Shown: piece by piece, positions 1 to 64,000 of the stretch
How the letters are laid out: each line of letters starts with the position of its first letter
How positions within the stretch are numbered: position 1 is the stretch's first letter
NCBI GenBank assembly: GCA_963849325.1
Contig: CAWKHF010000006.1
Location: 782,285-846,284 of the forward strand
DNA length: 64,000 nucleotides
Direction: 5' to 3'
From: an uncultured Planctomycetota bacterium
GTDB taxonomy: Bacteria > Planctomycetota > Planctomycetia > Gemmatales > Gemmataceae
Program-made: the position numbers and the translations under genes
Notes under the pieces: generated by a model
Seen by the model: the letters and a program-made list of their open reading frames with translations, nothing else
Databases searched by the model: none
Told to the model about the DNA's origin: nothing

Positions 1-389
1 GGACACTGCAACGACTGCACGCCGAACGAGCCGGCTTCCGATCCGTGGGTCAATGGCTGGCCGAGAACACCTGTCCCGGCGACTTCATTGAGGATCCCTT
101 TTGCTGGAGCTATTACTATGCCGGCCGTGTCTTCCTGGAGGGAGCGACCGGCCTTGCGGCCCAGCAACCGCCGTGTTTCTACGTGGTGCTGGAGCAGTCG
201 AAGAACCGCCATCCGCACCTGGTCTCCCTGTACATGGCGGTCGTCCACACGCTGCAACAGAAGGGATCGGAGATCATCCATCAGCGCGAAGTGCTGCGCG
301 GCAAGGACAAGGTCCAAATCCTCGTGTGGAAGGTGCCGGGTCCGTATCAATGGGCGCCGCTACCGGCCCTGCCGAGTCAAAGTCGTTGA
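1..389 (+). CDS. C-terminal part of a hypothetical protein (5' truncated by window)
   Basis: Open frame from the window start (..RLHAERAGFRSVGQWLAENT..) to a stop at 389, with high-GC codon usage. Confidence 0.6.
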   Translation, partial: TLQRLHAERAGFRSVGQWLAENTCPGDFIEDPFCWSYYYAGRVFLEGATGLAAQQPPCFYVVLEQSKNRHPHLVSLYMAVVHTLQQKGSEIIHQREVLRGKDKVQILVWKVPGPYQWAPLPALPSQSR

Positions 390-467
390 TCGGCGACGGT
401 TGCCATTCGGTGCATCGACAATCTCATTCGGTTCCGGGAAGCCCTTCGCCGTCGTGTTCTTCCGGCG

Positions 468-797
468 TTATTCACTCAACGCCTCAACCAGCGCCCTCAA
501 TTTTTTCATGCCGCCGACCTCGTTGGCCCAGGATTTGATCTTCAAGATCGTGGACAACGCATCGGCATTGCCGGTGCCGGTGGATGCGGCGAACTTGGCG
601 ACCATCTTTCGGGCCTTGTTCCGGTGAGCCTGCCTGCCCAGCATTTTTCCCTTCACGAGATAGTACAGCTTCTCACTCACCTTGATGCCTTTGGCTCCCA
701 AGGTGGAACAGACCTCTTTGGCAGTGATCTTCGGGTTCGCCTTCAGCAGTTGCCGGATTTCTTCACTCTTGTTGACGCCGTTTTTCTGCTTGGCCAT
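468..797 (-). CDS. Small basic hypothetical protein, possibly DNA-binding
   Basis: MAKQKNGVNKSEEIRQLLKANPKITAKEV; Lys-rich, GGAG-like RBS upstream. Confidence 0.7.
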   Translation of the reverse strand: MAKQKNGVNKSEEIRQLLKANPKITAKEVCSTLGAKGIKVSEKLYYLVKGKMLGRQAHRNKARKMVAKFAASTGTGNADALSTILKIKSWANEVGGMKKLRALVEALSE

Positions 798-911
798 GAA
801 ACGCACTCCCGTAAAGGTAAAAGAATCCTCTCTGTGCAGTTTGTAGGATTGTTCTTGGTGTAGTCAACAGCCGAACTGGGGAAACCCTTCCCTCCGGAAA
901 GTAGCGGATGT

Positions 912-1265
912 TCAGAGCATTTCCCTGAAACGAATGCGTCGAAACTCAAAGCGGCCATATTCGGACTGAAGCCCCATCGCGCCGGTTGCCGGAACCTTCA
1001 TGGGCTTGCCGATGAGTTCTCCATTGCACTTGCAGATGGCCTCGGTCCCCTTCACGGTAATTTCGATCTCGTTCCAGTCGCCCGGCTTGAACTTGTTGAG
1101 CTTCTTGAAAACGCCGGTCCGTCCACCCTCGGTCACGGCATCCAGTTGCAGTTGCGGCCCTCGAATGGAAATGCCGCTGTTGTTCTTGGGCTTGTCCGTG
1201 GTGGTGCGGAACTCCAGCCTGAACGGAAAGTCCTTGTTGTACTCCTTGGCGGTGTACAGGGCCAT
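912..1265 (-). pseudogene. C-terminal fragment of a DUF1080 (3-keto-disaccharide hydrolase) domain protein
   Basis: NNSGISIRG, GDWNEIEITVKG, CNGE, GAMGLQSE, FRRIR motifs; N-terminus missing. Confidence 0.6.
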
Positions 1266-1416
1266 GAAAGGAGTGGTCGGCCGTGAAGATTTTCGTCTGC
1301 GCTTTCGGCAGACACAAGCCAGGGCGGCGGAGCATGAGAACGGCGGTAGCTGCTGCCGCTTCGGTGCCTTTCTCGTTGACCTCCACAAACGCCTTGTGGA
1401 CGACCTCGGAAATCTG
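1266..1416 (-). pseudogene. Serpin reactive-centre-loop fragment
   Basis: QISEVVHKAFVEVNEKGTEAAAATAV...FTADH(P)F is the serpin hinge/RCL signature; no upstream serpin body. Confidence 0.7.
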
Positions 1417-1548
1417 GCGCTGCCGATGAGGGAGGTCAGAAGGAGCCACGGAGAGAACAGAGAACCGAGACCCTTGCCTATCCTCCCCGCTGCGGCGACA
1501 ATGCCGGCAGTTCTCGCCCCGGACCTTCACGCATAAGGAGAACCCGCC

Positions 1549-2142
1549 ATGCGTCCGCTCGCACGTCTCTTCCTCGCTGGCCCGATCGTGGCCCTGGTGT
1601 CCCTCGCCAGTCCGTTTCCGCTCGCCGCCCGCGACGACACGCCGAAAGTCCAGGTCGGACAGCCGGCCCCGCCCATCGAGCTGCCCGCCACCCAAATTCA
1701 GAAGTATTTCCCGGAGGCCAAGGACAAGAAGACGCTCAAGCTCGCCGACTTCTCAAGAGGTATAAATGCAAAGAACGTCGTCCTCTTCTTCTATCCCAAG
1801 GCCATGACCCCCGGCTGCACGCGCGAATCCTGCAAGTTCCGCGATCTGAACAAGGAGTTCGCCAAGCTCGACACCGTGGTCCTCGGCATCAGCACCGACA
1901 AGCTGGAGGCGCAAAAACAGTTCACGGAGAAGGAAAGTCTCAATTTCCCGCTGTTCGCCGACGCCGACAAGAAGATCGCCAAGGCCTACGGCGTCCTCAA
2001 CTCGGAACGCGGCTTCGCCAAGCGGGCCACCTTCGTCATCGACAAGAAGGGCATCGTCCGCAAGATTTATCCGGCGGCCAACGCGGACAAGAACCCCGAG
2101 GAGGTGCTGACCTGGATCAAGGAAAACCTCAAGGAGAAATGA
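1549..2142 (+). CDS. bcp: Peroxiredoxin (BCP/PrxQ) with N-terminal signal peptide
   Basis: FFYPKAMTPGCTRESC, LGISTD, RATFVIDKKG. Confidence 0.9.
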   Translation: MRPLARLFLAGPIVALVSLASPFPLAARDDTPKVQVGQPAPPIELPATQIQKYFPEAKDKKTLKLADFSRGINAKNVVLFFYPKAMTPGCTRESCKFRDLNKEFAKLDTVVLGISTDKLEAQKQFTEKESLNFPLFADADKKIAKAYGVLNSERGFAKRATFVIDKKGIVRKIYPAANADKNPEEVLTWIKENLKEK

Positions 2143-2168
2143 GCAAGGCTTGAACGGCGACCGTTGAC

Positions 2169-2245
2169 TGTCCGAGCCTGAAGCGTAAGCGAAGAGACGG
2201 CAACCGAAGGTTGCCGTCTCTTCGCTTACGCTTCAGGCTCGGACA
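2169..2245. repeat. Palindromic REP-like repeat, family A (TCCGAGCC(G/T)GAAGCGTAAGCGAAG...CTTCGCTTACGCTTC(C/A)GGCTCGGA)
   Basis: Long perfect inverted repeat between convergent genes; recurs at 8637, 28405, 33177 and 49494. Confidence 0.9.
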
Positions 2246-2252
2246 AGTCGGC

Positions 2253-4436
2253 TCAGAACGGCAGCGTCATATCGAACTGGAACACGGCCATCTCATACTC
2301 GAACTCGGCGAACATCAGGTTGGCGAAGGCGTTCAACCGTCCCGTCGGCGACGCGAAGGCGGACAGCGCGAAGACGTATTGCGACGTCAGCAGGTTGGTC
2401 AGGGCGTTCTCCATGGTGTTGAACTGCACGTTGACGGTGCTGGTATCGGCCTGATACATGGGAATGAGCGGCGGGATGGCCGGCTTGCCGGCCACGTTCA
2501 CGCCCGTCTGCACCGTGACCGAGGCGCCGCCGACGTCCGTGATGACCACCCGCACGACAAAGCTGCCGCTGGTGGCGTAGCTGAACGGGTTGCTGCCGTA
2601 GACGCCGAAGGTGTTGTTGCCCAGCGCCACGATGGTGCCGGTGGAGCTGCCGAACGCTCCGCCCGCCTGCTCGAAGAAGACCGTCGCCGTGTAGTTGCTC
2701 GGACTTTCCGGCGTCGTATCGGTGTCCTGGAAGGTCGCCACCAGGGCGTTGGCCAGGAACGATCCCGTCGCGGAGGTAAGGGGAGGCTGCGGCGAGGCGA
2801 CCAACGGTGCGTCGGCCACGTTGATCGGGCCGCTGACCGTGCGCGATTTGCCTTGCCCCGGCTGGGATACGTTGACGGTGAGCGTGTAATTGCCCTCTTC
2901 CGAGTAGGTGTGACTGCCCAGGACCGTGTAGTTTTCCCCTCCGGAATTCACGACCGTACCGGCGGAACTGCTGCCATCGCCCCAGTAGATGGTGGCCGCG
3001 TAAGTGCCCGTGGCGTTGCTCTGGCCGTGGAAGACCGCCACGGGCACGTTCGTCAAGGGCTGTCCTTCCGTGGCGTTGTGCAGCGTGATCGAGACGTTCA
3101 GGCCGATCAGGTCGGGGATGAGCAGGTTGGCGGCCGGACTGCCCAGCCCGGTGACTTCATCGTAGCCCGGACCAGCCGAGAAGGCGCCGTTGTTGCCCGT
3201 GGTGATGTCGTGGAAATCGCCGGGGTTCGATTGATACAGTTCGTAGAGGTCGGGGAGGGTCTGGGTGGCGCCATCCAGGGTGGTTCCCCCATTCTGAACC
3301 AAACCCTCGTCGGCGATGGAGATGAGGGCAGCCCAGCTGGGCGACGCCAGGCTCGTTCCGCCGATGATGTTCCAGGGCGTGGCGGCGCCGTTGGTGAAGG
3401 AGTCGTAAACCCACACACCGGTATTGGGATCGGCGAGGAAAGCGACGTCCGGGATCGTCCGCTTGCCGGTCTTCTGTACGCTCTCCTGGTAGGCCGGTTC
3501 GTTCTCGAACTGGCTGATGCCGCCGCCGCTGCCGCCCAGCGTTGAACTCTGCGCACCGTTCCCCCAGCCCGTTTCGCTTTTGTAGGTGTTGTTGGGGTTG
3601 AGCGTCAGGGCCGTGCCGCCGACCGCGATGACATTGGGAGAGTAGGCCGGGTAGCCTCCGGGAGAGCCGTTATCGCCGGTCGAGGCCAGGAACGTCACGG
3701 GGTTGTGGCCAGGCGGTGTCTGGAACGTCGTATCACTACCTTGTTCCCCGGCGAATTCGTTGCCGCCAAAGCTCATGGACACCACGGACACGCCGGGGGT
3801 GCCGGCGGCGGTGGCGACGGCCGCGTACAGATTGGCGTTGCTGGCGTCGTTGGCCTCGAAGAGGATGATGTTGGCTCCGGGGGCGAGAGAGTGCGCCCAT
3901 TCCACATCCAGAGCCTCCTCCCCTTCCCAACCTTTGGCCGGATCGGGGCCGGGCAGCGCACCCGTGCCGGTCTGACCCAGCTTGAGGAAACTGGGCGGAT
4001 CGGGCAGGCCGTACTGCACGTCAAATTGGTGCAGGTCGCTGGTGTTGAAGGCGGGGTTGGTGCTGTCGAGCAAGTTGGGATCGTCGTAGGCATCCACGAG
4101 GGCGATGGTCTGGCCGGCGCCGTCGCCGATAATGCCGAAGAGTTGGTCGATCCCGTAGGCCGTTTGCACCTGCTGGGGACTGAAGCCCACCGGCCCCGTC
4201 GGGGTCGGGAACTGAAAGGGCTGATTGCCCGACGGGTGATAGACCACGTAGTCCGGGGTAGCGACCGACGGATCCACGCTCGGCAGCGTCGCGCTCAGCA
4301 GGGTCCGGTCCTCCAGCGCTTCCAACCTCAGGCGCGGAGGGCGATAGGATCCGCGCCTTGGCCGGGGAAGCCGCCGGGGCTGTCGAGACGAGGGGAACGT
4401 CCGCTGGAGCCAATTTCGCCAGAAAAGAATAAACAT
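2253..4436 (-). CDS. S53 (sedolisin/kumamolisin-like) peptidase with planctomycete N-terminal motif and C-terminal PKD/Ig-like repeats
   Basis: EEALDVEWAH, STGDNG, GGTSLASP, DITTGNNG, YDEVTGLGSP; RLRLEALEDRTLLS; ATIYWGDGS..HTYSEEG. Confidence 0.88.
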   Translation of the reverse strand: MFILFWRNWLQRTFPSSRQPRRLPRPRRGSYRPPRLRLEALEDRTLLSATLPSVDPSVATPDYVVYHPSGNQPFQFPTPTGPVGFSPQQVQTAYGIDQLFGIIGDGAGQTIALVDAYDDPNLLDSTNPAFNTSDLHQFDVQYGLPDPPSFLKLGQTGTGALPGPDPAKGWEGEEALDVEWAHSLAPGANIILFEANDASNANLYAAVATAAGTPGVSVVSMSFGGNEFAGEQGSDTTFQTPPGHNPVTFLASTGDNGSPGGYPAYSPNVIAVGGTALTLNPNNTYKSETGWGNGAQSSTLGGSGGGISQFENEPAYQESVQKTGKRTIPDVAFLADPNTGVWVYDSFTNGAATPWNIIGGTSLASPSWAALISIADEGLVQNGGTTLDGATQTLPDLYELYQSNPGDFHDITTGNNGAFSAGPGYDEVTGLGSPAANLLIPDLIGLNVSITLHNATEGQPLTNVPVAVFHGQSNATGTYAATIYWGDGSSSAGTVVNSGGENYTVLGSHTYSEEGNYTLTVNVSQPGQGKSRTVSGPINVADAPLVASPQPPLTSATGSFLANALVATFQDTDTTPESPSNYTATVFFEQAGGAFGSSTGTIVALGNNTFGVYGSNPFSYATSGSFVVRVVITDVGGASVTVQTGVNVAGKPAIPPLIPMYQADTSTVNVQFNTMENALTNLLTSQYVFALSAFASPTGRLNAFANLMFAEFEYEMAVFQFDMTLPF

Positions 4437-4963
4437 AGGTGCAATCGCTTCGCTGCGGGGCCATCATCGGGTCGATGCGATGGGTGCGACGCCGCACTCG
4501 ATCGGGATGCGCGATGGCCCGCGTCGGCCATCGGCGTCAAGTCTATCGCATGGGTGAGGGAACCGTATAGCAGAACAGAGAGACTTCCTGCTCACTCGGG
4601 GTCCGGAAGCGCTGCCCGGACGGAACAATCTACGCGGGTGCTATTCCCGGCAGAAAAAGCAGTGTGGTTCGCCCCTTCCTTCTCTCCGATGATGATGGAA
4701 GGTTTCGCGGAGGTTGTCAAGCAGTTCCTGGCGGAAAACAAGCCGTCGGCGCATTGAAGCGGGAGAATGAGTTGGCTGGGAAATTTGGGCAGATCGTGCG
4801 GCATGGAAGGACAGCATGGGCGGAGCGCGTTTCAACGGTTTTCCCTGAACTTCGCCGTCTAGGGATTCCGATGGCTTTATGGAAGAGGGGAGTCCGCCTC
4901 GCCGCGAGGCCGCACCGATGACGTCCGAGGCGATGGATCACGCCGGGCACAAGGCAGGTCGCG

Positions 4964-6164
4964 ATGAGAAGAAAATTTCTGACCGCCCTTCTGGCCGGAC
5001 TGGCCCTGGCCGGCCCGGTCTGGGCGGACGAGGAGCCGGACAGCACCATGCGCGTCTGGCTGGACGCCGACTACTTGCTGTGGGCGATCAAGAACTTTCC
5101 CGTCTCGCAACCGCTCGTGACGACCGCCACGGGACTGGCCACCACGGCCAACGAGGGCGCCCTCGGCACTTCGACCACGCGGGTCCTCGCCGGCGACGAC
5201 AACATCAACCAGGGGTTTTTCAGTGGCTACCGCTTCAGCGCCGGTTGGATCAACTTACCCGGCACCTTCGGCCTGGAGGGCAACTTCTTCAACCTGACGC
5301 AACATGCCACGGCGGACAGCTTCGCCTCCGGCGCCACCGGCTCGCCGCTGCTGTCGCGGCCGCTCTTCGAACGTCCGCAGCCAGACGCAGACGGTGCAGT
5401 TGGTATCGGCCCCCAACGCCTTCGCCGGTTCGGTCACGATCGGCACCTCCTCCGAGCTGTGGGGCGCCGACGTCAACGCCCTGTGGCCGGTGCTGCGCGG
5501 TGGCAGCGATGACGATGTCGTTCGCTATTTCAGCTTGCTGGCGGGCGGCCGTTACCTCAACCTGCGCGAGGACCTGACCGTCGGCCAGTCCGGCAATGTC
5601 CTGGGCACCGGCATCGCCTTCTTCGACGGCCAACCCCTGACCGCCGGCGGCAGCCTGCTCATCACCGACGATTTCCACACGCTCAATCAGTTCTACGGCG
5701 GACAGGTTGGCGCCCAGGCCGGCCTGGTGTGGTGGCGCTTCACCCTCCGCGCCACCGGCAAGATCGCGCTGGGTTCGATGCGCGAAGAAGCGATCGTGTC
5801 CGGCAGTACGTCGGCGACCAGTCCCTTGATCGGTTCGCAGACGGTCAACGGCGGCGTGCTCGCCGCGCCGAGCAACATCGGCACCTACGCGCGTGGCGTA
5901 CTGGCCTTTCTGCCGGAGGGCAATCTGAATTGCAGCCTGGAGATCACGCCGCAGATCCGCTTGACGCTCGGCTACACGTTTCTGTACGTCAGCAATGTGG
6001 CCCGGCCCGGCGAGCTGATCGACCTCGGCGTCAATCGCACCAACTTGCCGTCGTCGCAGACGTTCAACCCCGCCGCTGGCGGCCCGCAGCGACCCGGCTT
6101 CTCCTTTCAGGGCACCGATTTCTGGGCCCAGGGCATCAACGCCGGCATCTGGCTGCGCTTCTAA
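4964..6164 (+). CDS. BBP7-family outer-membrane beta-barrel protein (frameshift near 5370)
   Basis: Signal peptide, WLDADYLLW, HTLNQFYGGQVG, LGYTFLYVSNVARPG, C-terminal DFWAQGINAGIWLRF. Confidence 0.8.
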
Positions 6165-6171
6165 TCCATAA

Positions 6172-6264
6172 TCTATCGAAATACTCGTTTAGCCGCGACG
6201 CGCAGCGGAGCGCGGGCTGCCCGCGCTCCGCTGCGCGTCGCGGCTAAACGAGTATTTCGATAGA
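6172..6264. repeat. Palindromic repeat, family B (GTTTAGCCGCGACGCGCAGCGGAGCG...CGCTCCGCTGCGCGTCGCGGCTAAAC)
   Basis: Perfect inverted repeat; recurs at 29307, 30955 and 54196. Confidence 0.9.
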
Positions 6265-6289
6265 ACAAGATAACCGCTAAAATAGCGGC

Positions 6290-6715
6290 ATGGACAACTA
6301 CGATCCGCGTTACCTGGCCGGCATTCGCTTCTTCAACGAGCAGGACTTTTTTGAGGCCCACGAAGTCTGGGAAGACCTGTGGTCCGAGAGCCACGGCGCC
6401 GAGCGTCGCTTCTACCAGGGCTTGATCCAGGCGGCCGTCGGTCTGTTCCATTTCGGCGGCGGCAACCTCGGCGGGGCGGTGAAGTTATACCGATCCAGCT
6501 ACGACTACATGAAAGGCTGCGGATCGCCGTTTCTCGGTCTGGACGTCGAGGACTTCTGGCGGCAGATGGGACAGTGTTTCGAGCCGCTGTTGAGCACATC
6601 CGCGCCGGATCGGGACCTGCGACCGGCGCCGGAGCGGATGCCGGTCCTCACGCTCGACCCGCCGCCGTCGGCCTGGCCGGACCCCGCGGATTATGTCCAC
6701 GACGACGACGAATGA
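6290..6715 (+). CDS. DUF309 family protein
   Basis: GIRFFNEQDFFEAHEVWEDLW...YQGLIQAAV. Confidence 0.9.
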   Translation: MDNYDPRYLAGIRFFNEQDFFEAHEVWEDLWSESHGAERRFYQGLIQAAVGLFHFGGGNLGGAVKLYRSSYDYMKGCGSPFLGLDVEDFWRQMGQCFEPLLSTSAPDRDLRPAPERMPVLTLDPPPSAWPDPADYVHDDDE

Positions 6716-6737
6716 CGATGCGCAAAGGCGGCCCTCC

Positions 6738-7429
6738 ATGAGCGCGGAACCTTCTCTGCCGGCGAACTTCAGCGGTCGGGTTCGTCTGTTCCCCTTGCCG
6801 AACCTCGTCCTTTTCCCCGCCGCGGTGCAGCCGCTGCACATCTTCGAGCCGCGTTACCGCGAGCTGATGGCCGACGCCCTGGAGGATGACCGTCTCCTCG
6901 CCATGGCCGTGCTCCAACCCGGTTGGGAGCCGCACTACCACGATCGGCCGCCGATCTCTCCGATGGTCTGCGTCGGCCGAATCCTCCAGGAGGAACACCT
7001 GCCGGATGGGCGCTACAACCTGCTGCTCCACGGGCTGAGCCGGGCACGCGTTCTGGGAGAGCTGGAAACGGACAAATCGTATCGCATAGCTCAGGTAGCG
7101 GCGCTGGTGGATGTGCCGCCGGCCTCGCCCGCCGTGGAGCAAGAGCTGCGGCGGAAACTGACCGAGTGCCTGCACGCCTGGTTCGCCGCGCAGAGCGCCG
7201 ACCTCGATCCGCTGCGCAACTCCTGGAGAGCGGCCTGTCGCTGGGAACGCTGTGCGACATCTTCAGCTTCACCTTAGGCCTGGAGGTGGAGGTCAAACGG
7301 CAACTGCTCGAACAGGTCCACGTCGAGCGGCGCGCGCGGATGCTGCTGGACTACCTGGTCCCCCGACTGCCGACCCAATCGGCGCCGGAGACGCCTCGCC
7401 GCTTCCCGCCGGACTTCAGCGCCAACTGA
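6738..7429 (+). CDS. LON peptidase substrate-binding domain protein (frameshift near 7220)
   Basis: LFPLPNLVLFP..PLHIFEPRYR, GRYNLLLHG. Confidence 0.85.
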
Positions 7430-7553
7430 GCGCCCTCCTTTCGCCTCGTGCTTATCGGAGAAATTGCTTGCCGTGGGCTGATCCTGTGGCCATGATGGGG
7501 GCATGCACGCCGGCAGGACGGCTGCGACCTCTTCTCCCTGAAAGGAAACCACG

Positions 7554-8621
7554 ATGCCGGACCATGCGAACGCGAGTTGCCCCGAATGCGCCGACTCCTT
7601 CGAGGGTCGGGAGTCTTTCGATCGACGCGATTTCATCCGCGTCGTCGGCGGTCAAGCGGCCGCCCTGGCGGCCCTCGCCGGCGGCGCCGGCGCGGCCGGC
7701 CGTGTCTTCGCCGCCGAGGACGCCAAACTGAAGAAAGTCAAACGCCCGGTCAAGCCGGCCGAAGACCTGGTCCGCGAGCTGTACGCCAGCCTGTCGTCGG
7801 ACCAGAAGAAGGACGTCGTGCTGGCCTGGGACCACGGCTCCGAGGGCGGCAAGCGCCGGCCGACCCGCCTGCGCATGTTCAACGCCCCGATCGGCAAGCA
7901 GATCGCCAAGGTCTACACCAGGCCGCAGCAGGAGTTGATCGAGCGCATCCTGCGGGCGATCTGCTCGGACGAGGACGGCTATCGCCGCATCAGCCGTAAT
8001 GGCAACTTCGACACCAGCGGTTCGCTGGCCGGCTGCGGGGCCACGCTATTCGGCGAGCCGGACGGCGGCAAGAAATACGCCTGGGTGTTCACCGGCCATC
8101 ATCTGACGGTGCGCTGCGATGGCAACTCGGAACCGGGTGCCGCTTTCGGCGGGCCGATGTACTATGGGCACAGCCCCAACGGCTACAGCGAAAGAAACGT
8201 CTTCAACTACCAGACGAAGAGCGTGCTGAGCGTCTATACCGCCCTGTCCGAGGAGCAGCGCAAAAAGGCCGTCGTCACCGGCACTCCCGGCGAGGGCGAA
8301 TCGTCCATTCAGTTCAAGAAGAAGATCGAGGAGCAGCCGGGTATTCTTTACAAGGACTTGAAGGCGGACCAGCAACAGCTCGTCGAGAAGGTCATGCGCG
8401 ACATCCTCTCGCCATACCGCAAGGAAGATGTCGATGAGGTCATGGACATCATCAAGGCCAACGGCGGCATGGAGAAGATTCACCTGGCCTTCTACCCGGA
8501 TCGCCGCATGAACGACAACGAACCGTGGCACTTCTGGCGGCTGGAAGGGCCGGGCTTCGTGTGGAACTATCGCGTCCTGCCGCACGTTCACACCTACGTC
8601 AACATCTCCGCCAAGGTGTGA
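7554..8621 (+). CDS. DUF3500 domain protein with Tat-like signal
   Basis: DRRDFI Tat motif, FTGHHLT, WRLEGP, PHVH. Confidence 0.8.
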   Translation: MPDHANASCPECADSFEGRESFDRRDFIRVVGGQAAALAALAGGAGAAGRVFAAEDAKLKKVKRPVKPAEDLVRELYASLSSDQKKDVVLAWDHGSEGGKRRPTRLRMFNAPIGKQIAKVYTRPQQELIERILRAICSDEDGYRRISRNGNFDTSGSLAGCGATLFGEPDGGKKYAWVFTGHHLTVRCDGNSEPGAAFGGPMYYGHSPNGYSERNVFNYQTKSVLSVYTALSEEQRKKAVVTGTPGEGESSIQFKKKIEEQPGILYKDLKADQQQLVEKVMRDILSPYRKEDVDEVMDIIKANGGMEKIHLAFYPDRRMNDNEPWHFWRLEGPGFVWNYRVLPHVHTYVNISAKV

Positions 8622-8636
8622 GACACGGGCGTTGAT

Positions 8637-8698
8637 TGTCCGAGCCGGAAGGGTAAGCGAGAGTGGACTTTCCCTCGCTTACCCTTCCGGCTCGGACA
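8637..8698. repeat. Palindromic repeat, family A
   Basis: TGTCCGAGCCGGAAGGGTAAGCGAG...CTCGCTTACCCTTCCGGCTCGGACA, with compensatory changes in both arms. Confidence 0.85.
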
Positions 8699-8829
8699 GT
8701 TGGCAAGTGAGATGATTTGCGCGGGAGCGTCGATCGAGTGATAAGATAACGAGAAGAAGGTTCCGCTTGACGCAGGTCTCCTCGTCCCTTAGAAGCCCAC
8801 GGGGAATCGCCACTTTAGGAGGTTTCGCC

Positions 8830-9345
8830 ATGCCAACGCTGACGGCCCCGTCACTCGATCGACGGCTCTTGCAGACGGTGAAAGAAGAGGTCGAGGCCAA
8901 ATCCGTCCGCGACTGGCCCCCGGAATCGGTTGAGCTTTGCTTGGTCCTCTTGCGGCAAATCCGCGAGACGACCGCCGGTATGCTCCGGACCCTGGAGGAA
9001 GTCCTGGCGGGAGGCGTCGAGGCTCGCTCCTTCGTCCGCGATGGCGTTCCTCTCCTGGCCGCCGCGGAGGACCGCGTCGCGACCATTCGGGAGTTTCTCG
9101 AAAAGCTGTCCTCGTCGGAAGACGCCGCTTCCGCAAGACTCTTGGCCGTGTTGCACTCCTTGGAGGAGAAAGAAAAGGCTTTCCGCGGCCTTTTGGCCGA
9201 GGCGTTGGCCCGAGTCTCGGCGCCGTCCCCGTCGATGGATTGGGACCGTCTCAAGCGGGAAGCGGATGCCGACTTCGCCGATGGTCATATGGTGAGTTTT
9301 GCAACCACCGAGGAGATGTTCGAGGGGTTGGCAAATCCTGATTGA
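8830..9345 (+). CDS. Putative antitoxin / hypothetical protein
   Basis: AGGAGG RBS; acidic C-terminus READADFADGHMVSFATTEEMFEGL resembles antitoxin tails. Confidence 0.55.
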   Translation: MPTLTAPSLDRRLLQTVKEEVEAKSVRDWPPESVELCLVLLRQIRETTAGMLRTLEEVLAGGVEARSFVRDGVPLLAAAEDRVATIREFLEKLSSSEDAASARLLAVLHSLEEKEKAFRGLLAEALARVSAPSPSMDWDRLKREADADFADGHMVSFATTEEMFEGLANPD

Positions 9346-9359
9346 CCCGGAGGTTGGAT

Positions 9360-9645
9360 GTGCGTTACAGGCTCGAATTCCGCGCGTCCGTCCGCGATTA
9401 TCTCCGGCAGCTGCCTCTTACGCGCGAAGGTCGGAAGACTCCACGCGAATCTGATTCCGTTGACCGCTGAAGTCCCGGACTCCTTTCAGTCTGATCCGGC
9501 CAACCGACCCGATCCGTCTTCTCCCTTCTACCATTTCACCTATCACTTCCGGGACGGGGGCCGCTGGTGGAGGCTCTTTGTCGTCGTGGATGACTCAACA
9601 GCTGCCTACGGCGTCCTGCGCATTGTTTACGCCGACTGCCAGTAA
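9360..9645 (+). CDS. Putative RelE/ParE-like toxin (frameshift near 9435)
   Basis: GGAGG RBS then GTG: MRYRLEFRASVRDYLRQL..., continuing in another frame to GRWWRLFVVVDD..VLRIVY. Confidence 0.5.
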
Positions 9646-9665
9646 TGAGAAGCACAAGTGAGTGA

Positions 9666-9714
9666 GAAAGGTCATAGGGTCTTTTTCGCTCCGAAAAAGA
9701 CCCTATGACCTTTC
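9666..9714. terminator. Long perfect hairpin between convergent genes
   Basis: GAAAGGTCATAGGGTCTTTTTCG-ctc-CGAAAAAGACCCTATGACCTTTC. Confidence 0.6.
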
Positions 9715-9866
9715 CCTGCATTCAGACAAATCCCTCTTCTTCTTCTTCAGGGAGCTTAACCCGTCGCATTGTCTTTCAGGACAGTTCAGGCTCGACGCCT
9801 GCATGCTCCGTTTACTCGGTAGGGAACCTGGTGGCCTCCTCTAAGTCGTTGCGCAGGGTAGGTCGC

Positions 9867-11003
9867 TTAGAACAATTTTTGTTTGACCATCTCAAGGAAC
9901 GCGGTCACGTTCGATACACAAGGAACTTCCGAAACCATAGCCACATCTCCGTCAGATGCACGAACCGGTGGAACCGTGTGTTCGACCATCAAGGCTTTAA
10001 TGCGCTCCCAATTTATCGCATCGTCTGCCAGAAAGCCTGGGCTGGCCATCGCCTTTCCTCCAGCAGCATGGATTCGTTCAAGTTGCCGGTGGATGCCGAG
10101 ATATTCGGTTCGGTTCATGACGCGGGCAGGGCCGAGCATGATCCCTCTCATAACCTCGTTGTAATGTTTCGCGTGCAGGAGTCCTTCTTCGATTAGCACC
10201 TGACGGAGTTCATAACCGATGGTTTCTGCAAGGCCGCCAGCGGGGGCTTGCGACTCCAGTCTCTGGAGCATTCGGAAGACTGCGTGATCAGGACGGGGAG
10301 TCGCAAGGGCAAGGCTACAGACAATCACTGTCAATCGGTCGATCGTCACCGGGACAACATTATGCTCATAACGCGGCTGCGACAGGATATTCCGGATCCC
10401 GTCGTAAAACTCGGTTTCAATGGCGGATGCGGGCCATGTATGGGTGTTGTAAGCCATATTGGTTTTCAGCCACTGATCGATTCGCCGCGCCATACCCTCT
10501 GCCAAGAGGCCGGGAGAGAACGGCCGAAAGCGTTTTCCCGGCGTCACAAACCCGGCCATCATCTCTGTGTATGTTCCGTTTGTTACTTCCTGCTGTTCGA
10601 CCGTCCAAGGTCCGCTCCCACCCATGTAGGGAAAGTCCATTGGTGAAAACAGCAGTTTGGTCTCGTCCGCAAATTGTTGTGCCCGGTAACGTATATCGGC
10701 GTGGTTTGTGCCCTCATGGTCAGGTAAGGTTGCCAGCTTCGGAAGGATTTTGTGATAGCCATTGATCTCTCCCCCAGCGGCTGAAATATCCCCTGCCAGT
10801 TGGAATGCCGAGTGGACTCCGAAATCCACCAATTCGGCGAGGATTCGGAATCCTGGGTTACTGCTAATCAGCTGTAAATAGTGAATGTACTCATGGGAGA
10901 AGGACATAGTCATGACCGCGTTGGCCGGCATACCAGCCAAGTCAGACGATGATCCACGATCCGAGACATCGATCCTACACGAGAAAAAGTCGAAATACGC
11001 CAT
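9867..11003 (-). CDS. Hypothetical protein with HExxH motif, lower GC than flanks
   Basis: Long ORF with FSHEYIHYLQ and a later LAEGMA; visibly AT-richer than neighbours. Confidence 0.7.
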   Translation of the reverse strand: MAYFDFFSCRIDVSDRGSSSDLAGMPANAVMTMSFSHEYIHYLQLISSNPGFRILAELVDFGVHSAFQLAGDISAAGGEINGYHKILPKLATLPDHEGTNHADIRYRAQQFADETKLLFSPMDFPYMGGSGPWTVEQQEVTNGTYTEMMAGFVTPGKRFRPFSPGLLAEGMARRIDQWLKTNMAYNTHTWPASAIETEFYDGIRNILSQPRYEHNVVPVTIDRLTVIVCSLALATPRPDHAVFRMLQRLESQAPAGGLAETIGYELRQVLIEEGLLHAKHYNEVMRGIMLGPARVMNRTEYLGIHRQLERIHAAGGKAMASPGFLADDAINWERIKALMVEHTVPPVRASDGDVAMVSEVPCVSNVTAFLEMVKQKLF

Positions 11004-11251
11004 AATTATTCCTGATGATGTATTAAAGTCAGCGCTGTGTGTTACCCCTGGCGAAGGAAGCAACCAGTCAATCGATCCAACCTCGCCGAACTACTAGCTA
11101 GGGCGTGTCGCGCGTTCTAACTCCCTCCCGTCAATTCTCGCCTGGGGCGCTTGCCTGTCAAGCGAAGTCGTAACTCCCGGCCAATCTTTCCGATTGTCCC
11201 CACAGCGCCGGGGGTATCTCTACCCCCGGCAAGCGAGGTTCTGTGAGGCGA

Positions 11252-12147
11252 TTACATGAACTCCTCAACCAACTCACGGCGCTGGTCCTTGGTCAGGCCG
11301 CGCGCCTTGCCGACGAGTGGGCCGTCCTGCAAGGCCGCGTCGAGCTGATCCAGCGACGGGCGCGGATTGGGGTTTTTGTAGAACAGGCCAATGGGGATTT
11401 TCGCGCCCATTCCAGCGCCCGGTCCATCGCCGCGTGGAAGTCGGTCGAATCGTGGCCGTTGTCTTCCAGGCGGTAGACGTGATCGCGGAACCAGTGATAC
11501 GTGTTCTGCTTGTTGAAGGTCACGCACGGGCTGAACACGTCGATCAGGGCGAAGCCGGGGTGCTGAATGCCGTCCATGTACAGCTTGAGCAGGTGCTTGG
11601 GATCGCCGCTGAAGCCGCGGGCGATGTAGCCGCAGCCGATGGCCAGGGCCAGGGCCAGCGGGTTGAGCATGTGCTCCAGGTTGCCGCCCGGCGTGCTCTT
11701 GGTCACCATGCCGTGCTCGCTGGTCGGCGATACCTGACCCGTCGTCAGGCCGTAAATCTCGTTGTTCATGACGATGTAGGTCAGATTGATGTTGCGACGC
11801 ATGGCCTGGATGAAGTGGTTCAAGCCGATGCCATAACCGTCGCCGTCGCCGCCGGTGGCGATGACGGTCAGGTGATGGTTGGCCAGCTTGGCGCCGGTGG
11901 CGAAGGGCAAGGCCCGGCCGTGCAAGCTGTGTACGCCGTAGGAGCGGAAGAAACCGGGCAGGTTCGACGAGCAACCGATGCCGGACACGACCAGCAATTC
12001 ATGCGGCCGAATCTCCAGCTCGGCGCACGCCTTCTGCAAGACGTTGAGCACACCGAAATCGCCGCAGCCCGGACACCAGTCCGGCGCCACGTCCGCTTTG
12101 AAGTCCTTCACTTCGAGTTTGCGAGGGGTTGCGGTCAGGGTCGTCAT
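11252..12147 (-). CDS. korB: 2-oxoacid:ferredoxin oxidoreductase beta subunit (frameshift near 11400)
   Basis: WCPGCGDFG, SGIGCSS, LHGRALP, GGDGDG, NNEIYGLTTGQ. Confidence 0.93.
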
Positions 12148-12181
12148 TATGGAGAACTCCTTCGTTCGGTTTCGTGAGGGA

Positions 12182-12577
12182 TCAGGCTTTGTCCCGGCGG
12201 AAAATGATGCACAGGTGCTGCGTGTCTCCCTCGGGAGGGAAGGCGCGCATGCGGTTGCCGGTGCCCGGCTCGGCCGGGCACCAAATGAGATGATCGCCAT
12301 CCAGTTCGTAGATAATCAGCGACGTCTTGCCGCGGTGCTTCTCCGGGCCTTCGCGGATGGTCATGTCCATCATCTTGGGCTTGGCCGTCGGATCGAGGGT
12401 GTAGGTGCCGAGGTAAACGTCGCCGTTCTTGAAGGTGACGGTGAAGTGTTCGCCGGCGATGAGCATATGCGCCTCGCGGATGCCGGAGACGAATTTCCAC
12501 ATCCCTTGCAGGCGCTCTTTATCTCTTCCGGCGGCAGCTTCGCGCGCCAGGTCGGGGTCGAGTAACGCGGTTTCCAT
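12182..12577 (-). CDS. TIGR03067 domain protein
   Basis: LQGMWK, YTLDPTAKPKMMDM, IYELDGDHL. Confidence 0.8.
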   Translation of the reverse strand: METALLDPDLAREAAAGRDKERLQGMWKFVSGIREAHMLIAGEHFTVTFKNGDVYLGTYTLDPTAKPKMMDMTIREGPEKHRGKTSLIIYELDGDHLIWCPAEPGTGNRMRAFPPEGDTQHLCIIFRRDKA

Positions 12578-12611
12578 GAACATCTCCCTTGATGAGATAG
12601 CCTCTCGTTCT

Positions 12612-12708
12612 CCCCTCTCCCCCGCTTCGGGGGAGAGGGGTTGGGGGTGAGGGGGCGGCGTCTCCCCCTCACCCCCAACCCCTCTCCCCCGCTTCGGGGG
12701 AGAGGGGG
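12612..12708. repeat. Palindromic repeat, family C (CCCCTCTCCCCC..GGGGGAGAGGGGTTGGGGGTGAGGGG and its inverse)
   Basis: Nested inverted repeats; related copies at 38922 and 52858. Confidence 0.85.
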
Positions 12709-12715
12709 GCAGTTC

Positions 12716-14605
12716 TTAATGCGTGGTGGCGGGGGCAACGCCGGAAAGCCGGCCGGCCCAGTCGGCGCTGGTGCCGCTGGGATGGTCGGTACGCCAGCCC
12801 GGCTCGGTGGATTGCACAATGACCACCTCCGCCTTGCCGTCCAGGATGTCCTGGACGCCGGCGACGACGTGCTTCGGTTCCAACGGTTCGCCGTCGTATT
12901 TGCGAATGTGGCCGTTGGCCGCGATGCCGGTCTCGGCCCGCAGGTGGCGGGCGAACTGGCCGCTCTGGTTGTTCTCGACCACGATGATGCGCCGGCTGCG
13001 GCCGAGCAACTTCTGCACCTCGCGCACCTGGAACGGCAGCAGATAACGCACCTGCAGATGATTGGTCGAGACCCCCTCGCGGTTGAGACGTTCGACCGCC
13101 TCGGTCAGCACGCCCCAGGTCGAACCCCAGCCGACCAGCGTTACCTCGGCGTCGGCCGGCCCGCTGAACAGCGGCGGCGGCAGATGGGCCAGCACCGTAC
13201 TCATCTTGCGGACGCGCTTGTCCACCATTTTCTGACGCCGCACCGGGTCGGTGAAGACGTCGCTGAGCAGCACGCCGTCCTCGTCGTGCTCGTCGCTGGC
13301 GGCCACGTACAGATGGCCGGGCACGCCGGGCACGGCGCGCGGCGAGATGCCCGACTCCGTGTTCTTGTAGCGCAGGTACGGCTCGCCATTGGCGTGATGC
13401 GCCTCGCCGTTGCTCGAACCGTTGCCGCTGGGCAAAATCACCTCGCCGCGGTCGATCTCCAGGATCTGCTCGAACACGGCGGGATCGACGGTCTCGTTGC
13501 CCTCGCTGAGAAGCAGGTCGGAGACGACGATTACCGGGCACTGGTAGCGATCGGCCAGGTTGAAGGATTGCTGAATGACGGCGAAGCAATCGGGAATGCT
13601 GAGCGGAGCGACGATGATGCGCGGGAAATCGCCCTGGCTGGCGCCGATGGCCTGGTTGAGGTCGCCCTGTTCGGTCTTAGTCGGCACGCCGGTGGACGGC
13701 CCGGCCCGCATGACGTTGATGGCGACGACCGGCGTCTCGAAGATGCCGGCCATGCCGATGGCCTCGGTCATCAGAGCGAAGCCGCCGCCGGAGGTGGCGC
13801 ACATGCCGCGCACGCCCATGTGGTTGGCGCCGATGGTCATGTTGATGACGGAGATTTCGTCCTCGACCTGGCGCACGCAGATGCCGAGCTGCTTGCCGTG
13901 GGCGGCCATCCAGTGCAGGACGCCGGAAGCCGGACTCATCGGATAGGCACAGTAGAATTTGCAATCGGCCATCGCCGCAGACATCGCCAGCACTTCGTTG
14001 CCGGTGACGAGCGCCCATTTCTGGTCTGTCGGCGTCAGCTGGCGCGGCATCGGCTGGAAGTGTTGGCCGGCGTAGTCGAAGCCGGCCCGCGCCGCCTCGA
14101 CGTTGGTGCCGATGACCTTCGGCTTCTTGGCGAAGGTGGTGCTGATGACCGATTCGAGTCCGGCGAAGTCCAGGCCCATCAGGCGCATCACGGCGCCGAC
14201 GGCGACGGTGTTCTGCATGACCGGCAGTTCTTTGTAGGCGGTGGTCAAGTCAGGCACGGGCAGCGGGCAGAGCTGCACGCCCCTGGGCGGCTCGTAGCTG
14301 GGTTTGACCTTGGCGCTGTTGTACAGGGCCACCCCCCCAGGCCCCAACTCTTGCAGATGACGGTCGAGCGTATCCTGATTCAAGGCGATCAAGCCGTCGA
14401 TCTGATCGCCGTGATTGAGCGGTTTGTGCGCCGAGACGCGCAGGCGCAGCCAGGAATGTCCGCCGCGAATGACGGACTGGTAACTGTTGTAGGCGTAAAC
14501 GCCCTGCCCTTGCCGGGCCACGGCCAGGGCGAGCGTGTTTCCGGCCGAGGCGACGCCGTCGCCCGCGGCCCCACCGATACCGACGATCAGGTTGGCATGG
14601 TCCAT
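12716..14605 (-). CDS. korA: 2-oxoacid:ferredoxin oxidoreductase alpha subunit
   Basis: IGGAAGDGV, IRGGHS, YPMSPAS, QVEDEI, ATSGGGFALM, GPSTGVPTKTEQGDL. Confidence 0.93.
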   Translation of the reverse strand: MDHANLIVGIGGAAGDGVASAGNTLALAVARQGQGVYAYNSYQSVIRGGHSWLRLRVSAHKPLNHGDQIDGLIALNQDTLDRHLQELGPGGVALYNSAKVKPSYEPPRGVQLCPLPVPDLTTAYKELPVMQNTVAVGAVMRLMGLDFAGLESVISTTFAKKPKVIGTNVEAARAGFDYAGQHFQPMPRQLTPTDQKWALVTGNEVLAMSAAMADCKFYCAYPMSPASGVLHWMAAHGKQLGICVRQVEDEISVINMTIGANHMGVRGMCATSGGGFALMTEAIGMAGIFETPVVAINVMRAGPSTGVPTKTEQGDLNQAIGASQGDFPRIIVAPLSIPDCFAVIQQSFNLADRYQCPVIVVSDLLLSEGNETVDPAVFEQILEIDRGEVILPSGNGSSNGEAHHANGEPYLRYKNTESGISPRAVPGVPGHLYVAASDEHDEDGVLLSDVFTDPVRRQKMVDKRVRKMSTVLAHLPPPLFSGPADAEVTLVGWGSTWGVLTEAVERLNREGVSTNHLQVRYLLPFQVREVQKLLGRSRRIIVVENNQSGQFARHLRAETGIAANGHIRKYDGEPLEPKHVVAGVQDILDGKAEVVIVQSTEPGWRTDHPSGTSADWAGRLSGVAPATTH

Positions 14606-14980
14606 TACTTCAGTCCCCCGCCAAAATGGAACAACTCGGGCCACGAATCCCCCAACGGCCGTCCGCGAATGCGGACGGAACGTGGCCCCCTCGTGCAATC
14701 GTCCTCTGCTCTCGAACCGTCGTTGTTGCGTGTGCCGCGGCGCGAACGGACTCGTTCGGAATGGACAAGCGTCGGCGGCAAAAACCGGAATCTTCCCCGA
14801 TCATAAGAGGTTTTTCGCCGCGTGCAACTGAATAACGGTTGCGATTCTGTTTTCTCCCATTTTTTCCTTGACGCGCTCGCCAGGTGAGACTACCTTACTT
14901 CTTCGTTAGCATTTTCTCATTTACTTCCAGACCGTTGACACGAGAGATTCCGTCGTTTATCGCCCGCGAGGATCGCACCT

Positions 14981-17900
14981 ATGATGCGCTGGAAGCACTC
15001 GATCCGCATCGATCTCTGTCCGCCGGAATGGCTCGCCAACGCCTGGGCTACCCTGCGCGGCTGGCTCAAAGACTCGCGCGTTCTCTCACGCCGCGACTTC
15101 GGGCCGCCCCGGCCATGGCGACGCCGCGTCTACCTCGAAGTGGAAGCGCTCGAATTAAGACTGCTGCCCGCAGTTGACTTGTCCCAGTTCATCTCCACTT
15201 TCAACGCAGGAAACACGCTGCCTATCTTGGCGGTTGCTTCCGCTTACCCGGCTCACGGCAGCACAGCCGGTCCTGGTCAGGATGACCTGAACACGAGCGG
15301 CACCCCCACGCCGAGTGTCCACAACGCCTTCCCGGGCGATAACGCTATCGACGAATCCTCTACCCGAAACGTAGGATCTGACGTTCCGCAACGCCCCCAA
15401 GAACAGCTTGGGCGACCCGAGCACAGTCCCCATCGAAATCCAGGAAGACAACCAGATCCTACACCGACGACTACCCCAACGCCGATCACGCCTCAGGTTA
15501 TAGGCCCGCACGCTAAGCTGCCTCCGAATTACGTCACCGGCCCCAGTTGCAACTGCGGTTGCCCTGACGAACCGGGCAGCACGGTGCAGTCAGCCGCGAA
15601 TACCAACGCCACGACGAGTTCCGCCTCCTCCAGCGGAGCGACCGGCGGCAATGGTCCCGTCTACACACCCGGCGGCGGAGGCACGGGCGGGGTCGCTGTC
15701 CAAACAACGCCCCAGGTTGAGACCCCCTACCCTGTGCGCTTCGCCGACGGCACGGTGAACATTGCCGAGACCGACCTGCACTCCGACGCTTTCGGCTTCG
15801 CCTGGGGACAGACACGCTCCTGGAGCAACGGTCCCGGCTACGCCACCGGCTCCGACAACGGCAACGGCTGGGTCGATACCTACACGCCGCATCTCATCCA
15901 GGCCGGCGGCTGGGCTCCCAACAATACCCTCGCCGTCATCGCCAACGGCACCACCGCCTACTACTTCGACCTCCAGGACGACGGCAGCTACCAGGGACGA
16001 TTCAGCGATCCCGCCAAGCTAACCGTCAACAGCAGCAACGACACCTACACGCTGACTGACGGCCAGGGCGATCAGATCGTCTTCGACGGCTTCGGCTCCA
16101 GTTGGCTGCCCGCCCAGAAGGGCCAGATGCAAAGCTACACCGACGCCAACGGCATCACCCTGGCCGTCACGTCTTACACCGCCGACGGCCACATCGCCGA
16201 GATGCAGCGTTCGGGCACCAGCAACGGCAACACCGTCACCGAATCGTGGCTGTACAGTTACCTACCCTCGACCGACGCCAACGCCGGCCTGCTCCAGAGC
16301 GTCACCCTGCGACAGCAGACCAACGGCGGCGCCTGGACCACCGTGCAGCAGGTCCAGTACACCTACTACGACGGCAGCCAGCAGTACGGCGGCAGCCTCG
16401 GCGACTTGATGACCGCCACCGTACTCGATGGCAATAACAACGTCCTGTCCACCAGTTACTACCGCTACTACACGGCGGGGCAGGCCAACGGCTACGCCGG
16501 CGGTCTGGAGTACGTCTTCAATCCCGCCTCCTACACTCGACTGACCGCCGCTCTGGGCACCGACCTCGGCGACCTCACCGACGCGCAGGTGGCCCCCTTC
16601 GCCGACAACTATTTCCAGTACGACAGCCAGCAGCGCGTCATCCAGGAAGTAGCGCAAGGCGCGGGCGACTCGCAGACGGCCGGCGGCCTGGGTACCTACA
16701 CCTTCAGCTACACCGCCAGCAACAACGCTCCCGGCTACAACAGTTGGGCAACCAAGACGGTCGTCACCAATCCCGACGGTAGTACGGACACGGTCTATAC
16801 CAACGCCTACGGCCAGACCATGCTCATCGATCACTACGATCCGATCAGCGGTCTGGATACCGATAACTTCTATGCCTACAACGATCAGGGCCAACTCATC
16901 CTGCAAGCGGCACCGTCGGCCGTCACCGGCTATGACGACAGCTACGCCGACCTGCTGAACAACGATCAGTATCTCAACAGCAACAGCGGCCTGATTACGC
17001 GCTACGACTATTACACGACGACCACGGCGACGGAGACGACGGCGGGCGGCGTGGCCGGCTACCTGGAAGACAAGCAGATCCAGCAGGGGCAGCAAGGCGC
17101 GCTCGTACCGCAAGAGACCTGGCAGTATTACGCCCACGCTTACGGTGGTCAGACCGTCGCGCCCATCGCCACCGACACCGTGTATCGCAACAGCGATGGC
17201 ACCGGTGCCGAGACGACTTCCTACGCTTACACCTGGTATAGCGGCACGGCCGAGATGCAGTCGGAGACGGTCAGCGCCCCAGTCATCTCGTCGGCCCAGA
17301 ATGGTCCGGGCACGGCCGACGTGACCACGACCGTCTTCGATACCAACGGCAACCCCATCTGGGTGCAAGATCCCGACGGTTACATCCAGTACTTCGCCTA
17401 CGATCCGCTGACGGGGGCGTTGGTCACGAGTATCGCCGACGTGAACACGGCGGACACGAGTGAATTCACGAACCTGCCGACGGGCTGGACGACGCCGACG
17501 GGCGGCGGCCTGAACCTGGTGACGCAGTATCAGGTGGACGACCGGGGACGGACCACGAAAGAGACCTCGCCCGATGGCAACATCACCTACTACGTCTATC
17601 TCGACGCCCAGCACGAAGAGCGCATCTACCAGGGCTGGAACGCCAGCAGCGGCATGCCCACCGGGCCTACCGAGGTCATCCGCGAAGACGCCGCCGACGG
17701 CTACGACGAAGTCTTCACCATGACGGCGGCGCCCAACCTCAACCCCGACGGTACGCCCAACGGCAGCGAAGCCACCAGCGGCTTGCAAAGCCTGACACGC
17801 GACTACACCAACGACGCCAGCCAGATGATCGCCGAGGACGACTACTTCAACCTGGGCGGCCTGGCCTATAGCACCGGCGTCATGGGCACGCTTAACGTCA

Positions 17901-20900
17901 ATTACTACCAGACACAGTATGGTTACGACAGCGGCGGCCGCTTGACGCGCACACAAACGGCCAACGGCACTATCTATCGCACGGTGTACAACAGCCTGGG
18001 CCAGCCTCTCAGCGATTGGGTCGGTACCAATGACACGCCGGATTACGGCGAGTGGTCGCCGGACAACAACACCGGCACGTCGAACATGGTGCAGGTGCGC
18101 AGCTACCAGTACGACAATGGTGGTGTCGGCGATGGTAACCTGACGCAAGTGACCGACTCTCCGGGACTGGGCCAGGCGGATCGCGTCACCCAACTCTGGT
18201 ACGACTGGCGCGATCGGGTGGTGGCCACGAAGTCGGGCGTACAGTACAGCGAAAACGACGGCACCAACCGGCCTATCATCGTCACCACCTACGACAATCT
18301 CAACGAAGCCATCGAGACGCAGCAGTACGATGGCGATGGAGTGACGCCGCAGATCGTCAACGGTGTACTGCAAGCGTTGGACCCATCGCTGTTGCGGGCG
18401 CAGGAGGTCGATAGCTACGACGATCAGGGCCGTATCTACCAGACGCAGGTTTACGACGTGAACCCGAGCACGGGTGCGGTGTCGAGCACGGCGTTGACCA
18501 CCAACGACTACTACGGTCACCGCGGCAATTTGATCGCCGAGTCGGCGCCGGGCGGGCTATGGACCAAGAGCCAGTTCGACGGCACCGGCCGCGATGTGAT
18601 GGATTCCACTACCGACGGCGCGGGTGGCACGACTTGGGCGGCGGCGGCGAGCGTGGCCAACGATACGGTCTTGGAGCAGCAGCAGACGGTCTACGACGCG
18701 GACGGCAACGCCATCGAGACGATTGACAGCCAGCGTTTCGACAACGCCACCGGTACGGGTCCGCTGGGCAATCCGACCAGCGGCATCGGGGCGCGGGTGT
18801 ACTACGCGGCTGCTTATTACGACAATACGGATCGTGTGACGGCGACGGTGGACATGGGCACCAACGGCGGGGTGGCCTGGACGCGGCCGAACACGCCACC
18901 GGCCGCGTCGGCGACGGCGTTGGTGACGACGTATGCCTACAACGGGATGGGCCAGGTGCAAGACGTGACCGACCCGATGGGTATCGTCAATCGCACCTAC
19001 TACGACAACCTGGGCCGCGCCACCGAGACTATTCAGGACTACACCGACGGTACGGAGACCGACGAAAGCAACATCACCACCGAGTACGGCTACGATGGCG
19101 ACAACAACGTGGTGTACGTGCGTGCCGACGAACCGGGCGGGGCGTATCAACAGACACAGTACGTCTACGGCGTGACCACGGCCAGCGGCAGCGGTGTCAA
19201 CAGCAATGATATTCTGTCGGCGATCCAGCATCCCGACCCGACGACGGGCATTCCCAGCAGCAGCGATCAGGACAGTTACCTCGTCAACGCCCTGGGCCAG
19301 ACGGTGCAGTACACCGACGCCAACGGTAACGTCCACCAGTACACCTACGACGTGCTGGGACGCTTGACCGCGGATGCGGTGACGACGTTGGGCGCGGGCG
19401 TCGATGGCAGTGTGCAGCGCATCGAGTACGGCTACGACAGCCAAGGCAACCTGTCCCTCATCACCAGCTACGATGCGCCGACGGGCGGAAACATCGTCAA
19501 CCAGGTGCAGGACGGTTACAACGGCTTAGGTCAGTTGACCGGCGAGTATCAGTCGCACAGCGGGGCGGTGGTGCCGGGCACGACGCCGGAGGTGCAGTAC
19601 GGTTACACGGAGATGTCCGGCGGTCAGAACAACAGCCGGCTGACGCAAGTGGTCTATCCCAGCGGCTACGCCGTCTACTACAACTACGCCAGCGGGTTGG
19701 ACAGCAACATCAGCCGCCTGTCGTCGCTGTCGGATGGTACGGGCACGCTGGAGAGCTACAAGTACCTGGGCCTGAACACGGTGGTCGAGCGTGACCACCC
19801 GCAAAACCACGTCAATCAGACTTTCATCGCCCAGCCGAACCAGTCGCAGACGGGCGATGCCGGCGATAAGTATGTGGGGTTGGACCGTTTTGGCCGGATA
19901 GTGTCGGACAACTGGTACAACACGGCGACGCAGCAATCGACGGGCGATTTCGACTATGGTTATGACCAGGATGGCGATGTGCTATACCAGCAGAACTTGG
20001 TCGATGCGGCGATGAGCCAGTTGTTCCAATACAACGACCTCAACGAACTCATCAGCTACCAGCAAGGTACGTTGAACTCCACGAATACGGGGATCGTAGG
20101 TACGCCATCGGCGAGCCAGAGTTGGACGCCGGATGCGCTGGGTAATTTCACCAGCACGACGACCAACGGCGTGACGCAGACGGAGACGTTCAACCAGCAG
20201 AACGAGATCGCGAGCATCTCGGGGTCGGGAGCGGTAACATATGATGCCAACGGCAACCTGACGGCGGACGGCAGCGGCAATACCTACGTCTATGATGTCT
20301 GGAACCGCCTGGTGGCGATACAGAACAATGGCACGACGGTGGCGGCCTACGGCTATGACGGGTTGGGCCGCCGGATCACGCAGACGGATGGCGGTACGAC
20401 GACGGACCTGTACCTGTCGTCGGCGGGACAGGTGTTGGAGGAGCGTATCGGCGGCGTGGTGCAGGCACGGAACGTGTGGAGTCCGGTGTATGTCAACGCT
20501 CTGGTGCTACGCGATCAATCGAGTCAAGGCAACGGCGTTCTGGACCAGTGGCTGTACATGCAACAGGACGCCAACTGGAATGTGACGGCGTTGATGGACA
20601 CGAGCGGCAACGTGGTCGAGCGCTACGCCTACGAGCCTTATGGTGCCGTGACCGTGCTGAATCCAGACGGTTCGGTGCGGGGAATAAGTGCCTACGCTAT
20701 GCCGTACCTATGGCAGGGGGAGCGCTATGACTGGGTTGCGAATCTGTACCATACGTTCATCCGCGATGATTCGCCAGCTATAATGCGGCCTTTGCAGGCG
20801 GATCCGACGGGGCAGGCAGCGGGTCTCAACCTCTATCGCTGGGAGGACGACGCGCCAACGTATTCTTTGGATCCCACTGGCTTGGATCCGACCGATGAGG

Positions 20901-21661
20901 GCCATATCAAGGTGAATGTCCCTCGCCGTGACCCGATCGACTGGGGCCGTATCGATAAAATCTTCAGAGGTGGTGGCGGGGCCATCGGGGGCGGTGGTGG
21001 GGGCAATGGCAGGGTCATCAATCCGATCGACTGGGGACGTATCGATCAGATCTTCGGGGATGATGGCGGGACCATTGGAGGCGGTGGTGGGGGTAGCGGA
21101 GGCCGTATCGATCTGACAACGGCCGGAGGTGGGGACGCCGGGTGCGGTGATTGGAGTTTTTACAAGTGGCTTTATACTGGAGACGGTTACACCTCGGATG
21201 CAATCTATGAGGCGTTGATGGCAGAAGGAGGCGAATACCTATTTCAGCATAGTCCGTTTCGGGGAGCCTATGTATTTGTTGGCGCTGAAGGAAGTCTTGG
21301 CCCTGAGCGTTCCGGCGGTGAGGTTCTCGGACTGGGCGGATATGATCTGAATGATGGTTTTTGGGGAGGAGGGCTCGGTGGTGTTAGCCTCAATGCCGGC
21401 CCCGTAGCAATAACGGGGGGTGTTGAGAATACGACAAATCATGGCGCTGAAGGAATTGTCTTGGTCGATCCCAAGCACCACGGAAGCACGCATGGCAAAA
21501 TACCTTGTGGAATGTTTTTTACAGGTGACGAGGTGGGGGTTTATGGCTCGAAATCTTTCAGTCGATTCTTTTTTGTTGGAGGAGGTGTCTATTTTTCATA
21601 CAGTAATCTTCCAAATTATTATGATAGCAATTATTGGATGGGTCGTCTTCCTGTAAAATAG
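14981..21661 (+). CDS. RHS/YD-repeat polymorphic toxin (2226 aa)
   Basis: Many YD repeats, core motifs QDANWNVTAL, ERYAYEPYG, NLYRW..P...DPTGL; AT-richer C-terminal extension. Confidence 0.92.
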   Translation: MMRWKHSIRIDLCPPEWLANAWATLRGWLKDSRVLSRRDFGPPRPWRRRVYLEVEALELRLLPAVDLSQFISTFNAGNTLPILAVASAYPAHGSTAGPGQDDLNTSGTPTPSVHNAFPGDNAIDESSTRNVGSDVPQRPQEQLGRPEHSPHRNPGRQPDPTPTTTPTPITPQVIGPHAKLPPNYVTGPSCNCGCPDEPGSTVQSAANTNATTSSASSSGATGGNGPVYTPGGGGTGGVAVQTTPQVETPYPVRFADGTVNIAETDLHSDAFGFAWGQTRSWSNGPGYATGSDNGNGWVDTYTPHLIQAGGWAPNNTLAVIANGTTAYYFDLQDDGSYQGRFSDPAKLTVNSSNDTYTLTDGQGDQIVFDGFGSSWLPAQKGQMQSYTDANGITLAVTSYTADGHIAEMQRSGTSNGNTVTESWLYSYLPSTDANAGLLQSVTLRQQTNGGAWTTVQQVQYTYYDGSQQYGGSLGDLMTATVLDGNNNVLSTSYYRYYTAGQANGYAGGLEYVFNPASYTRLTAALGTDLGDLTDAQVAPFADNYFQYDSQQRVIQEVAQGAGDSQTAGGLGTYTFSYTASNNAPGYNSWATKTVVTNPDGSTDTVYTNAYGQTMLIDHYDPISGLDTDNFYAYNDQGQLILQAAPSAVTGYDDSYADLLNNDQYLNSNSGLITRYDYYTTTTATETTAGGVAGYLEDKQIQQGQQGALVPQETWQYYAHAYGGQTVAPIATDTVYRNSDGTGAETTSYAYTWYSGTAEMQSETVSAPVISSAQNGPGTADVTTTVFDTNGNPIWVQDPDGYIQYFAYDPLTGALVTSIADVNTADTSEFTNLPTGWTTPTGGGLNLVTQYQVDDRGRTTKETSPDGNITYYVYLDAQHEERIYQGWNASSGMPTGPTEVIREDAADGYDEVFTMTAAPNLNPDGTPNGSEATSGLQSLTRDYTNDASQMIAEDDYFNLGGLAYSTGVMGTLNVNYYQTQYGYDSGGRLTRTQTANGTIYRTVYNSLGQPLSDWVGTNDTPDYGEWSPDNNTGTSNMVQVRSYQYDNGGVGDGNLTQVTDSPGLGQADRVTQLWYDWRDRVVATKSGVQYSENDGTNRPIIVTTYDNLNEAIETQQYDGDGVTPQIVNGVLQALDPSLLRAQEVDSYDDQGRIYQTQVYDVNPSTGAVSSTALTTNDYYGHRGNLIAESAPGGLWTKSQFDGTGRDVMDSTTDGAGGTTWAAAASVANDTVLEQQQTVYDADGNAIETIDSQRFDNATGTGPLGNPTSGIGARVYYAAAYYDNTDRVTATVDMGTNGGVAWTRPNTPPAASATALVTTYAYNGMGQVQDVTDPMGIVNRTYYDNLGRATETIQDYTDGTETDESNITTEYGYDGDNNVVYVRADEPGGAYQQTQYVYGVTTASGSGVNSNDILSAIQHPDPTTGIPSSSDQDSYLVNALGQTVQYTDANGNVHQYTYDVLGRLTADAVTTLGAGVDGSVQRIEYGYDSQGNLSLITSYDAPTGGNIVNQVQDGYNGLGQLTGEYQSHSGAVVPGTTPEVQYGYTEMSGGQNNSRLTQVVYPSGYAVYYNYASGLDSNISRLSSLSDGTGTLESYKYLGLNTVVERDHPQNHVNQTFIAQPNQSQTGDAGDKYVGLDRFGRIVSDNWYNTATQQSTGDFDYGYDQDGDVLYQQNLVDAAMSQLFQYNDLNELISYQQGTLNSTNTGIVGTPSASQSWTPDALGNFTSTTTNGVTQTETFNQQNEIASISGSGAVTYDANGNLTADGSGNTYVYDVWNRLVAIQNNGTTVAAYGYDGLGRRITQTDGGTTTDLYLSSAGQVLEERIGGVVQARNVWSPVYVNALVLRDQSSQGNGVLDQWLYMQQDANWNVTALMDTSGNVVERYAYEPYGAVTVLNPDGSVRGISAYAMPYLWQGERYDWVANLYHTFIRDDSPAIMRPLQADPTGQAAGLNLYRWEDDAPTYSLDPTGLDPTDEGHIKVNVPRRDPIDWGRIDKIFRGGGGAIGGGGGGNGRVINPIDWGRIDQIFGDDGGTIGGGGGGSGGRIDLTTAGGGDAGCGDWSFYKWLYTGDGYTSDAIYEALMAEGGEYLFQHSPFRGAYVFVGAEGSLGPERSGGEVLGLGGYDLNDGFWGGGLGGVSLNAGPVAITGGVENTTNHGAEGIVLVDPKHHGSTHGKIPCGMFFTGDEVGVYGSKSFSRFFFVGGGVYFSYSNLPNYYDSNYWMGRLPVK
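20933..21113 (+). repeat. 90-nt tandem repeat (two copies plus a partial) in the RHS C-terminal domain
   Basis: PIDWGRIDKIFRGGGGAIGGGGGG / PIDWGRIDQIFGDDGGTIGGGGGG / GRID. Confidence 0.85.
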
Positions 21662-21828
21662 AAAAAATGGTAATTATGTAATATAAGACTCAGATTTATG
21701 CTCGGTCACTACTTCCTGGTGATTGGGAGGCTCTGCCGCCTTCCCGGACTCCGCAGGTAGCTACAAGTCCGATTGGGAACGGAGGGAGACATGGTTTTTT
21801 TTCAGTATGAAGCAAGGAGACGTCTTCC

Positions 21829-22314
21829 TTGAAATCATTCTGCTTGTATCGAGAACGTCGTGTAATTGCTCCATCACGAGTCGTGGTTGATTACCAGCCA
21901 GAGGAATTGACACGGTTCCGTACAGAATTCGATCCGGTTGCTCGACACTATCGCCAATGTATACACATTGGATACATCTTTATTATCGTTGGTTTCGCCT
22001 GCATCCTACTGTGCATGGTCTTCCCTGTGTTCTCCTCCTGGTTTCTAGTCACTTTTGTTTTCTGCTGGTTGATAGTGATGCTCCTTGCCTTTTTATCGCC
22101 AGTGCCGGATTGCCCGGCGTGCCATAATGCGCTCGACCAAGGTGTAGGTGACTACTGCCCAGAATGCGGCGCGCATGCGATTCAGCGTGGCGATTGGTTC
22201 CGCGCGACCCAGTGCTTGTCATGTGGAAGAACCTTGCAACGAATTAAGGCACGTCACTACACGATTCGAGCTTGCACCCATTGCGGGGTTCCACTTGATG
22301 AAAAGGGGGTGTGA
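21829..22314 (+). CDS. Candidate immunity protein: two TM helices plus four CxxC motifs
   Basis: Directly downstream of the RHS gene, low GC; CPACH, CPECG, CLSCG, CTHCG. Confidence 0.6.
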   Translation: MKSFCLYRERRVIAPSRVVVDYQPEELTRFRTEFDPVARHYRQCIHIGYIFIIVGFACILLCMVFPVFSSWFLVTFVFCWLIVMLLAFLSPVPDCPACHNALDQGVGDYCPECGAHAIQRGDWFRATQCLSCGRTLQRIKARHYTIRACTHCGVPLDEKGV

Positions 22315-22380
22315 GTCAGAAAAGAAAAAGAGGTTGGTCGAGAAAAGGTCGAGAAAAGGTCGAGAAAAGGGGTCGGGACT

Positions 22381-23885
22381 GAATGGCGTTCGGTTAAGCC
22401 GCATCTTCTTGTGGTGGTGACGTTTGATGCAACAATCTCTCGCGCAGCGCGGCTCGTGGTTGGTTCATCAAGTCGTAGGGTTTGGCCCGACGTTTCTTCA
22501 CCCGCGGTTCCACGCGACCGGGACGACACGGTACTACCTGCAGCCGCGGCAATTCTTCGCCATGCCGCGCTTCCCGCAACCAACGCCACGCATCCGCGAA
22601 GCTAATACGTTCTGGTTCCACCTCTTGCTGTCGCGCCGCCTCCACCATCACCCGACGCACCAGATTATACACCAGCACGAAGACCAACAGTTCCTTCCAC
22701 ACACCTTGCCACGTCTCACAACGCAGCACGTCCATGCGCAAGGTCTGTTTCAGGTGACGCAGATTGACTTCCACGCCCCAACGCTTCTCGTACAGCCGAG
22801 CCAACACCTCCGGCGGATAACGCCGTCGATCCAACAGCGTTGTCACCAGGGTCAACTCCCGCACCCGGCAAGTCGGCGTCCGGATCGGCACACGCACCTC
22901 ACGGACCACCAGCGACGACGGCAAGGATTCATACTCCTGGCTGTCCATCCAGGCCGGACACTCGGCTGGCTTAACGTACTCGACGAGTTGATCGTCGCGG
23001 CCCAGCCGACGCAGCCAGCGCGAGCGGGGCAAGCCCGCTTCTGCCTTGCGGGGCTGACGGTTCGGCGCTACGTGCTTCCGCCGCGGCTTGAAGGAGATGA
23101 TAAGACGCTGATGGGCACGAAAGAGGCTGAAAACGCCTCGTTGGTGTCGCATCGCCAGGTGAGCATAGGAGCAGAAAGCGCGATCGCCGGCCACCACGTC
23201 GCCAGCCCGCAGTCCGCGGTGGGTCCAGGTCAGGTCGGCCAGGTCGTGCGTCCGTAACGGTCCCGGCATGACGTTGATCAGATAGCCGGTGTAGGCATGA
23301 AACTGCACCAGCAGGTGGGCCGTGGGGAAGCCGCAGCCTTGGGCCTGCTGGCCACTCTGACCGAAGGCGGCATGCAAGTCGGGCGTGTCCGGCATGGAGA
23401 AACTGGAACCATCGAGGAAAAAGACGCGATGACCATGCCACAAGGCGCGTGGGTCGTTGTCGCTGGAGCGGCAGCGGTCGAGGACGGCGACGCCCAGTCG
23501 TTGGAAGAAGGGCACGGGCAGGCGTTGTCGGGCCTCGCAGTAGGACGAGTCTGCGAAGGAAAGCTTGGCGAGGCGGCGGAGTTCGGAGACCGAGGTGTTC
23601 CCTTCGAGGATTTGGCGGATGAACAAGTGGGTGGTGACCAGGGGAGTCAGCCGACGCTGACGTCCGCCCAGACGGAGCGCTCGTGCGAGGGAATGGATGA
23701 GGGGGGCATCGATCCATTGGGCGGTAGCACCCTTGATGCGTTCGAGGGCTTGCGACATACTAAGCATGGCGGCCTCCTGAGATGATGAGGTCTGGACAAC
23801 TCCATCATGGCAGGAGGCTGCCGCCTTTCCAAGATCGTCAGAAGTTCAAGCAGCGAAAGAGGCTACGCTTAACCGAACGCCATTC
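22381..23885 (-). mobile_element. IS4-family insertion sequence
   Basis: 19-bp perfect TIRs GAATGGCGTTCGGTTAAGC (22381-22399 / 23867-23885); 11-bp direct repeat GGGTCGGGACT at 22370-22380 and 23886-23896. Confidence 0.93.
22394..23767 (-). CDS. IS4-family DDE transposase
   Basis: FLDGSSF, GDRAFCSY, LYEKRWGVEVNLRHLKQ (YREK motif). Confidence 0.92.
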   Translation of the reverse strand: MLSMSQALERIKGATAQWIDAPLIHSLARALRLGGRQRRLTPLVTTHLFIRQILEGNTSVSELRRLAKLSFADSSYCEARQRLPVPFFQRLGVAVLDRCRSSDNDPRALWHGHRVFFLDGSSFSMPDTPDLHAAFGQSGQQAQGCGFPTAHLLVQFHAYTGYLINVMPGPLRTHDLADLTWTHRGLRAGDVVAGDRAFCSYAHLAMRHQRGVFSLFRAHQRLIISFKPRRKHVAPNRQPRKAEAGLPRSRWLRRLGRDDQLVEYVKPAECPAWMDSQEYESLPSSLVVREVRVPIRTPTCRVRELTLVTTLLDRRRYPPEVLARLYEKRWGVEVNLRHLKQTLRMDVLRCETWQGVWKELLVFVLVYNLVRRVMVEAARQQEVEPERISFADAWRWLREARHGEELPRLQVVPCRPGRVEPRVKKRRAKPYDLMNQPRAALRERLLHQTSPPQEDAA

Positions 23886-24345
23886 GGGTCGGGACTCGTA
23901 GTTGTTATAGAAGCACTGGGGCCGAAGCCAGGGACGGTTGGAGGAACTATCGGGCAAATTTCCAAGGGACCGCCCCTAACTATCTGGAATAACACGGGCT
24001 CCGTTTGGTCGCAGGCCGGACACAATGGCGCTCCGATACGCTGGTGGTTCCCCGTGTTGAACCGAGAGATTGCTGCTCAATCCGGTGGCAAAGCTTGGTA
24101 CTGCTTCACTGCGCCCGTCAGTGCGTGGAACCGAGGGAATTATTATCTGCCGCCCTACATTGGAACGCATGGGGGAGCGGACTTGTGGAACTTGCTATTC
24201 GGACCAGAGAACTCATCGGGGGAGTAGACGTCCATGTTGTAGAGGATCTCATTATTCCGGGATGGAGAAGCGAGGTCCGTTCGCTATGGGAATTCCCCTT
24301 TTTTGGTGTCCGGATGAGCTGGGACCGGTCTGGTGGATTCCGGTA

Positions 24346-25074
24346 ATGTGCGCTGGATATCCGGTTTATCTACCTTCAGAAGCGTGTGTGACGCGAATCC
24401 TTGGTTCACGGCTTAACCGGTCTCGCACCGCTGGGGCTTCGCTCCAGACGAATTGCTTCGGTCTCGTGCTTGCACCGAGTTGGCCGGAAAGCCCGCCCCT
24501 ATCTAATCCGCCTCCTCTTGCCGATTTTGATGTAGTTGCGGAGCGTGCGTGTGGCCTTTCTGTTCCATGTGCCCATGTTTCATCTACTCTTGACTTGGAT
24601 GGTATCTGGGGTTGGGAGGGGTCTTCCTGGGTGATGCTAGGAGGAGATCGTACTCTAACCCCAGCGCTGCTTCGGATCCTGCTCGGGTCCGGCTGTTTGT
24701 GTTGTGGAGAAATGATGGGATGCAAGAAATACTACCTGACTTCGCAAGAGATTGCACTGCATTGGCCAACCCTTCTTCATTTGCCAGGTATTGAAATCGA
24801 TGTGGGAGAATGGGGCACAATTTTTGGATCTGATTCTCCTGCAGCTGGTAGGTATCAGAATGGAGAGATCAAGCGCGGTCCCGTTTCGATCGAGATGTTT
24901 TCTGGTCAGGGTTTCGATGTCCGTTCAAATCAGGACACATATTACATGGCTATCGATTACCATCAGAGATTCTTTGGATCACGCTCAATGGACAACTTAG
25001 TAGCAGAGGTAGACCTGGAGTTAGCACGACTTGCATGTATTTGTGTTGACAAGGTTCACATTCTTCGGCGCTGA
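24346..25074 (+). CDS. Hypothetical low-GC protein (start uncertain; ORF open from 24070)
   Basis: Long AT-richer ORF downstream of the RHS/IS region; no recognised motif. Confidence 0.45.
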   Translation: MCAGYPVYLPSEACVTRILGSRLNRSRTAGASLQTNCFGLVLAPSWPESPPLSNPPPLADFDVVAERACGLSVPCAHVSSTLDLDGIWGWEGSSWVMLGGDRTLTPALLRILLGSGCLCCGEMMGCKKYYLTSQEIALHWPTLLHLPGIEIDVGEWGTIFGSDSPAAGRYQNGEIKRGPVSIEMFSGQGFDVRSNQDTYYMAIDYHQRFFGSRSMDNLVAEVDLELARLACICVDKVHILRR

Positions 25075-25230
25075 TAGGGGAGAATGCAGAAAAGAAATGA
25101 GAAATGAGAAAAGGCGCCAGAAAAGAGAAAAGAATGGAAATTGGTGACATTCTAGGCATTTTTTGCTTCTTCCTTTGATTCTGCTGAAAAGCGAGCCGTT
25201 ACTTCACCCATTGGACGAAAGCGATGGCCA

Positions 25231-26929
25231 TTATCGACGCAGCGATTCGTGGCGTAGAAAATCGAAGTCGGCACCCAGATGCGCTTGCTGGATCGTCTGC
25301 TGATACAGCCAGGCGTAACCGCGCAGGAACGGACCGAGGTGGCGGCAGCTGTGCCCGACGTGCGTCCAGTTCGCGGGCCTCGACGAGTAATTCCAGGGAC
25401 CGACGCTCGGCATCCAGGGCGATGCGGTCACCGGTGCGGACCAGTCCGAGCGGGCCGCCGGCGGCTGCCTCTGGCGCGACGTGCAGAACGACCGTGCCGA
25501 ACGCCGTGCCGCTCATCCGCGCGTCGGAGATGCGAATCATGTCCTGGAGGCCGCGCAGCTTCTTCGGGATCGGCAGGGCGCCGGCTTCCGGCATCCCCGA
25601 TCCTCCCAGCGGGCCGGCGTTCTGCAACACGAGAATATCGTCCGGCGTCACGTCCAGGTCCGGGGCGTCGATACGCGCGGCGAGGTCTGACAGCGAGGAG
25701 AAGACAATCGCGCGGCCGGTCTTGCGCAGCAACTCCGGCGAAGCCGCCGAACGCTTGAGGATCGCTCCCTCTGGGGCGAGATTGCCGTGCAGAACGATCA
25801 GCGAACCGCGCGGCGCCAGCGGCTCACGGAGCGGGCGAATGACAGTCTGCCACGAGGGAAATTCATACGGCCCATCGAGAATCGCGCCGAGCGTGCGGCC
25901 GTCCACCGTCGGAACGTCGAGGTGCAGCAGCGGTTTCAATTCCTGCAAGACGACGCCCATGCCGCCGGCGCGGTGAAAGTCCTCCATGTAGCCCTGCCCG
26001 GACGGTTTCAGATCGACGAGCAACGGCGTCGAATCGCTGACGCGATCCAGCGCGTCCAGTGACAGTCTGATGCCACAACGACCGGCAATGGCAATCAGGT
26101 GAATGATGGCGTTCGTCGAGCCGCCGAGGGCTTGCAGCACGCGCCAGGCGTTCTCGAAAGACTTCTCCGTGAGCAGGCGTGCGGGCGTTCGGCTGGAACC
26201 GACCAGCGCCACGGCGCAGCGGCCGGCGAGTTCGGCGTGGCGCAGGCGCTCGCCGTAAACCGCCGGGATCGTCGCGCCGCCCGGCAGCAGGAGTCCGAGC
26301 GCTTCGAGCAGACAGGCCATCGTGCTCGCCGTGCCCATCACGCCGCAGGTGCCCGCCGTGGGAATGAGGCTGGACTCCACGCGCCGGATGGTATCGTCGT
26401 CGATTTCGCCACGGCGATAGCGGCCCCAGAAGCGGCGGCAGTCGGTACATGCCGCCACGCGCTCGCCGTCGAAGTCGCCGCTGAGCATCGGGCCTGTCAC
26501 CAGGGCGACGCTTGGCACGCCAGCGCTGGCCGCCCCCATGACCAGGGCCGGCATCGTCTTGTCGCAGCCGCCGACCAGGACTGCCGCATCGATTGGCTGC
26601 GCCGTCAACATCACCTCCACGTCCATCGACATCAGGTTGCGCATCATCATGGCGCTGGGGTTGAGGAACGGTTCGCCCAGCGAAATGACGGGAAACTCGC
26701 GCGGCAAGCCGCCCGCCTGCCAGACGCCGCGCTTCACCGCGTCGATCAACTCGGGCAGACCGCGATGACAGTGGTTGAACTCGCTGAAGGTGTTGACGAT
26801 GCCGACGATCGGTTTGCCCAGCGCGTCGTCGGATAGACCCATCGACTTGACGCAGGAACGGCGGAAAAAGGCGGCGAAATCGCGGTCGCCGTATTCCGTG
26901 AGATGACCGCCGAGACCGTGGGTAGTCAT
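25231..26929 (-). CDS. IlvD/Edd-family dihydroxy-acid / sugar-acid dehydratase (frameshift near C-terminus)
   Basis: GGCDKTMP, GTCGVMGTASTM, GGSTNAIIHL, GMPEAG, SDARMSGT, LHVAPEA. Confidence 0.9.
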
Positions 26930-27144
26930 GAGAAAAAAGTTCTCCGCTCCTCTGGAGAGGCGGTAACGGAATGCCGCTGGACACACGCGAAGCCGCAAGC
27001 GGCCCCTTTCGTTCGGGCCTCTACTATACCGATTCCGGACGAGACGGAGAAGTCGTGCGGGGGAGGCACGACTGCGGGAATCCCGTTGGCCTCGCCTCGC
27101 CTCGGGAGTAAGCTGTTTGAAGACGCCATACGAGAACAAGACCC

Positions 27145-28423
27145 ATGAAAGCGAAATCTCTCCTGATGGTCGGCTTCGCCCTGATCGGGACCAACTCCGC
27201 GGTCGCGGCAGCACTGTCGCCGGGCTATCACGCCAAGGTCGCGGTCGGCGCCCCAACGCGCATCGATTGGACCTTCGCCGTGGCCAATCGCAGCCTGGCG
27301 AGTCCGCCCGCCGACTGGCTGGGCGACTACGATTCCCAACGGCAATCGTATGAGCTGTTCGTGCCGCCGCGGCGCGATGCCCGGAAACCCTTGCCGGTCC
27401 TCGTCTTCATCTCGCCCGGAAACGAACCGATGGGCTGGAAGCGTTTCGAGAACGTCTGCAAGCAGCGCGGCATCCTTTTCGCCGGCCCGCGCGGCGCCGG
27501 CAACGACTGCCCATCGAAGAAGCGCGTGCGCCTCGTCCTCGACGTGCTCGACGACGTGCGCCGAAATTATCCGACCGACCCGGATCGGACGTACCTGGCC
27601 GGCTTCTCGGGAGGCGGACGCATCGCCTGCGCCATCGCCTTCGCCCTGCCGGAATACATTGGCGGCGCGATGCCGATTTGCGCCAGCGGCGATCTGCGCG
27701 GCGAGTCGTGGCTGCGGCAGCGTGTCATCGATCGCCTCAGTGTCGCGCTGCTGACAGGAGAGAAGGACTTCAACCGCGCCGAGGTCGAACGGCTACGCGG
27801 CCCTCTGCTGAAGGAAGTGGGTATGACGGCCCGCGTCTGGGTGCAGCCGGGCATGGGCCATGACGTCCCCTCCGAGAAGACGCTGCTCGAAGCGATCCGC
27901 TGGCTCGACGACTCCGCGACGCGGCGCCAGGAGGAAGCGAAGCGCTATCCAGCGTCGCGCATGGCTGGAACTGCCGCGCCCGGCCGCGCAGGAGCAGGCC
28001 AAGGCGCTATTCGCCGAGGCGAAAAAGCGGCTGGGCAAGCGCGAGACCCTGTATTCCGGTTTGATGCAGTTGCAGGGCTGCATGCAGCGTTGGCCGGACC
28101 TGCCCATCGGCGCGGAAGCCAAGAAAGTCCTTCTGGAGTACGACGGCCGCACGGAACGACCGTGGGAAGCGGACGACCTCGCCGAGCAGCGCCGTTTCCT
28201 CATCGCCCAGGCACGGGCCATCGATGCCTACGCCTGCGGCGATTTGCCTCCACAGTACGCCAAGGAACGGCCGGACGCCGCCCGACAGGCCATCCAACTC
28301 TGGGAGAAAGTGCTGGCCGATGGACCCGACACAGCCGCCGGGCGCGAGGCGAAGAAACGCATCCCCGCGCTGGAGAAAATCGCGGCCCCCGAGAAAGGAG
28401 ATTTATCCGAGCCTGAAGCGTAA
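27145..28423 (+). CDS. Secreted alpha/beta hydrolase (esterase-like); frameshift near 27980
   Basis: Signal peptide, YLAGFSGGG nucleophile elbow, GMGHD; helical C-terminal domain in a second frame. Confidence 0.75.
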
Positions 28424-28464
28424 GCGAAGGAACAGCAAACTTCGCTTACGCTTCAGGCTCGGAT
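28405..28464. repeat. Palindromic repeat, family A, overlapping the hydrolase stop codon
   Basis: TCC GAG CCT GAA GCG TAA encodes the terminal SEPEA*. Confidence 0.88.
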
Positions 28465-28480
28465 CTACGCTCCGGAAGCG

Positions 28481-29272
28481 TCACTCGCCGATCCAGGTCG
28501 GACGGCGTTTCTGCAGAAAGGCGCTCATGCCCTCCTGGGCGTCCCGGCACACCGCATTGTCGGTCATCACCTGCGTGGCCCGCTCGTACGCCCTCGACTC
28601 ATCGAGGGCCAGCTGATCGTAGAACGCCTGCTTGCCGATGCGCACAGTCAGAGGGCTTGAGGCCCGGATGGCGTCGGTGAATTCCTGGACGGCGGCATCC
28701 AGCTCGCCGGTAGGAACGACGCGATTGACCAGTCCCCAGGCGAGGGCTTGCGCGGCGGAGATGGCCTTGCCGGTCAGCAGCATCTCCAGGGCGGCGCGCG
28801 GCGGGATGGCGCGTACCAGCGGTACCATCGGCGTCGTGCAGAACAAACCAATTTTCACGCCCGGCGTGGCGAAGGTGGCGGCGTCGGCGGCGACGACCAG
28901 GTCGCAGGTGGCGACGAGCTGGCAGCCGGCTGCCGTCGCCAGGCCGTGGACCCGCGCAATCACCGGCTGCGGCAGGGCGCGGAATTGCTGCATCACCCGC
29001 GAACAGAGCGCGAACAGCTCGCGGTAATCCTCCTCGGAACAACCGACCATCTCACCCAGGTCGTGGCCGGCGCAGAAGGCCGGGCCTCGCGCCGCCAGGA
29101 CGACGACACGCACCCGAGCATCGGCGGCGATGTCCTCGAGGATGGCGTTCAACTGCAACAGCAATTCCCGCGATAAGGCGTTGCGCTTGTCGGGACGGTT
29201 CAGCGTCAGGTGCATCACCTCGTCACGCACCTCGGTCAGAAGGATCGGGGCGCTGGTGGCGACGGGTTGCAT
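28481..29272 (-). CDS. Enoyl-CoA hydratase/isomerase
   Basis: [41 protein letters not shown]. Confidence 0.92.
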
Positions 29273-29306
29273 GGAAAGTTCTCCTTTCGCCAGCCGCTTG
29301 CAGTTT

Positions 29307-29372
29307 GTTTAGCCGCGACGCGCAGCGGAGCGCGGAGCGTCTCCCGCGCTCCGCTGCGCGTCGCGGCTAAAC
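29307..29372. repeat. Palindromic repeat, family B
   Basis: Matches the 6172 consensus. Confidence 0.88.
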
Positions 29373-29385
29373 GAAGAATGGACCC

Positions 29386-30847
29386 TTACAGCTGACGCAT
29401 GAAGGCGACGAGTTGCTTCTTCTCCTCGGAGGACAGCTTCGTCTCCAGAATCAGGTTGAAGAACTCGACCGTGTCCTCCAGGGTCAGCAGGCGGCCATCG
29501 TGGAAGTACGGCGGCGACTCCTTGATGCCGCGCAGCGGGAACGTCTTGATCGGACCCTGAGTGGTGGCATACAGGCCGTTGACGGTTCGCGGCGTGTAGA
29601 AGCGCTCGACCTGCAAATCGTGCATGGTGTTGTCGGTGTAGTAGGGGGCCGGATGACAGGTGCCGCACTGCGCCTTGCCGAAGAACAGGTGTTGCCCCTT
29701 CATCTCGGCCGTGTCGGCGGCGAACTTCCTTGGGTCGAGCTTGCCGTCGATGCCGAGTCCGGGAGCGGGCGGGAAGGCGAGCAGTTCCTGGAACTCGGAC
29801 ATGAAATGCACCTGGCTGCCGCGCTCCAGCGGGTTGATGCCCTTGGCCGACGCCGAAACCTGGTCGCCGTCGAAGTAGGCGGCACGCTGCTCGAACTCCG
29901 TGAAGTCCTCGATGGTCTTCAGCGCTCGCTGCGAGCCGAACAGACGCTGAATGTGAACGCCGCGCAGGCTCGGCGTATCGAGGCGGCGGCGGTGCGATTG
30001 CGGGCGGATGTCGCCGACCAGGTGCGTCGCGGCGGACGTGTGGCCGTTGACGTGACAGTCGAAACAAGTGACGCCTTGCATGCCGATGGCCTGCTCGGTC
30101 TTGCGATCGGCGGTGGCGTTGAACTGCTGCTGCGGAAACTGCGTGACGAGCAAACGAACGCCCTCCAGGTCCTTCGAATTGAGGATGCCGTTGAAGATCT
30201 CCTGGAAGTTCTCGACCGTGACCAACTTGCCCTTGGAGACGTCGCCCAGGTCGGGCCGCGTGGTCAGGTAGATGGCTGGCGGGAACTCCGGCAGGAAATG
30301 CTCGGGGATGTCGAAATCCAGATCGAAGCGCTGCAAGCGCGACAGCTGCTTGATCTCCATCTGCGGGAAGACCATGCCGCCGACCTCGTGATGCGGATGC
30401 GGCAGGGGCAGGAAGCCTTGCGGGAAGACGCCTTTGTCGCGGACCTCGTCGGGCGCCAGGGCGGCGAGTTGCGCCCACGTCATGCCGTCCGGCAGGCGCG
30501 TCGCCGGGCCGACGGGGATCGGCTTGCCGCGCGACATCTTCACCTTCTTGTCGGGCTGAGAGCGGAGGTCGTAGCGCTTTTCCAGGAGTTGGTGCTGCCG
30601 CGCCATGACCTTGTCCTTGGCCGCCTTGTCCTTGGCCATCATGGCCGCGAATGTCTCCTGGCCGAGCAGCACCGGGCTGATCTGGTCGTAACTGGTGCGA
30701 ACGGGGGGTTGTCCGGCGCCGTCCTTCGGGCGCGTCGACGTCTCGTTTGGGCTGGGTCAGCGAGGGACGGGCCAGGTACAGGCACAGGAGGCAGACGGCC
30801 AACCACGGGAGCCATCGCCTCGTTTGCCAACGGTTTTCGACTTGCAT
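29386..30847 (-). CDS. Di-heme cytochrome c (peroxidase/MauG-like); N-terminal frameshift(s)
   Basis: CFDCH and CGTCH heme motifs, DTPSLRG, PYFHDGRLLTLEDTV. Confidence 0.82.
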
Positions 30848-30954
30848 GAGGACCTCCACACGGAACGACGGAACAAGCGGTGGGACGAACGCTTGTGATC
30901 TTATTGCCGCGCCGGGCGGGAGGGTAGCAAGAAACCGTCGAGAAAGCGCTTCCG

Positions 30955-31015
30955 CGTTTAGCCGCGACGCGCAGCGGAGCGCGCAGAGCGCTCCGCTGCG
31001 CGTCGCGGCTAAACG
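30955..31015. repeat. Palindromic repeat, family B
   Basis: Matches the 6172 consensus. Confidence 0.88.
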
Positions 31016-31037
31016 AACTCATTCGTAGACACGACGT

Positions 31038-31997
31038 TTACCGGCCCGGCCCGCCAGCCGGTTTCGACGGCGTCTCCGAGCGCGTGATCTCGGACTTGCG
31101 CACCGTCACCTCGCCCTTGTCGGTCTGCAGGACGAGCCAGCCGGGACGATCCTCCTTCACGGTGCCCGTGTACTTGTCGTTGCCCAGCCAGATGGTGATC
31201 TTGTCGCCCTTGGCGAAGGACGGTTCGCGGTCGGCGTAGGCGGCAGGGCCTTTGCGCAGCGACAGATCGCGCGACAGCGTCGCCGAGGAGGCGGCGCGGC
31301 CGGCGGCGGTATCGTAGCGGCGCAGGGCCGCGTCGGCGTAGTCCGACGAAGCCTCACGGGCAAGGACGGAAACCATCGCGTTCTTGAGACGGCCCTCGTC
31401 GCCCATGCCGAATTGTAGGCTGCGGACCACCGAATACGAGGTCGAGCCGACAGAGCCGGACGGGGAACGGCGGTAGCCGAGGCCACCGAAGGCGTAAGGG
31501 GAATAGATGCCGGAACTGCCGTACCCACCATAGCCATATCCGCCATACCCATTCCCACCGTACCCGTAGCCGCCGTAACCGCCATAGCTGGTGTTGGAGC
31601 CACCGTAGCGGATCTGCGTGCCGTACAACTGCTCCTGCACGTAGCGGCGCTGCGGTTCCATGATCCGCTCGCTGTTGACGTACTGCTGCTTGAGACGCTG
31701 AAGGTCGTGAATGTAGGTCAATTCGTTCTCGGCACGCTCCAGATCGAAAGCGGCCAGGCGGTCGGCGGTCGAAAGCGCGCCCGACGTGACGTAGTGGACG
31801 CTGCGATTGGCGCCCTCGAAGACGACGATGCGGTGGACCGAGCCGGGGGGAGTGCGATCGGCGGTGTCCTTGGCGGCCGGGGCTTTCGCCCGGGCGGAGT
31901 GGGCCACGACGATGGGTTGCCCCTGGGCCGTCGCGGTCACGACCACACCGAGCAACAGCCCCAGCCCGCGGCCGAGGTGGACGGGGAGAGAACGCAT
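31038..31997 (-). CDS. Secreted hypothetical protein with Gly/Tyr-rich segment and small C-terminal beta domain
   Basis: Signal peptide, (GYG)n run, RBS AGAGGG. Confidence 0.7.
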   Translation of the reverse strand: MRSLPVHLGRGLGLLLGVVVTATAQGQPIVVAHSARAKAPAAKDTADRTPPGSVHRIVVFEGANRSVHYVTSGALSTADRLAAFDLERAENELTYIHDLQRLKQQYVNSERIMEPQRRYVQEQLYGTQIRYGGSNTSYGGYGGYGYGGNGYGGYGYGGYGSSGIYSPYAFGGLGYRRSPSGSVGSTSYSVVRSLQFGMGDEGRLKNAMVSVLAREASSDYADAALRRYDTAAGRAASSATLSRDLSLRKGPAAYADREPSFAKGDKITIWLGNDKYTGTVKEDRPGWLVLQTDKGEVTVRKSEITRSETPSKPAGGPGR

Positions 31998-32225
31998 GAC
32001 AGTACCCTCTCTTGCAATGAGGCTCCACGGTGCGGACTCATGAAGAGATACCTCATCGTTTATTGTAATCGCCGCCCAGTCATTCGCATAAGGAAAGTCG
32101 GTTTTTTCTTGGTCGCTCTTCCTCGGGCGGGCGGCGGTAGTGGCTGGCGGCATCGGCTCGTACAATAGCCCGCGAGGCGGCGGGCCGTCCGTTCGTCGTG
32201 TTTCCTTCTCCAGCGGATGCGGCGC

Positions 32226-33168
32226 ATGCTGGAAGCGCGTTTGAAGGTCCCGATCCGGCTCTCCATCCTCGCGGCCGTGGCGACGATCGCCTTGAAGTCG
32301 GCGGCGTACATCCTGACCGGCTCGGTGGGCCTGCTCTCCGACGCCGTCGAATCGCTGGTGAACCTGGTGGCGGCGGTGACGGCTTACCTGTCGCTGTGGT
32401 ATGCGGCGCGTCCGGTCGATGAATCGCACACCTACGGACACGAGAAGATCGAGTTCTTCTCCAGCGGACTGGAAGGCGTGCTGATCGTCGTGGCGGCCCT
32501 GGCCATCGCCTGGTACGCCGTGCATCGGCTGATCGTACCCGAGCCGCTGCAACCGCTCGGGCCGGGATTGCTGATGGCCCTCGTCGCCGCGGTCGTCAAC
32601 GGCGCCGTGGCCCTCGTCCTGCTCCGCGCCGGCCGCAAGTACGGATCGATCGTCCTGGAAGCGGACGGCCGGCACTTGCTGACGGACGTGTGGACCAGCG
32701 GCGCCGTGCTCGCCGGGTTGGGCCTGGTCTGGCTGACGAATGTGCATGCGCTCGACCCGTTGATCGCCCTGGGCGTGTCGGCGAACATCGTTTGGACGGG
32801 GCTGGACCTGATTCGTCGCTCCTTCGACGGCCTGATGGATCACGCCTTGCCGGCCGCGGAGCAGGCGGCGGTGCGGGCGGCCATCGAGGAGCGCCTGGGG
32901 CCGGACATGGATTATCACGCCCTGCGGACAAGGCAGGCCGGCCGGCGGCGCTTCGTCGATTTTCATCTGCTGGTGCCTGGCCGCCTGACCGTGCAGCAGG
33001 CGCATACGCTCACCGGCGCCATCGAGGAGGCGGTGCGCGGCGCTGCCGGAGCTGGAGGTATCGGTTCACATCGAGCCGATCGAGGACTCGACGGCGTGGC
33101 GCGACAGCGCCCTGCTGCCGCTGGAGCAGGCGCGGCGCGAACGGGGCGACGCGAACGCACAGTCCTAA
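32226..33168 (+). CDS. Cation diffusion facilitator transporter (frameshift near 33040)
   Basis: SVGLLSDAVES, HTYGHEKIE, ADGRHLLTD, HALRTR, FVDFHLLV. Confidence 0.9.
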
Positions 33169-33176
33169 TGCTCCTG

Positions 33177-33233
33177 TCCGAGCCGGAAGCGTAAGCGAAG
33201 GAGCAACAACTTCGCTTACGCTTCCGGCTCGGA
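33177..33233. repeat. Palindromic repeat, family A
   Basis: Matches the 2169 consensus. Confidence 0.88.
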
Positions 33234-33252
33234 TAGACGGGAGACGTTATCC

Positions 33253-34086
33253 GTGAGTGTGCTGGAATTCACGAGTTTGATCGCGGCCGGGGCGATGGCG
33301 GCCGGCTTCCTGGGATCGTTGACCGGCCTGGGCGGCGGCGTCATCATCGTGCCCATGCTGGTCCTGCTCAAGGTGGACATTCATTACGCCATCGGTGCCT
33401 CGCTGGTGTCGGTCATCGCCACCTCGTCGGGGGCGGCGGCCGCCTACGTCAAGGAGGGCTACTCCAACATCCGCATCGGCATGTTGCTGGAAATCGCCAC
33501 CACCTTCGGAGCGCTGACCGGCGCCTACCTGACGACCGTGGCCCCTGCGGAAACGATCTCCATCGTCTTTGGCGTCGTCCTCCTCGTCTCCGCTTACCTG
33601 TCGGTGCGACAGCGGCGCCCGCGCACGGACACCGAGAAGGCCGACCCGGTCGCGGTTCGACTGCGGCTGGACGGCAGTTATCCAGGGCCGAAGGGCCGAC
33701 AGGCTTATCACGTCCATCGCGTGTCGCTGGGTTTCGGCCTGATGTACGTGGCCGGCTGCCTGTCGGGACTGCTCGGCATCGGCTCGGGCGCCCTGAAGGT
33801 GCTGGCCATGGACCAGGCCATGCGCATCCCCTTCAAGGTGTCCACGACGACGAGCAATTTCATGATCGGCGTCACCGCCGCCGCCAGCGCCGGCATCTAC
33901 TTGCACCGCGGCTACATTGACCCGGACCTGGCCATGCCGGTCATGCTCGGCGTCCTGGCCGGCTCGCTGCTGGGGGCGCGCGTGCTGATGGCCGTTCAAA
34001 CGCGCCTGCTGCGGCGCGTCTTCGCCGTGGTCATCCTGGCCATGGCCGTCGAGATGATTTACAAGGGCTGCACCGGAGAGTTGTGA
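33253..34086 (+). CDS. TauE/SafE family sulfite exporter
   Basis: GSLTGLGGG, SGLLGIGSG, STTTSNFMIGVTA. Confidence 0.9.
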   Translation: MSVLEFTSLIAAGAMAAGFLGSLTGLGGGVIIVPMLVLLKVDIHYAIGASLVSVIATSSGAAAAYVKEGYSNIRIGMLLEIATTFGALTGAYLTTVAPAETISIVFGVVLLVSAYLSVRQRRPRTDTEKADPVAVRLRLDGSYPGPKGRQAYHVHRVSLGFGLMYVAGCLSGLLGIGSGALKVLAMDQAMRIPFKVSTTTSNFMIGVTAAASAGIYLHRGYIDPDLAMPVMLGVLAGSLLGARVLMAVQTRLLRRVFAVVILAMAVEMIYKGCTGEL

Positions 34087-34087
34087 C

Positions 34088-34507
34088 ATGGCCGAAACGC
34101 CGCGCCGGGACCCGCCCGATGGTCCCGCGCCCGACTGGAGCGATGAGGGGATCGACCAGGTCATCGGCAACCTGCTGCGGATCGGCGTGATCGTGTCCGC
34201 CCTCGTGGTCGCCGTCGGTGGGATGCTGTTCCTGGCGGAGAACGGCCGCAACGCGGCCCCCAACCTGGAGAAGTTCGAGCCGGAGGAGTTGCGCGGTCCC
34301 GGCGGCATCCTCCACGAGTGCGCCGCCGGGAACAGTCGCGGCCTCATCCTGCTCGGCCTTCTGCTGTTGATCGCTACGCCAGTGGCGCGGGTGATTTTCT
34401 CGGTCGCCGCCTTTGCCGTCCAGCGCGACTTGCTCTACGTCCTTTTCACCCTCGTCGTGCTGGCCGTACTCCTTTACAGTTTGTTCAACGGCTATTTTTC
34501 GGAATGA
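34088..34507 (+). CDS. DUF1634 membrane protein
   Basis: IGNLLRIGV, LGLLLLIATPVARV; usual partner of TauE. Confidence 0.85.
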   Translation: MAETPRRDPPDGPAPDWSDEGIDQVIGNLLRIGVIVSALVVAVGGMLFLAENGRNAAPNLEKFEPEELRGPGGILHECAAGNSRGLILLGLLLLIATPVARVIFSVAAFAVQRDLLYVLFTLVVLAVLLYSLFNGYFSE

Positions 34508-34627
34508 CGCCGCCGCCGCGCCGCCGCGGCGTGGAGGAAATCCGTCTTTCCTCACGGGCGCGGAACCCTATAATGACGGTTTACCTGCCGGACGGATCGA
34601 AAGGAATTCTTTTGCGGGGGTGCGCTC

Positions 34628-34957
34628 ATGAGCTTGTGGGCCGTTTGGGGGTGGCTTCCCCCTTTGTTGAACGTCGTGCTGCTGATAATCGGCGTGTTTC
34701 TGATCCTGCTCGTGCTGATCCAGAAGGGCAAGGGCGGCGGTTTGGCTGGCGCCTTCGGCGGCTCCGGCGGCTCCAGCGCCTTCGGTTCCCGAGCCGGCGA
34801 CACCTTCACGCGCATCACCATCTACGTCGCGGCCGTGTGGATCTTACTCATCATGATCACCATCAAGGTCGTGCAGCCGACCACTCCTCTGCAACCGGAT
34901 GCCGGCCAGGTGCAGCCGGTCTCTCCGAACCAACCGCCCGGCGAGGAAGAACAGTAA
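34628..34957 (+). CDS. secG: Preprotein translocase subunit SecG
   Basis: LILLVLIQKGKGGGLAGAFGG..SAFGSRAGDTFTRIT. Confidence 0.92.
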   Translation: MSLWAVWGWLPPLLNVVLLIIGVFLILLVLIQKGKGGGLAGAFGGSGGSSAFGSRAGDTFTRITIYVAAVWILLIMITIKVVQPTTPLQPDAGQVQPVSPNQPPGEEEQ

Positions 34958-35026
34958 TCAGGGGTCAGGGATCAGGGGTCAGGGGTCAGAAAAACCGGCA
35001 ACTTCTCTTCTGACCCCTGATCCCTG
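34958..35026. repeat. Heptamer tandem repeat (TCAGGGG)x4 with inverted copies
   Basis: TCAGGGG/TCAGGGA run followed by CTGACCCCTGATCCCTG. Confidence 0.85.
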
Positions 35027-35042
35027 TTCAGAGGAGGTGCGC

Positions 35043-35933
35043 GTGCTGTGCAGCATGACCGGCTACGGTGAGGCGAATTATCAAAGCGATGCCCTTCATC
35101 TGGCCATCGAACTGCGCGCCGTCAACAACCGCTACCTGAAAGTCAGCCTCCGCGCCGGCGAACCGTATAACCTGCTGGAGCCGGAGTTCGAGAAGGTCAT
35201 CCGCCGCGTCGTCCGCCGCGGCACCATCCAGGTACATCTGCGCTGCCAGCGGCAGTTTTCCTCGCAGGACTTCCAGGTCAACGTCGTCGCCCTGCAAAGT
35301 TACGTCCGCCAGCTGCGCGAACAGGCGATCGCGTTGGGTCTGGCCGATCACGGCCAGGTGCTGCTGTCTCAGGTACTCGCCCTGCCCGGCGTCGTGCCCG
35401 AACCGGCCACCGCCGCCTTCCATCTGGAAGAAGAATGGCCGATGATGGAGCGCGTTCTCGACCAGGCGCTGGGACGCTTGCAGGCCATGCGGCAAGAAGA
35501 GGGACGGGCGATGGCTCAGGAGATGTTGCAGATGCGCGACCACATCGGCCGACATCTCGAGCACATCCGTCAGCGCGTGCCGTCCGTCGCCACGCTGTAC
35601 CGCGATCGTCTTCTCGACCGCGTGCGCAACCTGCTCGGCGAACTGGACGTGAAGCTCGATCGTAGTGACCTTATCAAGGAAGTCGCCATCTTCGCCGAGC
35701 GCAGCGACATCGCCGAGGAGGTAGTTCGCCTGGCCAGCCACCTCGATCAGTTTCAGGAGATCGTCAACGAACCGGAGAGCGCCGGCCGCAAACTCGAGTT
35801 TTTGACGCAGGAGATGTTCCGCGAGACCAACACCATCGGCTCCAAGGCCGGCGACGTGGAAATCTCCCGCCACGTGGTCGAAATCAAAGGTACACTCGAA
35901 AAGGTCCGCGAACTGGTGCAAAACATCGAATAA
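35043..35933 (+). CDS. yicC: YicC/YloC family endoribonuclease
   Basis: SMTGYG, VNNRYL, GRKLEFLTQEMFRETNTIGSK, VQNIE. Confidence 0.92.
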   Translation: MLCSMTGYGEANYQSDALHLAIELRAVNNRYLKVSLRAGEPYNLLEPEFEKVIRRVVRRGTIQVHLRCQRQFSSQDFQVNVVALQSYVRQLREQAIALGLADHGQVLLSQVLALPGVVPEPATAAFHLEEEWPMMERVLDQALGRLQAMRQEEGRAMAQEMLQMRDHIGRHLEHIRQRVPSVATLYRDRLLDRVRNLLGELDVKLDRSDLIKEVAIFAERSDIAEEVVRLASHLDQFQEIVNEPESAGRKLEFLTQEMFRETNTIGSKAGDVEISRHVVEIKGTLEKVRELVQNIE

Positions 35934-35934
35934 A

Positions 35935-36025
35935 AGTTCTGAGTTCTGAGTTCTGAGTTCTGAGTGAAAACGAGATTCAGAACTCAGAACTCAGAACTCA
36001 GAACTCAGAACTCAGAACTCAGAAA
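35935..36025. repeat. Inverted heptamer arrays (AGTTCTG)x4 / (TCAGAAC)x6-7
   Basis: Read directly from the sequence; ends immediately before the gmk ATG. Confidence 0.9.
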
Positions 36026-36610
36026 ATGGCAAAGGCGCCGTTGATTATCCTGGCCGGGCCGAGCGGCAGCGGCAAGTCCACCATCATTGCCCGTCTGCTC
36101 CAGGACGGACGACTGCCGTTGCGGCTGTCGGTGTCGGCCACCACCCGCCGGCCGCGCCCCTATGAGCGCGACGGCGTTCATTACTGGTTCTGGACGCCCG
36201 AGCAGTTTCAGAAGCAGTTGCAGGCCGGCGCCTTCCTCGAATGGGCCGAGGTGAACGGACAGCGATACGGCACCTTGCGCTGCGAAGTGGACGCCTACCG
36301 GAACAAGGGCGTCGGCGTCCTGCTGGACATCGACGTACAGGGGGCCGCCCAGGTGCGGGCGCGCTATCCCGATTGCCTTTCCCTTTTCCTGCGAACGTCG
36401 TCGTGGGAGGTGTATGAGCAGCGTCTGCGGAAGCGCGGCACGGAAACCGAGGAGCAAATCGCTCGCCGGTTGGCCACGGCCCAGCGCGAGCTGGAACGAA
36501 TCCACGAGTTCGATCACGTGATTGTCAATGACGATCTGGACTCCGCGGTCTGTCAGGTCCGCGGCCTGATCGCACAGGCTTTTCCGAAAGGGAATGGCAA
36601 TGCTGGATGA
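36026..36610 (+). CDS. gmk: Guanylate kinase
   Basis: [29 protein letters not shown]. Confidence 0.95.
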
Positions 36611-36881
36611 ACTGAAGGAAGAGGCCATCGTCAACAAGGTGGGTGGCCGTTTCAAGCTGTCGACGCTGATCCAGAAGCGGATGGTGGCGCTGAACACCGG
36701 CGCTCGGCCGCTGGTCGAAGTGCGCGGCGGCGACAAGATGGCCATCGTCATTCAAGAAATCTTGCAGGACAAGATTTATCTGGACACGTCGGGTCAGGTG
36801 CAAGCGCGTGGCGTTAGCGCCAGCGACGCCGCCCGCCGGGCCATGCTCGGCGACATCTCCGCCGACCTCGGCGGCGACTGA
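36600..36881 (+). CDS. rpoZ: RNA polymerase omega subunit
   Basis: [15 protein letters not shown]; follows gmk. Confidence 0.85.
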
Positions 36882-36903
36882 AGCCAGATCGAAGGGGGAC
36901 GTC

Positions 36904-38355
36904 ATGGCCGAAGCAACCGACCGTCCGCGGGGCGCCGCCGGGGCGACCCCCGCCCCGGGGCTGGGGACAACCGCGCCCGAACCGTATCGCCCGTTGTCGC
37001 TGCTGGCCCTGGTCGCCTTCGCGGGGGCGGTCGTCTACGCCCTGATCGTGGCGGCGGGCGCCGTGGTTGCCCTGTTCAATCGGATACCCTGGTTGATGCC
37101 GGGCTGGTCCTTTCTCTTGCCCATCCTCGTTCTGGTCCTTTGCTGGGTGGCCCGCGCACGCATCCGCGGCTCCGAGGGAACGCTGGGCGGCCTGGCCTTC
37201 ACCGCCTGGGGCGTGCGCCTGACCGTCGTGGTCGGACTCACCTACGCCGCCTATTACGGCTTCACCTTTTTCGCCGTGAGCTTGCAGGCCAAGGACTGCG
37301 CCAACCAGTTCTTCGACCAGCTCAAGCAGGGCCACACGGAACGCGCCTTTCTGCTCGGCATGGACGTCGCCGCCAAGGACATTGACGACGCCGACCTGCG
37401 CAATACGCTGGAGTTCCGCTTTAACTCCCCCACCGGCCCCGGCGGCTCCGGCGGCGCCTTCACCACGTTCCGGCAAAGCCCCCTCGTCCGCGCCATCGAG
37501 TCCGGCGGCGGCGCCACGCGCATCGCGCCGTTGGGTGTCAGCGATTGGAGTTACCAGCAGGGCGGCTACCGCGTCCTCCTCAAGTACGAGGTGTCCACGC
37601 CCCTGATGGCCGTCGAGATGGCGGTGGAGACGTTCGGTCGCGACAGCAAGACCGGCGGCCGGCAATGGCAGGTCATGCTCAACCGAGGCGACACGCGCCT
37701 CATCCCCGAGACCATGAAACTCACCCCGGCGGGGGCGGAGTGGATGCAAAAGGCGATGTTGGCCCAGAATTTTGCTTCCACCTGGCAGGACAAGGTCAAT
37801 CAACGTCTCTGGACGGACGTGTATCTGGATACCCTCAAGCCCTCCCAGCGCGAGCGGTTGCACAAGGGCCGGCAGGTGCTGCGCGTGCTGCCGGCGGTGT
37901 CGCTGGCCGGCCTGGCTCCGCTGGGTCTGTGGGACCAATCCTGTCTCGAACTTCTGGATGGCTCGCGGAAGCTCGCCGAGGGCAAGCTGATCCGCATCGA
38001 CGACAAAACCTTCTGGACCAGCAAGCTCGAGCGCAAGGCTATCCTGGCGAACCTCCAGCAGACCTTTCACCCTCGATCCGACGGCAAGGCCCGCTTCACC
38101 CTCCAGCTTCAGAAGACGCAGATGCCGCCGTCGCGCACGGCCGGGGATGAGTTGACTTTCCTCCTCGACGCCGTTCTGACGTACCTGGACGAGACCGGAT
38201 CGCGGCCCAAGTATCTCGTCCAGGCCCAGGTCGCCGTGACGGCGGAGCAAAACGAGGCCGATCGTTCTCCGTCGGCCTGGCGCATTGAGGCCATCGAGAT
38301 CAGCAGCGGCCGCACGCCGCCGGAGCCGCCACAGAAAGGGCGCCTGGGAGGCTGA
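36904..38355 (+). CDS. Hypothetical membrane protein
   Basis: YRPLS followed by three TM segments and a large soluble domain. Confidence 0.75.
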   Translation: MAEATDRPRGAAGATPAPGLGTTAPEPYRPLSLLALVAFAGAVVYALIVAAGAVVALFNRIPWLMPGWSFLLPILVLVLCWVARARIRGSEGTLGGLAFTAWGVRLTVVVGLTYAAYYGFTFFAVSLQAKDCANQFFDQLKQGHTERAFLLGMDVAAKDIDDADLRNTLEFRFNSPTGPGGSGGAFTTFRQSPLVRAIESGGGATRIAPLGVSDWSYQQGGYRVLLKYEVSTPLMAVEMAVETFGRDSKTGGRQWQVMLNRGDTRLIPETMKLTPAGAEWMQKAMLAQNFASTWQDKVNQRLWTDVYLDTLKPSQRERLHKGRQVLRVLPAVSLAGLAPLGLWDQSCLELLDGSRKLAEGKLIRIDDKTFWTSKLERKAILANLQQTFHPRSDGKARFTLQLQKTQMPPSRTAGDELTFLLDAVLTYLDETGSRPKYLVQAQVAVTAEQNEADRSPSAWRIEAIEISSGRTPPEPPQKGRLGG

Positions 38356-38404
38356 GCAGGAAGAAGGGTCATGCCCCCTCCCTCCGGTGCTTCCCAGCGA
38401 TAAC

Positions 38405-38432
38405 TTGACGGCGCCACCGGCTGCCGTAAACT
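38405..38432 (+). promoter_or_regulatory. Sigma70-like promoter upstream of tRNA-Leu
   Basis: TTGACG-16 nt-TAAACT. Confidence 0.55.
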
Positions 38433-38509
38433 GCTAGTGCCCAGACAAGCGAGTTCCCGTCCGAGCCGGAAACGGAAGCGAAGGAAGACGGACGAAAGAG
38501 CGAAACCAC

Positions 38510-38619
38510 GGCCAAGTGGCGGAATTGGCAGACGCGCTGGACTTCATCATCGTTGCATGATCGGTGCAGCAAAATCCAGTGCCCGCAAGGGCGTGTGGGT
38601 TCGAGTCCCACCTTGGCCA
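38510..38619 (+). tRNA. tRNA-Leu with a 26-nt insertion in the anticodon loop (CAA if 38544-38569 is removed)
   Basis: Acceptor GGCCAAG/CTTGGCC+A73, D arm GCGGAATTGGCAGACGC, anticodon stem CTGGA/TCCAG, variable arm GCCC-GCAA-GGGC, T arm GTGGG-TTCGAGT-CCCAC. Confidence 0.9.
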
Positions 38620-38906
38620 CCTTAACTTCTTTACTAGTAAGTACTTGTGATGACAGCGGATGACTAACTTCCCGCGAGAGAGAGGGTTGCGTCAACTGCT
38701 GTCCTCCGCAGTCCGTCGAGGCTGCCCCGAGCGTGCAGCCCCAGGCGATAGTCGCCGGTGGGCGTCTCCAGCAGGCCGCTCCGCGCTTGCGGTAGCAGAC
38801 GCGGCACCAGCAGCCGGCCATCCCGGAGAGCCGCCTGCGGTTCGCGGTCCGGAGCCAGCAGCATGTCAACTAGGCCCGAGGCAGCGAGAGACTCGACATC
38901 GAGTAA

Positions 38907-39051
38907 GAGTCTGTCCCGGAAGCCCCTCTCCCCCTGTACTCCGGGGGAGAGGGGTTGGGGTGAGGGGGTGTGCTTTCCGCCGGTTTCTCCCCCTCACCCC
39001 CAACCCCTCTCCCCCGAGTACGGGGGAGAGGGGGGCTTGGAGGACAGACTC
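38907..39051. mobile_element. 145-bp MITE-like element enclosing a family C palindrome
   Basis: TIRs GAGTCTGTCC/GGACAGACTC flanked by TAA on both sides (38904-38906, 39052-39054). Confidence 0.7.
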
Positions 39052-39484
39052 TAAGGCGTTTCCTCTCTGCCACGGGTAACTATTCGAACTCCTCCAGAGG
39101 CGGCAGGTTCACGCCGCAAGGGGTTGGCCGCCAGGCCGATAGCCGGTGCTTCTGTTCGGCCAGCGGCAGGCCGCAGAACTCGTCGATGGGCGGCAAGACC
39201 CCTTGCTGAGATCGGGCGGCAGCGTCGGGCCGACCGGAATGCACCTTGGCCAGGATTTCCAGGCGTCGGACTTTCACCGCCAAAGCACGAGCGGTCATGA
39301 TTGTCCCCTGTGGATGATTCTGCGCGGTTTCTGTCGGTCCCAAGAGTTCCGCTGGTGTATCACCCGACCAGCCGTCCCTCGAAGCGCGTACTCCATGAGA
39401 CTGCCGACGGGATTGCCTACTTAGCCGGTAGGGAATCACGCCAACGCTGTCAGGCGAAGGGATCAACGTCCTCCTCTCACCGTT

Positions 39485-41790
39485 CTATTTCCCCGCGGAG
39501 TTCCGACCGACCGGGTTCGCTCCCTTCCGCGTTATGGACGCGTTGCGGTCGGGCGGCTCGACGCCGAGTAGGTGACGGACGAAAAAGTCACGCTCGCGGC
39601 GCTTGGCGTAGCCGCCGCCAGCGCCGTGGCCGACGCCGGGCACTACCAGCAGCTCGAAGTCCTTCCCGGCCTTGATAAGTGCGTCGACCACCTGCATCGT
39701 CGAGGCCGGATCGACATTGCGGTCCAGTTCGCCGACGATCAACAGCAATTTGCCTCGCAGTTCGTGGGCGTTGGTGACATTGGACTGCTCCGCGTAGTGC
39801 GGGCCAATCGGCCATCCCATCCACAGCTCGTTCCACCAGATTTTGTCCATGCGGTTATCGTGACAGCCGCAGTTGGCGGAAGCGGCCTTGTAGAATTCGG
39901 GGTGAGCGAGGACGGCGCGGAGGGCGCTCTGGCCGCCGGCGGAGCCGCCGTAGATGCCGACGCGGTGCAGGTCCATGTATGGATATTTCGTCGCGGCCGC
40001 CTTCGTCCAGCGGATGCGGTCGGGGAAACCGGAATCGCCCAGGTTCTTCCAGCACACATCATGGAATGCCTTGGAGCGATGGTTCGTGCCCATGCCGTCG
40101 ATCTGCACCACGATGAAACCGAGTTCCGCCAATTCCTGCGGATCGTGGAACGGCCGAAACGGCTTCGGCACAAACGAGCCTTGTGGCCCGGCGTAAATCT
40201 GCTCGATCACCGGATACTTCTTGTGAGGATCGAAGTGCATCGGCCGGAAAATCACACCGTAAATGTCCGTGTGGTCGTCGCGGCCCTTGGCGACGAAGCG
40301 CTCCGGCATTTGCCAGCCGGTCTTCCGCAGAGCGCTCATGTCGCCGCATTCCAGTACGCACACACGCTTGCCGTCGGAGACGCGGCGCAGTTCCGTCACG
40401 GGAGCCAAATCCACACGCGAATACGTGTCGATGAGAAAGCGACGATCCGGCGAGTAGGCGATCGTGTGCGTGCCGTCGCCGTCCGTGAGGAGGACCAGGC
40501 CGCTGCCATCGAAGTTGATGCGACAATAGTGGAGGTAATAGGGGTCTTGATCGGGGTAAATGCCACCAGCGTGGAACCAGATTTGCCGCGCTTTCTCATC
40601 GACGCGATCGATGCCGCGAACCACCCATTGCCCTTTCGTGATCGGATTCTTCATCCGGCCCGTCGCGGCGTCGTAGAGATAAAGGTGGTTCCAGCCGTCG
40701 CGCTCCGACATCCAGATGATCTCATTCGTCGAATCAAGATAGTGGACGAAGAACTTGCTGTTGTAGTCGATAAACGTCTTGCTCTGCTCGTCGAGGAGGG
40801 CGGCGGAGGCGCCGGTTCCGGCGTCAACGGCAACGATGCGAAGCACTTGATGGCCGCGCTGGTTGTACAGGAACGTGAAGCGCCGCGAGTCGGCCGACCA
40901 GCGCAGGTCGCGGACTTCCCAGGGATTGGCGAACAGGTCGTCCGGGACGGGGATTTTCTTGCGGGCGACCACGTCGAAGAGATGCGGCTTCGTCACGGCA
41001 ATGCGATCGCCGGGCTTGAGGTAATCGAGGGTGTGCAGTTTGGGTTGCAACCGATCGCGCGGCGACGATTCGATGAGATGGACCTTGTGCTCTTGTGCTT
41101 TCTTGGTGCGCAAAGCCACCAGTTTTTTGCTGTCGGGCGACCAGAACACTCCATCCGAGTAGGCGTCTTCCACCTGGCCGTCGTGGCTCAGTTGAAACTC
41201 CCGGCCGCTCGCCTTCTCACGCAGGTAGAGGTTGCCGTCCCGGACGAATATGGTCCACTTGCCGTCCGGAGAAGTCGCCCGCCGCGAACGGCTGGACGAT
41301 CGGCGCGGTGTGTTCGGCTCTTTTTTGGCGGGGGGCGGATCGACGGCGGGGGCTTTGTCTTCTTCCAGCCTGTACGTCTGCAGTTCGCATTTCCAGTACT
41401 TGCCGGCGGCGCGGAAGCGGAGCGTCGATCCATCCGGCGTGAAGTCGAGGGCGTCGATACGCAGACGGACCGCCTGTTGCTTCTGGTCCGTGGTTTGCAT
41501 CAGGGCCGCAGCCAGGCGAGCGTGATCGAAGGCGAGCTTGCGTTCGCCCTTGATGGCATCGACGAGGATGAATTCGCGGGTTTCACCAGCGAGATCGTTG
41601 CGATACCAAAAGCGCTTGTTGTCCGTGAGCCAGTGAGGAACAACGCGATCGCGGAAGACCTTGTTGCGCGTAATCTCGCGCAGGTTCGCGAGCGTTCGTA
41701 ATCCTCGGGAGTGCCCTGGCCGAATGCGGGTAGCACCGCGGCGATGAGCCAGAATACGAGAGTTGCGGTGAGCGGACGGGAACGAATCAT
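39485..41790 (-). CDS. S9 dipeptidyl-peptidase IV family protein (frameshift near 41700)
   Basis: IYAGPQG, GIYGGSAGG, GELDRNVD, PGVGH; signal peptide in an alternate frame. Confidence 0.9.
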
Positions 41791-42456
41791 GGGAGCATTC
41801 CTTGGAGCAGAACTCGCCTTCTTCACCCGCGGCCCAGGGCGGGGTCGATGTACCATCACCGACCGACCCGGTTATTTGATCCGAGGAGCTGCCGGTGTGA
41901 TACGGCCATCTGGTCGTAACGACCTGGGCAGGGTAGATTCTCCCGGAACCTCGACCCGGTCGCAACTCCGAAGGAGCTGTCCCTACGGAAATAGTCATTC
42001 GGATCGTCGCGCAGCCGATTGCGAACGGCGAATCCGTGCGGACCACTCCGGCATAGCTGAGAAGCTCGGGTACGCTACGCGATTGGGTGGCATCTCGGGC
42101 GGCTAATTGGTGCGGCGACGGCTGCAACCTCTCCTCTCCTACGTGGAGATCCAGCCGGATCGCCCCATCGCCGGCGGCATCTATTCCAACCGACCGTGTT
42201 ACCTGGCGCCGGGACGGGCTGGCGCGACGGCGCTCAAAACAAAGTCGAGCCTTTTCACCAACTCTGGGCCTTTGCTCAGTTTACGGGTAGCGACAGCGCG
42301 GACGGCAGGAAGTTCACGGATTCTACCGAGGGGTAAACCGGATCTTCGGGGAACAGGGCAGGTGTCGTTGAATCGCTCGCCGACATGCCCATAGATGCGC
42401 CATCGGCGTAGCGGTCGGGCGAAAGAACGGTTGTTCTCAGCTATCCTCAGCAGTAA

Positions 42457-44720
<2,264 letters not shown>

Positions 44721-45376
44721 TTCGTGTGTGGACGTTTTCGGGCGTTTTCGAGCCGGTGGCGGAGCCTCGCCTCGTGCGGGTGAATCGACTTCGGGTGGCG
44801 ACACGAACCGAAGCTGCTCCCCCGCACGAGGTTCAGCTCACTCCCGGCCTGCATCTCTTGCTCGCCCTTATGGGGCCGCCCGAACTTGCCCGCGGCGGTC
44901 CGACACGCGGGAGCGCGTTTGCGAAACGGAAGGAACATCCCCGCTCCCCGACAGCCTCTTTGCAGAGTACGCGGGCAAGACCAGTCGCGACCTGACGCGC
45001 TCCACGGCGGAGGTCGGGTGAGTAGGCACGCATGGCATCTCCTGGGGTGATGCCTGCAAAGTCTACTCACCCCTCCTGGATAGCGCTAGATCAAAATCGA
45101 AAGCGCTCTAACGGCGGTTTTTCGTCGCGAAGGGCTGGTTAGCGGGCGCCTCAGGAGAGCGCGCCAGGCTGTGACGGGACTTCCCTACCTTACCGCTTTT
45201 GCCACCCACCTTACGCAGAATGTCAAGAGCCTTGGGATTTCGGTCGCGAAGTGACGGTTTGCGTGGCAACGGAGCTTCGGCCCCAGAGCCCTGAAACGGG
45301 GCCACAGCCTCGCCTGCCCTCGCGAATCCCTCGGTGACGAGGGCCGAGGTCGGAACGATCAGCGGAACAAGGGTTT

Positions 45377-45660
45377 TCACGGTCGTAGGTGCTCCAGGAA
45401 GTAGTCCCGGCAGGCGGTGCGCCAACAATCTCGGCTGCGCCCCGTCGGGTCATGGGGCTGTCCAGGCAGGACGATTAGGTCACACGACTTGCTGCTCTCG
45501 ATCAGGGCGGACATCAGTTTCATGGTGTCGGCAAAGGACACGTTCACGTCACGGGTTCCCTGGACCAGCAGCAGCTTACCCTGGAGCCGTGGCGCCAGGG
45601 TCAGGTTGGATCCCGTGTCAAGCGACAATTGTTCTTCCCTTTCAGCGACAACTGGATTTC
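45377..45660 (-). pseudogene. C-terminal fragment of an S9 peptidase
   Basis: SNLTLAPRLQGKLLLVQGTRDVNV..DLIVLPGQPH; catalytic Ser region missing. Confidence 0.65.
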
Positions 45661-45825
45661 CCGATGGGATGACCTCCTTCTGTGTCGTCAGCGACAATTA
45701 GATTTCCCGATGCGGCGGTGGCGTCGGCGCCGCGGACACTCTTTGCAATCTCCGACGAACCTGTTCTAATAGCTGGGTTCCCGCCGGATCGTGTCCCACC
45801 TTTGTCTGGAAGGAATGTCGTCGTG

Positions 45826-47233
45826 ATGTCATCCCCTGGCTCCGCTCATCGGCATCCCATCGGCGTCACCCGCCGCGAACTGCTGCAAGTGGGATATACC
45901 GGCCTGCTGGGCATCAGTCTCCCGGCATTGCTCCATCAGCAAGCCGCCCAGGCCAAGACGGAGCGTCCCGAGAAGAACCGACCGAGGAAGGGGAAGTCCG
46001 TCATCCTCGTCTTCCTCACGGGCGCTCCCAGCCACCTCGATACCTTCGACATGAAGCCGGACGCCCCGCCGGAAGTGCGCGGCGAGTTCAAGCCGATCGC
46101 CACGAAGGTAGCAGGCTATCCTCTCTGCGAGCACCTGCCGCGCCTGGCCGCCCGGGCGAACCAGTACGCGGTGGTCCGTTCGCTGGCGCACCGGGAAAAC
46201 AACCACCTGGTCGCCACGCATCACCTGCTGACCGGCTATCCGCAGCCGGGAGCGTTCTTTGATAAGGTGGCGTCGCGTGATGACTGGCCCTGCTACTCCT
46301 CCGGACTCGATTACCTGCGGCCGCGGAACGACGGCATCCCTTGCGGCGTGAACCTGCCGACGTTCCTCATGCAAGGGCCGCTGACCTGGCCGGGCCAGCA
46401 CGCCGGCTTCCTCGGTCCCAAGCATGACCCCTGGCAGATCAACCATGACCCCAACGCGGCCGATTTTCGCGTGGACAGCGTGCCGCCTGTCGCCCGGCCT
46501 GGAAGCGGATCGCCTCCGCGATCGGCGGGCGCTGCTCGACCAGGTCGATCGGCAGCAACGGCAACTCGAAGAGCAGGCCGAGTGCCGCCGTTTGTCCGAT
46601 CAGCAGCAATTGGCCTTCTCCATCCTGACCTCAGGCAAGATCGCTCGGGCCTTCGAGCTGGACCGGGAGCCGGCCGCGGTGCGCGATCGTTACGGCCGGC
46701 ACAGCTTCGGACAATCGCTGCTCCTGGCCCGCCGACTGGTGCAGGCCGGCGTGCCGGTCGTGCAGGCCAACATGGGCCGCGTACAGAACTGGGACAATCA
46801 CGGCGCCATCTTCCCGACCCTGAAAAATCGACTGCTGCCGCCCCTGGACCAGGGCGTCGCCGCCCTGCTCGACGACCTACAGGCAACGGGCTTGCTGGAA
46901 GAGACGCTCGTGCTGTTGCTGGGCGAGTTCGGCCGGACGCCGAAGATCAGCCGTCAAGGCGGATCGAAAGCACCGGGCCGCGATCACTGGGCGCCGTGCT
47001 TCTTCGGCCTGTTCGCCGGCGCCGGCGTCCGCGGCGGACAGGTGATCGGCAAGTCGGACAAGATCGGCGCGTATCCGGCGACGGCCCCGTACACCCCGGA
47101 CGACGTGGGCGCCACGGTCTATCACGTCCTGGGCGTCGATCCCGCCTCCGAGGTGCGCGACCGCCAGGGGCGGCCGGTTCAGCTCAACCGCGGTCAGGTG
47201 ATGGAGTCGCTGTTCACCGGCGCGGCCGGGTAG
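45826..47233 (+). CDS. DUF1501 protein (frameshift near 46480)
   Basis: TRRELL, GAPSHLDTFDMKPDAP, WDNH, GEFGRTPKI, GRDHW. Confidence 0.9.
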
Positions 47234-47244
47234 CGTAGGGCCGC

Positions 47245-47961
47245 ATGCATTTCCTGGATCGGACCTTGCCTTCCCCAGCGGAGAACCTCGCCCTGGACGA
47301 GGCGCTCTTGCTCGCGGCCGAGGCCGGCCAAAGCGGCGAGGTACTGCGTCTGTGGCAATGGCCCCAGCCCGCCGTCGTGCTCGGCTCCGGCTGCCGGCTG
47401 GCCGACGATGTGAACGAAGCCGCCTGCGCCGCCGACGATGTGCCGATCCTGCGCCGCTCCAGCGGCGGCGGCACGGTCCTGCTCGGCGGTGGTTGCCTGC
47501 TCTACAGCTTGATTCTCCGTTACGACCGCGATCCGGCGCTGGCGGAGGTCCGACCATCCTATCGTCATATCCTCGGTCGGATCAGCCAGGCGCTGGCACA
47601 AGGGACCGGCCGCATCGAGCAAGCCGGCATCAGCGATCTAATCCTGGACGGCCGTAAGTTCTCCGGCACGGCCCAGCAGCGCAAGCGTTTCCATCTGCTG
47701 CATCACGGCACGCTGCTGTACGCCTTCGACCGGACGTTGCTGCCGCGCTACCTCCGTCAACCGCAGCGACAGCCGGACTACCGGGCCGGACGCGATCATC
47801 TGGCGTTCGTGCGCAACCTGCCTTTATCGGGAGAGGAGCTGAAGCGCCGGCTGCGGCAGGCGTGGGACGCCGTGGAGCCGGCGGCGGAGTGGTCCGCGGA
47901 GACGGTGAGCCGGCTGACGGCGGAGAAGTACAACGCGCTGGAGTGGACCCGGCGCCGGTAG
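47245..47961 (+). CDS. Lipoate-protein ligase family protein
   Basis: NLALDEALL, RRSSGGGTV, KFSGTAQ, HHGTLL. Confidence 0.9.
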   Translation: MHFLDRTLPSPAENLALDEALLLAAEAGQSGEVLRLWQWPQPAVVLGSGCRLADDVNEAACAADDVPILRRSSGGGTVLLGGGCLLYSLILRYDRDPALAEVRPSYRHILGRISQALAQGTGRIEQAGISDLILDGRKFSGTAQQRKRFHLLHHGTLLYAFDRTLLPRYLRQPQRQPDYRAGRDHLAFVRNLPLSGEELKRRLRQAWDAVEPAAEWSAETVSRLTAEKYNALEWTRRR

Positions 47962-47976
47962 CCGATCGTGTCCCCG

Positions 47977-48608
47977 TCAGTATTCTCGGTATTCTTCCAG
48001 GTGATGACGTAAACGCTCCAGAGCGCGGCGCCAGAGTTGCGCACCGCTTCCGGCGAGCGATGCAGCCGCAGGCCAATCTCGGCGAACGACTGCCGGTCGT
48101 CATGGCGGAACTGGAGTACCTGCCGGTAGCACAACGGCAAGCGCTGCACGGCGGCGACGAGGGCGCACTGCCGTTCCTGGGCAATCAACTGCTCACACAC
48201 TGACATGCCATTGACAAAGGACGGGCCGCGCCGCGCGGAGCGGCCGAGGGAACCCGGCAGGCGCACCTCCTGGGACAGACATCGGCACGACGTTTCATAG
48301 CGGCGCGTGAGGTCGGCGACATTGTGCCGCAGGATGCCGCGCAGCCAGCCAAGGAATTGCGGGCCCGTCTCGCCGCGGAAGGCGGCGAAGTCGCGCTGGG
48401 CCTCGATGAACGTCTCCTGAACCACGTCGGCGGCATCGACTTTCGCTTGCATCGACGCACGCAATTCCTGCCGGGCGATGGCGAGCAGGTAGGGACGGCA
48501 CGCTTCAAACAATTGTCCCAGCGCGTCGGCGGAACCGGCACGAGCATCTTGCAACCATTCCGTCCGCGGGGCTTCGAGGACGCGAGCAACGGAAGGAGTC
48601 ATGGCCAT
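47977..48608 (-). CDS. ECF sigma-70 factor, planctomycete type (frameshift near 48035)
   Basis: ALGQLFEACRPYL, DAADVVQET, SFAEIG..SPEAVR(K)LWRRALERL. Confidence 0.85.
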
Positions 48609-48908
48609 CCCGAAACGGCGAGTGCTGGCGAGGAGGAATCGAGTTCCCAGGTGGTGCCGAAGGGCGGATCATTCCATGACGGCGTTGTCTTCACGATGCA
48701 ACTTGTGCGCCGCACGGCGGAGCGAGGAGGGGCGACGTTTCCTACTCGCATGAGGTAGAGCGATTTCGAGCGGTGGACGACCCAGGAGAAAAAAGGCGTC
48801 CGCTTTCACGAATTCGCACGCCTAGGAGATATGCGGGCCTTCCACGAGAGGGGCCGTGTTTCGCCAGGTGGGGGAAACACTTCTTCACGTAATCGGGGAG
48901 GACTTGTG

Positions 48909-49484
48909 ATGCTGGCGCGATTGTTTGGCAGCCGCACGACTCGTCCGTCGGAGCGTGGCCGTTCCTTCCGGCCGGAACTGGAACACCTCGAAGACCGCCT
49001 CACGCCTTCACCCATGGGCGGACCCGGAGGACCGCCGGACCATGGACCGCCGGACCATGGCCCTCCTGGTGGTCCTCCCGGGCACATCAACGCCCACGAC
49101 TCGTTCAATACGACGATCACGGACTCGTTCAATACCTCGATCAACAACGTGACCGTCAATCAGTATTTTAACGTGGCGCAAATGCCCCAGGCGCAGGTGC
49201 AGCAGCAACTCACGGGCAACCTCGTGGTCGCGTACCAACAGAACCTTTCCGCTCTCATCCAGCTGGTGGGCGATGAGTTTCGGTTGGCGGCGGACACCTA
49301 TTTCTCGTTCACCGGCTCCTTCTTCAACAACACCGCCCTGGTGACGGACATGCACAACCTGCAATTGTCCATCCAGCAAAACCCGCTGGAGGCGGCCACG
49401 TCCGGCGAGGCGGTGGGCTATCTGGTGTTCGACCTGGCCCTAGGCGCGTACGTTTCCGCTGGCGCCAATGGGCAGCACCACTAA
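48909..49484 (+). CDS. Hypothetical protein with planctomycete N-terminal motif, GPP repeats and DSFNT repeats
   Basis: FRPELEHLEDRLTPS; (GPPDH)x2; HDSFNTTITDSFNTSINN. Confidence 0.75.
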   Translation: MLARLFGSRTTRPSERGRSFRPELEHLEDRLTPSPMGGPGGPPDHGPPDHGPPGGPPGHINAHDSFNTTITDSFNTSINNVTVNQYFNVAQMPQAQVQQQLTGNLVVAYQQNLSALIQLVGDEFRLAADTYFSFTGSFFNNTALVTDMHNLQLSIQQNPLEAATSGEAVGYLVFDLALGAYVSAGANGQHH

Positions 49485-49493
49485 GTAGCTCGA

Positions 49494-49547
49494 TCCGAGC
49501 CGGAATCGTAAGCGAAGGACATCCTTCGCTTACGATTCCGGCTCGGA
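49494..49547. repeat. Palindromic repeat, family A, overlapping a stop codon
   Basis: Encodes the terminal SEPES* of ORF 49530-49919. Confidence 0.85.
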
Positions 49548-49919
49548 AACAATGTCCCTGGATCGGGCACTCGCTTCCACGGCGGCGAGCACCTCCTCGA
49601 TCTGCCGCACGCTGGCCGTCAAGGACAGCGCCGCCATCTCGAAATTGGTGTGCGCCGACACGCGGCGGAACTCCTGCTGAAGCAGCTCCGCCGCGCGGCG
49701 CAGCTTCGGCAGCTTGCCGCGGATGCGGTGCAGGTACTCCTTGGTGTCGTTGCGCTGCGCTGCCGGTTCCGTGGCGCGCACGAAATCGAACAGGGTGCGC
49801 GGCACGTCGAGCAGCTCCTCGTCGTCCTGGATCTCGTCGGCGTGCTTGAGGAAGGTGCGCACCATCCACAGATGGGCGAGAACGCCCTGCAAGCGTTCGA
49901 CGGCTTCGTCGGGACTCAC
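49530..49919 (-). CDS. Hypothetical helical protein
   Basis: HLWMVRTFLKHADE..HTNFEMA; overlaps the stop of the upstream gene. Confidence 0.75.
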   Translation of the reverse strand: MSPDEAVERLQGVLAHLWMVRTFLKHADEIQDDEELLDVPRTLFDFVRATEPAAQRNDTKEYLHRIRGKLPKLRRAAELLQQEFRRVSAHTNFEMAALSLTASVRQIEEVLAAVEASARSRDIVSEPES

Positions 49920-50506
49920 GGCGACGTCTCCGAAGCGGCCTGCGGCGCCGGGCCGGCGGCGACGACGGACGGCGTTTTGACCGGCGGCTTATGTCCCTCT
50001 GCCTCCTCCTTCGAGAAAAGCACCAGGGCGGCGCCGACACCGACCAGGATAATACCCAGCCACAGTTTCCAGCCCGGCACGTCCACGTGGAAGTGGAACG
50101 GTTCGCCTTTCTGGGGGTGCCACAGCAGACTGACGATGGTGTTGATGACCGGCGCCAGCCCGAAGATCAGCGGGCCAATGTACAGATACTCCTTCGATGC
50201 AGGTCCGCCCGCCGCCTTGCTGGCGAAAATGACGCAGAGCGCGCCCACCGCTCCAGCTACCCCGGCGAGGCCCGCGAAAGTCAAGCCCGTCGGCCTGAGT
50301 GCCGGCCAGGGTTCTTTTCCGGACAAAAACAATCCGATCGGGAGGAGAACGGCGATCAAGAAGTATGCGACGCCGACGCAGAGCAGGGCGCCGAAGCGGT
50401 TGCCGCTGAGTTCTTTGCCGCCGTACGCGATCATCGGTACGTACGTACCCCAGGCCAGGCCCGCTAGACCCACCCACAATAGCCACATGTATTTCTCGGG
50501 TATCAC
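49916..50506 (-). CDS. Hypothetical five-TM membrane protein (DMT/EamA-like)
   Basis: WGTYVP, AGAVGALCVI, PLIFGLAPVIN. Confidence 0.75.
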   Translation of the reverse strand: MIPEKYMWLLWVGLAGLAWGTYVPMIAYGGKELSGNRFGALLCVGVAYFLIAVLLPIGLFLSGKEPWPALRPTGLTFAGLAGVAGAVGALCVIFASKAAGGPASKEYLYIGPLIFGLAPVINTIVSLLWHPQKGEPFHFHVDVPGWKLWLGIILVGVGAALVLFSKEEAEGHKPPVKTPSVVAAGPAPQAASETSP

Positions 50507-50543
50507 GTCTTTCTCCTTGTCAGAACAGATCGAAACCCATCCG

Positions 50544-53500
50544 TCATTCGCGCCGCAGCGCCGCCAGCAGCGGCGCGCGCAGCGTCGAGGCCGTCGCCAG
50601 CGCTCCGGCCGTCAATCCAACCAGGACGACGCCGGCCAGCAGCGCCAGTAGATGCACCCAGGGGATGGACGCGCCGCCGCCCAGCAAGTGCGGCGACACG
50701 GCCACCAGCGCCGATACCGTTCCGGCCAGCAGTCCCACGAGCAGCAGGAAAGCGTTCTCGGCGAGGACCAGAAAGCCCAGCGTGGCGCGGCGAAACCCCA
50801 GGGCGCGGAGCAGGGCCAGCTCGCCGCGCCGCTCCCACACGCCGCGCAGCAGCACCACGGCCAGGCCCAGCGAGCCGAGCAACAGACCCAGACCGCCCAG
50901 CGCCTGAAACGTCGAGAGGTACATGTTCTCGACGGCCAGGTACGCATTCAAGCGCTCCGCTGTCGGCGTCGCCTGCAAACCGCGATCGGCGTAAGCCAGC
51001 TCCAGCACGCGCCGCACCTCGCCTTCCTTGCCCTCGGGCGCACGAATGAGAAAGGAATTGTATCCTTCGTGTCCGGGAAACAAGCGTAGGAAGTTCGGCT
51101 CGGACACGAGCAAGCTGCTCTGGAAGACGCTGTCGCTGAGCAGGCCGGCGATGCGGAGCCGGTGATCGGGCGGCAGCGTGACGGGACCGCCGAGCTTGGA
51201 CTTGAGCATCCAGACGACGGTGTTATTTTCGCCGAAGGCGGGCACTTCATCTTCCTGCGGCAAAAGCAGCGTCCAGGGGTTGGCGCGCTCGGACTCGGTG
51301 CGGGCCGTCGTCGCGGCGAAGCGGAAACCTCCGCGCGTCTGTTCGAGGAAGGCGACGGGCACTCCGAGCAGCCGGGGGTGCAGCGGCTGATAGAGGTTCA
51401 GACAGCTGGCATCATCGCCGGCATGAACGCGGAAGGCGACGACCTTCACCTGCTGGAGCAACGCCTTCGCCTCCTTGCTGCGGCGCTCGGCGCTTTGATT
51501 GTCGCCGCCGGCCTCCTCGCGGTAGATGGGCAGGAGCTTGTCGGCGACCTCGCGGCGTCCGTCTTCGCTGTTCAGATCGCGGAACAGCGGCAGGTCCGAC
51601 TCGGCCACCAGGCCGAAGCCGCCGTTGGACTCGGCGACGGCCTCGCCGGCATCGACGCGGCGGCGAAACGCCTCGACGGCGACGAGGAGGAACGCGGCCG
51701 AGGCGAGCAGACCTGCCGTGAGCAGACTGCGGCCGGGATGACGGGCGGCGTTGCGGATGCCCAGCCGCGCCACCGCTCCCAAACCGTGCCCCTCGACCGT
51801 GCCCGAGCGCGTGCTCCGCATCCAGCCCGACAGCGCCGCCAGGGCGGCGATGAGCAGAAGGCTGCCGCTGCCGAAGAACGTCATGGCCCGCATCTCGTGA
51901 TCCTGGACGCGGCCCGAAGCGGCGAGCAGTCCGAGGGCGCACACGGCGGAGCTTGCCGCGATCCACCCGCTTGCGCGTCGCCGGCGCCGACTCGGTTTGT
52001 CGCCCTCGCCGGGCACCTGCCCGGCCAGCAAGGTGCTCGGAGCGACGCGGCCGAGCGAGAACACGGCCCAGAGCACCGTCAACACGCTCACCAGGAACGC
52101 CCCGCCGGCGCCGTAGACCAGGCTCATCGGCTCGAAGTGCGGTCGCAGAAACGATTGCAGCACCTCTCCCGGCCACAGCGCCGCCAGCAGGTCCAGCAAC
52201 AGCCCGGCGTACAGCATCGCCAGGCACGACCCCGCCACCGCGCCCGCCGCCGCCAGCACGCAGCCCTCGCCCAGCAACAGCCGGCGAACTGCGCCGCGCC
52301 GATATCCAACCGCCAGCAGCACACCGATCTCCTCCGCCCGCCGGTCGATATTGAGACGGAACAGCAGTCCCACCAGCAGCAGCGACGACGCGATCAGGAA
52401 AAAGCTGAAGCCGAGAAATAACCACGAAAAGTCATTGCCCTTGTCGCTGGCGCAGGGCCTGTTCCTTGACCGGGTTGAAGACGAAACCGCCCTTCGCCGG
52501 GTCAAGACGGTCGCGCAAGGCACGCTCGAACGTCTCGGCGCTGTCGGCGAGATCCTGTCCTTTTGTAGCGGCCAGGCGGATGGAAGTGAGCCGCCCGAAG
52601 CGACTGCCCCACAGGCGTTGACCGACCGATAGATTGACGTAGGCTTTCGGCGTCGTCCGGTAGTCGCGCCAGTAGTGCTCATCGGGCGTCCGGGTTGTCC
52701 GGGTTTGCTCGAACGGCAGTTTCCATTCCCGGAGTTTGGGCTTGTCGGTGATGCCGGGAAACTCGGGAGTCAGGTCGGGGTCGGCGGCGACACCCCGCAG
52801 GGGAAGGAAGCCCGCCAGGCGAAAAGTCGCCGTCTGCTCCTGTTGCTCGCCCCCCTTACCCTCTCCCCCCCCGGGGGGGAGAGGGGAGGGTGAGGAGGGT
52901 GTCGGCGGCAGGAAGGCCAACGTCACCTTCTCGCCGACCGGACGTGGCAAGGGCGATTCCTTCCAGTCCGCCAGCACGATCTCGTCATCGCCCAGTTGCT
53001 TGACCCCGCGAGGCAGGAACGGTCCCAGCGGCGCCGTCAGCGTCGGATCGAGGGCCGCCACCACGGAGTAGGGGATTTCGGCACCCCCCGCCGCGATCCC
53101 ATTGGCGAGATAAACGAGCGTGGGCGCCGCCCGCAAATGAGTATCCTTCGCGGCTTCCAGGGCCGCATCCGAGAGGAACGATTCCAGCAAGGCGTGCGTG
53201 CTCTCCAGACTCAGATAATTCCGATGCGATTGATAGAAATTCAGGACCTCCGCTCGTGTCAGCTCCCCACCGCGGCCAGGCTGGATGGACTCGACGATCG
53301 AGGCGGCCAGGGCGTCGCGCCATTCCCTCGGCTGCAGCTTGCCATCGCGGTCGCTATCGAGCCTACGGAAAATCGTCTCGACGCGCTCTTGCGGCCCCTG
53401 CAAGACGAGGCCCCAGTCGGCGAGCTGCAAGTGCGCGGCAGCGGTCCCGCCAGCGCGGAACGGACGCCGCCCGCGAGCAGGGCGTTGCAGCGCTCGGCCA

Positions 53501-54178
53501 GGCCGAGTTGCTTCTGGAGCAGGGCCAGCGGAACGAAGACCGTGCGCGGCGCCTCCAGTTCGGGACGCAGGCTGAAGCGATCGACCGGCTCGTCCGCGCT
53601 CAGCACGGCGCCGACCGGCAGCGTCCATTCCTCGACGACGGAGCGATCATCTCGATGGCCCAGCAAGGTTTCGCGCGGGATGGCACTTGGCTTTTGCAGC
53701 CGCAGCGACACCCGGTCGCCCGCCTCCACTTCCAGAAGCCGGGCAAGCGTGCTGTTGACAGACAGGCTATCGCCGCTCTTGGGGGGGGCGGACTGCGGGG
53801 ACCAGAAGCGATCGTCCACGCCGAGGACGGTGACGCCGCGCACCTGATGGCGGATCGCTCCCGACCTTTCTGCCCCGGACCTTTTCTGGCGCACAACGGC
53901 CGTGGCTTGCAGCAGGATGACCGGACAGACGCGCTCGGCGTCTCCGCCAGCGGCCAACTCGTCAGCCAGTCCCTGACGGAAGAAGCGCGGCGCGATCAGC
54001 GCCTCGTCAACCCATCCCAACCGCCGAAGTGTTTGCGCGGCAGGCTGCCGCGCAGGGAGTCGCCGACCAGCAGGGCGCCGGTGAGCACGGCGGTGCCGAC
54101 GACGACGCCGAGAAACACGGCGAGGTTGCCGCGTCCATGATACAGCAGGTTGCGCAGGCGCAAGCGTTTCAGCGTCAT
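50544..54178 (-). CDS. FtsX/MacB-like ABC transporter permease (several frameshifts)
   Basis: AVLTGALLVGDSLRGSL, RRAEEIGVLLAVG, ERRGELALLRALGF, LAALRRE. Confidence 0.85.
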
Positions 54179-54195
54179 GGCAGCCTCACGAACGT

Positions 54196-54268
54196 CCTCG
54201 TTTAGCCGCGACGCGCAGCGGAGCGCGGGACGCTCCCGCGCTCCGCTGCGCGTCGCGGCTAAACGAGG
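54196..54268. repeat. Palindromic repeat, family B, supplying the stop codon of the ABC ATPase
   Basis: Minus-strand CTC GTT TAG gives ..LV*. Confidence 0.85.
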
Positions 54269-54969
54269 GGCAGACGGATTCCACTGTCCGGGCGCGACAT
54301 CGGCGATTGCAAACAGCCGTCTTCCATCACCAGCAGGCGTGGGAACAGGTCGGCCAGCTCCAGGCTGTGCGTCACCACGACGAGGATGGTCCGCTCTTCG
54401 CGGTGCAGCTCCAGCAGCAGCCGGCCGATCGATTCGGCCGTGCGGCGGTCGAGGTTGCCGGTCGGCTCGTCGGCCAACAGCAGGACGGGACGATGGATCA
54501 GCGCCCGCGCCACCGCCACGCGCTGACGTTCGCCGCCGGACAACTCGGCCGGCCGATGATCGAGACGGTCGGACAGGCCGACGCGGTCGAGCAGCTGCCG
54601 GGCCCACGTCTTCACCGCTTGTCGATCATCACGGGCAACGAGCGTGGGGATAAGCACGTTTTCCAGCACTGAGCACTGCGGCAGCAGGTGATGGTCCTGG
54701 AAGACGAAGCCGACCTTCCGGTTGCGGAAGTCGGCCAGCTCGCGCTCGGACAGGGCGAAGGGATCGCGGCCTTCCAGGCGCACGTCGCCGCGCGTCGGCC
54801 GGTCGAGTGTGCCGAGAAGATGCAGCAGCGTGCTTTTGCCGGAGCCGGACGGTCCCATGATCGCCAGGGCGTCGCCGCGCTCCAGGTCCAGGTTGACGTC
54901 GCGCAGCACGCTCAGGGCGCCGCTGCGCGTCGGATAGTCCTTGGCGAGATGTTGGACGTGCAGGGACAT
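54259..54969 (-). CDS. ABC transporter ATP-binding protein (LolD-like)
   Basis: [38 protein letters not shown]. Confidence 0.93.
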   Translation of the reverse strand: MSLHVQHLAKDYPTRSGALSVLRDVNLDLERGDALAIMGPSGSGKSTLLHLLGTLDRPTRGDVRLEGRDPFALSERELADFRNRKVGFVFQDHHLLPQCSVLENVLIPTLVARDDRQAVKTWARQLLDRVGLSDRLDHRPAELSGGERQRVAVARALIHRPVLLLADEPTGNLDRRTAESIGRLLLELHREERTILVVVTHSLELADLFPRLLVMEDGCLQSPMSRPDSGIRLPLV

Positions 54970-55126
54970 GGAACGTGCTTCACGAGGTCAGGTGGGCGAA
55001 AGGCCAACGATTCTCAAGCTATTGGCCGCGAGGGGCTTCTACAAGGGTGGCGGATGCCGTGGACGCGCCACGGGTACGGAGTATAAGGACTTAGGGGAAC
55101 CGGATGCGACGAGAGGGTAAACGGTC

Positions 55127-57032
55127 ATGGGGAAATCGACGCGCCGATGGACGGTGGGCATCACGGCCGGCATCCTCCCTCTGCTGGGGTTGATGCGCGA
55201 GCGCCCTCGAGCCTCTCCCAGCCGGCGGCGACGAGGCCGGCGCGGCAAATGGAAAACCTGGGCCGGGGTGTCCTCGCCATCAACCAGGGCGAGGGAAAGG
55301 TGTACGTCAGTTGCGCCTGCTGGGGACCGATCCCGACGACATCGCCTTCAATCTCTATCGCGTCCGCGGCGAGGAGCCGCCGGTGAAGCTCAACAAAGAA
55401 TACATCATAAAATCGACCCATTATATCGATAATAACGCGGACTGGAGCAAGCCCGTGGCCTATTTCGTGCGGCCGGTGCGCAACGGCGAGGAAGGGGAGG
55501 CCAGCGCCTCGTTCCGTCTGCCGGCCGACGCCCCGGCGCGACCGTACCTCTCGATCCCCCTGCGAACTTTGCCTGGCCATACGCCCAACGACGCTTCCGT
55601 CGGCGACCTCGACGGCGACGGCGAGTATGAGATCGTTCTCAAGCAGGAGATGAGGCCGCGCGACAACTCGCAGCGCGGAACGACGGGCGCGACGAAGCTG
55701 GAAGCCTACAAGCTGGACGGCACGTTTCTGTGGCGCATCAACCTCGGCCAGAACATCCGCGAAGGCGCTCATTACACGCAGTTCCTCGTCTACGATTTCG
55801 ACGGCGACGGGAAGGCCGAGGTGATGTGCAAGACAGCGGACGGGACGGTGGATGGGACCGGCAAGGTGATCGGCGACGCCAACGCCGACTACCGTAACGC
55901 GGACGGCTACGTCCTGCAAGGGCCGGAATACCTGACCGTGTTCGAGGGGGCGACGGGACGGGCCCTGGCCACGGTCGATTACGTCCCGCCGCGCGGAAAG
56001 GTGTCCGACTGGGGCGATACCTACGGCAACCGCGTCGATCGCTTTTTGGCCTGCGTGGCCTACCTGGATGGCGAGCGCCCGAGCGCCGTCTTCTGCCGCG
56101 GCTACTACACGCGGACGGTGCTGGCGGCCTGGAACTGGCGCGACGGCAAGCTGAGCCGCGTCTGGACTTTCGACAGCGACGACGGCACGCCGGGCAACCG
56201 GGCCTATCGAGGGCAGGGCGATCACAGCGTCAGCGTCGGCGACGTCGATGGCGACGGCAGGGACGACATCGTGTACGGGGCGTGCTGTATCGGCTCCGAC
56301 GGAAAAGGGCTGTACTCGACCGGCCTGGGTCACGGCGACGCCCTGCACCTGTCCGACCTCGACCCGGATCGGCCGGGACTGGAGGTGTTCAACATCCACG
56401 AGCACCCGCGCCACGACAATGGCGTGTCCTTCCGCGATGCCCGAACCGGCAAGGTGTTCTGGGGCAAGAAGTCGGCGGACGTGGGCCGCGGCGTGGCGAT
56501 GGACATCGATCCTCGCCATCGCGGCTACGAGATGTGGGCGTCGGGTCCGGGACTCAGCGGCGTCTGGAACGTCAAGGGCGAAACGATCTCCGAACGAAAG
56601 CCGCGCTCGTGCAACTTCGGCGTGTGGTGGGACGACGACCTGCTCCGCGAAATCCTCGACCGCACCATGATCGCCAAATGGGACTGGCGAACCGAGCGCG
56701 AGACGATGCTCCTGTCCGCGACCGGCTGCGCTTCCAACAACGGGACCAAGGCGACGCCCTGCCTGTGTGCGGACCTCCTCGGCGACTGGCGCGAGGAGGT
56801 GATCTGGCGTTCGTCCGACAACAAGGAACTGCGGATCTATACGACCACGGTCCCGACCGAACATCGCCTGTACACGCTGATGCACGATCCGCAATATCGG
56901 CTGAGCGTGGCCTGGCAGAACGTCGGTTACAACCAGCCGACGCAGCCCGGATTCTATCTCGGGGACGGCATGAAAGCACCGCCCCGGCCGAACATCCGAA
57001 CGCCTCCGAGGCGGACAACAGGGGAGAAGTGA
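55127..57032 (+). CDS. Rhamnogalacturonan lyase, PL11 (YesW/YesX-like); N-terminal frameshifts
   Basis: RQMENLGRG, NDASVGDLDGDGEYE, GAHYTQF, RGYYTR, HGDALH, WQNVGYNQP. Confidence 0.9.
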
Positions 57033-57095
57033 CGGAGCGGGGAGGGCAACACGAAAACCCCTGGTTCGCAGGGGCTTGAGGACGATGGAGGAAAT

Positions 57096-57169
<74 letters not shown>

Positions 57170-57269
57170 AACGTGCTTATCAGACAAGCACTTATTGACT
57201 TCTCGCCGGGTTCGGGTATTTTGCCTTTGACACCAGCTTTGACACCCGAAACCCGTCCGAGGCGTCAAC

Positions 57270-58680
57270 ATGACCGATTCTACCGCATCCGCCGCCGATG
57301 GCAAGGCCGCGACACGCAAACACCGCGAGCAGGGACGGAAACCGGCCACTTCTGAACCCCCGTCCATGCAGCCGGCGCCCGCCACGGCCACGGAGGGGGC
57401 GGCGGGCAACCTGGCCGCGTCTGACACCCCTGACACCCGCCAAGACGACGGCAGGCCGGCCAAGCCCTACCCCGACTTCCCCCTGTTCCCCCACGCGACC
57501 CGCCGCTGGGCCAAGAAGATTCGCGGCAAGATGCACTACTTCGGCCCGTGGGAGGACTGGCGGGCCGCCCTCAACAAGTACCAGGAGCAGAAGGACGACC
57601 TCCACGCCGGCCGCACGCCCGCGTCCAGGGCGACGGCCTGACGGTCAAGCACCTCCTCAACCGCTTCCTCACCTCCAAGAAGCTGCTCGTGGACGCCGGC
57701 GAGCTGGCGACGCGAACCTTCTCCGATTATCGGATGACCTGCGACCGCATCTCCGACACGTTCGGCCTGACGCGGCTGGTGGACGACCTCGCCTCCGACG
57801 ACTTCGAGCGGCTCCGGGCCGACACGGCGAAGACCTATGGGCCGGTGGCGCTGGGCAACGAGATTCAGCGGGTACGGACGGTATTCAAGTACGCCTATGA
57901 TGCCGGGATGATCGACAAGCCCATCCGCTTCGGCCCTGCGTTCCGCCGGCCCGGCCGGAAGACGCTGCGGAAGGCGCGGCACGCGAAGGGGCCGCGCATG
58001 TTCGAGGCGGCGACCTGTGGAAGATGCTCGACGCGGCCGGCATGCAGCTGCGGGCGATGATTCTGCTGGGAGTCAATTGCGGCTTTGGCAACGCCGACGT
58101 CGGCACGCTGCCCCTGTCGGCCCTCGACCTGGATGGCGGCTGGGTGGACTACCCGCGGCCAAAGACCGGCGTCCCGCGCCGCGCCCCTTGTGGCCGGAGA
58201 CCGTCGAGGCACTCCGCCGGGCGGTCGCCGCCAGGCCGAGCGCCGAAGGACGCGGCGCACGCGGGACTCGTGTTCGTCACGAAGCAGGGCGGCACTGGTG
58301 GAAACCGGGCCGGCTCAAGGAGTTGGTGACTGGCACGATCCGGAGGGCGGCCGCTGGCACGACACGCCGGACAATCCGCTGTCGAAGGAGCTGGCCAAGC
58401 TCCTGAAGGAGCTGAAGCTGCACCGCCCGGGGCTGAACTTCTACGCGCTGCGGCACACCTTCGAGACGGTCGGCGGAGAGTCGCGCGACCAGGTCGCCGT
58501 CGATCACATTATGGGCCACGTCCGCGACGACATGGCCAGCGTGTACCGCGAGCGGATCGGCGACGAACGACTCCAGGCGGTGACGGATCACGTGCGGGCG
58601 TGGCTGTTCCCGCCGGCGAAGGCAAAGGGGGAGGCGAAGAAGGGCGGCGGCCGGCAGGGCGGCCGGGGCAGGCGTCAAAG
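57270..58680 (+). CDS. Tyrosine recombinase/integrase (several frameshifts; end approximate)
   Basis: Arm domain [35 protein letters not shown]. Confidence 0.85.
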
Positions 58681-58883
58681 TCTGCCAAGGCCGCGGGCGG
58701 AACGGAGGGGCAGGGCGGGAATGAGGTGGCACGCCGCCCACGCGGGCGGCACAATTGACACCGCCGGGCGGTGTGTGCGGGTTCGAAACCGCAAGGCCCG
58801 CAAGTTGGCCCGGCCGTTGCTCTGGTTGCTCCATCCCAGCGAGCGGCCGGCGCCGGCCCAGCAAGCGATGGAGCACATTGCAC

Positions 58884-60970
58884 ATGGCAGCTACAACAGC
58901 TTGGATCAAATCACGCACCTATCCAGACCCGAAAGGCAGAGGACAGCGGCTCAATGACGTGGCGGCGGCACAAGTAATCGGCTTGCAGCCGATGATATTC
59001 AGGCGTTTGCAGCAGCGCGGCTTTTACCAGTGGCAAGAGGCAGATTGCCAACCGCGCCGCCTGGACACGCTGACCATGCGGTCGCCCGAAGAGGGCCAAC
59101 CCGAAGAGACCTACCTGGAGAGCCAAGTCCATGAGCTGCGAGCCGTGCTCCAATCCACGCCGGAGGAGCGTATCGGAAGATGGGGCGAGTCAATCGGGAG
59201 ATGATTGGAAAGAAGCTCGGAATTTCGCCATTCTCGCCGCAGGGCAAAGCCCGCCTCGACGAATGGGAGCGAGACGGCAAGCTCACTCCCAAAAAGACGC
59301 CATCTCCCGTCAACGGCAAGCGCGTAATTACCTATCCCATTGGGGAGGTGAACGTCCTGGCCGCGGAGGTGCAGGCACTGCGCGACAGAAATACGATTCG
59401 CAAGGACGGCAAGGACTACCTGCACACGGACAAGGTGTGCGAGCTACTCGGGGTAAAACCGCAAACTCTCTACCTATGGGGCAAGTACGGTATTGTTCCA
59501 CTGGGCGGGGAGATGCTGGACGAAATCAGGACGCCAGCACCCGGCAACGGGTTCGTGTGGAGCAACGGGTTCGAGTGGATCGCCGCCAAGCAAGTAGAGC
59601 GTATCCGTGCCGCCCTGGAATCGCGGCGGACCTCCCACGCGGCCGGGCAACCATGCCCCATGACGGATATATTCGTGGTCGAGGGCGAAACGTATCTGAC
59701 GCAATCAGCCGTTGCAAAGGGGCGCGGCCTAACATCACCGCTCTCGACCGAGGTGCTGTACCGTTTGGCCCGCGACAACGTAGTGAGGAAGAAGGAAGTC
59801 CGCAAGCGCACACGCGGCGGCAAGCGATACCCCTTCGTCTACCATCAGCCAGATCTACAGGACTACTTCAACGCGCGGGAAATCGCCTTCGATGGGGTGT
59901 TTGAGACGGAGGAAGGGCCGGCTTTCAGCGTTGCCCGTGCCGTCGTGGAGCTTCGGGAACGCTGGCAATTCACCTGTTCGCGCTGGTTCCTGGAACAACA
60001 AGCCGAAAAGTCTCGTTATCTGCCGGCCGGCAAGCTGCCGTCGCTACCACGCGAACCACCATCCCAACATCCGGGATGGCGCGGCCGCGAGATAACGTCC
60101 ATTCTCCAGCTCGATCTGGCGAACATGGTGGCAACCATCAAGGGATTGGTGGAGGCCGGCAACAACCTGGATCCAGATTGGAAAGACGCCGCTGACATTG
60201 CCCGAATTCTCGGTTACGACCACATCAAAGCGCGGCGTCTGGCATCGCTCCTGAAACAGTGGCGTGAGGGTGGCCAACTGACCAACGTGCGGCGCATCTT
60301 GGTGGGACAAACGCGGCCAGCGCAGACAGGTCTATGTGTACTACATCCCCGATGTGATTCGCTTGGCAGGGGAATCCGAGCAGGAGTTGGCGAATCAGAC
60401 ACAGACCATGCCCGTCGCCGGATCGCGGCTCTCGATATGAGGACGAGCCGCTGCCCCGGCAAGCTTACACTGTCCAACTCTCGCAGGAAGACAGACAGCC
60501 CCTGCTGGAAATACTAGCCGAACTGAGAAAACTAACTCACTGGCAGGCGAAATGAGGATCACAACGCCTTTATCCAGTCCCCCTGGCATTGTTACAGTGA
60601 ATGGAAAACCTCAGTCGCCGCATCACCCTGGCGAAAACGGCAAGAAGCCCCCCCGGAACCATTTAGTTTCTCACCTGATTTTAAGTCGGTACGTTGGGGG
60701 CCGGAATTGTTTTCGTTCACGCCCCAACAAGCGGCATGTGTTCGCGTCCTCTGGGAAGCCAAGCTAGAAACGTCGGGGAACTCGACCAAGTTACCATCCT
60801 GGGCGATGCGGACTCGGCCCTTGCCGATGATCCCAAGCCGCAGCTTCGCCGGCTCTTCAAGACAAAAGAATGGAGGGACGCATCCGGCATGGGGCAAGCT
60901 GATTGTGACTCGCCCAAAGCAAGGGCTTTTCCGGCTTGCGGACCCGCCGCTTGCGGCCCCGCCGCTGTGA
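58884..60970 (+). CDS. Large multi-HTH protein (frameshifted; may be two genes)
   Basis: LNDVAAAQVIGL, LHTDKVCELLGVKPQTLYLW, DAADIARILG, C-terminal FTPQQAACVRVLW..HPAWGKLI..GLFRL. Confidence 0.5.
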
Positions 60971-61001
60971 GAGACAAGCATTTCTGGGGGGAATAAAAAA
61001 C

Positions 61002-61032
61002 TCCCCCCTTTACTCCCCCCTTTACTCCCCCC
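61002..61032 (+). repeat. 12-bp tandem repeat (CTCCCCCCTTTA)x~3
   Basis: Read directly from the sequence, upstream of the xis-primase unit. Confidence 0.75.
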
Positions 61033-61215
61033 TCGTCGGTTACTCTGACCGCATGACCATCGCCCGATGGACGGACATCGAGCATGAGCAGCAGCACTAC
61101 ATCCCGACCGCCGGCTGTGGACGCCCGTCTCGGCGTCGCCGTCGAGACCGTCCGAACCTCGATCACCAGCGGCGGCGAACTACCGGCACGCCACCGCAGC
61201 ACGGGGAGGTGGACG

Positions 61216-61476
61216 GTGCCATCTGACCGCACCAAGCTCACCCCGCCTCAGCTCGCCCGGCAATGGGGCGTGTCCGCCGACAAGATCCTGAGCTTCATCC
61301 GTTCCGGCGAGCTGCGTGCCGTCAACGCCGCCAGCAAGCGCGGCGGCCGGCCCCGCTACCTGATCGATGTGGCCGACATCGCCGCGTTCGAGGCGGCCCG
61401 CGAGGCGAGTTCGCCGCCCCCAGCGAAACCGAGGCGGCAGCGAAAACAGGACGCGGGCGTCATCGCCTTTTATTAG
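61216..61476 (+). CDS. Excisionase-like HTH protein
   Basis: LTPPQLARQWGVSADKILSFIRSGELRAVN..RYLI..DIAAFE; GGAGG RBS. Confidence 0.82.
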   Translation: MPSDRTKLTPPQLARQWGVSADKILSFIRSGELRAVNAASKRGGRPRYLIDVADIAAFEAAREASSPPPAKPRRQRKQDAGVIAFY

Positions 61477-61598
61477 TTGGACGCCGCCGGCCATCTCTTG
61501 CCAGGGAGACGGCCGGTTGGCTGCCACCAAACGACACCGCTCGGCAGACGCGACTCCGCCGGGCGGCTACTACACGGACAGCCCCGGATGACTGACTC

Positions 61599-63547
61599 AT
61601 GGTAACCGATAACGCCGCCACGAACAACGGTCGTAGCCGCTGCCACAACGTGTCACCGGCCCACCCCTGTCCCGTCTGCGAGCATGGCGACTGGTGCAGC
61701 GTCAGCGAGGACGGCGAGGTGTGCCTGTGCCGTCGCCAGGGCGATCCCTCCAGCAACGAACCGATTCCGGTGGCGGCACCTACTACCTACACCGCCTCCG
61801 TCCCGCCCCAGCGTCGGCCGAGCCACGCTACCGCCTGGAAGACGGCGGCGGCCGTCGCATTCACCCCGACGTGCTCCACCGCGCTATTCTTTCCTGCTGA
61901 GCAAGCTCGTCCTGACCGAGCCGCACCGCAGGCGATGGAGGCACGCGGCTGAGAGAAGGGTTGAGGACGGCGGGTTATCGCACCCTCCCCGCACGCGGCC
62001 GATACCGAGCCGTCCGCCGGCTGATCGATGCCGGCATGGAGGAGCACCTCCCCACCGTGCCCGGGTTCTTCGTCGCGGAGCACGAGGGGCGGCACTACTG
62101 GACCATCGGCGGTCGGCCTGGCCTGCTCATCCCCGTCCGCGATCACCAGAGGCGGATCCTCGGCCTGCTGGTTCGGCCCGATGAGCAGGGCGACGGCACC
62201 AAGTACCTATGGGTCTCCAGCAAGAGGCGAAACGGCCCCGGACCCGGAGGCAATCCACGTCCCCATGTTGTTCCAGGGGGACAGGTCCACCGTGCGTATA
62301 ACAGAGGGCCGCACTCAAGGCCAACGTCGCCACACGCCTATCCGGGGTGCTGACCATCGGGCTACCCGGTGTTAGTGTCTCGACTCGCCTCCCTGCCCTT
62401 CTCCGCGACCTGGGCACAGAAGGTAGTGCGGGTCGCCCTGGATGCGGACGCCTGCCGCAATCGCACCGTCGGCGAGGCGATCCAGCGTCTCGTGGGCCGG
62501 CTGCTGAAGGTCAGCGGCCTGGCCGTCGAGCTGGAGACCTGGGACGAGGCCGACGGCAAGGGCATCGACGACCTGCTTGCCAATGGGGCAAAGCCTGCCG
62601 TCATCCAGGGAGAGCGTGTCTCGATCGTCGCGCAGCGGATCGCCGACACCGCCCGCGCCGCGAACCCTCCCGCTGGCGGACCAGGGGGCGAGGCGAGCAC
62701 GAACGGCCAGACCACCGGCCCGTCGGCCCTGGTCCTGATCCGCCAGCACCTGCTCGACTACTACCGCCCCACGTTCCGTCGCGGTCCCAACCTGTACAGC
62801 GACGCGCTCGGCCGCGAGATCGCCCGCGCGGAGGCGTGCTATGCACCGACGCCGCAGCTGGTGGACGATCTGGAGATGGCGGCGGACTGCCCGCGCGGCA
62901 GAGCGGCGCCATCCGCTCCGCCATCCCCGGGCTATATCGGACCTGGTGCGTCGGTCGCCTGGCGCGGCGTGCTCGACCGAGCTGCCAGAGGAGGCAGCGA
63001 CGGCCGAGGTCGCCGGCGAGGGGCGGAGGACGAGCTGCGCGCCGCCATCTGGCAGCACATGCTGGGCCGCGTGGTCAGCCTCGGCCATGTGGTGAGGGAC
63101 GAGGAGGGGGACGACTACACGGAGGTCCAGGCACGCTCGCTGCTCGACTGGTGCCATCTGTGGGCGGATCGCGGCTCGTGGGAGAGCATCCGCTCCTACT
63201 GGCTGTGGTGTCGCCTGGACGGCGGTGAGGAGCTGCCAAAACCGCTGGCGGGAGCCAGCGACGAGGAAAAGGCGGTTCGGCTCCAACTGATCGCCGGCGA
63301 GAGCGGCGCCGACGCCTACGTGGCCCTCCGCGTAGAACTGGCTGGACAGGTCGGCGTCCGCGTCCTGGCCGACTGGTCGCAGCACCGCCTGACGGACCTG
63401 TGCGAGCACTACGGCCTCGGCGGGCACAGTCCGCATCGGCCATGACCGGGACCGCGCTATCCAGCTCGCACCGAGTTCCTCGCGGACCTGCTCGGCGTGC
63501 CGGAGACCGACCGGGAGACCGACCGCGAGCCGGGAGAGGATGGATAA
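61599..63547 (+). CDS. Primase/replication protein with Zn-finger and TOPRIM (DUF3854-like) domains; frameshifted
   Basis: CPVCEHGDWC..CLCRR, LLIPVRD, KYLWVSS, ITEG, IGLPGV, VALDAD, KGIDDLL. Confidence 0.75.
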
Positions 63548-63594
63548 ACGAATGGGCATATGCTGTGAGGACAGTACAGTAGACCGTACAGGTA

Positions 63595-63703
63595 GGACAC
63601 AGGGGCGGACACAGCACTATGTCCTACGCAGACATAGTGCTCGATGCGGACACAGGACGCTGTGTCCGCCCTGTGTCCGCCCCTGTGTCCGCACCCTATG
63701 TCC
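63595..63703. repeat. Iteron-like cluster of GGACA(C/T)AG octamers in both orientations
   Basis: GGACACAG at 63595, 63607, 63648; CTGTGTCC at 63660, 63671, 63683; CTATGTCC at 63617, 63696. Confidence 0.75.
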
Positions 63704-63949
63704 TACACATTTTCCTTGTGAGTCAAGGGGTTAGCGAAAACGCGGACGCAGGACCGCCCTCACGCGGGCGCAGGGCGCGGGCCGGCGCGAGCGTGCGTGT
63801 GTCCACGGGGCGGGTGTGAGTGTGTAGATGTACGGTGTCCTTGTGCGATTACTATTCCGATGGCTGGGGAGAAGAGTCGCGGAGCGTGCCGTCTGCCAAC
63901 GGCACGCTCCGCGAGAACCGATCGAGCCTCACGCATGAAAGGAGAGGGA

Positions 63950-64000
63950 ATGCTACCCCCGCGGATGCCCTTCGGCAAGCATCGTGGCCAGCTCTTGTCC
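63950..64000 (+). CDS. DUF3820-like (PFGKH) protein, 3' truncated
   Basis: MLPPRMPFGKHRGQLLS with an AGGAG RBS. Confidence 0.65.
   Translation, partial: MLPPRMPFGKHRGQLLS

Follow-up and report, generated by a model that had tools for sequence, protein, structure and literature searches.

The window analyzed here, a stretch of 64,000 nucleotides, comes from an uncultured soil bacterium of the family Gemmataceae whose genome (G000) is a 14-contig assembly of 8.16 Mb with 85% completeness. At positions 38510-38619 of its plus strand, we identified a class-II tRNA-Leu gene (Rfam tRNA model RF00005, 48.9 bits, gathering score 29), with a YicC-like gene, gmk, rpoZ, and a 515-residue open frame upstream and an S9 peptidase gene on the opposite strand downstream. 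A sequence-only reading of this locus had described a leucine tRNA with every stem intact and an anticodon loop of 33 nt instead of 7, and both points agree with the sequence, the Rfam match, and, for the stems, ARAGORN. In the cloverleaf, the acceptor stem has 7 bp and the D stem 3 bp; the anticodon stem is CTGGA/TCCAG, the variable arm is long, and a T arm and a discriminator A complete the structure. The Rfam alignment places a 29-base insertion state within the anticodon loop, and the anticodon stem closes a loop of 33 bases that shrinks to 7 only when positions 38544-38569 are removed. ARAGORN in default mode missed the gene and, with introns allowed, called a tRNA-Leu(caa) with a 26-base intron. 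Excision of these 26 bases gives the 84-base tRNA-Leu(CAA) that the same reading had proposed, with a loop equal to that of uninterrupted orthologs, and the promoter that it had placed upstream is likewise found. The features of the locus are as follows:

36808..38355, plus strand: upstream open frame with no Pfam match, located beside the tRNA gene in 9 of 9 genus loci (tblastn); it marks the orthology of the locus and lies outside the proposed mechanism

38405..38432, plus strand: promoter-like site TTGACG-16-TAAACT (1 site found, 0.1 expected in shuffled sequences)

38510..38543, plus strand: 5' exon, with the 5' strand of the acceptor stem, the D arm, the 5' strand of the anticodon stem, C32, and U33 (invariant or compensated across 10 variants)

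38544..38569, plus strand: intervening sequence of 26 bases between U33 and C34 (bounds from uninterrupted orthologs; single copy in the genome)

38546..38561, plus strand: hairpin within the insert, with arms ATCAT (38546-38550) and ATGAT (38557-38561) and a 6-base loop (folds and variant alignment)

38564..38569, plus strand: 3' tail GTGCAG that ends the insert (GTGCGG in 2 variants); all 10 variants agree in G, T, G, C, and the final G

38570..38619, plus strand: 3' exon, with the anticodon CAA, A37, A38, the 3' strand of the anticodon stem, the long variable arm, the T arm, the 3' strand of the acceptor stem, and the discriminator A (Rfam, ARAGORN, and variant alignment)

The insert is flanked by ACT and CAAAA, and its boundaries were set between U33 and C34 because this is the sole choice that yields the loop of 25 uninterrupted orthologs. 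The open frame at 36808-38355 encodes at most 515 residues, evolves fast, and overlaps the end of rpoZ, so its true start probably lies later.

We searched for the 110-base gene in 121 genomes of the family with BLAST and found full-length matches in G107 (98%) and G093 (86%) and an 84-base match in G038; elsewhere, query bases 5-34 abutted bases 61-105, the arrangement of uninterrupted genes. Of 30 loci annotated with ARAGORN, 25 had an uninterrupted tRNA-Leu(CAA) gene and 3 a gene with the insert; one further gene was odd, and the last locus had no leucine tRNA gene. A pattern scan of 252 family genomes, in which the anticodon was left unconstrained, matched in 16 genomes, of which 6 harbored the same insert (G000, G107, G165, G166, G172, and G093), 3 had unrelated inserts (G215, G111, and G054), and the remaining 7 matches were something other than this insert, with an ordinary uninterrupted tRNA-Leu in 3 and no tRNA in 4 according to ARAGORN. 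Across the 252 family genomes scanned, the short insert recurs at one site in 6, and no full-length intron ending in G was found there. The metagenome pattern scan returned 46 loci, 10 of which were tRNA-Leu genes with the same insert, adding 4 new variants and 1 new tRNA body (anticodon stem CGGGA/TCCCG). A 15-base pattern scan of the genome collection gave only chance matches among the matches listed. In viral contigs, none of the 4 matches to the insert was a tRNA, and the second hairpin type, that of G215 and G111, had no match. In one DNA run (0.07 share), one assembled contig starts at 38574 and a second comes from another organism, and neither spans the insert. An assembly artifact is ruled out on this comparative evidence, as 5 further genomes of Gemmataceae and 10 metagenome contigs have the same insert at the same site.

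Within the genus (11 genomes), the orthologous locus harbors the insert in 5 genomes (G000, G107, G165, G166, and G172) and precisely lacks it in 4 (G038, G167, G169, and G171), with no locus match in G168 (64% complete) and G170; the insert thus behaves as a discrete unit. A second genus also includes a carrier (G093) and a noncarrier (G012). Carriers (+) and noncarriers (-) interleave on the tree of the neighboring protein, (G171-,(G000+,G107+)),(G172+,(G038-,G167-),(G169-,(G165+,G166+))), which is a single-gene tree with moderate support, and this interleaving implies that the insert was either precisely lost several times or gained several times. An exchange of alleles by recombination would also be possible, given the identical exons (34 and 50 bases).

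The hairpin of the insert takes the form ATCATC-4 nt-GATGAT in most relatives, with 6 bp and a loop of 4-5 bases, and the loops vary freely among variants (GTAA, GTTC, GATC, CGTC, and TTTTC). The closing C-G pair is lost in G000 and G107, leaving a 5-bp stem, and is changed to U-G in one variant. The 4 core pairs are the same in all 10 variants, with no compensatory change; because they never vary, there is no covariation for or against the stem. The 2 bases that precede the tail vary (AG, CG, AC, AA, and CC). In all, 15-16 bases of the insert are invariant in 10 of 10 variants (T1, C2, T4-C5-A6-T7, A-T-G-A-T, G-T-G-C, and the last G), a count drawn from 10 distinct variants of few lineages, 4 of them found by a pattern requiring CAAAATCC. 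An invariant stem sequence together with an invariant single-stranded tail suggests that the insert would be recognized by a partner rather than through its structure alone. Some minimum-energy folds gave a rod-like structure pairing bases 26-29 with the tail and C34, and this structure was rejected, being lost when the anticodon stem changes.

We compared the conservation of the insert with that of its surroundings among the 10 distinct precursors. Mean pairwise identity was 0.96 for the exons and 0.85 for the insert (minimum 0.73), compared with 0.51 and 0.53 for the 40-base upstream and downstream flanks and 0.50-0.52 for shuffled sequences; the protein of the upstream frame is only 38-57% identical between genus loci (tblastn, 9 of 9 loci). 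Of the flanking sequence, only the -35 and -10 hexamers can still be aligned among relatives, in carriers and noncarriers alike. Cloverleaf cells are 100% paired across the 10 variants, and 2 anticodon-stem pairs show compensatory changes (CG to GC, and UA to AU or GC). The loop bases YU...CAAAA are retained in all 6 carrier genomes, as identified by the scan without an anticodon requirement. With the insert removed in silico, the exons of carriers have an identity of 0.953, compared with 0.916 for uninterrupted genes, and the exons of G000 are identical to the uninterrupted G169 gene over all 84 positions. As insert and exon identity lie far above that of the flanks, which are at the level of shuffled sequences, both the insert and the tRNA are, judging from these alignments, under selection, and this is incompatible with a neutral remnant in a dead gene. 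The dead remnant that had been offered as the alternative to splicing is contradicted here, with an insert conserved at 85% between flanks of random level and exons as conserved as those of uninterrupted genes. An inactivating insertion into a dispensable tRNA gene, a reading to which the existence of a tRNA-Leu(UAA) and of an array-borne CAA tRNA lends something, is extremely improbable given this conservation, the compensatory stem changes, the conserved promoter, and exons identical to those of a live ortholog.

Another possibility is that a miniature mobile DNA hairpin, of the REP or palindromic-element type, inserted itself into the gene. Its build, a short conserved head or tail plus a palindrome, and its precise presence or absence with no target duplication would fit such an element. 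We give this very little credence, because the insert is single copy in the 8.16-Mb genome with up to 5 mismatches allowed, whereas REP/RPE-like elements need many dispersed copies, and because it always occupies the same site of the same gene and has been conserved for long together with an intact tRNA.

The complement of leucine tRNAs in the carrier genomes bears on whether the interrupted gene is needed. In G000, 87 tRNAs were matched by Rfam and 92 were called by ARAGORN, and neither search found a second class-II Leu(CAA) gene in this 85%-complete genome. The only other CAA anticodon belongs to a 74-base tRNA in a tRNA array (C1:516042-516115, 40 bits). No match to the uninterrupted class-II Leu(CAA) pattern was found in G107, G172, or G093; G165 and G166 had 1 pattern match each, located in coding sequence, and these are not tRNAs. 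By a crude estimate from long open frames, UUG makes up 12.8% and UUA 1% of the leucine codons of G000. tRNA-Leu(UAA) could read UUG by wobble, and with this possibility and the array-borne CAA tRNA the interrupted gene is not provably essential, though on its gene content G000 seems to need it. The Leu(UAA)-type gene is present and is itself split: at C2:959701-960004 (minus strand), a class-II tRNA is interrupted after U34 by a group I intron of approximately 217 bases (RF00028, 35.1 bits, below the gathering score), and ARAGORN mislabels this gene as Ser(gga). Three dense tRNA arrays were also identified in G000 (C1:515629-516193, C4:433741-435175, and C12:838476-839555, with 7, 13, and 13 genes a few bases apart), including 74-base "Leu" tRNAs that lack a long variable arm, along with many low scorers. 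Outside the window, at C6:234193-234278, a class-II tRNA (53.3 bits) combines a long variable arm with the anticodon AGC, an unusual combination.

The sequence-only reading had likened the insert to a core-less group I intron, with a U-G wobble in P1 at the 5' junction, a terminal G, and a P10 pairing of UUG with the CAA of the 3' exon. Among the 10 variants, U at position -1 and G at the end of the insert are found in all 10, and any insert placed after U33 has this U, which is U33 itself. In the proposed P1, U33 faces G in 7 variants, A in 1, and C in 2, giving U-G, U-A, and no pair, respectively; the hairpin that was thought to cap P1 keeps its core in 10 of 10 variants, and the P1 below it is not constant. 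Only the variant of G000, 1 of 10, has the UUG proposed for P10, which falls within the variable loop. The terminal G, which that reading had right, is the only group I feature found in all 10 variants, and of 20,000 shuffled inserts, 27% ended in G, 35% contained GGU, 51% contained UUG, 3.8% combined all three, and 8.9% had a stem of at least 5 bp. The resemblance to a group I intron is therefore not upheld, its P1 wobble and P10 pairing being unconserved, its hallmarks being common in shuffled sequences, and no full-length relative having been found in the genomes scanned.

We further searched for a group I core that could act at this gene. The 26 bases leave no room for a catalytic core (P3-P9), and RF00028 has no match at the locus. 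Two group I introns were identified by RF00028 in G000, that in the Leu(UAA)-type gene and one at C3:92943-93162. The latter (minus strand, 56.6 bits) has a 3' flank that ends in a T arm and an acceptor strand, and its 5' host gene was not recognized. Compared by eye, the ends of the insert show no likeness to either resident intron. RF00028 had no match in 3 of the 5 other carriers, namely G107 (97% complete), G165, and G172, and matched G166 and G093 only weakly; in five genomes without the insert, the one weak match was in G170, which itself has no Leu(CAA) match. No gene with G directly before CAAAANCC was found beyond the six carriers in the 252 family genomes. A scan of the genome collection for G-CAAAAYCC plus a T arm gave 40 loci, of which 4 have the same insert and none a group I match; the other 36 are chance matches, free-standing tRNA 3' halves (L410 and L419), or nested or duplicated tRNA pieces in candidate-phyla bacteria (L408, L425, and L427). 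The L410 and L419 halves, from Verrucomicrobia and Solirubrobacterales MAGs, are 3' halves of tRNA-Leu(CAA) that start exactly at the anticodon beside coding sequence and may represent duplicated integration sites.

The U before and the G ending every variant would be accounted for if the insert were a group I intron that retained only P1, the terminal G, and P10 and relied for splicing on a ribozyme core supplied in trans from another locus; G000 has 2 group I introns, and introns are known at the same loop position in tRNA-fMet (10.1101/2020.01.27.920355). This explanation is highly unlikely, given P1 and P10 elements that are not conserved, carriers free of RF00028 matches, and the lack of any longer G-ending intron at the site in the 252 family genomes or the 40 collection loci. 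Of the removal in trans that the sequence-only reading had proposed, the version by proteins is the most plausible, and the version by a separate ribozyme core is the unlikely one.

Splicing of the archaeal type was searched for as well. By a hand check, a bulge-helix-bulge motif (two 3-base bulges, 4 bp apart) was undrawable in both registers, as the 4-bp helices it needs, CAUC with AAAA or UGGA with GUGC, cannot form, and the minimum-energy folds contain no such motif. EndA (PF01974) had no match in G000 (85% complete), with positive controls in 4 archaea, and KptA/Tpt1 is absent from G000. An archease gene (C10:47709-48113) directly adjoins RtcB in G000, with no recognizable nuclease gene in this neighborhood. 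RtcB was found in 4 of 5 carriers and 5 of 5 noncarriers, being not found in the carrier G172 (78% complete), and because noncarriers have it too, the phyletic pattern is uninformative. In the G000 C10 region (L431:5018-7126 and 10142-12535), RtcB matches are spread over three frames and FtsK over two, which suggests indel errors in the 14-contig assembly. In G107, G012, and G171, RtcB is interrupted by an in-frame insert of approximately 1.5 kb, presumably an intein.

Other tRNA genes with additional bases in the anticodon loop were identified in G000 and elsewhere. A tRNA-like gene of G000 (C1:476146-476235, 54.2 bits) has a 27-base anticodon loop with a GC-rich hairpin and no U33, and no counterpart was found in 60 relatives, except for one weak partial match. 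A different insert, with the core CACTTGCGAGTG, is common to Leu-like tRNAs of G215 (L048:632-740) and G111 (L049:1485-1595), which belong to two other genera; the outer 6-bp helices of the two differ fully (CTGTAA/TTACAG and CCTCAG/CTGAGG) and pair with the CAG or GAG anticodon, and removal of the insert leaves no clean 7-base loop. The hairpin-bearing tRNA of G215 has an ortholog in none of the 10 other genomes of its genus. Leu-like tRNAs of G035 (L024:1495-1605) and G054 (L038:1463-1579) harbor unrelated anticodon-loop inserts of 27 and 34 bases, and the G035 gene, with mismatches in its stems, has the same tRNA body as the G215 gene. A wide scan of the genome collection for leucine tRNAs with extra bases gave at least 120 loci; most of the matches listed are Streptomyces loci with a GGCAGAC motif upstream of a normal tRNA by chance and were set aside. 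Among the others (L285/L325) are a Leu(UAG)-type tRNA of a Bacteriovoracaceae MAG, with a 22-base hairpin insert between positions 32 and 33, and a Leu-like tRNA of a Phycisphaerales MAG, with a 28-base insert and, in it, a hairpin core similar to that of the G215/G111 type.

The main rival to splicing, which we consider unlikely, is that the insert is never removed and the gene yields a leucine-accepting, non-decoding tRNA-like RNA in which the loop hairpin is the functional part, for example as a protein-binding handle, a regulator, or a leucine donor in a non-ribosomal reaction. Bacterial LeuRS does not read the anticodon, and the phylum has Leu-like tRNAs with long anticodon-arm hairpins and no clean 7-base loop (G215, G111, and the Phycisphaerales MAG). 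The core and tail are conserved without covariation, as expected of a recognition element, and on sequence grounds the invariance of the hairpin would fit equally well a protein-binding element that stays in the RNA, which speaks against the intron reading. However, 4 genus relatives and 25 other genomes have an ordinary decoding tRNA as the orthologous gene, the exons are identical to those of an ordinary gene, and a back-and-forth switch of function would be unparsimonious. The anticodon CAA and A37-A38 are also invariant beside the insert, and carriers would be left without a class-II Leu(CAA) tRNA even though UUG is common.

An improbable further alternative is that the insert and the tRNA body form a small self-cleaving, self-joining RNA of unknown type. 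The 15-16 strictly conserved bases of the insert would fit a catalytic or docking role, and no protein candidate emerged from the EndA search or the RtcB neighborhood. Against this, no Rfam ribozyme family matched positions 38400-38750 at E-values up to 10, and 26 bases are, to our knowledge, shorter than any known self-splicing unit.

The explanation that we favor, on which we are about evenly divided, is that the insert is a short bacterial tRNA intron of a new kind, removed in trans and kept by selection in the chromosomal tRNA-Leu(CAA) gene of one branch of Gemmataceae. In its sequence and predicted fold, the insert fits no known intron type, which probably implies a cut-and-rejoin route not yet described. 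The gene would be transcribed from its own promoter as a precursor of 110 bases, in which the insert would fold, between U33 and the wobble base C34, into a hairpin with the core UCAUC/GAUGA followed by the single-stranded tail GUGCRG. A trans-acting factor, most likely a protein endonuclease, would read the hairpin and tail and cut both ends of the insert, and the halves would then be rejoined, most plausibly by the encoded archease-RtcB ligase pair, to give a normal 84-base tRNA that reads UUG. More tentatively, we propose that some Gemmataceae possess a protein-dependent or otherwise non-group-I form of tRNA splicing, in which a dedicated factor recognizes the UCAUC/GAUGA hairpin and GUGCRG tail, cutting takes place on both sides of the wobble position, and archease-RtcB reseals the tRNA. 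The removal itself, its execution by proteins, and the identity of the ligase are what we infer from genomic data, and our confidence in the particular enzymes is lower than in the removal of the insert. We know of no bacterial machinery that removes such inserts.

Selection has thus preserved a core-less insert of 26 bases in the gene that chiefly decodes a common codon, across genomes in which the neighboring protein has an identity of only about 40-57%. If it is spliced, bacteria have an undescribed route for cutting and rejoining RNA, bacterial RtcB-archease, whose cellular role has long been unclear, gains a concrete candidate substrate, and there is a bacterial test case for the descent of short protein-spliced introns from other intron types. 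Should the protein route be true, it would give bacteria their first endonuclease-ligase tRNA intron, and bacterial RtcB a natural substrate. An insert that stays in the RNA would be a novelty as well, as part of a conserved non-decoding molecule resembling tRNA-Leu. Because the boundaries are exact and the motif is conserved, one construct would suffice to test the question directly.

In the textbook view, bacterial tRNA genes are interrupted only by self-splicing group I introns. They are described in the same way in a survey of tRNA group I introns (10.1101/2020.01.27.920355), which took in introns of at least 50 bp only. We found no short non-group-I introns described for chromosomal bacterial tRNA genes in the full-text literature searched, although a Leu(CAA) group I class, if tabulated in 10.1101/2020.01.27.920355, could have escaped this search. 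The insert is like the group I introns of bacterial tRNAs in lying in the anticodon loop, following a U, ending in G, and being patchily distributed among close relatives, and it shares its exact position with the tRNA-fMet group I introns, which sit between 33 and 34 (10.1101/2020.01.27.920355). Unlike group I introns, which have approximately 200 bases or more, it has 26 bases without a catalytic core, its P1 wobble and P10 are not conserved, and carriers exist without any group I RNA match.

Protein-spliced tRNA introns are treated as an archaeal and eukaryotic trait. The insert is similar to these introns in being short, in lying in the anticodon loop, and in that it would need an endonuclease and a ligase, with archease-RtcB present. 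In contrast to them (position 37/38, bulge-helix-bulge, EndA/TSEN), it lies at 33/34 in a bacterial host with neither the motif nor EndA. In bacteria and phages, anticodon nucleases of the PrrC/RloC type cut at or beside the wobble position, and the tRNA halves are rejoined through Pnkp-Rnl1 or RtcB repair. The proposed processing would resemble these reactions in the place of cutting and in the rejoining of halves, whereas they are stress or defense reactions on mature tRNA and the insert here is genomically encoded.

The "enigmatic" short tRNA introns of Lak megaphages, which match no intron family according to Devoto et al. 2019 (PMC6784885), offer a further comparison. They are, like the insert, short, unclassified, near-identical where present, and accompanied by coexisting insert-free copies. 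They are phage-borne, and at least one has a nested tRNA-like fold (PMC6784885), whereas the Gemmataceae insert, not found in viral contigs, sits at a syntenic chromosomal locus orthologous among its hosts and consists of a simple hairpin and tail.
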